The position numbers and the translations under genes were made by a program. Below, in pieces: positions 1 through 64,000 of a DNA stretch of 64,000 nt. The stretch comes from Octopus vulgaris (Eukaryota), in assembly GCA_951406725.2 (NCBI GenBank), contig OX597837.1, positions 15,066,001-15,130,000 of the forward strand, given 5' to 3'. Below the pieces are notes generated by a model that saw only the letters and a program-made list of their open reading frames with translations, did not search any database and had not been told where the DNA came from. How positions within the stretch are numbered: position 1 is the first letter of the stretch; each line of letters starts with the position of its first letter.

Positions 1-846
1 CAAGGCTTTGTTCGGTCTGACGCTACAGTAGAAGCAACTTGCCCAAGATGCCATGCAGTGGGACTGAACCCAGAACCATGTAGTTGGGAAGCAAGCTTCT
101 TAACACACACACATACATGTAACTGCACATGTACTGTTGGTGGTTTCTTTTCCTTTTCTGGACTTATCCCTTTCTCCTTTCTGATGAAGAGCTGTGCTTG
201 AAACATCAAACTCTCTTTTTTCCCCGAGTGTCAAACTAAAACCTTTCTTGTGCACGTCCTCTTCTTTGTTAATGTTACTCATTTATTTCAATTGACTGCA
301 TGTGTGTGTGTGGGGAGAGAGAGAGAGAGAGAGTGCAGGCATGGTTGTGTTACTTCCAACCCACATGGTTTCAGGTTCAGTCCTCCTATGTGACACCTGG
401 ACAAGTGTCCTCTGTTGTAACCCTGAGCTTAAGAAAGAATCCCATCACATGCACACACACATATATGTACGTGTGTGTGTGTGTTACTGTCTTCTTGCCA
501 TGATATTGCATAATAGTTGTAAACAAGTGTCACCAACATACAAGTGGTGTTGTTCCTTTCCAGTCATCTGTGAAAACACTTCTGGTCATGGGGAAATATT
601 ACCTTATTTGAGAACAGGTAAGTGTTGGTGAATGGGAAGGCATCCAGCCATAGAAAATCCACCTCAATGAATTCCATCTGACCCATGCCTGCATGGAAAA
701 GTGAACACCAAACTACTGATGATGAGGAGTTCAGTGGTGGATGATGCTTAAAAAGAAACAGGGACAGAATTTTTCTTAAACCAGTCAATTATTTCTTTTG
801 TTTCAATATCTCTTAATAATCTCCCTCGTTGTGTTTGCAATTACAG

Positions 847-915
847 AAATCTAAGGAATTGATCGCTATGGGTATCACAGGGCCAGAAGGACATGAAATG
901 TGTCGACCTGAAGAG
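847..915 (+). CDS. DPYS: Dihydropyrimidinase/CRMP internal exon (KSKELIAMGITGPEGHEMCRPEE); upstream exons lie outside the window
   Basis: ttacag acceptor and GAG|gtaagt donor; 69 nt, phase 0-0; GITGPEGH...RPEE motif of the DHP/CRMP family. Confidence 0.95.
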
Positions 916-1337
916 GTAAGTCATCTATCTCCATTTTTAAATCTCTCTCTAAATATTTTGGCAAATTTTCTTTTCTTTTCAATGAAAAATATCAAAGAAC
1001 TTCAACTTGGTACCTTTCAGTTAAACTCTAAAAGCAAGGATAATAAAGTGACAAGAATGGAGAAAGAACCAGACAAAATGCTTCAGGGTATTTTGTCCTG
1101 ACCATTTATGTTCTGAATCCAAATCACATTGATATTAGTTTCGCCTTTCATCCTTCCATGTCTGGCAAAATAAAGCACTGATGATGGACGATGAGGCAGA
1201 GATGTCATTGACTATGTCCTCTCCCCAACAAAATTTGTGGCCTTGCACCTGTCTTAGAACCATTAATTATTCCCTGGAATTATAGTATTTTATGTATCAT
1301 TTAAATGAATTTTTACATATAAATAATTTCAGGTTTG

Positions 1338-1380
<43 letters not shown>

Positions 1381-2667
1381 CATCCTCATTGTTTAACGTC
1401 CGTTTTCCATGCTGGCATGGGTTGGATGGTTCAACTGGGGTCTGGAAAGCCAGGAGGCTTCACCTGACTCCAGTCTGATCTGGCAATGTTTCTACAGCTT
1501 GGTGCCCTTCCTAACACCAACCACTCCAAGAGTGTAGTGGGTTCTCTGACATATATATATATATATACTCCCCCACCTGGACGGGGTGCTGGTCCATTGT
1601 AGGAGTATCTGTTTTTACCAGTAGAGTGGACTAGTCCAATGTCAAATGAAGTGTTTCACCCAAGAACACAACATACCGTTTGGTCCAGGAATCAAAACCA
1701 CAATCTTACAGTCATGAGTCTATATTCTTTTAGGGGTAACACCCTTCGCTTGAAAGTAAGGAACCCTAGTCTCCTCAGTTTTCACTTTCTCAATCTTACT
1801 CAAAAGCTTAAACGAATTGGCTGCTGTCGTACGTGTGTTTAGGTCTAAAAAGTCCAGGAAAACTCTCAGTTCCAAATTATGAAAATGAGGGATAGGAGGC
1901 AAAGCCCTGACAGAAGTATTCGATTATGCTAACAGGAACTGTAGACGGCCAACTGGTTAAGATGTTTGTCTTGTAATCACCAGGAGAATGCTTCAACCCC
2001 TCTGCATGACATCTTAGTAAGTTCCTTTTACCATTGCAACAGGGTACATCCAAACCCTCTGAGTAAGATCAGCTAAGTGGAAACTGTATGGAATCCCATC
2101 AGATGGATTGTAGGATTCCATTCGTAATCCAAAAGTCCTGCCTTGTCACTCTGGAAAAACCGACTCTGTCTGAAGATTACATCAAGGCTGCATGTGTCTC
2201 TGAGATAAAGACTCAGTTGATTTAAACAGCTGAAAGCTCATTATCAGAAATTCTAACAGACTCATTCATTTATATATAACCCGCATTAGTATTATTTAAC
2301 GATGTCGTTAAGCTAAAATTTCTTGATATTTTTCATCCCCAATTATTCCAAACAAGATATTTAAATATTTGATGTTAATTAATTTTTTCAATGAATTTGT
2401 CTTACAATTTACTCTACTTCTTGTAATTAATCATCTGTTACCTTTTTTTCTTGAAGTTAATTAATAATTTGTTGTCTTTTTATCTATGTTTGTATTTTTT
2501 TCTCATTGTAATTGGTAATATATTCATTTGTTACTATCATCATCATCACCATCACTACTGCATCCAAGGCTTTATAGTTTTCACGTGGTGTGCTTAATAA
2601 CCTTCATGATTTTCAGGCACAAAAGCCCATCATCAGAAGTAAACGGTCAAGAAGTGTTAGTCTAGAC

Positions 2668-2933
2668 CAATGCTTCTCAACCATTTCCTGCCTATGGACC
2701 CCTTAAATCCCCAGTCTACTCAGGTGGACCCTCATAACCATTCCACATTTAAAAACTCATATATTTTTATAATTAATTATTATTGGGAATTGTAAAAAAA
2801 AAAAAAATACATTAAAATATTTTGTGTACCGTAAAAGCGTAATCAATTAATTGCCGAAAAATATTAACAATAGGATCTTGTTTTGACCCCCTAAAGGTCA
2901 TGTGGACCCCAATTGAGAACCACTGAACCACTG
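2668..2933. mobile_element. hAT-type MITE
   Basis: Ends caatgcttctcaa / ttgagaaccactg; degenerate 8-bp TSD gtctagac / gtccatac; a second hAT-like relic follows at ~2947-3096. Confidence 0.6.
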
Positions 2934-4222
2934 GTCCATACTATGTTAGTCATGGACAACCTGTGGTCCAGGAATCTTTCTGAATGACACACCTGACCAA
3001 AAAAACGACCTTGGATTTTTGTTTAATAGTGCAGCCTTCCTGAAGATGCACCATGTCTTGTGTGGCCCAATTCTTGAAAAAGGTTGCCCATGCCTAATCT
3101 ATACAGAACCAGTCATGCTGATTGTAGTGCAGGCAGCAACGCCTGCAGTGTCCATGTGAGTGGTGGTGGTGGTGGTGGCTGCAGTGGGCGATCATAGCAG
3201 CAGCAGCAGCAGCCTTTCCCCAAACGGTGGCCACAGGTCACAGTGAGAGCAATGGTGAGTAGCTAAGCTGTTGGCTGATAGAAGTTGTGATAAAAGTAAC
3301 CACCTGTATTGGGGATACTGGTGCTGATGGTTGCCCATTGCTACTACCGTTGTAGTTGGTACTGTATAGACTAACACCTCTTGACTGCTTGCTCTTGATG
3401 ATGGGCCTTTGTACTGGAAATATAAAGGTTATTAAACTTTAGACTTTTCACATTGTAAGAAGCTCTCTGCCTTCGTTATTTTGTTATTTTATTTCTTTAT
3501 CACGATGCTACAACACTTTGTGGTCTTTTTGTTTTCTTCTTCTTCACCATTCTTCACTCAAAGCACTTTTGTTTCCAAATGCTTAAACGTGGCTCTTTTA
3601 CCGATTGGCTGTGTGTGTGTGTGTTTCTTAGTTAGAACACTAATCTCTTGAGAATCTTTAAATCTTATCCTGTTAATGCTGAAATCCTTGAAGCTAACAA
3701 AATGGTACTATGACTAATTTTATTATAGCTCTTCTCCCCCACCCACCCCACCCCACAGAAGCCAATACAAAAATACGATAAATAAAAACAAACAAAATAC
3801 ATCCTCATAGTTAGAATGTCTGGCTGGTGTAACACTCTTCGAGATTGGTATCAAGGCAGTGGAATGAGAAGACGATGTCCTGTTGCATTTAAGTTCCATC
3901 CTTCTTCACTGAGATCAAATCTCACCCAGATCATCTTTGCCTTTTGTCCCTCCAAGGGTCTATAAAATATTTATGTATATGTCATAAATCCAAGTCAGTC
4001 TTGCCAACCAGCCAGCCATGCCACCCACCCTTTAATATGTGGTCATCTGCTATAATCTAAGAAACCAGTATTTATTAAGTACACTGATTAAAATGTGCCA
4101 GTGAATCATCATCCCCCATTATTTAGTGTCCGCATTTCCATGGTTACATGGGTCAGATGAGGTTTATTGAGGCAAACTTTCTATGGCTGGATACCCTTCA
4201 CCTGTTTACAAGCAAGCTAATA

Positions 4223-4605
4223 CAGTGATACCTCATGGTACGAGTTTAATTCATTCCCTGACCGAATTCGTCTTACGATTTCCTCATTTTACAAATCAAT
4301 TTTCCCCATTGAAATTAACTGGAATCTAATTAATCCGTTCCAACCCCACCAAACAACTCAAAAATAAATTTTTATGGGTTTTAAAACAGAAAAGTGTAGT
4401 TGCAAATAAAATGACAATTATGAAAAAGAGAATGCAAAAGAAATATGTAAAGTAGTTTTATTAACCGAATTACCTTAAAGATGGGACGAATTATGATTTC
4501 TGCTTTTAATGCAGGTTTCTCTTCATATTTCAAAACAAAAATCCAAAGTCTCAGCTCTTACAGTAAATTATCATACAATGGGGCACTCGTACTGCGAGGT
4601 TCTAT
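4223..4605. mobile_element. Tigger/pogo-like MITE relic
   Basis: TA-cagtgatacctcatggtacgag start and degenerate inverted end ctcgtactgcgaggttc. Confidence 0.45.
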
Positions 4606-6806
4606 ATTTCTAATATTCTTGCAGAATAATGGAAATGAATGTCACTGCTTGTATAACAGTGACACTCATTTACAACTATCATATGATGTCAAGAAAGGGA
4701 ACCACACACTCACACACAGACACACAAAACTGGTTTCTTTCAGTTTCCTTCTACCAAATTCATTCGCAAGGTTTTGGTCAGCCTAAGACCATAGTAGAAG
4801 ACACTTGCTCATGGTGCCATGCAGTGAGATGGAACCTGAAACCATGTGGTTGTGAAGCAAGGTTCTTACCATACAGCCACATCTGCACCTATTCTATTTT
4901 GTAAACTGCAGAAACAATTTGGATATGGAACTGTTTAACCCTTCCATGACCAAACCCTCTGAGATGGCTTCTGGTTCTTTGATACAAAAACTGGGGTTTT
5001 AAAACTGCTTATATTCAAATAAAATGCCTCCCACCAGAATTTGCATCCAAGAATATTTTGCAATTTCCCAAACATCAGCTTAATCTCCCAATGAATGAAA
5101 AAAGTTGGTTATTTTATTAAATCCTTCTTAATTCATTATTTTAAAAGTTAAGAATTAGTGCAGAAAGAAAAAAATGATTTTTGCCAGAACTCAATACTGA
5201 ATCACCAAATATTTTACCACATTCCTCATCTCCAACAATTCTTTCATCCTCATCTTCATCGCTGCCATTCTTATTGGTTTAACACTTTCCCAGTCTCAGT
5301 TGAATTCTAATCGTCTGTTTACCACACAGCATATATTCATTTGTGTTTTGTGATCTTTAAGTTTTTAACCAAGCATGCTCCATCCACTTTTGTTGTGTTT
5401 CTATTTGTGCAGCAGATTTTAACACCTACTTTGGCCCTTTTTTAAAATTTTTTATTTTTCCTCTCCAGTGCACTTGCACTCAGCATGACAAATGTCTCCA
5501 ACTTCTGCTTGGAACTCATTTGTCCAATTGACCGTCTTCGTGTGGTCGTTACAAAGCAAGATACACCAGCAACTGCCTCCATACCAATGCTGTTTAAGTA
5601 TATCCCATAAGCATACCAGCTAAATTCTTTTCATAGTAAATTCTCATACCCCTCAGGAATCTGTTACCATCCCTAGTTTTAAAGCCAAGCTATTTGAGTT
5701 TTTTGACTTTGTGTTGTTGTAGACAACATTGAACTGCTTCAGAGGTTCCAACTCCAAATCACTATTCAAAATATTCTACCTCAACATTGCAGTTTTTAAA
5801 ATCCACCCTTGATGTTTATCAGGGTGGATTATTGCTAGTAATATTTTCTTGCAATGCTTGAGAAGTCTCTCAAAGAATTTTAATGTTTTAAGTATTGATA
5901 AAGATGATTAACTTCCAAGAAGCAGTATCTTTTCTTTTAACCCTCAGATAGCACTGGTATGGGTTTTAGAATCTTGGCAATTAAAAGAAAAATAATTTAG
6001 ATAAAGATCTGAAAATTATGGAAGGCAACGGGACTCCTTGTAAATTATTAAATTCAGAACATATTTGTTTCTCCATCTTTGAAATGCTGCTCACTAAAAG
6101 CTATGGTTCTGAAGAAGGGCTGCACAAGAGGATTGCAACTGAGGAATCCCAGCTTTGACCTTTGTGACGAAAGTGATAGAAAGAGGGGGGGGGGTGTTTG
6201 GGTGCTCAGTCATCAGCTCTTGTATGGCTGGTTTCATTTTGTCTCATCTGAACACAATCCCTTTATAGGAAACTCTGAGATTACACAATGGAGTTCTGTG
6301 AGTGAACAGTTGTAATCTAGTATGGACAATGACAATCTAGTACTGGACCGTGGCAGAGTACGATTGGACAATGGTATGGGATTGACATGAAAATCTGCAA
6401 TGAAACTTAAAAGCCTAAAATTTTCTTCACAAAAACTTCCTTTATTTTGAGAACTCAAAGTATTTATCTATGAATACCAATTAAATTTTATACATAGAGA
6501 AATCATATGCAGAAAACAGGTATGGTATTCAGAGCTTTACAGAACATACACATGTTTCAGTAAAATGCTGAAAGGATTACATAATGTGTATAGATATTAT
6601 GCTGTCATGCCACACATCATCAGTTTCCCAACATACATACATACATCCAGATGCTTCCACCACCTCTGCGCACTTGTGTTTGCTGTGTTTATCACTTTAT
6701 GTCACCTTTTGTTTTCCATTTTATTTTGTTCATTGCTGAATGTTTTGTGGCTTTGTTGCACTTGCATGCCTCGTTTTTTTATTTTTGTTTTTCAATTTTC
6801 TGCAAG

Positions 6807-6927
6807 GTGGAAGTTGAAGCAACAGACCGAGCGATTATGATTGCCGATCAGGCTAACTGCCCCCTCTATGTTGTTCATGTAATGAGCAAAACTGCTGCTG
6901 ATAGTGTCGCATTGGCACGGAAGCAAG
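6807..6927 (+). CDS. DPYS: DHP/CRMP mutually exclusive exon A, His (enzyme) form: [40 protein letters not shown](G)
   Basis: tgcaag acceptor, G|gtctgt donor; 121 nt, phase 0-1; [11 protein letters not shown] keeps the metal-ligand His (CAT 6876-6878). Confidence 0.93.
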
Positions 6928-9013
6928 GTCTGTCCTATGAATTGAGCATTTGATCACCAGAAAATTTGTTGCACCATTTTTTTTTTTTTTTCTCCAAACA
7001 AAATTTCAGAAAGAAAATTAATTTCACAATTTTCACCAATTCTTCCCCCCCCCACCATCTTTCCTATTTTACCATTTTATAGGTGCAAGCATTGCTTCCT
7101 ATCTGGTCTCAGGTTTGGTCCCTCTTCATGGCACCTTGGGAAAATGTCTTCCACTATAATTCCAGGCAAACCAAAGCCTTGTGAGTGGATTTGGTCGGTG
7201 AAAACTGAAAGAAGCCCCATTATAAATAAATAGAGAGCGGAACCTTGACATATGAATTCAATTTGTTCCTGAAGGTCATTTGTCAACTGAAATGTTTGTA
7301 AACTAAAACTATTTTTCTCGTTAGGAAATTCAAGAGAAAGCCTGGCAAATTCAATCTGGAATATTCCCTGAGCAAAAGCCAAACAGCAACTGACACTCTC
7401 TTGCTGCTGATACTCCCAGCTTGTCACCAGCTGTTGTTGCCTGTGTGTGTGTTCAGAAGGCAAGGTTCCACTGTATTTGCACATGTATGTGTGTACTCTT
7501 GTCCTGATATCACATGGTGGTTGTGAATATGTTTCCCATCTTCTCTAAAGATATGTCTGGCCATGGTAAATATTACCTTGCTTGGAAATAGATGAGTGTT
7601 GGCAACAGGAAGGGCATCCAGCCATAGAAAATTTGCCTCAACAGATTTCATCTGGGCCTTGCAAGCATGGAAAAGTGGAGATCAAATGATGATGGGAAAG
7701 ATTGATTTCAAACCAATGAGGAATCTACCTCAACAAATGCTGTCCAATTCATGCAAACAGGTTAAAAGTGGATGTTAAAAATTAAGGAAGTCCAAATATA
7801 GTCTTGGAAAAGATAGGGTGGGGGGGTTAAGATACCTCCTTCAATTTTTGTTTTTAAAACCAAATAATAATTGGTGAAAATAGTGAACAGTTTTTCGGAC
7901 ACTTTTAATGTTTTAATTTGGTGCAAGGAATTTTCTAGTTTCAAAGTTTTTGGTGGTGGTGGCTATACTGATGATGATGATCTTTTTTACAAACCTTGAC
8001 TCTAATCTCTTAACCCTGATAACCCTGGTTATCTGTTTATTATTTTTTTTTTCAGCAATTTATGTTTATTGTACCAGCTAACAATAGTAGATATAGTAGC
8101 AAAAAATATTCTATTTTTCTTATTAATTCAAACATGGCTTATTTGACTGTCATCTATGCTGAAATTATTATTATTATTAATTAATTAAAAAAAAAGAAAT
8201 TGAAAATCTCAAATTAATGAATTATAATAATTTAATTATAAAGCAAAATCTCACCTGACATAGTTCTATATATTTTTCACTCTTTGATGAACCAATCTCT
8301 ACATAATTTTAAATAGATTTGATATAGATTTTCTACATTCTCTGTGCTTCAAGAAAGGCAATGAAAACCCTGTAATTATTAGACCCTTGTTAGGGTCCCT
8401 TAAACTAATTATCTACTTTGGTTGGCTTTTGCCTCCACAATCAATATAGTCTGCAATGAACTAAGATGTAGTTTGTTAATCTCATGTGGGAATGCATGCA
8501 AGACAAACCCATGAATAAGGTGACAACTGGACCATCATTTACCTATGTTTAAGCCACAGTGTCTGTTTATTAAATAGATAGATAGGTACACCTATACACA
8601 TCAATACATACTTGCTCACATCAACCATAGACTTTTTTTTTTCCTTCTTGTGTAATTTCTGCTTATTACAATCTCAGAATTTTTCTTTTAATGACAGCCT
8701 AAAATTCAGGGCTCCACTGATATTCTAACATTAACAAGAGATGGTTTTTTTTGTTTTGTTTTTTTCGCTGTAATTACAACCCCAAGAAAAGCCAGTTTTC
8801 AATCGTTTAAAATTCAATCTAAACTTTTAAAATTTGATTTGAAATAATTTCTGCTACTGACTTTTTACTATTGTTTCTCTTGCAATTTACATAATTCTCT
8901 TTCTTCTTTCCTCTCTTCCTATTTGTACACACACACGCACACACACGTGTGTGTGGCTGTGTACTTTTTCTGTTCCGTATAACCTGCTTTCACCAGGGAC
9001 GTTCGTATTGTAG

Positions 9014-9134
9014 GTTGAAAAAGAAGCTGTACAACGTGCACTCACCATCGCCAACCAGGCCAACTGCCCACTGTATGTGGTTAAAGTTATGAGTAAAGCA
9101 TCTGCTGAAACAATAGCAGATGCTCGCAGATCAG
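9014..9134 (+). CDS. DPYS: DHP/CRMP mutually exclusive exon B, Lys (CRMP-like) form: [40 protein letters not shown](G)
   Basis: ttgtag acceptor, CAG|gtaggc donor; 121 nt, phase 0-1; paralogous to exon A (25/40 aa identical); AAA Lys at 9083-9085; absent from the ORF track. Confidence 0.92.
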
Positions 9135-10106
9135 GTAGGCTTAACGATCACTTAGATGATGATGATGATGATGAGGATGCTGTTGCTGCCTGAAGACGGC
9201 AATTAAATGATGCCAGCTTCTTAGGCTCTATATATTTTGTGTGTGCATATCATATATACTTACTGTGTGTTCTGTAGTTGTTGTAATTGTTATATTATTA
9301 TTGTTCTTATTAATTAATACAGGTAATGTTTGTTTGCTTTTGTTTTATTTATTTTTCTACTTAATGAACTGCAATGGTGGAGGGAGGGAGGGAGGAGGGG
9401 CTTTAGATTAAAGTTAGCCCCATCACCACCACCGCTACAGCTACATTTACACATTCACACTGACCCCAACGACCTCTTCTCTGAACCAACTAGTTGTATA
9501 GCCCCTCCACCCAGACCTTATCTGATTCACCCTGTCCCCTCCTCCCACTGGTTGGGCCCCTCGGATCCTACCCTATACACTTCTTCTTACCCCAGTCCTC
9601 TTCCACCCCACAACTGCAATCTTTTCAGATCTCTTATCTGCCTATCCTTTTCCTGCACCTCTCTGGAGTTGCTTCTTGTCCCCACCACATTTTTTCCCCC
9701 TGCAATCCTTTTGGGTCTTCTCCTCTTCCCAGATGAAAAAAACTGAAACTGACCTCAGCAGGATGTGAATTTTGAGCCCTGAGGGTCCCAACAAATACTG
9801 CAAAGCAATCCCTCCGGTATTCTCATGACTCTGTCCCCCTCACAACTGTTTCGAAAAGGAAGGAAAGCTCTGTTGCTCAATGACAGGCCCTGTTATAACA
9901 ATCCTTTCTACTATACGCACAAGGGCTGAAATTTGAGGAAAGGGGGTTAGTTGATTACAGTGACCCCAGTACTCAACTGGTACTTATTTTATGGACTCCG
10001 AAAGGATGAAAGGCAAAGTCAACCTTGGGAGAATTTCAACTCGGAATGTAAAACTGGAAGAAATGCTGCTAAGCATTTTTTCGGTTGTGCTCACAATTCT
10101 GCCAGC

Positions 10107-10145
<39 letters not shown>

Positions 10146-10297
10146 GGATGGTCAGAGTTTGAATGCTCTTGATCAAAGGTCTGGCTCAGAGCTAAACAAC
10201 AATCCAGTCCTATAAAAGAGCTTCTACTCTAGTCTTTCAACCTACTGTACTCACCCTACTGTTTTAAAAGATTGTATAATTTAATCCTAGGTATAGT

Positions 10298-10560
10298 GAA
10301 GGCACGTGGCTTAGTGGTTAGGGCATTCGGATCACGATTGTAAGGTCGTGAGTTCAATTCCCGGCCACGCGTTGTGTCCTTGAGCAAGACACTTTATTTT
10401 CATGTTGCTCCAGTCCACTCAGCTGGCAAAAACGAGTTGTCACACTCTGTGTCATGCTGGATCTCCCTGAGAACTACATTAGGGGTACATGTGTCTGTGG
10501 ATTGCTCAGTCACTTGCACGTTAATTTCACGAGCAAGCCGTTCCATTGATCAGATCCTGT
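10298..10560 (+). mobile_element. tRNA-derived SINE (similar copies at ~13157-13460, 17528-17830, 26092-26335, and ~52220-52370 on minus)
   Basis: A-box tggcttagtgg, B-box gagttcaattcc, followed by gtgtccttgagcaagacact core; multiple dispersed copies. Confidence 0.75.
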
Positions 10561-13500
10561 CTGTATACTCTCTCAAGAAAAAGAAAAGACTGGTTAATCA
10601 GGTTCCTTCTCACATTTACTATTTTATGGTCTTTGGTCTTCCATACTTATCGTTAGGCAAGGTCAACAAGGAAACGATGATTCCATTGCACTAACTGTGC
10701 TGCACCAACAGATTCTGTAATATTTTCTTAATTCCTGAGTAATAGACATAGTATTTTAGGATTTAAGTTCTGATATTTTGGCAGTAAGCTCTCTTCAAGT
10801 GTTTGCAGTACATGATAACACACTGTGAGTTATGCCAAGTTATAATCCCGTTATCACGTACCATAACACTTCTCAAGTGTTCCATTTTGTGCCAACAGAC
10901 TGTGTGTTCGGTTAATTCTTTTGGTAATATAATCTTTACTTGTTGAGCTCTGGTTTCTCTTCTGGCAAAGGACTTCCTTCAAGTGTTCTGCGACATAACA
11001 AATTGGCTGGAAATGGTAGCAAATGAAGATTAGATAACTCTTTTATTTAATAATAAAAAAGTCGTTGATTTTTTTTTTTTCTTTTTATCATTAATAGCAA
11101 AAATGTCTTTCTTAGGTGTAGACTGATTTCAAGTGGAGTGAAGAGGTTAATAAAAAAAAAAAAATGTACATTTGAAGAAAACAAAACCAACTTTCACAAT
11201 GTCTCATGGTAAACTCTCCATTGTCCCCTGCAGGGGCAAAATCAGAGCTCAGAAGTTCCGATTTCTCTTCACAAAAAAATTCATATTATATACCTAACCT
11301 CTAACAATACACTAGAATATTCTTTAAGCAATTGTGGGTGACGAATAAATATCACACACACACATAATATGTGCACAACAAGCCCACATTTGTGGTGATT
11401 GTGACATTCCGTTCAGTTTATTAGCAAAACATGACTGAATTTGGAGAATTGTACAAAACACAGCAAAATGGTTCATTCAACCATAAGGAATGCGTGAAGA
11501 TCATTTTTGTTGATAAGAAGGAAAAAGAAAAAAGCCCAACATATTTCAGTGTTTGAAGGTTATTGGCTCCTCCCACTCCCTTACTAGTTCACTCTTTTAT
11601 GTAGGAAGGTATTTAGTGTTTAAAAATGCAATTGGTGGTGGTGGTGGTGGTGGTTGACCAAGTCAGGAAAATAATACTGTGAACCATTCAACCGTAGGCT
11701 AACTATAAATGAAATCATCATCGTTTAACGTCCGCTTTCCATGCTAGCATGGGTTGGACGATTTTGACTGAGGACTGACGAACCAGATGGCCACACCAGG
11801 CTCCAGTCTGATCTGGCAGAGTTTCTACAGCTGGATGCCCTTCCTAACACCAACCACTCCGACAGTGTAGTGGGTGCTTTTTACATGCCACTGGCACGGG
11901 GCCAGTCAGGCGGTACTGGCAACGACCTCGCTCGAATCTTTTTACACATGCCACCAGCATAGGTGCCAGTGAAGCAACGTTGGTAACAATCACGCTCGAA
12001 TGGTGCCCTTTTATGAAATACATTGATAAACTTGGTTTGTGCCTGTCAACTATGACAAAGTCAAACAAACCCAAGAGGTACCATACGATGACATAAATTG
12101 TTGATTCATTATAATTATCGCCACTTGTAGAGAATGTGTCATGATTACCAAATGGCAATTAAGACCAGTTCTGCTCCATGTGAGGAGGGCAGACAATCTC
12201 AGATATCAAATGTTCTCCAAAGTTGACATGCCATTAATTGAAAAGACAAACTTGAGATAGCCTGAAGATAAGGGGGCAGTAATGGACATGTGTTTCTGTC
12301 TTAATATACATCATCAGCTCAACAATTGTCCTACCTTTCTCCAGTAGCCAAGCGACTTGAGACTTCTACAAAAAGTGCATAATTTAACTAAAAACGAGCC
12401 AATTACTTCATAACCCAGGGCTGTCTCAAGATCAATGAATGAAATTAGATGGAAGGAAACTGTAAAAATCCTTCTGAATGAATTCTGCCCATATTTGAAA
12501 GGGCCAGCATTGTGTTATGCACACACTGTCACACTGATCCTGCATGGGGGTTCTGTTGAAAGAACAAGTCTTTGTGGAATATTCAGACACATTGATACTG
12601 CAATACAATAAGAAAGAAAGAAAGATAGATAGATAGAGAGAGAGAGATAGATAGATAGATAGATCTGTTAGACAATTAGAGAGTTATTGGTTCTTAGAAA
12701 CCCAACAGTCAACAGATCCAGCATATTATATATGTTAATGTAATGTGTAATATATGTTAATATAATGTGTAGATGCAAGTTTATATTTATACTGTGAACT
12801 TGGTAGACTTGTGCAAATGTATAATCAGTCCACCATTTTCATTGCAGTGAGTTATTAGTATTGGTCCCCTGTGAATGACATCAAAATGTCAACCTTATGT
12901 TGCATCCTCCCCTCACCTTTTTTTTAATTTATTTATTTGCTTACTAATTCTATTATTTATTACCAATTTTCGTTGCAATATCTTGTTTTGAAATAAATGT
13001 GTGTGTGTGTGTGTGTGTGTGTATATTGAAATGTATTTGTGTGTCAGTATATTTGCATGTGTGTATAAATATGTGTAAGTGTGTTTCAATATTCCCATGT
13101 GTATTGAAATTCTATGCCAGGGTGTTTATTATGCGTGATGGGATGTAGATGGGTGTGGAGGCACATAGCCTAGTGGTCAGAGCAGCGGACTCGCGGTCGA
13201 GGAATCGCGGGTTCGAATCTCAGACCGCGCGATGTGTGTGTTTATGAGCGAAACACCTGAGCTCCCCATGACTCCGGCAGAAGGTGATGGCGAAAATGCT
13301 GCTGACTCTTTCGCCACAACTTTCTCCCACTCTTTCCTCCTGCATCTTGCAGCTCACCTGCGACGGACCGGCGTCCCGTCCAGGTGGGGAACCTATATGC
13401 CAAGGAAACCGGGAAACCGGCCCCTAATGAGCCAGGCATGGCTCGAGAAGGAACAAAAATGAATGATGTAGATGGGTGCGGGTGTTTGTATATAATGTAG

Positions 13501-13860
13501 TGTGTGTTTGCATACATGTGATGTATGCGTGTGTATACATCATGGTCATGTGGATGCGTTCATAGATAAGTATGTGAATGCAGCTACATGACCATGTGGT
13601 AGACATTTGTATGTGTTAAGTGTGTGTATACTTGTGTTTGTATGATTGTATGTGTGTGGATGTAAAGTGTGTGTGTATATACATCTGATGTGTATTTGAA
13701 TGTAACACATACATACGATATTAACTGATTTTGTAAAAAAAAAAGTGAATTTTTAATTTTTCTTAACTTTAATGTATCCTTCTAAAGAATATATCATTGT
13801 AAATTAATTATGCGCATATATTAAAAAATTCATAAATTAATTGCTCTCTCTCTGTCATAT

Positions 13861-14007
13861 TTAATGTAAATACATCATTGAAAGGCAAATTTGCTGTGGC
13901 ATTTGTCCAGAGATAACATCTCTTCTGGATATGCTTTATCCATTAGAGATGTTATCTCTGGACAAATGCCACAGTGAATTTGCCTTTCAATGATGTATTT
14001 ATATTAA
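13861..14007. repeat. Near-perfect 147-nt inverted repeat (fold-back)
   Basis: Arms 13861-13923 and 13945-14007 are complementary at 60/63 positions; inner tggata/tatcca stem. Confidence 0.9.
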
Positions 14008-14137
14008 CCAAGCTACATGGAGGGTTATTTTAACTTGGCACTGCATGGATTGAACTTAATGGATTTTCATGTATTTTTTTTTCTTGTTTTGATTAAGTTT
14101 TTTGTTAATTTAATTTTTTGTCTTTTAATGTTAACAG

Positions 14138-14294
14138 GAAAAATAGTTTTTGGTGAACCAATAGCAGCTAGTTTAGGTACGGATGGAACACATTATTGGA
14201 ACAAATGTTGGCGCCATGCTGCTGGTCATGTTATGAGTCCACCCCTAAGAGCAGATACATCTACCCCAGGTTATTTGATGGACCTTTTATCAAA
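14138..14294 (+). CDS. DPYS: DHP/CRMP exon (G)[51 protein letters not shown](N)
   Basis: taacag / gtaatt splice sites; phase 1-2; [12 protein letters not shown] and SPPLR motifs. Confidence 0.95.
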
Positions 14295-14602
14295 GTAATT
14301 ATTGATACTTTTTTTCTTTTATTGTTGTTAGATGAGTTGGGGTCTTGGGTTCAGTCCCACAGCACTACACCTTAATGTCATTATCATTTTTTATGTCCAC
14401 TTTTCTATGTTTGCATGAGTTTGAGGAGTCTTTGCTAGCACTGTGATCTCCTTATTTGTTCTGGTCCTTTGTCATCCCCATTTGTAATTTTGTTTTTCCC
14501 AAGACACCTCCGTCACCCTCTTCTTACGATGCTCCTTCTCTCCACCCCACCCGCTCTTCCTTTGCCACGGTTAGTTCTAATGATTCTTCCTTTATTTTCT
14601 AG

Positions 14603-14744
14603 CAATGACCTACAATGTACAGGTACCGATAACTGTACATTTAATGCTGAACAAAAGGCATTGGGTAAAGATGATTTTAGACGCATACCTAATGGAGTTA
14701 ACGGAGTAGAAGACAGAATGTCTGTGATTTGGGAAAAGGGTGTG
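14603..14744 (+). CDS. DPYS: DHP/CRMP exon [47 protein letters not shown]
   Basis: ttctag / gtacgt; phase 2-0; catalytic Asp motif GTDNC and [13 protein letters not shown]. Confidence 0.95.
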
Positions 14745-15131
14745 GTACGTATTCAATCGCTTTTCTCTCTCTACAAAATCTTTCTTCATTTACACCTGCT
14801 TTGATCACACCTTCCTCAGACCACACCTGTCTGCTTTGAACACATTGGTCTACAAATTTTTTACCTGTCCAGTTTATAGCTTTGTTTTGTCACAGTGGTC
14901 TACAAATCTGATTACATCTTTCTATGACATTTTTGCCCATACCTGTCAATAAATATACCTTGATCACGTGGGTCTACAAATTTATCTGACATTAAAAGAT
15001 TTGGCATTCTGTTCATCTAAATTTCTTTTCTTTTCTTTTTTTATTTGTGTAAATTTGTTTAAATGTCTGCACTATTTTACTTTATTGAGTCCTACAGTAA
15101 AATCTCTGAATATTATAAATCTGTTTTCTAG

Positions 15132-15215
15132 CAATCTGGGAAAATGGATCCATGTAGATTTGTGGCAGTAACCAGTACCAACGCAGCTAAGATATTTAAT
15201 ATTTATCCCCAGAAG
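15132..15215 (+). CDS. DPYS: DHP/CRMP exon [28 protein letters not shown]
   Basis: ttctag / AAG|gtaaga; 84 nt, phase 0-0; [14 protein letters not shown] motif. Confidence 0.95.
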
Positions 15216-15474
15216 GTAAGAACAGTTATCTCCCTTATATATTTTTAATTCTAATTTCAAACCTCGTCTGGTTCCGTGATGCAAACATCCTGTTTTAAAG
15301 AGATGTAAAATTAAAAAGTTCCTCAGAAATTTCAATGTTAATATATGTTCCAAACGCCAGCATAAGAACGGCACTTATTTTATTAAATTCTTCCTATTTT
15401 TAAAGGTAATTGAAACAATGGAATGGTTAATTTTCATTTCCTCAATTTGCTTTGGAAATATTAAGAATGAATTA

Positions 15475-15649
15475 CCATATTTACTCACATATAAGCCAAA
15501 CTCCTAATTTAGTGTTAAATTCTGATATAAATTTTTTTTCCCCTTCATAGTTTTAGCTTTGCTCTTCGTAAAAGTCAAAGTCACGCTCTAGTTTTTTCAG
15601 CTAAAATCAAGTATAAAAAATATTGCAATTTATTTCCAAGTAAATATGG
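15475..15649. mobile_element. Tc1/mariner-superfamily MITE
   Basis: TA-ccatatttact ... agtaaatatgg-TA terminal inverted repeats with TA flanks. Confidence 0.6.
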
Positions 15650-15715
15650 TAATTGCTCGCTTACTCTCAGACATTGTCTTTTATTATTGTTTGTTTGTTA
15701 TTTATTTGTTTTTAG

Positions 15716-15895
15716 GGGCGAATCGCCGTAGGTTCAGATGCTGATCTTGTTATTTGGGATCCAAATGCAACTCGTACAATCTCTGCTAAAACTCATCATC
15801 AGGCCTGTGATTTTAATATTTTTGAGGGTATGGTGTGCCATGGAGTACCATTGTATGTCATTATGGGAGGACATGTCGTCTTAGATGAAGGCCAG
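15716..15895 (+). CDS. DPYS: DHP/CRMP exon [60 protein letters not shown]
   Basis: ttttag / CAG|gtaaga; 180 nt, phase 0-0; [10 protein letters not shown] amidohydrolase motif. Confidence 0.95.
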
Positions 15896-16605
15896 GTAAG
15901 AAAAACCTCTCTTTCTCTCTCTCTTTCATATCTCGTCTCATTTTTTTCACCCACTTATTCTTGGGAGGATCCTCAGGGCAGCCTTCTGTTGCCCCCTGTC
16001 TGAAGCAACAGTCACTACTTGATCTGGCTGGATTGCCAAGCAAGATCAACGGAGCTTAAGGACGTGTTGCTATCCAACCATCTTGCTCTTGATCTGCCCT
16101 GGGTCTCCTGCTGATTGGTTTTCCTTGTAAAAACCTGTCCATTGATTCATTCCCCGAGACATTTTTACCCCATGTCCATGGTGTTAGAGCTGTGATCTCT
16201 TAGTTCTGACAAGTAGCAGCTCTACCTGGAATGCTGCTTCTCTGATTTCCCAGTTACACATTCTACAAGTAATGTTATTTCACAGGAACCCCTGTTTGTA
16301 TTCAGGAATCATACTCCTTCAGTCATTCCTCAAGAGACATAGCCACTCTCTCTCATACATGTGTGTGTGTGTGTAAAGTTATTTATAAAAGCAATTTAGC
16401 ATTAAACTGAAGAATTATTCAATACCTTTTAACAGAATGTGTTTATTAAACTTTAACAAAAAGAAAGGTGATCTTCAAGTTTCAGTGTGCTAGCCTTTGT
16501 CAAGCTCATGTGTGTATTTTTTTCCGTCCGAAAGGGTTTTGCAATAATCACATACTATTTATAGCTTTATGTGCTTTGAGATTCACTCTTCCAAAAAAAA
16601 AAAAG

Positions 16606-16636
<31 letters not shown>

Positions 16637-16997
16637 TAAGACACAATGTATGGTTTCAAGTAATCCAGCCATACTCATAAGAAAAGCTCCTTAATGTATG
16701 ATTCTACAAAACATATGGAATATATAATATAAGAGAGAAAAGGATGAGGAGAAATGAATAAAGTCATTAAATGACTGAGAAGCAATTTGATGAAATTTTA
16801 TTTAGCAATAAGAAAATTCAAACATCACAACCAATTGTTTCGTAACTTAAAGACATTTGCAAATGTGTGTAAATGTAATCAGTTTAATTTTTTACACCAA
16901 GATTATCAAAAGATCATTTAATTTAGCTCGTTCTTGTTTATTCCCTAATTTTAATTATTTCTAATCTAATATTAAAATCCCCTTTTTTTAATTTCAG

Positions 16998-17084
16998 CTT
17001 AAAGTCTCTCAAGGTCTTGGTCGTTTCATTCCTATGCCTCCCTTTGCTGAAACTGTATATGGACGTGTTGAAGGTCGCGAACGT
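16998..17084 (+). CDS. DPYS: DHP/CRMP exon LKVSQGLGRFIPMPPFAETVYGRVEGRER
   Basis: tttcag / gtaagt; 87 nt, phase 0-0; GxGRFIP motif. Confidence 0.93.
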
Positions 17085-17241
17085 GTAAGTATTGGACACT
17101 TCTTTGAGGATCTTTCAATTAGAAATACAGGAAAATTTTTCAGTCATTTTTTTCCCCTGTTAGTAAATTTATTAGGGGTTTTCTGCACTCTCTTTGATCT
17201 CGTTTGCATCAAATATGTTGTTAATTTGTAAAAATGGCATT

Positions 17242-17488
17242 TGACAGGACATGGTGAGTGTGTCGACTGCAAATACATTAACAATATATTGGGAAGTGGG
17301 TTTAACATGTTAGCAATTTTTCATAGTGGCGTCTCCAAACCTCTCTCTTTGCAGCCTCGTTTAGTGCAAGTGTACCATCATCCATGCAGACACATTTCTC
17401 TCCTACAACATCACAATTCTCTCTCACACACTGTCTTGCAACATGAAATACCTCAAGTCTTTGGTCCTCATTGCGCAGTACATTGGCA

Positions 17489-17490
<2 letters not shown>
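17242..17490 (-). mobile_element. RTE-like LINE ORF fragment
   Basis: VFHVARQCVRENCDVVGEKCV..DDGTLAL..AKREVWRRHYEKLL resembles the RTE EN-RT linker. Confidence 0.65.
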
Positions 17491-17526
<36 letters not shown>

Positions 17527-18318
17527 GTGGAGGCGCAATGGCCCAGTGGTTAGGGCAGCGGACTCGCGGTCGCAGGATCGCGGTTTCGATTCCCAGGCCG
17601 GGCGTTGTGAGTGTTTATTGAGCGAAAACACTTAAAAGCTCCACGAGCTCCGGCAGGGGATGTGGCGGTCCCTGCTGTACTCTTTCACCACAACTTTCTC
17701 TCACTCTTTCTTCTGTTGGCCTGCTCGCTTAGCCAATGGGATGGCGTCATTTGAAGGCTAATACAATGCAAAGCGCATTGTGACCTGCGATGTGTGGCAA
17801 GCAACATCTGATAGCCTGGTCGATCACGGTGATATATGTATATATGTGGGTGGCTTATTAGCAATTTAATTACCTAAAAGCAAATTTGTCACTTAAGTGG
17901 TGTCTATATATTCATCATCATCATCATTTAACGTCCATTGTCCATGCTGGCATGGGTTGGATGGTTTGACCAGAGCTGGGGAGCTGCACCATGTTCTAGT
18001 GTGATTTGGTACAGTTTCTATAGCTGGATGCCCTTCCTAATGCCAACCACTTTACAGAGTGTGCTGGGTGCTTTTACATGGCACCCCCAGAAGAATCGGT
18101 TGTAATGCTGCCCCTGTGGAGTACAGGTCTTCTTGAGTGCGGCAAAGCATAAACAAAAAAAACAATTTAACTGTAACTTACGATGCATCTTATATATGAG
18201 ATATATTTTGCATTATTGGTTTACCCAGAATTAGAGGTGCACCTTGTACATGAGTGCATATGATATGCAAATAAATAAATGCAATTATACAATTATACAT
18301 TCTGTTTGTGTTCTTTAG

Positions 18319-18505
18319 GCAAGGATGCCCAAAAAGGTTGATCGTGAGCCGTACACTGGAACTGTTGTTGAAATTATGGCTCCTGAGGAATTTGACACAA
18401 GGAAGTCGGACAATCCTATTCTACAGGATCCTCAACCATTCCATGCCCGACCACTTACTCGAAGCGGTGCTCGCAACCAGCAAGACTCTAGCTTTACATT
18501 GAGTG
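18319..18505 (+). CDS. DPYS: DHP/CRMP exon ARMPKKVDREPYTGTVVEIM...RSGARNQQDSSFTLS(G)
   Basis: ctttag / G|gtaagt; 187 nt, phase 0-1; V-x-R-x-PY-x-G and RNxxxSSFxLSG resemble the CRMP tail. Confidence 0.92.
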
Positions 18506-21500
18506 GTAAGTCACGCTTCAGTTATTCAACTTTCTTACAAATGTTCCTCCTTAATCTTCCCCCTGGATTCTTGCACCAGAAGAGCAGAATTTTCTTTTAA
18601 TCCTTTAGTATTTAATCCAGCCAAATCCGGCCCCTCAAACCTTAAAAATATCATTCTAAAAATAAACAAGGACATCATTGAAACTTCAAAGCTACAAAAT
18701 AAATTCAAAACAATTTGAATAAATAAGCTTTTTCACTTCTCAGAGGAATCTGAATTCTAAGGGGTTAAACATGATATTAAAGTAATTGTTTTATGAAAGA
18801 AAACTATTTCTTCAACAATGAAAATTTAAAAACCCTTTTTTTTTTATTTATCTTTGTCTCATTGGACAGCAGCCATGCTGGAGCACCACCCTTTTCAGGT
18901 TTAGACAAACAAATCAACCCCTGTACTTTTTGTTTTAAAGTCGGGTATTTATTTAATCAATCTATGTTGCCAAACCATCAAATATTTAATTAACGAAGTT
19001 ATTAACACCATCATCATCACCCTTTAACGTTTACTGTCCTTGCTTGAATGGGGTCAGAGGGAATTTGTTGAGGCAGGTTTCCTACACCCTGATTCCTTTC
19101 CGTCACCAATCTTTGCCTTGTTTTCCAAGTAAGGTAATATTTCCACAAGACCAGACCTGTTCTGGTGGCAGACTGGACGTGGACAACATCACACCTACGA
19201 CGACGATGCTCGTCTTACAACCCATCACATGGGCTTCTTTCAGTTTCTCTCTTCCAAATTCCTTCACAAGGCTTTGGCTTTGAAGAAGGCACTCAGGGTG
19301 CCATGCAATGGAACTGAACCCAAAGCCATGTGGTTGAGAAGCAAACTTCTTCAGCACAAACCACACCTGTCCTGTTAATAATGGCAAGAATATTACCTCT
19401 TTCTTTTTTTCTTTTGTAAACCATTTCTTATTGTGCTTTACAGCACATTGGTGCCTCTCCACATCTGCTAGGATCTCTGCTTTCTCTTGACAGTTTTCTA
19501 GCATTCTTTGTGGAGATGAGGTGACAGCCTGATGCCCAACCCCCTTCAAGATACCCTGAGTGGTCCCCTTTCATCATCTCATATCACAGCTTCGTTGACT
19601 GCAACTAGAGTTTCCCCTATTTTTTTGTATCTGATCCAAATGTCTTACCATTTTGTCATTCACGAGTTTCACATCTTTTACCAATCTTTGTATTGTTTAT
19701 TTTGTTTTTTTTTTCTCTTTCCCTTGATCGTCCAAAAAACTAAAAAGATTTTTTCTTCTTTTTGGTACCAGTTTTTTGATTCCTTGGCTTCAAATGCTTT
19801 TCTCTTTTTTTTTTTCATTTTAATTGTATTAATTGATTTTTATCTTGATTTGCATCTGTGTGATTTATTTTTTGTTTATTTTATATGTAAAAGGAAACCT
19901 GGAATCTGGCTATATTCAAGGAAAAGACCTTTGGTTAAGCTAATCCCTTATGTAGTATAAGACCTATTCTGAGTGACTTCACAGACACACCTCAAAGGTG
20001 CATCTATAGCCACACCTCTATAGACACCTCAAATATAGCCAATACAGTATTAGCTATTACCTTTAGCGAACTATATTAAAATTTCCCTCCACTACAATTT
20101 GATCTCAAGTTATTTGCACTTTTTCATGCAGTTAAGTTTGTATGATACAAGATCATTATTTTTAATGTTCGTTTTTTTTTCTTGTTTTTTATACAGTTAA
20201 TTAAGTAAACGATCTGTATCGTTATCCTCATTTTACATCTGCTTTGCATGCAAACATAGACTGCACTGATCAAATGAATTTTTCTTGTTCAATCATTCCA
20301 CTGAAGGCATGATTTCAATGGTTAGGTGGCCTCCCAAAAACCAACCATCTCCCACTATGTCCTGGGGTGAATTCTATTGAGTCACTGGCACACGAGAGCT
20401 TATCTTTGCCCAGCAAAACTTGAGAGTTTAGTATAATCTTAATTTGTCCCCGTTCCTTCACCATCCGTCTCGGAGGGAACTGAAAGCATTTCTTCATAGT
20501 ACCAATACTTGTGGTGTTGCTTTGTGCTCCACAAGACTAAAAGAGTCTTCATTGCTTTGAGCTGTCTCCATTCTTTAAAGGCAACATGACCAAGTGGTTA
20601 GAATTTATGGTCATAGGTGTGTGAGTTCGATTCCTGAACTGGGCAGTGCATTGTATCCTTGACTAAGACACTTCATTTCTTTCCTACAGCTAGTCAAATT
20701 TCTGCCTCACACTGAGGGAGTAATTATCTCCCTTTATATCAATAACCCTGCAGAGGGCACCACACACATCTATGTAAGAGATATGCTTTTAGTTCGTTAT
20801 TATTTGCTAATGAGAATTTCAGAAAATAACAGGAATGAGAAACGGTTAGTGGAACCACGTAGAGCCACTTAAATAGATGTGTTTTAGCCATTCCAGCATC
20901 GTAAAGCAGAATGGGAAATGAGACTTTTCCCTTGCACCATCTTTTCTACATGATTCATAGCTTATGGCATTTGTTGACTTTTTCTTTGTTCAAGTTAAAG
21001 GCTGAGACCATGTAAATATATTCGTTAATTCTCCAACCACTAGGCACCATACACTCTATCAATCAATCTATCTATCTCTATCTCTCTCTCTTTATCTATC
21101 TATCTCTATCTCTCCAGTTGTAGAGTAATGTACATAAAGTACCCAGAAGGAAACCATTATCATATTATATTAATGTCAGGACACTCATAAATTCTTCCAC
21201 CAGTTCTAGACACCTCAGTCTCTCTCTTGTGGTAGGTAGGGTGATGCACATAAATCTCTAAGTTGTCCACTTCCTGGCCATCACAATCCTTCAATTCTTA
21301 GTCTAATTCTCTCAATAAAAAAATTAGAAAATAGTAATATCATTAGAATATCATGTATGTATATATATCTACATATATATATATATATATATATGTGTAT
21401 GTGTGTGTATTATACATCAGTGTGAATAACTTCTACCAATGTAATTTAAGTCAGAATTGATGAATTACCTTGCTTTGCTCTTATTTATTTGGCTTTGCTT

Positions 21501-24500
21501 TTCTATAGAATTCTTCAGAAGTTCCATTGCTGCCTTCATGGAGAGATTTCTATTTAGAATTCCGTTGTGCTTCTGTGTTTTCCTTTGCTTAAGGCTCTTC
21601 CCTAAATGTTCAATTTGTTCTCTTTGACAGCAATTTTATGCTTTATTTGCTAATTTAAACCATTTCCAGAGAACACTTTTTTTTTCTTCCTTATTTCTCT
21701 TTTTTCTTTTGTCATAAGCAATGGCTTTCCTGGCTTATGCGACACTAAAAAAAAATACAATAAAACAAGGCAATGCCTTGTATATTAAGCATTTTATTTT
21801 TTTTTGTCTTGACTATGAAAAATAAAATGAAGACACCAATTTGCTGGTCAACAAGCAGGAAATTTTAAATGGTCGATGCTCTTTCTTGTATTTAATTTTA
21901 GCCAAACCGTTTGCTGGACCTGAAGTTTGGACTCACTGTCTGCGTTCCGCTATTTGTTGCAAAGTCTAGAACAAACTTTTATTTCACCATAAATTGCTGT
22001 CATTGACCATTAAATGCTGAAATAGGTAATAAGCTAACGATCTGAGCAATGCCACCCCCACTGTAGTTGATACTTCTAGGCTTAATTAATGGAACTATAA
22101 TTAGGGACAACCTTAACGATGTGACTGTGTAAGGCAAAAACGTGTTCTTTCACTCGCTCTCTCTCTCTCTTTCTTTCTTACTTCCTGTCTCTCTCTTTCT
22201 CTATCTCTGGCAAAGGATGAAACGAACAATGAAATTCCAGCCACGTAAGATATGCCAGCAGCCGGCAGTAAATTCATTCCGTTCTAAACTAACCCTCACT
22301 AACACTTGACTCAATCAATCATGGAATATTTTTTTTCCAGTTGGCAAAGCTTTAACCTAAAAATTTTCATTTCTCAATAGAACAAGGAAATAACCAACGA
22401 AGGAGGGATTATCATTCAAACAGTGAGTAGGCCCCTTTCCAATGCACCACTCATCTTGGCTGATTTGAGCTTTCTAGCAACTCTAGAATGGACTGAGTGA
22501 CTCGTCTCTCAACTGCCAAAACAAACCTTCCTGATAATTCTTCATATAAATATATCTTCACAAATCTCCTCGGTTTTTTTTTTTTTTTTTTTCAATGACT
22601 TTTCTAATAACCTTTTTGATTACATTTTTTGTATTAATTTTCACAGCTTCATATCATAACATGGCAGCATCTCAGTGAATGTTCTTTATTACTCACTCAT
22701 TTTCTAGATTATTCTACAAGTTCTTACATCGGTAGATCCATACTGGAAAACCCCTTGGGATGTCTCTCTCATCATAAACATCATTTTCCAATCAAATTAT
22801 CATAGATTTTTGTTTTTTCATACAAATTATTCCATCCATTTGATCAGCATCTCATTTTACTCACAAATCATCATCATTCCTTCTTCCACTATTACCATTT
22901 ATTATTGCTAGGGCGGCAAACTGGAAGAATCGTTAGAACGACAGGCAAAATGCTTAGCAGCATTTCTTCCGTCTCTTCATTCTGAGTTCAAATCCTACCA
23001 AGGTCAACTTTGCCTTTCATCCTTTCGGGGTCAGTAGAATAAGTACCGGTCAAATTCTGGAGTCAGTGTAGCCCCCCTCCCTACAAATTTCAGGCCTTGT
23101 ACCTGTAGCAGAAAGGACTGCAGAAATGTTTGATCCCTTCCAATAGCTTTGTGCTATTTCTTCCAACTCTTTACATTCTGGGTTCAGATTTGAATTGCAT
23201 CAAGGTTGATTTTGCCTTTCATCCTTTTGGAGTTGACAAAATAATTACCTGTTATCTACTGGGGGTTGAAGTAATCGACTTCCCCCTCCTGTGCAAAAAA
23301 AAAAAAAGGTGGCCCAGTGCCAAAATTTGAACCCATCATCAATATTGTATTAATAATATATTTTTCTTTTCTATTTAATGAAAGAATTTCTCCTGTTGCA
23401 AAGTCCCTTTAAAACAGCAGATATTTAACCGTTTAAGGACACCCCCCCCCCCTGATTCCTTCAGACATCTGCTTCTGATAACACAAGTCAGGTTTTTATA
23501 TTTTCATCGTTTGAGCTAAATTGAAGCCAATTAGGAATTTAGGGGAATCTTTAGAAACTAGAAACTGCTGAATGCTGTCCCAACACAAACCCACCACTTT
23601 CCAAATGTGGGACCAGCTGATAGCCTTGAAATATTTTCTTTTAGAATCTTTAAGAATCACAGATACATTTAAATGTCATACCATATACATTATGTGTATA
23701 TATATTCTTTTGAAGGATTTGAGCGATTTCTTTACCCTCAAGTTGCTTTATGAAACAGCTTCCTCCTCATTTTTACATCATCTTAACTCTTCAGTGACCC
23801 CTTTTTTTCGGTTGGTAGCTTCTGAGCCCACAGCAGCCAATTTGACTTCTGAAAAAGAAAGATTTTTTTCTTTTGGGTGTTGTAAATAGTTTTTTTATTA
23901 TTTATTTATTTATTTATTGGTTGATTGTTTTGGTGACAGGGATTTTGTTTTGGGTTTTTTTTTAAATCCTGATACTTTTCAGGGAAGTTTTATTTTTCCC
24001 CTGTTCCTGCTAAACATTTTCGTTATAGTTTTAGTATTTTTAAAAAAAGGGCAATAAAGAAAAATAACTTTTGTGTATTTCTTGCTAATTAATGTTGGCT
24101 TATTTTGTTTTATTTTTAAAAACAATTTTTTTTTCTCTAAATACACATTGTGGTTTTATTGTTGGTGTTTGACTACATTTTTAAAAAATATAACTAATCT
24201 AAGGTTGATTTTTTTTTTTTTTTTTCTGTTTTTACTTCAGTGGGGGTAGGAGAAGAAAAAAACATTTAAAAAAAAAAAAACTAGGATTTGAAATAATGAG
24301 TCTTTCTGCATGTTTTGATGAGCAATTTCCCCTCTAGAATTACTGGTAGTATTAATAAATTTGTGTTAGTAACTCCAGCAGTTCCAGTTAAACTTTCAGC
24401 TCAACCCAATTGCTTTTTGTTCTCCGCACACACACACAAGTCTTTATATTTCTTGAGCTTCTTTATGGAATTATTGATTTGCATGTCAACGAGTGTGGTG

Positions 24501-24522
24501 GTCGTGTGTAGATTTCCTGCAG

Positions 24523-24564
24523 TTGATGCTAGTCATGTGGACATCGGCTGTTTAGTTCAGAATG
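24523..24564 (+). CDS. Candidate cassette exon of DHP/CRMP, (V)DASHVDIGCLVQN(G)
   Basis: ttcctgcag acceptor, ATG|gtcagt donor; 42 nt, phase 1-1, no stop; TGCATG at 24307, 24480 and 24575. Confidence 0.45.
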
Positions 24565-27500
24565 GTCAGTATTGTGCATGCTGTGTATACTAATGTGTGT
24601 GTAATGTTAGTGAAGACAACTGCTATTATTACTACTATAACTAGCACCGGTAATAATATATTTTAAACCACCCAGGTTTAGACCTAAACCGTTTATTTAG
24701 ACGAGTTCATTTTGAAGGTGTGTCAAATGGCTAAAATTTGCATACATCATTACATACCTTCTCAGGTGAATTTTTTAAAACAAAAACTACTCATTAGAAT
24801 TCTCAGTCATAATAGAAATACTTTTGTGGTGAATGTCGTAACCAATTCCTCTCTTTGATGTTTAAGGACATCATTTAAACTCTGGAGTTGAGAGTGCATC
24901 GTTTGCTGTGCATAGTTTGCATGTGGCTAGGTTTTAGTGCAAATGTAGCAGTGCACAAGGTTAGTTTAATTAAAGCTAATTAAGGTATAATTTGATTGAT
25001 GTTAAGTTGAAGTATTGTATATTAGCTGTTTGAGAAAAATATGGACAAGATTATGGTTCTGGAGAAGTGTTTCATTTGTAATTTAAATAGGAATTATTTT
25101 TAGTACAAGTATGAGAGGAGACTGAACAGTGCTCCAGCATGGCTGCAGCTCTTGGGCTGGAACTAGTAAAAGAATAAATAAAATGATATATTTTGTGAGG
25201 AAGGGTAAAGAGTTTTGTCAAATAGCTGAGGCTATCAGACAATAAAATGAGGCAACAGAGTTCTGGATGAGCCATTATTTGGAGAATGCTTGTTGGGTTC
25301 AGTTTTACACGTGTTGTGTGTTTGTATTTCTGTATTGTTCTGACGCTCATTGTTGACAAAAATGGTTGTCTGGGCTTTTCAGACGGTTTTAGGAAAGTGT
25401 GGGGTCCATATGTGAACAAAGCTTTTATGCTGAAAGCAAAGAAGAAATACAATCCGATGTTTCAACTGCCTCTGTGTGTGTGTGTTTGTGTTATTAAGTG
25501 TTTAATATTTCAAAAGCAGTCATCATCATTATAACTTCCACTTTTCTATGCCGGCATGGATCCGATGGAATTTATTGAGGCAAATCTTCTATGACCGGAT
25601 GCCCATCCTGTTGCCAACCCTCACATGTTTCCAAGGACATGTTTTCACAGAATATGTGGAATGAATGGTATTCATTTACAACTATCAGGCAACACCAAAT
25701 CAAAGAATCACACATACATTCATATGTTGGGCTTCTTTCAGTTTCCATCTACCAAATTCATTTACAATTCTTTGATTGACCTCTAGCTATAGCAGATGAC
25801 CGCTTGCCCAAGGTGTCACACTCATGTCTGCACCTGTCACATCTGTGTGCCTCAATAGCATGGTAGGCAGCTGGTCAGTCTCAATATCTTCGAAAAGCAA
25901 TCAAAATATAAATGTAACTTATTCACTGAAATACCCTTGGTTTTTCAAGATTCCTGCTGATATCCTCCATGCTGTGTGTTTTTATTTCATTCTCCCCCCC
26001 CTCCTCCATTTGTTTGCTGTGTTAAATATGTCTAATATAATGGATTATAGTGTGTTTTATTGTAGAATGTATGGTATTTATAATCACAAAGTGGAGGTGC
26101 GTGGCTTAGTGGTTCAGGTGTTGAACTCATGATCGTAAGATTGTGGTTTCGATTCCTGGACCGGGTGATGCGATGTCTTCTTGAGCAAAACACTTCAGTT
26201 CACGTTGCTCCAGTTCACTCAGCTGGCAAAAATGAGTAATCCTGCAACGGACCAGTGTCTCGTCCAGGTGGGGAATTTCTACGCTACTGAAACCGAGATA
26301 CCGGCCCTTATGAGCCTGGCATGGCTCGAGAAGGAACATTTTTTTTTTACAATTACAAAACCCATTCAAGTGTGTTCATTGATAAATATGTTTGTAAAAG
26401 TCATGCATGAAAAATATAAACATATATTTAGTCTTATTTTGAAAATAAAACCTGTAGATGAACCACAAATAGTTTAGTGGCTTGAAGTGAGGACCAGGCT
26501 AACTGGTTTTGTCTCTCATTGAAGACTCATCAGAGATTGCTCTACTTTGCTTTCTGTCTCATGAAGTTTAGAAATTTACTGCTTTATGCCAAAAAATGGA
26601 AATGGATTATAATGAAATTCTCATAGCAGACACAGCATGCCCGTGGTGTTCTAGGATCAATCCCACTGTGCAATGCCTTGGACAAACACCTTATATTTAA
26701 ACTTCAGGCAGACCAATACTTTGTGAATGTGATTTGGTAAATGGAAACTATGCAGAAGCCCATTATGTGTGTGTGTTTACACCAGTCTAAAAGCTGGTGT
26801 TGTCTTATATCCCTTCCTGCCCTCTAATGTAACGGTTCATCAAATAGAGCTCGACAAATCAATACACCAGACTGAAAGTTAATTCCTGAAGGCCGTGCCC
26901 CAGCGGGATCACAGTTCAATGACTGAAATCAATAATAAAATCAATACAAAAATGACAGCTGGATACCGAGTTCAAATCCTGTCAAGGCCACCTTTACCTT
27001 ACATCTTTTTAGGGGATCATTGTTATCAATTTCCATTTCATCTCAAAATTGCTGGCCTTGTGCCCAAAGAATTACTATTGAAGGCAGAGAGAGTTGGTGG
27101 AATGTCCTCTCAGCTCAAATCCTGCCAAAGTCTGTTTTGCTTTTCATCCTTTTAAGTACCAGTGAAGCACTAGGAGCAACCTAATCCCTTCCTAAAGTGG
27201 TTGGCTTTGTGCCAAAATTTAGACACAATTTATATGGTATGGTGGATGCTAGTTTGTCATGGTGGTTTCTTAAATAGCTTGGACAACTTTTTTCTCTGGG
27301 TAATTAGTTGGGGGTGGATGACTTTATATCAAGAAAGTACACCAAACCAGATGGTCAAACTGCATTGGCCCTTTTGATAGCAACTGCCTGAGACAGCCCC
27401 TGCTTCTACAATACAAGCTCCCAGTTTTAAAGTAATCTAACTTAAAACCACCCATCAAGATGTCATATTCCTTTCAGTTCCAAATGTCAGCCTAATTAAT

Positions 27501-27689
27501 GACAGAGATATTGTACTAAATTCTTTGTGGTTTTTTAATTAAGCAAGGCAGCATATATATCCACAGAAATATGGTGCCAAAAGGGTTTAAGCAGGCAGTC
27601 ACCATTGCTATTTCAAACTATCATGTAGTTTATCGTTAAAGTTAACGAATCCAGTTTTATTCCTCGTTAGTTTATATGAATTCAAACAC

Positions 27690-28205
27690 TTTGTAACAAC
27701 AAGTGTTTCTTGTGTTACAATGTTCGTGTCACAATGTTTCTTGTTACTTTATAAGGTTTGTTACATTTGTTTCTTGTGTTACAATGTTCATGTCGCAATG
27801 TTTCTTGTTACTTTATAAGGTTTGTTACACTTCTGTTTCTTGTGTTACAATGTTTGTTACACCGTTTATCTTTCAATGTTTGTTGCATTGCTATGTTACA
27901 ATCTTGTTACTTGTGAGATTACAATATTTTTTAGGCTGTGTGTTACATTATTTGTTGGCACATTACTGTTATGTTACACTCTTTATGTTGCAATATCTTT
28001 GTTGCTATGCCACAGTGTTTGTTACAATGTTTCTTGCGTTACAGTTCGTTATGTTACAATATATTTTGTTCGGTGTCACTGCTTGTTAGACTGTTATGTT
28101 ACGTTTTTTTAAGTTATAAGAATTTTTGTTACAATGTTTCTTCTATGACAAGATGTTCTTGTTCAGTCGCAACGTGTTACAATGCTTATCACTCCTACGT
28201 TACAA
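27690..28205. repeat. Degenerate TGTTAC-rich minisatellite with a ~58-bp direct duplication
   Basis: Recurrent tgttacaatgtttcttg units. Confidence 0.8.
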
Positions 28206-29036
28206 AATCTTTCAAAACCTGTTCATCTCCACGTGTCATATTCACTAAAGGATGGATTGTAGGTATTTTACAGTAAAGGCTGTAAAACAAGCTAAGGACT
28301 GAGCCTGTACATGGACATATAGCTTGCTAGAAATAGAAGCCATGCCACCTTTAAAGAAATGGGAGGCTATATCAAATATATTGGCAAGTCTCAGTCGTAT
28401 TCTAAAGAAACAAGGCATTGAGCTGGCAGAATGGTTAGCATGCTGGGCAAAATGTTTGGCTGCATTTCATTTGTGTTCGAATTCCACTGAGGTTGACTTT
28501 GCCTTTTGGGGTCAGTAAATGAAGTACCAGCTGAACACTGGGGTCGATGTAACTGACTTACCTCCTTCCCCAAAATTTGCTGGCCTTGTGTCAAAATGTG
28601 AAAGCAATAGCTTTGCTTTCCCTTCAGTCATCAGAAACCTGTCCCTTTGAGAAGCATCATCTTCATTGTCCCTAGTCACAAATTCGGTCATTCGTGTTGT
28701 TTGTAAAATTCAATGAACCAAACAAGACAGTGAATATTCCCTCTTAAAAGTTGTCCTCCAAAATTGTAAATGAAATTGTACTTTGAAGTACATTTTTACA
28801 CCCATTTTCCCTCGCTGGAATGGGCTAGACAAATAATATATATTACTGAGGCATGGTTTTCTGTCAAATGCTCTCTCTGTTGCTAACCCTTATCTGTTTT
28901 TCAAGTAAGGAGTCTCTTATTCCACATGTATGGGAAAATGCAGAGCTTGTAGACTGCTTGTTCAGAGATTTTCAAAGAAGCACAAATACCAACACACACA
29001 CATACATGCATGCATGTATGTGTGTGTGTGTGTCTC

Positions 29037-29330
29037 ATCATCATCATCGTTTAACGTCCGTTCCCCATGCTAGCATAGGTTGGACGGTTCGACCGGGGAT
29101 CTGGGAAGCCAGAAGGCTGCATCAGGCCCAGTCTGATCTGGCAGTGTTTCTACGGCTGGATGCCCTTCCTAACGCCAACCACTCCGTGAGTGTAGTGGGT
29201 GCTTTTTACGTGCCACCTGCACAGGTGCCAGGTGAGGCTGGCAACGGCCACGGTCGGATTGGTGCATTTTACGTGCCACCGGCACTGAAACCAGTCGAGG
29301 CGGCGCTGGCATCGGCCACGATTCGGCCGA
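29037..29330 (-). mobile_element. (GAT)n-tailed retroposon family; copies at ~1380-1545, 11715-12010, 17912-18090, 38350-38485, 42745-43085, 51420-51680, 55420-55890, 55990-56250, 57800-57920
   Basis: Shared catcatcgtttaacgtccg...ggatgcccttcctaacgccaaccactc sequence in both orientations. Confidence 0.8.
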
Positions 29331-31210
29331 TGCCTATTTATGTAAATAGACAGATACATGCACATTCACACAATTGGTTTCTTTTAGTTTCCCTGTACCA
29401 AATCTACTTACAAAGCTTTGGTTGGTCCAGAGCTACAGTAAAACTCACTTGCCTAAGGTGCTGCATAATGAGATTGAACTTGAAACCATGTGGTTGGGAA
29501 ACTAACTCCTTAACCACACAGCCATACCCATATATCAAAACTGAAAGAATATTGTCAAAACCCCAACTTTTCCCATTCTGTTGTTGGCTTTTTGTTTCTG
29601 CCAGAACATTCTCTGTGTGTGTGTTCCTGTGTATGTATTTGTTGTATGTTAGTGTGGATTATGTTACTGTGTCTATGTGTAGAGTTGTCTGTATGTGTCT
29701 TAAGAGACACTTAGCAATCCTTATAAACTCATGAGCCCTGAATTTATATCAAATCTAGTAAAGAACATTTCCTCCCACTTTATAATAATATCACGTTAAG
29801 GATGTCCTCAGCTTTTCTAAGAGCAACCACAAATAAGTCTATCTCAAAGCCTAGATTTTTGTTTTGTATATTTAATGTAGCACATTAAATATCAAAAGAA
29901 CAATCTTTCTAAATTCTAAAGAATTAAAATGTTTAAGTCATAACAACCACCATCATCATCACTACTGATTAATCCTTTAGAATTTAAACTAGCCAGATCC
30001 AGCCTTTCACACCTACTCTACAATGTCATCCTAAAAACAAATAAGCATTACGCTTGACAGAGAAATCTGAATGCTAAAGGGTTGAATCTTCATTGTTTGA
30101 GTAACATAGAATGCTAATTAGCTCCTTGTTAATTGGTTTTCTGTCATATATTTGATCTTCAGTTGAGCCGTTTCTATTCATTTCATCCTTGTAATTTCTA
30201 ACTGTACTCGTTAGCCTGAATAAGAATTAGTTCCACCGAGCTTAGTTACTCTTGACACTCCATGAAATTTAATTAAATTAAATTAATGGTTAACCTTGAT
30301 GTTCATTTACTTCACATCCTGGCATCTGGTTTTGGTTTTAGCTGAAATTATTTATGTGTTTAGCTTAATTCTAGCCCTTCCTCTTCTGTAAATTGTCAGA
30401 AGGAAAATTAAAGATTATTTCATTTTCTCTTTTAACTCTTGTGTTCCTTTAACTGTTCTTAATGATAATCTCAGATGTAGATGTTCTGAGGCAAAGTGTT
30501 CGACTAATTGACTCTCAAAGTTTATATGAATTCCTTGGGTACGTCTTGATCTGTTGAATTGTTAAAACTAGAAGTAAATGATTAATTTGTTGTGAATGAA
30601 TTTCTCATATTGATGTATCTTAATGAATATTTCTTGGCTATATTAAGGTGTGTCAGTAATTCCTTTGATTCGTGGTTTGTCTGATCCAGGCTGGCATCAA
30701 CAAAATTGCCCAAGTCGTCCCCTTTTCAGACCAGTTAACTGATACAACATTCACCCAAATGCTCTGTCATCAATACGTGTGCTTATGTCATAACATTTTC
30801 GACCAATCAACTACTGAGCCTGTGCCTACATTCATCAGCCTTTTGACCAATTAGCAACGTAAGTCAGTTGCTATACTAATGTGCACTACAGGTCCCACAA
30901 GGAAAGGGGTGTCAGAGTATCATAATGGAGCTTACGAATGGAATTGTTGGCATTTGTTGTCAGGTACGCAGGGCCAGTTGATGTCTTTTAAAGCTTCACC
31001 TTCTGTCTACCAAACTACATCATTTCAATATTATGGACTTCTCTTTTGTCTATTCCTCCCGTTTACTAGCATTACATAACTATTATAAATACCCCTTTGT
31101 GGCACTTTTATCGATTTCCTGTGATTTATACTCCTTCATGCATTTGTTTCAGTCTCTTTTTTTACTCATATATATAAACACACACATATATATACATATA
31201 CACACACACA

Positions 31211-32054
31211 CGCTGTGTTCAGGCTGTAAAAGGCTAAAAATATAATATCGCATCCAAAAATAAAAATATTCTAAAAAATCAAAAAATATCAAGATTATTG
31301 TTGAGAGATAACAGTTTACTGAAAGTAGCTGCCCTTAGCTTCCACCTTGGGTGACTGCAAGATGGCCCCAGAACCTGGCACTTGCATTCCTTACTGTGTC
31401 ACTGGGAAAATCTTCAAACACCTCCTTGGTCTTGACCGCCAGTTGTTGGCAGGGGGGTTGGTGCCTTTCTTAACTGTGCCCCACACATAGTAATCCAGGG
31501 AGTCACAATTGGGGTTGGTGAAGTCGTAGAAATTCTCTAACGACCACTTCTGTCTCTTTCTGGAGGTATGGCAAGGAGCCAAATCCTGCTGCCACACAAA
31601 TGGCCTTCCAACAGCAACCCTCTTGAGCCAGGGATTGACCTGTCTCTAGCAGCTTCCCATAGGTCTGAAATGAGCTCCAGGCCCTGTTCAAAGATGTGGG
31701 GATGAATTCCACCATGCAGATGCAGTCAGGATGCCTTCTGTGTCCCTTCCTGTTGACCATAGCTTCTCTTGCAGTTGTCCATGTCACATCCTGCACCCTT
31801 TACAGTATGTACAGGGCATTGAGCAACTGTCATGATGTCAGCATTTTGACACCTGGTGTGAATCACCATCATGCAGCTTAACTCTTGCTCCAATATTCAG
31901 ATGGCTTCCAGTCCGCCATGCCAACTAAATTTTTCTCAACTACAACTTCAATCTTTTTGCTCTCCAACAGCATTGACTGTTCACCAATACATGGAGCTGT
32001 CCCTTAAAAAGGGAAGACAAAAAAATCACCAAATTTAGCCCCTAACACCCTGTA
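31211..32054 (-). mobile_element. Decayed Tc1/mariner transposon
   Basis: Frameshifted transposase remnant WQQDLAPCHTS...DSLDYYVWG; right end tacagggtgttag-type TIR. Confidence 0.7.
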
Positions 32055-35000
32055 TATTCACATGCATATACACTTGTTTACTGTAAATCAGTAAATGTAC
32101 TCTCTACCCGACATACATTTTAAAAAGATATGAAATCAACAATAAACCAAACCTCATCTTCCATTTAGCAGCATCTTTTTAAACCTTATCAAGACACGAA
32201 ATATACACTAATGTAACAAGATTGTCAAGTTTCAGGGGTTTCGTATTGTTTTTTGTTGTATTTTTTCTACAGAACCACGTGAATTTATATAATTAGAGTT
32301 AATTTTTCTACAGAATCAATGTAAAGTGTGCCATCCTAAGAAAACATTTAACATTGTAGTTGCCCAAAAAAAATTTTATTCCTTTCATAATTATATTTTT
32401 TAATTAGTAAACTGCTTATGTGTTTTAATTAAATATAATTAAATGTTGACAAAATCCTGATGATTTTGAAACAGCCATCTGTGTCATATGTAATGTCTGT
32501 ACACTGTTGATAGGCCAGTTGCTGTAGTGCTTATCCCGAGAGATAATCTCTCTTGTAGACATCGAGAAAGCCAAATGCATTTTGACCCTTTTTGGACCTT
32601 AAAATGGTGCATACTACTCCTAGCCAGTCACATGTTCAGATGAGAATTTGTTACCTCTGGTATGGGAAACAGTGAATAAAATGTTCACTGATGTTGTGAA
32701 TAGCTGCCCCATGTATGCAATTGAAGCAGTATTAGATTAAAATTGCCATCTATGTATCATACTTAATGTATATATGCCGTCTGATATGCCAGTTACTGTG
32801 GTATTTGTGCAGGATAGCATGGATGACTGATATTGAATAAATATATGAAAACGGTTTCTATATTGACATTTATTTGGAACAATGGTTGCAAAATGAAGGC
32901 ACCACAGTGCTGGACTACAAAATTCCTCACCTTAGCTGTTGCAATTATGGGTCTGTAAGCAAAAAGAATAAACATATATATATATGCATCTTGTTCCTTA
33001 TTCCTCAATTTTAAACATTCTTCCTGCTTGACTGGCAACAAACTCTACTCTTACTTCATAGTTGAGTGGTTTTTCAGTGTAAATATGTTTGCTCTAATAA
33101 AAACCACTCCATCCATGCCAGCATGACAAATCAATGGACAAAAGCAACAACAAAATGTCGTTTTACTCCAATTCCCTAAATCTGCAATTTTATCCGAACA
33201 CAATTTCCGTTCTAATCTCGTTGCCTTCGATTGAACTACAGCCTTTCCATTTTGGGTGGTCTTGCTCCGATCTTCCTTTTTCTTATCCTCTCTCTCTCTC
33301 TCTCTCCTTCACCACTGTTTGTATATCCTCAGCTCGTGTCGGTCATTTTATTGTTTATCAAATGTTTTTTGTGTCGGCTTTTTCTGTATTTCACCTAATT
33401 TTGCTTTTAAGCACCAAAAAACATAAAATACGCGCTATATATATATATGCAAATATATGTAAATATATTCATATAAATTTGCTCGATGCAGAGAACGGGT
33501 GAGGTGGGGGGGGGAAAAGCTTTCTCTGGTAAATGTTGTTCGTTTCTATTTGTTTTGCTTCGTACTTGCTTAAATGTAATTCTTGGAGTCTGATTTTTTT
33601 TTTAAACTTATAGTTAATTAATTACTTAGCTTCTTATTCGTTGGAGAAGTCTTAGCAACTGTTTTATTTTGCGATAAACAGTGGAAGCATAAATAAAATA
33701 AAATTTTAAAAAAGAGGGATGACCCCCCCACCTACCATGCTTACCCACCCCCGGCCGCCTAACATAAACACACAAATTAACACTTCACTGTTGTTGTTGA
33801 TGTTGTTGTTACACACCGCTCCCCACTCTCAACTGACAGTTCTGTATCCCCCTGCCCCCCCACACACACTATCATGAACACCCATCCATCCCCACCCCCA
33901 TTTGACCAGATCAAACCCCTCCCCCTGCAACAATTCTTTTTATAGGAATGATATGTAGTTGTTGTTTTTCTTTCTTTCATTTTTTTTTTCTTTTTCTTTT
34001 TTTATTCTTTTGGTGTTCATTTTGTTGCTGACTGGCTTCGTTTGGTTCTCCAGTTAACCCTACACAGGTTTCTGCAATGTCTTTAGGCCTTTTAGAAAAT
34101 CCGCATGCGCTTTTTCTTCCAAGTTATTTTTGTTGACTGAAAAAAAAAAAAATTTTTGTTTTGTTTTTTCCTTTTTTTCTTTCTTTCTTTCTTTCATTTA
34201 TGAATTTTTTGGACCTTTTTTTATGTACCAAACTGATTATTGTGACTGGAGAAATTTCACATTTGGAATTATTTTTTTACCTACCTATCAACCTTTAACC
34301 ATTGTATTTAATCCGTATCAGGCTTCCGTTATTAATGTTATTGTGGTTTTACCTCTTGAGACTTGGTTTTGGGTGGGAATCAACAGCTACGAAGGCAATC
34401 TACGGTAGTTATCCTCTTGCGTCGTTCCCAACCCCCTTTTATTCTTGTGCCTTTGTCCCAGGAAGAAGGACAATGCCTCCAAGATTGTAAAAGAAAGAGA
34501 AGCCAAGATTATTGGGAATCGGGTGACTTTAGGAATTGATTGTTTCAAGTTGATAATTAAATTTTAACCCTTTTAGTATTTAAACTGGCCCCCACATCCA
34601 GCCAAAATATTCTCCCCATTTTATGCTAAAAGTGATGATCCAGCCTCTCACTCCTACCCTTCAATGCCATTCTAAAAATAGACATTCACATTGTTGAAAT
34701 CTTGAAGTTTCAAGATAATACGTGATTGGTTGAAAACAATGGGAAAAACTGAGCAAAACATTTGATGATCTGAATGGTGAAAGGTTAAACCAATGTAAAT
34801 GACTTTTGTAATGCAAATATTATTTTTATGGTTTATTAGTTTAGTTCTTAACTGGAAATGTTTTCCACCATTTTGATTCTAGAGTCTTTTGCTTTTGTTG
34901 TCAATTCTTGTCTGCTTTAATATTCTTTAGTTTTCCTATGTTAGAATAATAATTCAGGGCAGTAAACTGACCACATCAATTGAAGTTATATGGGGAAATG

Positions 35001-36430
35001 GTCAGATACATTCTTAATTCTAGCTCACAAGAAAAAGGGAGAAAAAAAACTGTTGTAGAAACCTGAAAGGTATCGTTAACTATATTTAGAGGTAAGCTTA
35101 TTTATTTGTCTTCGGGTAGACCACCCTTGAATCCCCTACCCCACCTGTTCAAGATTACCAACACCTGAATGTCAGCATATACTTTTGACTCCTTTGTTTT
35201 ATATACGTGGCGTCCCCAAGTGGGAGATAATCATTTCTTCTACAAGGGAGATAAACATTTCTTCATAATATTTGGTAGGATTAGAAGTTTGAAATTGAGG
35301 AATAAGAAACAAGATGCAAAGCATATATATATATATTTTATTCTTTTTGCTTATTTCAAAGGTCTTAAAATTTCTAGGTAATCATATATATATATATATA
35401 TATAACCATTTCATCCTTTTTTTAGAAATCATATTATTAACTTACTGTTCATTAAGACATAGTTGTAAATTAAACATGTTATTCTTCAACCTGTAATCTA
35501 AATGTTTCCCCATTTCAAGATTTTCCAACAGGACTCTTTATCCTAGCATCGGCATGTTCGTCTCGATTGGTACATTAGGGTCTTCTCTGCTGCTATTTTA
35601 TTCATTTGCCACCTACTCCCTCCTGTTCAATTTTACAATCACTTAAGCCACTTCATTAAGCATTCTCCTCACACTATTGAGGATCTTATACCTTCCTTGC
35701 CAAAGCTTTACAATATTTCAAATTGTCTGTAGGTTTATTTATTATTTCTTGGGTCAGTTTTGCATCTTCTTTGTGACTCTCTGAACTGATGCAATTTTCT
35801 TTCTTTATTTCTTCCTATTCAACACGTGTTTTCTCGTCCCCTAAATTACGCATACTCACCATTTTAGATTTTCATTTTCAACCTCTCACATCACCAGTCA
35901 TTAATCTCATGTAGCTACATCACCTGGCATTTTTGTGTAGGTTTGTCTTAGGTTTGTAAATAAATAAAACTACTGAAGATCATTTTGGATCACACTTGAA
36001 ATGTCCCGATTTAATATGAAGTCACCAACATCTGTTTCGGATGTCTTATTTTCTAATTCTTCAATATTTTTAGTTCAGACTTTTTATTTTGCTTTCTTGG
36101 TAGGCTATGGGTTGGTTCTTCGCTTCACTACTTCTAGGTTAAACTTTTTGGTTTTTCAGTTGTAAACAAAGGTTGGTTATGTATAGGAATGAGTTACACA
36201 CACACAAAATTACGATAATTTCTAATTCTGGTACAAAGCCACAGAGTGATTGTTACCAAATAAGCCATAGGTGAAGGTATCATTCAGTTTGCAAGACTAT
36301 GAACCCCCCGGGGGGAGGGGGAAGTTTGTACTAGGAGATGAGGGGCAAAAGTATGAGAGAAAGGGGTCAGAGACAAAACTCTAAATGTCTCTGTCTCCTA
36401 TACCCCTCAGTTGTAATCAGGTTTATTAAT

Positions 36431-36498
36431 TTCTAGATTTGTTTTCAGTATAATTAGATTCAATCTAATTACTAATTATACTGAAAACAAATTTGGAA
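36431..36498. repeat. Inverted repeat with 27-bp arms
   Basis: ttctagatttgttttcagtataattag / ctaattatactgaaaacaaatttggaa. Confidence 0.85.
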
Positions 36499-37097
36499 AA
36501 AGAAAGACGATGCTAATTTCGTTTCAGTTTCATCCATTCAACCCCATTTCACTCATTTCATGAGATTGCTTGTTTATGATATTGGTTGAAGCATTCCTCC
36601 TCCTTAACTTCTTATATGCCTATTAATGCTTCCGCCCCTTCTTATGCCCCTAATATGTCCCCCCCTCTTTAATTTCTCCTTTTTACTCTTACTAATAATT
36701 AAATAATAAAATGCGTTAATTTTTACAGTAATTGTTTTCTAAATATTTAGGATAAGTAATTTAATCGTTTAGTTAATTTTAAAGCTAAAAATTGAAAATG
36801 TAAAGAATTGGAAGAGCTTAAAGAAAACACATTGACTTCTATGGGGAAATTTATTTGGAGACGATAGAGTTAGGCTTTCATTTAAAACATTGCATCATTT
36901 CTTTTTCACTTTTCTTTTTAATTATTCCTTTACTTTTGATTTTTAGTGCCAAATTTCTCAAGCACAAGGATCAAGATGTGATTTTCTTTGTTTTCTGTTT
37001 TTTTCCATTTTTGATTTTAAATGCATTTCTTCTGGGACCAAAACCGATTCTGATTGTTGCAACTTTTTTTGATCTCTGTCTCCAATTTCTTTTGCAG

Positions 37098-37186
37098 GTG
37101 CTCAGTATGATGACGATCGTCCCAAACGCTCGAGTACCAGAGTGAGCAGACCCCCTGGGGGCATGTCTGACATATTCTTAGGTTAA
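37098..37186 (+). CDS. DPYS: DHP/CRMP terminal coding exon (G)AQYDDDRPKRSSTRVSRPPGGMSDIFLG*
   Basis: ttttgcag acceptor in phase 1, matching the donor after 18505; resembles vertebrate CRMP C-terminus [22 protein letters not shown]; TAA at 37184-37186. Confidence 0.92.
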
Positions 37187-38131
37187 ACAAAAACAAACAA
37201 ATCTACAATCGAGTGAGAAGAAAAAAGTGCAAATAAAAACCTGACTAAAGTAGATTTCTTTCTCTTTAAATATTTTTTCATCACATATTTAAAATCCCCC
37301 CTCAACAACAACAACAACAACAAGACAAAAATGCTTATTTTTCTTTTTGTATTTTGTCCTAAATTTATGAGATAGGTATGTAAAATACTACATATGTACA
37401 CACGCATATATGTATGTATAAAAAAAATGTATGCATACATATACATGTGCCATACATGCACCCATCACTTGTACGTGTATGGAAGGGTATATTTCTATAT
37501 TTCTGTGTGTATGCAGGTATGTGTTGCATGTAATATATATTCTGTATTTGTGGAGTTGGGGCATCATAAGTTATTCAAAAATGAAGATTACAAACCTTTA
37601 AAAACCAAAATTATCTCGATACTAAATTTATTTGCATCTACATTGGCTGTCTTTTGGCAGCAGTGTTTCGTTTTCAGTCGGTTCTTAAGTTACCTTACTT
37701 GAGACGGTGAGACTTAGAAGAAATTTCTTTAATTGAATAGTCACAGCAATTATTCTAATAACCGATTTAAGTTAATCAGGAGGGAAAAAAAAAAACAAAT
37801 TCTATTACTTGAATTAATTACCGAAACGCATTTTTTGAGTTCTAACATTAAAATGCTTTTGAAATCGAGCGTGCGTGCATGCACGTGGCTATCATGTTCA
37901 GTGTCCAGCACCTTCATTTTGTCATGTCTCCATGCTATTATTTTATACAAATTGATTTTCTGTGTCAAACAATTATTGTTGAATCTTCAATATTATCATA
38001 TTTTTGTCTGAATTTATTGCAGTTTGTCATTTTGATATCTCTCTCTCTCTCTCTCTGCTATGCTCTCACTCTGCTCTCTGTATGCCAAAATGGAAATCTA
38101 TATTGTTTAGTCAAACGTTGCCTAATTATTG

Positions 38132-38137
38132 AATAAA
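38132..38137 (+). terminator. Probable polyadenylation signal of DHP/CRMP (3' UTR about 37187-38155)
   Basis: AATAAA followed by a U-rich tract, just before repeat sequence resumes; a proximal AATAAA also at 37232. Confidence 0.5.
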
Positions 38138-38974
38138 CTATTCATCAAACAGATTCACGTCTCCTTCGTTTTCTTTTCTTCCTTCACTAGTTTCAGTCCT
38201 CAATTCTCAGCATCTGAACCAGCCAAAACCAACACAAACATTCTACTTGTTTTGTGTTAAAACTGACCAAATCCAGCCTCTCACACTTAGCCTACAATGT
38301 CCGAAAACGAACAATTACATCGACATCTCAAAGCTGCGAGATAAGTAATGATTAGGAAGGGCATCCAGCTGTAGAAACTCTGCCAGGTCAAGATTGGAGC
38401 CTGGTGCAGCCATCTGATTCGCCAGCCCTCAGTCAAAATCGTCCAACCCATGCTAGCATGGAAAGCAGACGGTAAACGATGATGAGAACAATGTGAATAA
38501 AAAAAAAAGCATTACATTTGACAGAGTAATCTCGATGCTGAAGGATTAAGAATGCTAAAACCTTAAACCAGCCCCCAAATCCAGCCCAAATATTCTACAT
38601 GTTTTATGTTCGAACCAACCAGATCTGGCCTCTCACACCTGCCCTACACTGTCATTCTAAATATAAAAAACCTCATTGAAATTTTGAAGCTATGAGAAAA
38701 TGCAAGATTAATTCAAAACAACGTGAATAAATAAGCGTTACATTTGATAAGGGAGTCTGAATGTTAAAGGCTTAGAAATATGATTTCCAATTTTCACATC
38801 AGCACCACTTTTTCATGCTTGTAGGAATCAAACAGAATTTGTTGAGGCAGATTTTTCAAAGAAGTGCAGAAAGTTAACATTCACACAGACATGCATACAT
38901 CTATCACTCAAAGCGGTGTTGAATAAAAAAAGATATATTGAACAAAGTAACCACAAAGCTAAGCCCACACACGA

Positions 38975-39605
38975 GACATTTGCGTTGGTATGGTCATGTA
39001 CTTCGGATGGACGAGGAGAGATGTGTGAAGAAGTGCCACTCCCAAACAGTTGAAGGAATCCTGGGGTAGAGGTAGACCCAGGAAGACATGGGATGAGGTG
39101 GTGAAGCATGACCTTCAAATGTTGGACCTCACAGACGCAATGATGAAAAACCAAAACCTCTGGAGATATGCTGTGACTGAGAAGACCCAGCAAATAGAGT
39201 GAGTTCATAGCTGTAGCCTACAACTAACCAGCCCACTCAAAAGTACCTTGGATCATAGGGCAACATGCTGTGCTTGAGGAGACCTATTGAGTCAAGTACA
39301 TCAAAATCAAATGGAAATTGTAGTTGTGATCCCCGTGGCCAATGCCAGCCCCGCTTTGACTTGCTTCTGTGCTGATAGCACGTAAAAAGCATCAACCAAT
39401 CGTGGTCATTGCCAGCCTCCTCTGGCCCTTGTGCCAATGGCATGTAAAATGCACCCACTACACTCAGAGTGGTTGGCATTAGGAAGGGCATCCAGCTGTA
39501 GAAAAAATGGAGCCTGGTGCAGCCTCCTGGCTTCCCAGACCCCAGTCGGACCGTCCAACTCATACCAGCATGGAAAATGGACATTAAACGATCATGATGA
39601 TGATA
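38975..39605 (+). mobile_element. RTE LINE 3' end with (GAT)n-tailed 3' region
   Basis: LRWYGHVLRMDEERCVKK...GRGRPRKTWDEVV motif, followed by the abundant ggcattaggaagggcatccagc repeat and a GAT tail. Confidence 0.75.
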
Positions 39606-39880
39606 TTGAACACATTTGGGATTCTCTCCACAGTCAGAGAAAATTCTTCACATTGACATGTTGAAACATTGGAGGTGGGGTGGGGCTGTAAATGACATCA
39701 TTGGATCATAGTAGCACACATTGTGTCATTCCACGTCGTCAGCAACAAAAAAAAATGTCATTCATTACCCAAATAAGAGGGAAATTCTTAAAACAGTTTG
39801 CAAAATGTGTGTATAGCATGGTGAGGCTAGAACTAAATAATGTTGCACAAAGCAGCACTAAGTAAACACTATTCATGTAA

Positions 39881-40086
39881 AGTCATATTTAATAGATTTG
39901 AGTGTATTTGGACATGGCAGGACCTTTAGCTGCGGAGATAGACCTTAACAGAAAATTCTTCACTTAGATATTTGCCCTAAAAATATTTTTTCACACATGC
40001 CTAGGTGGAGAATTTTATCCCAGGACTATCTCTACAGTGAAAAGTCTTATCACATCCAAATACACTCCAACATGTTAAATATGGCT
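39881..40086. mobile_element. Old palindromic MITE-like element
   Basis: Imperfect ~90-bp inverted arms (catatttaa...gagtgtatttgga / tccaaatacactc...ttaaatatg). Confidence 0.6.
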
Positions 40087-42369
40087 TGACAAGAAAATAT
40101 TGTTCTACTGGACCCAAGTCAGAAAATTCTGGTAAAGTGCATCACTTCCAAGCATAAACAGAAAACAGAGAATCAACAGGCTACGTGCAGTTTTCATCTA
40201 CTGAATTCACTCGAGACATTGGTCGGCCCAGCACTTTACAAGCAGGCATTTTACTCAAGTACCTTGCATTGGAATTGAACCCAGAGTACTGTGGGTTAAG
40301 CAAGTACTTTTGAAAGGATGCTCTTATTAAAACTATCACAGTAGCAAGTTATCACATCAATGTTGATACAGTTGTGTTCTATAAAATGTTGTTAGTCACA
40401 CTATCATCACAGTTATGTCATCTTTGCTGAATTTCTGTGGTTATCTAAGATGTCTGTTATCGTTAATAAATTTTTGATACGGATTCAGAAACTCTTCTCT
40501 GAGAAGACTTACATGTGAAGTGACATTACTTTTTTTTTTTTTTCTCTTTTAAATGATTTGCCACAGTTATCCACAGTCATACAGTTTAGAGTTTGTTTCT
40601 ACCGTTCGAATATGTGTGTGTGGTACAGACAAGTGCCTGTGTGGGTGGCTGTATGCACAAAAAGACACGTTCATACACATACATTCATACATATATATAT
40701 AAATGTTTCTATGTTACATATATATATATAAGGGGAAAGTTTACGAAAATAAACAAAAGACGAAGGCAAGTGGAGTACAAACAAACAACTGTATTAGTAT
40801 GGTGTTCAGGAATAGAAAAAGTCTTACGTTTCGAGCCTACGCTCTTCGACAGAAAGATACACAGAAAAAAAAAACAAGGAGAGAAAAAAATGTGTGTAGG
40901 AGCTAACGATCTATCATGGCATCCTGACTTCGGACAGTGGTCAGACGCGAGAGGGATCGTTTTTGGATTTGGTTTGCAAGATTCTTTATATGAGTTAGTG
41001 TGTTGAAGCATATTCTGTTGTGTCTGGGGAGAGTCATTTTCTTTTTGTGCCTTATTTATTTTTTTCTGTATGTAAGCATATAGATATGTAAATAAACAGA
41101 TCAATATACAGACAGATAGGTATATAAACTATATGAACAGACACAAATGGAGACACGGATCCACACATATAAAGATGCACATCCATACATACAAACATGG
41201 TACATAGTTGCATAACACAGACACACACAGACACAGACATGCACACACACACATACATATACAAACACATGCTCACACACACATACATATAGAAAATACA
41301 CAAACACCGGACATGCAAGCACATAAATATGCAGGATACGTACATACAGATGCACACACACATAAATGTACATGCATGCATGCATAGGCACACACACACA
41401 CACACTGACCCACACACATGCACACAAACAAACAAAAGGGAACGCAGTGTAAATAACGGACAGAGTCAAGACTATTGAAAAGGTTGCAAGACGCAACGAA
41501 AATTTTAGAAAATAAAAATAAGAAATAAGTGGAAATTTTACCGGTGAGTGTGTTACATAATAAGGCACAAAAAGAAATTGACACAACAGAATATATATAC
41601 ATATATATATATATTTCTTAAAAAAGGTTGAATGCGAGTTTGTCGCTTAATTGGAGTAATTTCCAAAGATTTCTAACATTGTTTCTTCAAACTTTACTTT
41701 TGAATTTGTGTAAATTAGTGTAGATATGAAAACTTAATGTAGATACACTCAGTACAACAAATTCATATTTTTATGTAAATGGAGGAGATTAGATGTTAAA
41801 ATGGATTCTAGTTTTTATTATTCATGTTGCCATAGAAAAGGACAGAGATATTGATAATGGGAAATTGGAACTGTCAAATTGTACTTGTTGGTAGCTTTGG
41901 GTAAAAACCACAAAAGACATAAGAAGTACATAGATTGTTTTTGTTAGTAATCATGTTGTGTTTGTTATTGGAGTCGTGTCTATTTAGAACAAGACTCTCG
42001 CATACTGTAAGCAGACTGGGTTATAAATCAAGCTGTGTCCTCTTGAAGCACATCTGCTTTATTCCAGTTCTCCAGAATTGTATGGAGAAGTTATCTTTGT
42101 GTGAAGCATGCATAAGATTTGGGAAATATTTTTGGCAGAGTAATTATAAATCACAACAGAAGAGTTGGGAAAGAAATTGTTTTTGGTGTTGTTTATTCAC
42201 CATTACACATGTTTAATTTCCCAATAGGAGGTGTAAGACGTACATGTAGAGTAAACATGTAGGACATGTATTAGAAATTCTTCTGAGAATCACATGTGAC
42301 TTTGATTATTTATTCACCATTATGGTGAATTAATAATACCAAAAATTTTTTTCCAATCTCCTGTTTTTT

Positions 42370-42690
42370 AGTTAGTTAGTTAATTTTTTGGCTCAAAAAG
42401 CAAGGCCATGTAGGGGGACATGGAGTTATGTACAGGGTGGTGTTCATGTAAAGAGTTCAGGCCACTTGTGGTCAAAGGAGACTTTGTACCGAGCGGTCGT
42501 CGGCATCTTCACCATCTCGTCCGGCAGCTTATTCCACGGATCCGCAACCCGGACGGAGAAAGCCCCTCTCCTTCGATTGAGATGAAATCATCGCAGATAG
42601 AGCTTTTCGGAATGACCCCGCAGCCGACGCTCTGGAGCAGGAATGAAGAACAGCTCCTTCGAGAGGTTACACTTTCCGCTTATGATGTTG
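42370..42690 (-). mobile_element. CR1-like LINE 3' end
   Basis: Minus-strand RRRGAFSVRVADPWNKLP motif and a (TAAC)n tail. Confidence 0.65.
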
Positions 42691-43627
42691 TGATATGCTG
42701 TTTTGATATGTATCAGTGTACATATATTGCATGTATGTAAATATATCATCATCATCATCATCGTTTAACGTCCGTTCTCCATGCTAGCATGGGTTGGACG
42801 GTTTGACCGGGGATCTGGGAAGCCAGAAGGCTGCACCAGGCTCCGGTCTTTTCTGGCAAAGTTTCTACAGCTGGATGCCCTTCCTAACGCCAACCACTCC
42901 GTGAGTGTAGTGGGTGCTCTTTATATGCCACCTGCACTGGTGCCAGGCGAGGCTGGCATCGGCCACGGTCGGATTGGTGCATTTTACGTGCCACCTGCAC
43001 GGAAGCCAGTCGAGGCGGCACTGGCTTCGGCCACGATTCGGATGGTGCTTTTTACGTGCCACCGACACGGAAGCCAGTCGAGGCGATATAAATATATATT
43101 TATTTATATTTTACATATATATGCATAAAGAGGACATGGATTCAGAAAATTGTTCATCTATCACAGTAAGCTTCTTCAACAGAATTGGCTATCAGTCCAC
43201 AGAGTAATCAATTACAAAGAAGTGTAATATAAGATGTCCATGCAACTGAGAATCCAGAAAGTCTGAATGGTGAAATTATTCCATGAGGTGTATGTATGTA
43301 TTTATAAATATGTATAATATATAGATATTTATACACACACATACTTACATATACATATAGAGGAAGCTGTTTATTATAATCACAGATTATGTAGCCAAAC
43401 AATTACTGTTATCAAAATTAGCACCACCATAATCCTGCCAAGTCTTTACTTAAAATGTATTGGCGAACATCTGCTTATTGGAATCAAACTGTCATTTGTT
43501 ACTAGCGACATTTTTATGTAAGCTGCAATCCAATTACTACATTCCCTTCAAAGATCAAAAGCAAAGCACCAGAAGCTGTGGAGAAGGGAAAAGCTGACAA
43601 CAGATGCTGGTAAGTTGAACTATTCAG

Positions 43628-43665
<38 letters not shown>

Positions 43666-45083
43666 GAATTTACAAAAAGACGAAGACAGGTTGGTAAACA
43701 ACAAACAGATGTATTAGTTTAACACTCGGGAAGTGAGAAAGTTTTTTATGTTTCGAGCCTACGCTCTTCAACAGAAAGGAACACAGAAATAAACAGGGAG
43801 AGAAAATAGAAAATATATATATATACGAGCGAGGGGACAAATGTGTGTGGGGGCATGCGCATGCCACAGACATGCACACAACCATGTGAGTATGTCCACA
43901 CACCCATATTATATAACTATATATTTGCGCATACTGCCCCTTCTTACTTCCTCTCCAACCTGACCAATTTCCTGTCCACCATGTGGTGTTTACCAACTGT
44001 CACCACTGGTATACAGTTATACAAACATCAAACCACGACACCATGTGACTTTCCTTGACCAATCGCAGCCCACCTTATGGTAATAACAATCAGCTTCTTT
44101 CATTCAAATTCAAAATGACCGAACATTAGCATCAAATCTGAAACTCTTGGAGTACCAAGGAATTGGAATCAAACCGCTTTGATCCATATATATATATATA
44201 TGGCACCTTGGGCAAGTGTCTTATAGTATAGCCTCGATCCAACCAAAGCATTGTGAGAGGATTTTGTTGTTGGAAATTGAAAGAAGCCCATTATCAATAA
44301 AGATATGTGTGTGTCTGTCTGTCCCCCAGCCATCACTGTGTTGGAGTGTTTACATCCCTGTAACTTAGTGGTTTGGCAAAAGAGACTAATAGAATAAGTA
44401 CCAGGCTTTAAAAAAAATAAGTCTTGGGGTTGATTTGTTCGACTAAAACCTTTCAAGGCAGCGCTCCAGCATGGCCGCAGTCAAATGATTGAAACAAGAG
44501 AATAAAAGAAAAATATAAGTTTGTAGTATTATAAGAAATGGATTTGGAGAATTGTGGGATTATCGCAGAAAGATCCTTTTACAAGCTCGATTAACTGTCC
44601 CCGTAGTAATCCCAATAGAGAGAGGTGTAATGTGGGAAGAGGATCCATGCAGCTGAAATCCAGAAGATCCAATCAACGAGATTATTTCATGAGGAATATA
44701 TAAACGATGACAAGTCAGGAGGTCAGGCAGGTGCAAACAAGACCAAAAGTACATAATGATGCAAACATTTAAGCAGAACTTCTTCCACATGGAAACGGTT
44801 ACAAGATGAACGAGGCTCTGCAAAACAGCCAGAATCCCCAGGATGACAAATCGTTAAAGAAATATGTTCATCTCTCATACCTCCTCACTTTTTATGGTTT
44901 ATATATATATATATAACGAGGTTTACGAAGGCAGATGGAGTACAGACAAGCAAATGTATTAGTATGGCGCTCAGGAATAGAAATAGAAAAAGTCTTTTAC
45001 GTTTTGAGCCTACGCTCTTCGATAGAAAGATACACAGAAAAAAAAAACAAAGAGAGAAAAAAATGCGTGTATGTATATATATA

Positions 45084-45301
45084 CACGAGGGGTTGCTGGA
45101 AAATCCCTGGTTTTAAGGGTGTTGTGAAAGGCCTGGTTGAAGGCCCAACTGTCTGAGTTCTTTTACAGGTCTTAGAAAAACTGAAAAACTGTTGCAATAA
45201 GCACAAGAATCTGTGAAGGGAAATTGTTGAATAAAATCAGAATTGATCTTCCTGTATTTTCTTCAACCCAAAGCCAGGAACTTTTCACCACACCCCTTGC
45301 A
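45084..45301. mobile_element. Mariner-type MITE
   Basis: Ends cacgaggggttgctggaaaatccctgg / ccaggaacttttcaccacaccccttgca, embedded in TA repeats. Confidence 0.55.
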
Positions 45302-45406
45302 TACATGTGTGCGTGTATGTATATTATGTGTGTATATATGTGTGCATATATATATATGTATGTATATATACACACATATCTATAAACACACACATATATA
45401 TGTATA

Positions 45407-45446
<40 letters not shown>

Positions 45447-45681
45447 TATATATGTATATACACACACATATGTATGTATATATTTGTGTGTGTACATACA
45501 TACATATAATGTATATACCAGTGGTGTGCGGTGACTTCCGGGGTTGGGTATGCAATGAATTTCTTTGCCCCCCCCCCCCCCCAACAATTTTTCAGTGTAT
45601 ATTTCCTTTGTCGAAGTTTAAAAGAGTTTAATTACACAAAATTATTTTTAAAATCTGCCGGTCAAAGTGAAAAGATCCCAG

Positions 45682-45718
<37 letters not shown>

Positions 45719-45888
45719 GCCACAAGACGGAACGGTCATTTCTGGAATGTTTTTGATCTTGGCTCATTCAAAGCTTACCTACAATTAAGAATATCGCTTT
45801 CAGAAATATTGTCATCAGTTCGTGTTGTTTTATTTACAAGAGGGAAAACGGGACAACGGTTTCAAATACATTCATCTCTCATCTGATG

Positions 45889-46295
45889 ATGAGAGAGAGA
45901 TAGAGAGACAGACAGAGAGGGGAGAGAGACAGACAGAGAGAAATAGAGAGACAGACAGAGAGAGATAGAGAGACAGACGGACTGACAGAAGCAAAAAGAG
46001 AAAGGGAAACAGAAAGAGAGACAAATAGAGAGAAACCGGGAGAGAGACAGAGAGAGAGAGAGAGAAACTGGCAGACAGCTTGAGAGAAAGAGAGACAGAC
46101 AGACAGACAGAGAGAAAGATATGCAAAGTAAGAGAGGAGGCGAGGGAGACAGAAAGAGACGAAAAGGGGTTGACAGAGAGAAAGAGGAGCGGATAGAGCG
46201 GAAGAGAGAGAGATAGAAAGAGCGGGAGAGAGGGAGAGAGAAAGACAGAAAAACAAGCAGAGAGAGGGAAAGAGAGAGTGGAGAGGGAGAAAGAA
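45889..46295. repeat. GA-rich polypurine low-complexity tract
   Basis: (GA)n / GACA units. Confidence 0.9.
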
Positions 46296-47493
46296 GTTAT
46301 AAACTGTCGTTAGTGAAGTTATTGCTGTTGATTGTTGTTGTTGTTGTGGTGGGTGGCGGCGGTGGTGGTGAAAGCAAGAGAGGTCGAAACTGTTTGACCC
46401 CAGAGGGTCACAGTTGCTGGCTTTTGTTGTTTGTTTTGCTTTGAGTAGCAAACGTGGTTCTTCGGTTTTTGGTCAAACGAAAGCGTTTGACCCGGTCATA
46501 AAAAACAAACAAAAATAGTGTAATGGGTGTAAAACAACTTGCTCTAAAGGAATAGGACCAAAAAAAATGGGCGGGGGGGGAGGCCTCGGAAAATTCACAT
46601 CTCCAGTCCATGGCCTTTAAACTATAGTGTTTGACCCGGGCCGGAAAAAAATTTTAAAATAAGTGTAATTGGTGTAAAACTACTTGTTCTAAACGATTGT
46701 CAAGAACACACACAAAGAGAAATGGTTGGTTGAAGGCAAGTATGCATTGAACTGAATTTAGATAAGCAAGAAATATATTACCAAAGAAAAGGCCATAGCA
46801 CCATCTTTAGTGTCTGTTGTTGTTATTATTATGGAGTTGAATGCGTGTGTGGTGAAGTTATTAATATCAATAGATTAAGCAACACCATTGTAGTGAAATA
46901 ATAGTTTCTATACTTTTGGTTTGGCTCTGCTGAATTGAGTCAAAGACTATTTAATACAAGTCAGCAGAAAAAAGAAATACAAAAAATGCGATATCCATAA
47001 CAGTAAAGAAATAAGACCTCCCCCAAACAGTAACCCTTGTCTTTAAAATCTCCCTAACAAAAAGAAGAAAGGTTGTTTGGCTATGGACCGATCTTTCCAT
47101 GTTGTGGTTTAGCCATTATTTACACGATTTTTTTTCTGCTTTTGTGCCCGGGTCAAACCCTTTTAGTTTGACCCTTTTCTAAGCAAAAAAGTAAACAAGG
47201 CCAACAGAATAATTGTCTCGTGAATTTCTTGTATCATCGCAAATTAGGTAAATTCGATGTTGGTCTGAGACCGTTTATAATTAATTGTTTCCCATCGAAA
47301 TCTCTTTTCGAAAAACTATTTCCCAAAATATCGTTTATAACACATTTCACTCATTTCGAAAAAGGCTGCTCTTATATAAGAACACACGTGGAAGTGTCTG
47401 AGTAAATTCTAAGTCAATTTCAACAAAACGGAAAAATAACCTGAGTTAAATTAATTAAAGATTAATTAGCTACTTCTGAAATAATATAATATA

Positions 47494-47797
47494 TTCTGTT
47501 GTGTCTGGGGAGAGTCATTTTCTTTTTTGTGCCTTTATAATGTAACACACTCACCGTTAAAATTTCCACTATTTTCTTATTTTTATTTTCCTAAAATTTT
47601 CGTTGCGTCTTGCAACCTTTTCAATAGTCTTGACGAAAATTTTAGGAAGATAAAAATAAGAAAAAAGTGGAAATTTTACCGGTGAGTGTGTTACATTATA
47701 AGGCACAAAAAGAGAATGACTCTCCCAAGACACAACAGAAGATGCTTCAACACACGAACTATTATATGAAGAATCTTGCAAACCAAATCCAAAAACG
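47494..47797. mobile_element. Fold-back repeat with ~110-bp inverted arms; related copies at ~40958-41052 and ~41460-41592
   Basis: Arm 47494-47603 is the reverse complement of 47633-47740; 47741-47797 is the reverse complement of ~40958-41010. Confidence 0.75.
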
Positions 47798-48170
47798 AAA
47801 TATAATATAGATTATATTTTTTTGTTGTCAGAACACTTCAAAAATATAATAATGCAAACATGTTTTGGATAAAAAGAATTCAAACTTACCACCATTTCAG
47901 CTGGCAAACTCAAGAATTATGGGACAGCTCTTGTCACCGAGAGAGAGAGAGGGAGGGAGAGAGGAAGGACAAACTGACAGAGGGGGAGTGTCTGTCCTGC
48001 GGGTCATCTCAAAGCAGAAGTATGAGGCAGTGAGAGAGGGGGAAGGGGAGACGAAATATTTCGAAAACAACTGGACGAATATTCTTTGAAACAAAGAAAC
48101 TATTTTATCTAATTTTCCGATGACATGGAGAAAGAATCACATACCTTGCATACCTGAGAGTGCACGCCCC

Positions 48171-50220
<2,050 letters not shown>

Positions 50221-50494
50221 ATAGGTATAAGTGAGAATCTCCTTATTTACCTATAACTCTATCCCCCCTTTTTTTATATATATATTTTTTATTTTTTTTA
50301 TTTTTTTATTATTTTATTTTTTTATATTTTTTTATTTTTTTATTTATCTATTCTTTCATCTAACTTACCACTGACTCCTTGACCACTCCCCCAAGTATGA
50401 TATTTTGCGCTATGCCTACCCCCAAAAAAGTCCCCCACCACCACTCCTTTAAACCTGCCTAAATGTATAAATGCTAATACAATTCTTGTTAAAT

Positions 50495-50545
50495 AGCTTC
50501 CTGAAGATTTCTCTTGAATGAAACAGTACTAGTCCTGTAGAAGCT
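50495..50545 (+). ncRNA. Type I hammerhead ribozyme motif
   Basis: agcttc-CTGAAGA-t.ttc(tctt)gaa.t-GAAA-cag(tactagtc)ctg-TA-gaagct; 6-bp stem I, GUA triplet. Confidence 0.7.
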
Positions 50546-50556
50546 CCTTCTATATA

Positions 50557-50600
<44 letters not shown>

Positions 50601-50887
50601 TTATATATGTATATATATATATATTCTTATATATATATATATATATATAAGGTTAATCCAAACGGGAAAACAGAAAAAACAACAACACGTGGAACAATTA
50701 CAGTATCATTATTATTAGGCACTCAGGAAAATGGAAGAAGGAGGGTATGACGTTTCGAGCGGAGCTCTTCGTCGGAAACATAAGAGAAAGAAAGAAAGAT
50801 CCCGAGACGGGAGGACAGAGGAAAAAAAATTGCAGGTCGTCTTCACGAGGTCACATACTGATATATATATATATATATATATATTCT

Positions 50888-50939
<52 letters not shown>

Positions 50940-51959
50940 CATATATAGATATACATATATACATACATACATATATATGTATATATGTATATGTTTGTGT
51001 CTGTGTTTGTCCCCTCCACCAACATTTGACAACTGATGTTGGTGTGTTTATGTCCCCGTAACTTAGCAGTTCGGCAAAAGAGACCGATAGAATAAGTACT
51101 AGGCTAACAAAGAATAAGTCATGGGGTCGACTAAAGGCAGTGCTCCAGCATGGCCACAGTCACATGACTGAAACAAGTAAAAGAGTAAAAAGAGAGTAAT
51201 ATTTCTATATATACATACATATATATACATATATGTGGCCTGCTCGCTTAGCCAGCGGGGTGGCGTCATTCAAAGGCTAAAACAATGCAAACGCATTGTG
51301 ACCAGCGATGTGTAACAACATTTGATGGTCTGGTCGGTCACATGATCACGTGATATACATATATGTGCAAGAGTTAAGGAATGGAGTAGATAAGATTCGG
51401 GCCACATATGGTTCATAGCGAGCAGAACCACGGGCTCCTGTGCCGGTGGCACATAAAAAGCACCCACTACACTCTTGGAGTTGTTGGCGTTAGGAAAGGC
51501 ATCCCGCTGTAGAAACATTGCCAGATCAGATCGGAGCCTGGTGCAGCCCCTGGCAGTCAAGGGGCACTAGCATCAGCCACATTCAGATGATGTCTTTTAT
51601 GCACCAGCAGCACGGGTACCAGTCAAGGGCCACTGGTATCGACCCTCTTCGGATGATGCATTTTATGTGCCACCGGAACAGGAGTGTGCATTTTTATGTG
51701 TGTATAATAAGAAGTGGTGCTCCATCGGTTACAATGATGAGGGTTCCAGCTGATCCGACCAATGGAACAGCCTCCTCGTGGCTTGGCTGAGTACTCCACA
51801 GACACCATTTAACGTAGTTCTCAGGGAGATTCAGTGTGACACAGAATGTGACAAGGCTGTCCCCTTTGAATTACAGGCACAACTCGTATTTGCCAGCCGA
51901 GTGGTCAGGAGCAAAGTGGAATAAAGTGTCTTGCTCTGGATCTTGACAGCAGTGTTAAA

Positions 51960-52150
51960 AACACAGCAACTTTTGGGGAAGAGATGGAAGTCTTCAGGTG
52001 CTAAATCTGTCCAACGGGGCAGGTGTGGATGTGACATCATGTTGTCTTTGGCAAGAAACTCACATGTGAGGAGAGCTCGGTCGCAGGGTGCACTGTCGTC
52101 GTGATGCATCCAGTTCTTTGCACTCCACAAATCTGGTTGCTTTCACAGAG
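51960..52150 (-). mobile_element. Mariner transposase fragment
   Basis: WMHHDDSAPC...EFLAKDN...HLPRWTDLAPEDFHLFPK matches HDNAP / YSPDLAPxDFxLFP motifs. Confidence 0.75.
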
Positions 52151-53439
52151 TGTCCTCTCTCAATCTCAGAATCTCTGGATTCCGTGGTATATAAGTCTTC
52201 CACTTAGATGGGAGGACAGTCTGTCACAGGGTTAATCCTTTTTGCCAGCTGAGTGGACTGGAGCAATGTGAAACAAAGTATCTTGCTCGAGGGCACAGTG
52301 CGCCACCAGGAATTGAACACACGACCTTATGACCCTGAGCCAAATTCCCCACCACCCACTCAGCCACATAACTTCCCTGTGTGTCAAAATGGTTTACAAG
52401 AAGAATTACAATGGAAAAGTGAAACAAAATTTAGACTGAAATATTTATTTTATATAGAATCAATCATGGGTTGTGAATATAGAGAAGTTTGCAATCAACA
52501 CAAACAATATGTAAGATTTAAAAAAAAAAAGTCTATTTCAGAGCCTGGGTTCCTCTCATCAGAACTCCTTCATAAAGAAAGACACAAAGCATTGTCCCAA
52601 AAATTTCATGAAAAATAATATTTGTGATGTGGTCTCTATCAGCTTTGTATCACCAACATTTCTGCATAACTAGTGGCAAGGCTCTAAGTGTAACACTTTT
52701 CTTTGGATATAAATATTTTCCATGTAAAATATTATATTCTTGAAGTGACACTTTGAAAAGTGCAATGTTCTGCAAACGGTTTTGGTTTTGTTATCATCAT
52801 CATCATCGTCGTCTTCGTCAAAGTCAACAGTGGATTCCAATTTGAGGCACAAAGAGGAAGTTTTTGATCACAGCTAGAAGTATCACTGCACCCACAATAG
52901 TTTAGCTCAAAAGAGAGAAATGTTTCACTCAACAGATCTCAAAACAGACTGAGCTGCCATTCTTCATGTACACAAGTTCTTACAAAGATTTGTTGAAGTA
53001 CACAGCACATTAGTGAATATATACACACATATATATATATACACATATATATACATACATACATACACATATATATATATAAATATATATATCTCAACTT
53101 ATATTAATACTGTCATTCCTTTTCTGCTCAATCAATAAATCAAATTAAAAAGTATTGATTTCAGGTTCTGTGTATTGGCATTAACAGACTCCGTTAATAA
53201 AAGACACAGAATGAAGATGGTAAATTTAAAGAATAAACTGTGGTAAACAAAATTTAGCAATTTCACCAAACGTGTGTACGTTGTTGTGTTGAGGTCTTTG
53301 TCCTGTCTGCTCTGACCTTTCCGTAAATGTCTTCTTCCCTTTCAAACAGTAAAAACAGTGCAAGGGTGGTGGAGTTTTTGTGGCTTTAAATTAAAGTAGC
53401 TTTCACCTTTTTTTCCTTCTCTTTTTTTTTTTCTGGATT

Positions 53440-53604
53440 TCATTCCGTGTGAAATGTCAATATGGCTGTTGCGTCGGAATTGGTACCGGATACAATACAG
53501 TTACTGGGTGCCACGCTTGTTGAGTTGCTGCCGTCTGTTGAGTTTGTGACCGCTTCTAAACCTTCGGTGACATCAAAGTGCTGCTGTTGCTGCTCAGCAA
53601 GTTG
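53440..53604 (-). CDS. ZNF143: ZNF143-like terminal coding exon QLAEQQQQHFDVTEGLEAV...ILTFHTE*
   Basis: Strong polypyrimidine tract plus cag; phase 0; TGA at 53442-53440; followed by ~1 kb of probable 3' UTR with minus-strand AATAAA at 52449-52444. Confidence 0.8.
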   Translation of the reverse strand, partial: QLAEQQQQHFDVTEGLEAVTNSTDGSNSTSVAPSNCIVSGTNSDATAILTFHTE

Positions 53605-54469
53605 CTGGAAAAAGGAAAAATAAAAAGTCAAATTACACACACACACGCACACTGATAGACAGAGGCCGACAGATATATAGATGCACAGAGGTAGACAGAC
53701 AGACAGGTAGATACAGAGAGAGAGAGAGAGATAGAAAGACAGACAGGTAACATATCAAGATATTATTTCAAGTACTCAAACCAGCCTCAGATCAAAGACT
53801 AGGCTCAAATGCTTGTAAGAGAGTGGACTTCTAACGGCCAGGTGGTGGTGGTGTTAAACTGACTGACAGATTAAATTTTTTTGCACTCCAGAACAGGTAT
53901 GGTCCATCCAAATAGCTTCCGCCCAGTTCCTATTCAATTTCATTCAAAGAGATTGGATCAACCAAACCCTTGGATCGATCCAAGTCCAGTTATGCCTGCA
54001 CTCATGGATAGAAAGGGACGAAAGCTTCTGAGATGTGCAAAGCAGTGAGAAAAGCAAATCCATTTAAAATGAAAACCTGAATCACTTACAGAAACCCATT
54101 CTTGCCATTGGTGATGAATGGTATGACCTGTGGCTAAATTCTTTCACAGAACCGGCTCAGCTGCAAGTCTCAAAGAAAGTCCCCGCCTGTTGGCAACCAT
54201 CAGAATCAAATTGAAGAAATTACATTCTGCCTCCATTTTACTTCATTGCTGAAATTGAAGTTTTTGCTTCACAAAGTTGGTCGTGTAACCCACGAATCAT
54301 ATGCAAATCAGTTCACAAAACCTCTTTCTATTAGTCAGTAAAAATAAAATGTGTGTACTACATCATATGAAATGTGTAGAATTCCAGAAAGTACCATTCT
54401 ATAAAAAATAAGTTACCTCGGTTCCCTTGTCTCAAATGCACAGAACCAAGTTATTACTTGGTCCCTATA

Positions 54470-54876
54470 CACTAGAACAGTTAACATTCATTTTTCAAGT
54501 GACTAGCTTCAATTGTTTATTATTATTATTATTATTTACAATGAGTCATTAGAAGCAACTTGTCAGAGGATAAAGACAAAATTCTAATTGACTCCATCTT
54601 ACCTGAAATGCATGAAATTGCGAAGGGTCTGCTACAACAAACACTTGTTGGTTAGGATCCCCTCCAATACTGATGCGAGCCATTCCATGCTGTTGGAGAC
54701 CCTGGTTGAAAACCACTGCACTAGAGGTTAACATTGATTTTTCAAGTGACTAGCTTCATTTGTTTATTATTATTATTATTATTATAATTATTTACAATGA
54801 CTCATTAGAAGCAAGTTGTCAGAGGATAAAGACAAAAACTGGACTGAAAAATGACAAAATTCTAATTGACTCCATC
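54470..54876. repeat. Direct repeats (54470-54598 and 54719-54876) bracketing a ZNF143-like exon
   Basis: Both copies read cactaga..gttaacatt.atttttcaagtgactagcttca...gtcagaggataaagacaaaa...ttctaattgactccatc. Confidence 0.85.
54603..54701 (-). CDS. ZNF143: ZNF143-like exon GLQQHGMARISIGGDPNQQVFVVADPSQFHAFQ
   Basis: aaccag / CAG|gtaaga; 99 nt, phase 0-0; a second in-frame acceptor would start the exon at 54689. Confidence 0.8.
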
Positions 54877-55134
54877 AATTAAATGAAAAGAGGGACATGC
54901 CCCATGGAACAGACACTGGCACTCTTCACAGTCCCCAGGCTTGCCAGATCGTTAAATCGCCTGCAGGGCAACCATTGTGTTGTCTTCTGAAAAGGAGCAC
55001 TGCTTAGGCTTTGAGTGAATAACAGGAGAAAGATGAACATTACTTCTTAATATCTATTCATTGATTGCTATCAAAAGGTTGGCAAGCCCGAAGCCTATTA
55101 TGAAAAAAGGTTATTGGTCAGTGTTAATAGTTAC

Positions 55135-55289
55135 CTGTTGGCCTTCAGATGTGTAGCACACCTGTCCTTCTGAGGTGTTGATAACGAGTGTACCTTCACT
55201 GTCTTCGGGCAAACCACTTCCATCAGCAGCACTTAAACTGTAGTGCAGACGAGGTTTCTTTTCAAGACTCTCACCTCCATCGTCAATAT
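55135..55289 (-). CDS. ZNF143: ZNF143-like C-terminal region exon (D)IDDGGESLEKKPRLHY...TSEGQQ
   Basis: ttgcag / CAG|gtaact; 155 nt, phase 1-0; KKPR is NLS-like. Confidence 0.82.
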
Positions 55290-56467
55290 CTGCAATAATT
55301 AAACAAAGAATCAATAAGAGTCAATAAAAAGGGTTCGTTGTGAAGAAAAATATTGATTAAAGTTTAAAATGAAACCAGTTTCTGAAAGTGAGAAGCAAAA
55401 TGATTGATTGTGCTTGAAGAGGAAGACCCATGAAGCCAAGTAAGATTGCAGTTGTGGCAGATACCAGTGTCACGCAAATGGCACCTGTGCCAGTGGCACA
55501 TAAAAGCACTTTTTGAGCATTGAGCCTCATGGAGGCAAGGACTGAGGCCATTTGACATTATGCTGGGCTTTGAGCATTGGGCCTCACGAAGGCAATGATC
55601 GAATCCATTTGGCATTATGCCATGCTTGAGAAGAAGACCCATCAAGCCAAGTAAAACCACAGTCATGGAAGATACTGGTGTCACGCAAATGGCACCTGTG
55701 CCAGTGGTATGTAAAAGCACCCATTACACTCTCGGAGTGGTTGGCATTAGGAGGGGCATCCAGTCATAGAAACCATGCCTAAACAGATTGCAGCCTGGTG
55801 CAGCCCCTCGGCTTACCAGCCCTGGTCAAACCATCCAACCCATGCTGGCATGGAAAACGGACACTAAATGATGATGATGATGATGATGAAGAAGAATATT
55901 AATTAAATTTTAAAACAAAGTCAGTTTCTGAATGTGAGGACGATGCGTATAATCGACCGATTACCAACTGGAGCACAAAATGCTGAGCAGCTGCTTGAGA
56001 AGAATGGTTCAAGCCAAGGGAGAGGGTAGTCGTGGCTGATACCAGTGTTTCGTAACTGGCACCCGTGCCGGTAGCACGTAAAAAGTACCCAGTACACTCT
56101 CGGAGTGGTTGGCATTAGGAAGGGCATCCAGCTGTAGAAACCATGCCAAATCAGATTAGAGCCTGGTGCAGCTCCTCAGATTGCCAGTTTTCAGTCAAGC
56201 CATCCAACCCATGCCAGCATGGAAAACGGATGCTGGATGATGATGATGATGACAATAATGATGATGATGAATAGCTTCTAGTTTTGCATTCTGGGTTCAA
56301 ATGCTACCAAGGTTGACTTTGCTTCTCATTGATTTGGAGTTGATAAAATAATTACAATTTGAGCACTTGGGGCAATGAAATCAACTTGCCCCTCTCCCCA
56401 TCAAAATCAATTCCCTTGTGCCAAAAATTTGGAAGAATTATTTCCCATGATGTGAAGAGGAACTTAC

Positions 56468-56701
56468 CTGGAGGCTGTTCACCACTCAAGAGTTGAGCTG
56501 CTTCACTCTCAGCAGTCACCTCTTCCCCGTGGGCAGTCCGTTTGTGCATTGCCAACGTGGAGGTTTGCCGATATGTCTTACCACAGTGGTTGCACACGTA
56601 AGGCTTGGAATGAGTGTGAACAACATGATGTTTATATAAGCTAGAATATTCTGTAAACCGCTTGCCACAATCTTGCACAGTGCAGACATAAGGTTTTTCC
56701 C
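56468..56701 (-). CDS. ZNF143: ZNF143-like exon, fingers 6-7 ([14 protein letters not shown]; [15 protein letters not shown]) plus linker
   Basis: 234 nt, phase 1-1; cccag / gtaagt. Confidence 0.93.
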
Positions 56702-57153
56702 CTGGGAAATAAATATTAATAAACAAAATAAATACATATATCGAAATATCAAATACTCACACCTACCCACCCATCAATAACATCATATTAAATGTCACCA
56801 TTGACATGGAAGTTACTGCAGTTTTCATCTGAGATTAAAACAAAACCTCTTATGGACATACTATGCTTCAGACAATAAATATCACATACACACACACATA
56901 TATATATATAATTAATGTAGGATAAAATTTTTTTCCCGAAAAATTTTTATCCTACATTAATTATAAATTGAATAGTGTTCACTTCCGGATTCTCTCTCAC
57001 TCTGTGAAAATTTCTAGTTCGAATCACACGTGTCTCGAGATGTGCCGAAAGATTTTCTATTTTGGATATATTTGGGGTACTTAGGTCTGCTCGGGACTTA
57101 GTGCTTGCTTTTTCCATGGGTATGAGTAAGTATTTCACTTATATCTCATGTAT

Positions 57154-57215
57154 TTATCGCTGAAGAGGGGAAAATTTTCTTATGAATTAACCCCGAAATT
57201 GGACCAATACGGTAA
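57154..57215 (+). ncRNA. Type I hammerhead ribozyme motif with near-palindromic helix III
   Basis: ttatcg-CTGAAGA-gggg(20 nt)cccc-GAAA-ttgg(a)ccaa-TA-cggtaa. Confidence 0.72.
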
Positions 57216-57340
57216 TAACAAATTTTTTAGAGATTTCTATCGGTTTGTTTTGAGACACATGAACTATAATGGTTTATTGACAATTATTGTCTTTTTTCGG
57301 CATATTTGACATTAGAATTTTTCTTTTGCCCTTATCTTGT

Positions 57341-57378
<38 letters not shown>

Positions 57379-58127
57379 GGTTTGTAGGTGATGTACAGGT
57401 ATTATATATTAGAAGAAATGAGGTACTCAGAAATCCAGATGGTTTCATATTTACAGATTTTTATTAGTATGCCACATGATTTTATAAATCATATATTAGC
57501 ACTTGCATCTACTCTAGTAGAATCTCCAGATTTGAATGTGTTTGAGAGGATCGTCTCTTTTTATAGTATTATTGAGTGTGTAGGGGTGGGGAGAGATATA
57601 GGATTATTTTAGATGTAAATATAAAACCATCCATATTTCTTCTAATACACACACACATATATATACAAATATACAAATGTACAAATTTAGGAATGATACA
57701 TCTCTTGATGGTTAAAGGACAAGACTGACTGAAAGATAACAACGAAATAAATATTGGCTGGCACCATGCAAAAGGTATGCAGTACACTATACAAAGGTGT
57801 TGGCATTAGGAAGGACATCCAGCCATAGAAACATGCCAAAACAGACGATAGGAGCCTGATGCAGCCCTCCAGCCTGGCCAGCTCCTGTCAAACTGTCCAA
57901 CCTATGCCAACAGACTGTAGGTGATGATGATGATGATGATGATGATACACACCGTGGTTGAGAGTGATGCTCTGGAAAATCATCCTGTTAACACCAATAT
58001 GATTAACAATAATAAGTGGAAAGTTTAAAAAAGAATCAGAAAATGACCTCCCATGGGTACGAATGACAATCACAAGCTTTGTATAAGTGAATAGGAAAAG
58101 ACTATCAATTTACAATGGGATGCTTAC

Positions 58128-58307
58128 CTGTATGTATTCGGACATGGTTTTTATAGTTGGTTGCTGAAGCAAAAGCTCGTCCACAGCCGTCTTCCTGACA
58201 GGTGTAAGGCCTCTCACCTGTGTGTGTTCGGATGTGAACTTTACGGATATTGGATGTGGTAAACGATCTTTCACAACCCACAAACGGACATTTAAATGGT
58301 CTTTCAC
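58128..58307 (-). CDS. ZNF143: ZNF143-like exon, fingers 4-5 ([10 protein letters not shown]; [10 protein letters not shown])
   Basis: 180 nt, phase 1-1; AG / gtaagc. Confidence 0.93.
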
Positions 58308-58689
58308 CTACAAGATGGAAGAAAAAGAAAGAGAAATGAAAAAAAAAAAACGGAGAATAAAGTTGGAAGAGATGATGTTGAGAATGAGAGATGAATTTTG
58401 AAAGGGATTAGTTCCAGGGAGAGGGGAGGTAACTGGTAGCACAAAGGGGGGTGAATTATGTGCATCTTCTGCTCATATGATTAGTGCTCTATTTAAAAGA
58501 GGGACAAGATGGGTGACAGGGACGACTTGATAGGGAAAGACTGGGTGCAAGGGCAAGGCTCAGTGAGTGTCTAGACATAAGCATAATATTTTTAGGACCT
58601 CGCTTTCATTAAGATGAAAGGGTCTCCTTGAAGCACAGCAAACTGGCACTCATCTCAGTCCTTTGTCATACCCCCTGTGAAGCTCAACA

Positions 58690-59075
58690 GTTTAAGATCA
58701 GCCTTCACTGCTTCGTCCTGTGTCTTCTTTGGGTTGCTTTCTTCCAAAAGTTCCATCTATATTTAGTAATTGACACTATACAGTTTTTGTCCTCCATACA
58801 CATCACATAGCCATACCAGCACCCAGCCTTTTCTCTTGTACACTACATCTGATTTCTCTTCTGCCTAATTTTTTCTCTAAACGTATCGGAACTTAGTCAT
58901 ACAGGCTCACTCATGCTGTACGTCCACTGGAGCATATTAGCTTCATTCCTTTCTAATCTTTGTATGTCCTCTGCATCCAGAAACCACATTTCACAACCAT
59001 CAAACACTGTTGTTTGTACACAAGCATCATACAATCTGCCTTTCATTCTGGGAGAGAAACCTTTTGTTACTGACA
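58690..59075 (-). mobile_element. RTE LINE C-terminal fragment
   Basis: KGRLYDACVQTTVFDGCEMW...RLERNEANML motif. Confidence 0.65.
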
Positions 59076-59085
59076 GAGATCATAG

Positions 59086-59126
<41 letters not shown>

Positions 59127-59175
59127 GAAAAAAAGTCAAGATAGAAAAGCTAAAATAATTTTATAAAAAACATTT

Positions 59176-59211
59176 CAGTACCGGTTTCAGTCATTGAGAC
59201 TTTTTCAACTG
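59176..59211 (-). ncRNA. Minimal hammerhead motif with U3-A8 core variant
   Basis: minus strand: cag-TTGAAAA-agtc(tcaat)gact-GAAA-ccgg-TA-ctg. Confidence 0.55.
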
Positions 59212-59547
59212 TAAAAATTAAGCAATTAAATTTAGAAAAATTAAAAGAAAAGATTTTTTAAAAGAATATTTGCATAGTGTTCAAATACAAGTGGCATTTC
59301 CCTTGTTTCTGCCTGTTTCTGTCTCTCTGGTTTACTCTTGATGTAATTGATGTAGGCAGCAGTAAGCAATGTGTACCAACAAGGAAAACTATATCATTAA
59401 ATATGACTGAGGGTGTTAGAAACACCTACATTGCTAGAAATAAGAGCTAAACACTCTCATACTGCAATCAAAGCACACATAATTGTATACATACATGCTG
59501 ACAGACTGTAATCACCTGAAAAGCAACAGTCAAGATATATATCTATG

Positions 59548-59584
<37 letters not shown>

Positions 59585-59705
59585 TGTAACTTGAGTTCTG
59601 CCAAGTATAAATTTGAAACTCTTACTATAACAAGAATTTTGTAATAAGTGTTTTGCTGTGGAATATAATGAAATGTGTAAAGAAAGCATTGCTGTGTGTT
59701 CTAAC

Positions 59706-59907
59706 CTGTGTGAGTTCGAACATGTTTTTGTAAATCCCCAGATGTCTTGAATGCTTTATCACAGTTTTCTTCAGGGCACTTGTAAGGTTTCTCGCCAGTA
59801 TGGACTCTGGTATGACTCTTCAGGCCATACCCAGTGGCAAATGCCTTTCTGCAACCAGGAAATTTGCACTTGAAAGGACGATCTCCTGTATGGGACCGCT
59901 CATGAAC
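59706..59907 (-). CDS. ZNF143: ZNF143-like exon, end of finger 1 plus fingers 2-3 ([12 protein letters not shown]...[11 protein letters not shown]...[16 protein letters not shown])
   Basis: 202 nt, phase 0-1; recognition helices ATGYGLKSH and TSGDLQKH typical of ZNF143/ZNF76. Confidence 0.93.
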
Positions 59908-60446
59908 CTAGAAAGAGAAGTGAAAATAACAAGTAAGCCAAAAAGAGAATTACTATACAGGGTTACCAACATTATATATATCATCATCATCATCATTTGA
60001 TTCCATTTTTCCATGCTTGCTTCAAAGAATTTATTGAGGGAGATTTTCTATGGCTGGACGCCCTTCTTGTTCAAAACAAGGTAATATTCTCCCATAGCTA
60101 GACATCCTATTCATGGAAGACTGGGAAACAACCCCACTTGTATGTCAATGATGCTTGTTTACAACCATCACATGCTGTCTAAAGAAAATTAAACACACAT
60201 GCATATATGTATATGAAGGGCTTCCACATAGTTTCTGCTACCAAATCCTCTCATAAGGCTTTGGTTGGCTCAGGGCTGTAGTAGAAAACACTTGCTCAAA
60301 AAGGTTAACCCCCAAGAAATTTATAAATTTAAATGATAATTTAAGATGAATATTTTTGCATCATATACAACCAGAGTCAATGACAGATGGCTTGGTAGTG
60401 AAAGGGGTTAATTAATAGATTAGTTGACAGCGAGACATCTACTCAC

Positions 60447-60572
60447 CTTTAGATGGTGTTGTGTTGTATACAAACGCTCACAGCCTTCAAATACACATCG
60501 ATAGGACCGTTCTCCAGGAATTGCAAGTCCTTTGTCTGCTGTGGTCAATGGGCTGGAGTTTGTAATTACTGC
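60447..60572 (-). CDS. ZNF143: ZNF143-like exon, start of finger 1 (AVITNSSPL...RSYRCVFEGCERLYTTQHHLK)
   Basis: AG / gtgagt; 126 nt, phase 0-0; matches the ZNF143 finger 1 pattern CxxxGCxxLYTTxHHLK. Confidence 0.9.
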
Positions 60573-61518
60573 CTAAACAGAGGAATTGGACATTACAACA
60601 AAAAATGAAAAAGGAAAAACTATTTTAACAATCAAGAAGTGAGAATAAAACTTGATAAATCTAAAAACCAAAATCTCACACGAACAGATATCAGAGACAT
60701 TGCATAAAGACATCTTGTTATAAAACCTCAGCTCCATTTATTTATATGTGCTCTGGTACAGACAATAATTCTTTCTACTACAGGCATAAAGCCAGAAATT
60801 TTATGGGGTGGGGGGGATAGTTGATTATATTGACCCCAGTGCTCAACTGGGGCTTATTTTATGAACCCTAAAAGATGAAAAGCAAAATGGACTTCAATGG
60901 AATTTGAACTCAGAACGTAAAGCCAGAAGAATACTACTAAGCATTTTGTGTTGCAGGTTAACGATTCTGCCACCTTACAGGTATGCTCTACCAATTCTGT
61001 GGATCTTTTATCTTTTACCTGATTCAGTCATTGGACTATGGCCATACTGGGGCACAGCCTTGAAGGGTTTACTCAAACAAATCAACACCAGTTACTGATT
61101 TTTTTGAAGTCTGATACTCAGGTCACTTTTGCTAAGTTCATGGGGACATAAACAAACCAACAACAGTTGTCAAGTAGTGGGCAAGCTGAGAAACACAAAC
61201 ACAAAGAACATACACATACACAGTTATATATATATATATTGCTTAGGCACTGCAAGACTAATAACCTAGTGTAGAACTCAATATATGTGTACTTCAGAAC
61301 AAAGTGTTAGTTGAGTGCAGAGCAATGATAAGATGATAAATGCATAAGCAATTATCTTTGGAACTCCATTAGCTTACAGTTGTTTCTGCTAGAAGATGCA
61401 CTGAACTCATAGGTGAGTGCCTGAGTAACACCTTATAGCTTCGTTGGAGCCCCTTGAATATGAAGGCTGTTAATTAATGAAGGTCATAAGATAATCATCT
61501 ATTCCTTTCTCCTCTCAT

Positions 61519-61584
<66 letters not shown>

Positions 61585-61607
61585 CAAAGTCTTAGTAAGT
61601 AGGAAGG

Positions 61608-61730
61608 CAGACAAATCACAAATCCCTTCGGGTAGACAACCCTGCACAATCTGTAGAAAAGGCATAGGTAGAAACTCTATACAATGCACCCGATGTAAGC
61701 TTTGGTCACATAAAAGGTGCAGCAATATCA
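61608..61730 (+). mobile_element. RTE LINE Cys-rich fragment
   Basis: PCTICRKGIGRNSIQCTRCKLWSHKRCSNI. Confidence 0.55.
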
Positions 61731-62902
61731 CAAGGCCAAAAGTTTTGGGGTAGATGGGGGCAAGTTGATTACATCGACCTTGGCACATAGCTGGTACTTG
61801 TTTTATTAACCTTGAAAGGGGATGACGGGTAAAGTCAACCTTAGTGGAATCTGAATTCAGAATGTAAAAGACTCGGAAGCATTTTGTCCAGTGAGAAGAA
61901 TCTGAAGTAGGTTGCAGGTGAGTGGCTTAGCCAGGACATTTTCCTGCTAGGGTCGGTCAGATATTTTACCTATGGTAAGTGCAACAACATTGTCGTCAAC
62001 AAATTCATCAAGGCTGAGAGAGACCTCTTATGAGTGACACTCGAGAACAGAACTCAGTGGATCTTGCTCTACAGAAGCCATCAGATGATTGCTGAGGAGA
62101 GAATAAGACCCAAGGTGTTGGAGAAGGTGAATTAATGAATGTTTTACTACCTATGAGATGTTGGAAGTGAACAAAACAGGGAGATGGATGGGTTACCCTA
62201 GTTATGGACTGTAATACAGTTTCAAAGATCAGGACAGATTCTAAGAGAGAGAGAGAGAGAGACTGAAAAGTTTGGCAAGTATAGGATCTAGCTGAGGGGC
62301 ACAGTGAATGTAATGGAAGGGGTGTAGGGATATTAACGGGGCTGGTGGGATTATCAGTTTGAAGTAACAGGAAATGTTCTTGGCATATACGGAGAATTGT
62401 GGAATGCAGTAGAAAAGTTTTGAGTGTGTGTAATGTGAAGCTGGATGCAAATTAGACAGCAAATGTAGCCGACTTCGCGAATATTGCTTAGAGAAGAGCC
62501 ATCTTGGTTTCATGATTGGTGGGAAGGGGTTTTTTGAAAAGCTGACAGAGATTCTTTTGGAAAGAGACCAGAAGGACTGAGTACAGTTTGAGAGGCAGGC
62601 AATGCAATGCAAAAAGACATCTTTTGCATTATGGGTGGTCGCCTTGCATGAGATGCCACGGTGAATTACCCAACCACATAAACCAAAGTTTGTAAAATTA
62701 AGTGTGTGGATCTGTGGTACAACGCTATGCTAATAGAAGGCATCGAGCAGTGGGACCCATCAGCTGAGAGTTCCTCATCCATTTGAGGCTTTTATCTCAG
62801 TCTCCACCAGAGTAACAGACACAGATACATGGCAAGCCGAAAACGTCAACAGCAAGATTTCTCATGATTATCACACACTACAATATTATGCATCCAACTT
62901 AC

Positions 62903-62959
62903 AATGCCAGTGGGTTTCACATCAATGTCATCCTCATTCAGAGAATTTTCATCTGTAAG
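62903..62959 (-). CDS. ZNF143: ZNF143/ZNF76-like exon LTDENSLNEDDIDVKPTGI (5' exons outside window)
   Basis: minus-strand ttttctttatag acceptor and gtaagt donor; 57 nt; exit phase 0 fits the next exon; an alternative acceptor at 62952 is possible. Confidence 0.65.
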
Positions 62960-64000
62960 CTATAAAGAAAAGGAGAATTCACAGGATGTGATTTCACTTT
63001 AGATATGCGTTGATTGAATACATATAGGTTTGGGCAACGACTGCGCTCAACATATGCATCGTGAGCAGCAGGAACGGTAAAGGAAATGCCTTTAGTACAA
63101 AGTAACCACAGAGCCATTAAAACTGACAGAAAGCAGCAGAGTTACAGCAAAGCTAGTCACGAAGACCACTTCACTTACAAGGAAAATTTTTAGCCAAGAA
63201 CAAATCACTATTCATAGAACATGAAACCTCGTTACTCACTGAACCTAGAACCCTGTGGTTTGGAAGTAGACTTCTTACCATACAGCCATACCTATGCCAC
63301 CTTCATGAGATTCAATCTATTTTGAGTAATCTTCATCACTTTGTCTCACGTTTTCTCAGGTCTCCCTCTAAGACAGGTTCCACCACTTCAAGTGCTCGGT
63401 ACTTCTTTATACAACTCAACATCCTTCATATACATCACATGATCGTGCTAACACAATCTCACTCCCATACACACACACACATATATACAACAGGCTTCTT
63501 TCAGTTTCCATCTACCTAATCCACTCACAAAGCTTTGGTGGGCCAAAGGCTATATCAGAAGACACTTACCCAAGATGTCGTGCAATGAGACTGAACCTGG
63601 AACCAAGTGGTTGGGAAACAACCTTCTTAACCACACAGCCATGACTGTATTTGATATTTGTATGATTATATCAGGCAAAGATCAATAGATCCGAAAATGA
63701 ATATCCTGGGTCACATAAATATTCTATTGAATTATCTCCCTTCAGGCCAATAACCACTTCACATCTATTTTACAAGAACAAAGAAGCCAGTGCAGACAAG
63801 TAAGGAGAGATGTACGTAACTAAACTCTCAAAGGCACAGCCAAAGTACAACCAGTAAAAGAAGAATAAAAGAATGGTGAGGCTGAGAGAAGATCACCAGA
63901 ACTTAACTCATGTCAGATGAAAATTTCTGTCACATCTGCCAATGTTGCTTGATTTGGAATTACTTAAACACTCCAATTAATAAATGAATTATTTATATCT

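Follow-up and report, generated by a model that had tools for sequence, protein, structure and literature searches.

We consider it probable that a single gene of Octopus vulgaris gives rise, by alternative splicing, to one of two proteins: isoform A, with a zinc-binding histidine and a complete dihydropyrimidinase (DHP) active site, or isoform B, with lysine at the same position, which is likely inactive, CRMP-like and probably neuronal. The choice lies between two paralogous 121-nt exons, A and B, arranged in tandem within the 64,000-nt stretch of the forward strand that we analyzed (contig OX597837.1, positions 15,066,001 to 15,130,000; hereafter the window).

Paralogous exons in a single DHP/CRMP gene

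The features of the gene within the window are as follows:

847..915, plus strand: common 69-nt exon 5' of the switch, with a phase 0 donor at 915
6807..6927, plus strand: exon A, 121 nt, 40 codons; His codon 24 is CAT (6876-6878) and corresponds to the zinc ligand His248 of DPYS
9014..9134, plus strand: exon B, 121 nt, 40 codons; Lys codon 24 is AAA (9083-9085) and corresponds to Lys254 of CRMP
14138..14294, plus strand: common 157-nt exon 3' of the switch, single copy in the genome
14603..14744, plus strand: common 142-nt exon with the catalytic Asp (DPYS Asp326)
15132..15215, plus strand: common 84-nt exon
15716..15895, plus strand: common 180-nt exon
16998..17084, plus strand: common 87-nt exon
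18319..18505, plus strand: common 187-nt exon, C-terminal tail
22381..22422, plus strand: optional 42-nt exon, C-terminal tail, adding 14 residues
37098..37186, plus strand: final coding exon, to the stop codon

Exons A and B, both bordered by AG and GT, stand exactly where the preliminary description had placed them, with the length, phase (0 to 1) and 25 of 40 identical residues that it had reported. The two are identical at 78 of 121 bases, silent differences occur in 13 of the 25 codons for identical residues, and the proteins made with A and with B differ in 15 of the 40 exon residues. When the 79 open AG..GT candidates of 118, 121, or 124 nt on the plus strand of the window were scored against a reference exon set that included A and B themselves, A and B scored 195 and 191 and the next candidate 8. 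A search of the whole genome (2.8 Gb) with exon A returned two matches only, A and B, and neither this search nor the scoring of window candidates found a third copy. No second copy of the neighboring exons was found in the genome, which likewise has no second DHP/CRMP gene by searches with the TIGR02033 profile and with the next exon downstream (other best hits had E-values of 0.07 to 0.87).

The exons encoding His67, His69, Lys159, and His192 lie outside the window, ~5.9 to 18.9 kb 5' of its base 1. An alternative first exon ~62.5 kb upstream of base 1 matches the short N-terminus of some isoforms, and the annotated Octopus isoforms have at least four distinct N-termini. Toward the other end of the gene, the optional exon at 22381..22422 is present in 8 of the 15 listed members of the Octopus protein cluster, with His and Lys isoforms alike; in vertebrate CRMPs the C-terminal tail is the region of regulatory phosphorylation sites. 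An open frame on the minus strand (56756-56355) encodes two C2H2 zinc-finger motifs and is, as judged by eye, an exon of a neighboring gene.

In a frame test with the exons at 847-915 and 14138-14294 as flanks, the construct stayed open with A alone or with B alone, while A and B together led to a stop at codon 65 and the skipping of both to a stop at codon 26, bearing out the claim that inclusion of both or neither breaks the frame. Splicing was followed in transcript contigs of four public runs (from 24 listed) over window positions 780-12900; the runs come from four studies and two organisms, carry no tissue labels, and are assigned to RNA by a program's guess. The junction into exon A, 915>6807, was present in run X21 (depth 306) and the junction into exon B, 915>9014, in runs X2, X13, and X17 (depths 1513, 329, and 71), each run showing only one of the two. 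Depth was 0.2 in the bin covering B in X21, and 0.32 in the bin covering the start of A in X17. On the 3' side, one X2 contig extends past the border of B and covers the initial bases of the exon at 14138 (9134>14138). The corresponding junction of A, 6927>14138, lies beyond the contig-mapped range, and A followed by that exon is found in annotated isoforms of O. sinensis and O. bimaculoides; among the 15 listed cluster members, four have A then exon 14138 and eleven have B.

Three of the four junctions named in the preliminary description are thereby present in contigs, including the one that reads into 9014-9134. Its claim of mutual exclusivity, which leaves room for some low-level co-inclusion, is also supported by the finding of one exon per run, the early stop of the A+B construct, and the lack of a 6927>9014 joint among the 15 joints listed of 180, a count made on contigs, which drop rare forms. 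Exon choice is sample-specific. The idea of exon B as a degenerating duplicate or a product of misassembly has a negligible probability and is refuted by the contigs that splice it, in three studies and two organisms. The exon B peptide is identical to that of Octopus bimaculoides XP_014772445.1, whose protein cluster includes O. vulgaris, O. sinensis, and Argonauta records; this identity of the exon B protein sequence across three Octopus species, together with the tandem orthologues in other animals described below, also speaks against decay or artefact. Intronic repeats at ~1185-1990, 4425-5230, 6930-7660, 9690-10900, and 11715-12120 had very high contig depth in all four runs and are likely abundant SINE-type elements.

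The active site of the two isoforms

In an alignment with full-length CRMP2 (8dnm), residue 1 of the switch exon falls on residue 231 and exon residue 24 accordingly on Lys254, and the His of exon A aligns to the His of fish DHP. As His248 of DPYS is equivalent to the metal ligand His239 of 1GKQ and to Lys254 of CRMP1 (PMC2999344), the alignment and that source together confirm the assignment, made at the outset, of this His as a metal ligand that CRMPs replace with Lys. Judged by its residues, isoform A completes the dihydropyrimidinase active site, with His67, His69, Lys159, His192, His248, and Asp326 (DPYS numbering) all present, and isoform B is short of one ligand, retaining five of the six and having lost only His248. 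The five are kept in B because they lie in exons common to both isoforms. The description of B as a CRMP-like pseudoenzyme therefore holds as regards Lys254 but needs qualifying, in that B, with five of six active-site residues intact, is far less degenerate than a vertebrate CRMP.

The inactivity of CRMPs has been ascribed to the loss of His69 and His248 (PMC7325199), and the H239A mutant of Pseudomonas DHP is inactive (PMC4437985). Loss of His248 would remove a ligand of the second zinc, whereupon catalysis would stop, and we regard isoform B as likely inactive, the nearest tested mutant being this bacterial His to Ala rather than His to Lys. By analogy with the fly, and given the motif upstream of exon A described below, isoform B is probably used in neural cells, and we infer for it a CRMP-like function. 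In Drosophila, pyrimidine catabolism is supported by the non-neuronal isoform with exon 9a, which has the His, and not by the neuronal isoform with exon 9b (PMC8652244, on Morris et al., 2012, Genetics 191:1227).

Two other readings of isoform B have to be weighed against a CRMP-like function. B might be a dampener of pyrimidine breakdown, an inactive subunit that joins tetramers or replaces the enzyme and lowers beta-alanine production in excitable cells. Such a role would be compatible with B differing from A by one exon and so lacking the further changes of CRMPs (Lys159 and Asp326 are kept), and with the tetrameric state of both DHP and CRMPs (PMC7325199). We think it unlikely, since switching the gene off would be simpler than retaining a dead isoform for more than 500 million years (an age given from general knowledge), B is abundant in three runs, and the non-His isoform of the fly is neuron-specific (PMC8652244). 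Alternatively, B might still be an enzyme, working with one metal or on another substrate, with the Lys amine partly replacing the second metal; all nine B exons have Lys at residue 24, and a single paper states that the mammalian imidase holds one metal (PMC2999344). The presence of five of the six active-site residues might be cited in the same sense, but these residues are uninformative about B, lying as they do in the common exons. Both isoforms also exceed the TIGR02033 cut-off of 393 bits (605.9 for the His isoform P0131 of O. sinensis and 601.7 for the Lys isoform), yet vertebrate CRMP2 does so as well, with 641.8, and the profile therefore cannot tell enzyme from pseudoenzyme. With the H239A mutant inactive and the non-His fly isoform failing to support catabolism, we give an enzymatic B a slim chance at best.

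Distribution of the pair and a shared upstream motif

Isoforms of the same gene that differ only in residues 1-40 (numbered from the start of the switch exon), with His or Lys at residue 24, are found in O. sinensis, O. bimaculoides, the chiton Liolophura (one His and four Lys isoforms), the brachiopod Lingula (nine His and two Lys), and the hemichordate Ptychodera flava (seven His and six Lys). The Ptychodera isoforms include five matched pairs, all of them His/Lys (5/5) and all with one common set of 12 differing positions, which extends from 1 to 40. Gene models of Mytilus and Mya carry both segments, His first, and the representatives of Saccoglossus and Sinanodonta are the Lys form. A metagenome scan matched 314 stretches, of which 254 were confirmed and 80 loci kept; tandem 121-nt AG..GT exons, His then Lys and 380-780 nt apart, occur in six of these 80. 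Among these six, L031, L035, and L038 were placed with Mya, L034 was placed with Capitella, and no position was obtained for L063; L039 differs very little from L038.

Other animals listed His forms only, in counts of annotated isoforms for which absence from a list is not absence from the genome: limpets (9/9), pulmonates (11/11 full-length), and Gigantopelta (6/6) among gastropods, as well as Glandiceps (5/5), Owenia (four), Tubulanus (two), Capitella, Ciona, and Nematostella. The His form was likewise found in the 15 listed of 33 Haliotis proteins and in the 15 listed of 95 oyster proteins. In the DNA of one animal group (e.g., L017 and L019) a single His exon lies between the neighboring exons.

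Several observations made along the way concern other variants of the gene. Two proteins of the Lys form, P0052 and P0056, are placed with Capitella (100/96), which suggests that more annelids have the Lys exon. Pro occupies the His248 position in separate paralogues or copies of caenogastropods (P0044, P0058, P0060, P0067, P0079, and P0119), in Branchiostoma lanceolatum (P0156, P0159, and P0160), and at loci L087 and L092; the snail Pro forms arose by gene duplication, and the listed relatives of those snails show no Lys exon. The gene model of the bivalve Solemya velum (P0006) has, at residues 348-454, a repeat not of the switch exon but of the exon that follows it (residues 41-92), which may represent another alternative pair.

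Upstream of the His exon, the octopus shares a short motif with most of the tandem loci:

6763..6768, plus strand: TGCATG, candidate Rbfox-type silencer, 44 nt upstream of exon A

In five of six lineages (octopus, L031, L034, L038/L039, and L063), TGCATG occurs no more than 200 nt 5' of the His exon, and in L035 the 137 available bases contain GCATG. Among controls, it occurs at 4 of 36 other exons of the same genes, 0 of 12 single-exon loci, and upstream of B at 1 of 7 loci, where the control exon starts are approximate and 3 of 13 octopus exons have the motif too. The enrichment relative to the 36 other exons has a Fisher p of 0.0008 (0.003 without octopus, 4/5), values to be read with the fact that the motif was chosen after being seen in the window and that five motifs in four regions were counted. 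Counts of YCAY, branch-point, and UGCY motifs showed no contrast between A and B.

A conserved UGCAUG adjoins the alternative exon, as would be expected of an Rbfox-regulated exon. Rbfox bound upstream typically inhibits an exon (PMC11874969), and it represses egl-15 exon 5B through upstream binding (PMC3585155). In the mechanism that we hold likely, Rbfox at the UGCAUG upstream of A would repress A in nerve or muscle cells, B would be used in its place, and the early stops would clear messages that contain both exons or neither. The C. elegans pairs egl-15 5A/5B and unc-32 7a/7b likewise have UGCAUG in the intron upstream of one exon (PMC3585155), and differ in that binding and effect of Rbfox are demonstrated for them, whereas the evidence for the octopus-type pair is the recurrence of the motif.

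Two other means of exclusion were considered. The intron between A and B, at 2086 nt, is too long for steric exclusion. A docking-site/selector pairing was rejected, as the longest perfect complement among six intron flanks is 14 bp and lies in a high-depth repeat, all others being 10 bp or shorter.

Origin of the switch

The Drosophila CRMP gene (FBgn0023023) is, like that of octopus, the single DHP/CRMP gene of its genome and contains mutually exclusive paralogous exons, 9a and 9b, one giving an isoform with the zinc-binding His and the other without it (PMC8652244). To this extent the preliminary description was right to equate the two switches; what did not hold is the identity of the exon unit, which differs in the arthropods examined. 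The stretch that distinguishes the isoforms of Procambarus (three pairs) and of Macrobrachium runs from residue 17 to 93, and a repeat of ~16-93 is present in gene models of an isopod and of hymenopterans, so that the arthropod unit, with borders taken from decapods, an isopod, and hymenopterans, spans approximately residues 16-93 in contrast to residues 1-40 (121 nt) in octopus. The arthropod alternative exon changes many residues in 41-93, whereas the octopus isoforms share them. The replacement of the His also varies, being Gly in the fly (PMC7954323 and its preprint), Ala or Thr in hymenopterans, Asn in crayfish, and Lys in prawn and isopod, in contrast to the invariant Lys of lophotrochozoans and hemichordates. 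Residues 41-93 form one common exon in octopus, Lingula, and Ptychodera, so that one or more duplications must be peculiar to arthropods, and the different unit (16/17-93) makes the fly switch likely a separate event, provided that the fly follows the other insects. Of 20 arthropod quartets (residues 16-40), 14 favored a separate duplication, with AU tests rejecting nothing. Over residues 41-92 the hymenopteran alternative exon groups with vertebrate CRMP (98/85), on long branches.

Vertebrates and amphioxus have His248 in DPYS and Lys254 (Arg in amphioxus) in CRMP, as octopus has in A and B, but distribute them over separate genes (DPYS and CRMP1-5, or DPYSL, in vertebrates; DPYS and CRMP in amphioxus). 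Chordate CRMPs also lack Lys159 and Asp326, which were lost in 15 of 15 listed amphioxus proteins and in lemur CRMP2 (the latter is without His69 too), whereas octopus B loses only His248. Outside the switch exon, the octopus protein groups with molluscs and not in the chordate CRMP clade. A route from one arrangement to the other is splice isoform separation, in which two ancestral homologous exons end in two paralogous genes (Abascal et al., 2015, PMC4494069), and we propose it for DPYS/CRMP. The 11 cases listed in that paper all fall within vertebrates, and its main text mentions neither CRMP nor dihydropyrimidinase; the DPYS/CRMP case would be older than these and would part an enzyme from a pseudoenzyme.

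The ancient origin suggested in the preliminary description is upheld, the same-gene isoforms of chiton, Lingula, and Ptychodera taking the pair back at least to the mollusc-brachiopod ancestor and possibly to the bilaterian one. We are confident of a lophotrochozoan origin of the His/Lys pair, and give about even chances to a single bilaterian origin that fed the DPYS/CRMP split by gene duplication. We count for one origin that lophotrochozoans and hemichordates have the same exon and the same Lys, that Lys or Arg occupies the site of residue 24 in all chordate CRMPs examined, and that residue 6 co-varies with it: all A exons (8/8), chordate DPYS (5/5), and outgroups (2/2) have Thr there, whereas Val, Ile, or Ala is found in every CRMP (6/6) and in 6/9 B exons. 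With the remaining 355 columns, a quick tree joined chordate CRMP and DPYS (SH-aLRT 89), as expected of a duplication on the chordate stem; in a careful protein tree the support for this fork was below 80 and an older duplication was not rejected (p-AU 0.094).

The competing account, in which His248 was lost independently in lophotrochozoans, in hemichordates, in arthropods, and, through gene duplication, in chordates, with Lys reached several times, is to our minds a serious one, its probability a little short of even. With the His/Lys column left out, all six Ptychodera quartets favor duplication within the species, and the pairing of DPYS with A and of CRMP with B is seen in no more than 4 of 35 quartets; in arthropods a different unit was indeed duplicated, and two malacostracans have Lys there; and convergent tandem exon duplication is common (PMC9741552, whose main text on exon duplication is without CRMP or dihydropyrimidinase). 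Orthology is favored for mollusc pairs in 7 of 10 cases and for mollusc-Lingula pairs in 3 of 5. Separate origins would mean that one and the same exon had three times undergone an identical two-base codon change at a single residue, and residue 6 also follows the division of A and DPYS from B and CRMP. A phylogeny of exon peptides with DPYS and CRMPs, of the kind suggested as a check, rejects neither side, a hemichordate A+B clade having a p-AU of 0.41 and a B+CRMP clade one of 0.39; with 39 and 52 columns, such trees of the exon alone left the deep branches without resolution, and p exceeded 0.05 in each of the eight AU tests.

Under a single bilaterian origin, one gene of the protostome-deuterostome ancestor would already have yielded both a liver-type enzyme and a neural pseudoenzyme, with Rbfox governing the choice within a His/Lys exon pair that would persist today in octopus, bivalves, chitons, brachiopods, some annelids, and acorn worms. 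After a gene duplication in chordates, the copy with the His exon would have become DPYS and the copy with the Lys exon the ancestor of the CRMP axon-guidance family, Lys254 being a relic of B, and arthropods would have rebuilt the switch with a different exon. We rate this full sequence of events as evenly balanced between true and false.

The conserved enzyme/pseudoenzyme exon switch is real, it is similar in kind to the Drosophila case, and its link to the origin of vertebrate CRMPs is testable. In the literature searched (in part the best 25 of 3,652 matches; listings and abstracts, with few subscription papers) we found no report of a His/Lys switch outside arthropods, the fly case being the only one. 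Approximately half of these isoforms carry the name "dihydropyrimidinase" in databases through automatic annotation, though by their residues they are likely inactive. CRMPs, which arose from a metabolic enzyme, are central to the wiring of the vertebrate nervous system. Since the residues that distinguish the natural A and B proteins, 15 of 40, all fall in one exon and include a zinc ligand, the transition from enzyme to pseudoenzyme can be assayed directly at its first step, and since the same exon pair is present in a deuterostome, a splice-form origin of the DPYS/CRMP split can be tested. If the pair had one origin, it would be more than 500 million years old, again an age from general knowledge; otherwise, animals would have arrived repeatedly at the same change from His to Lys.
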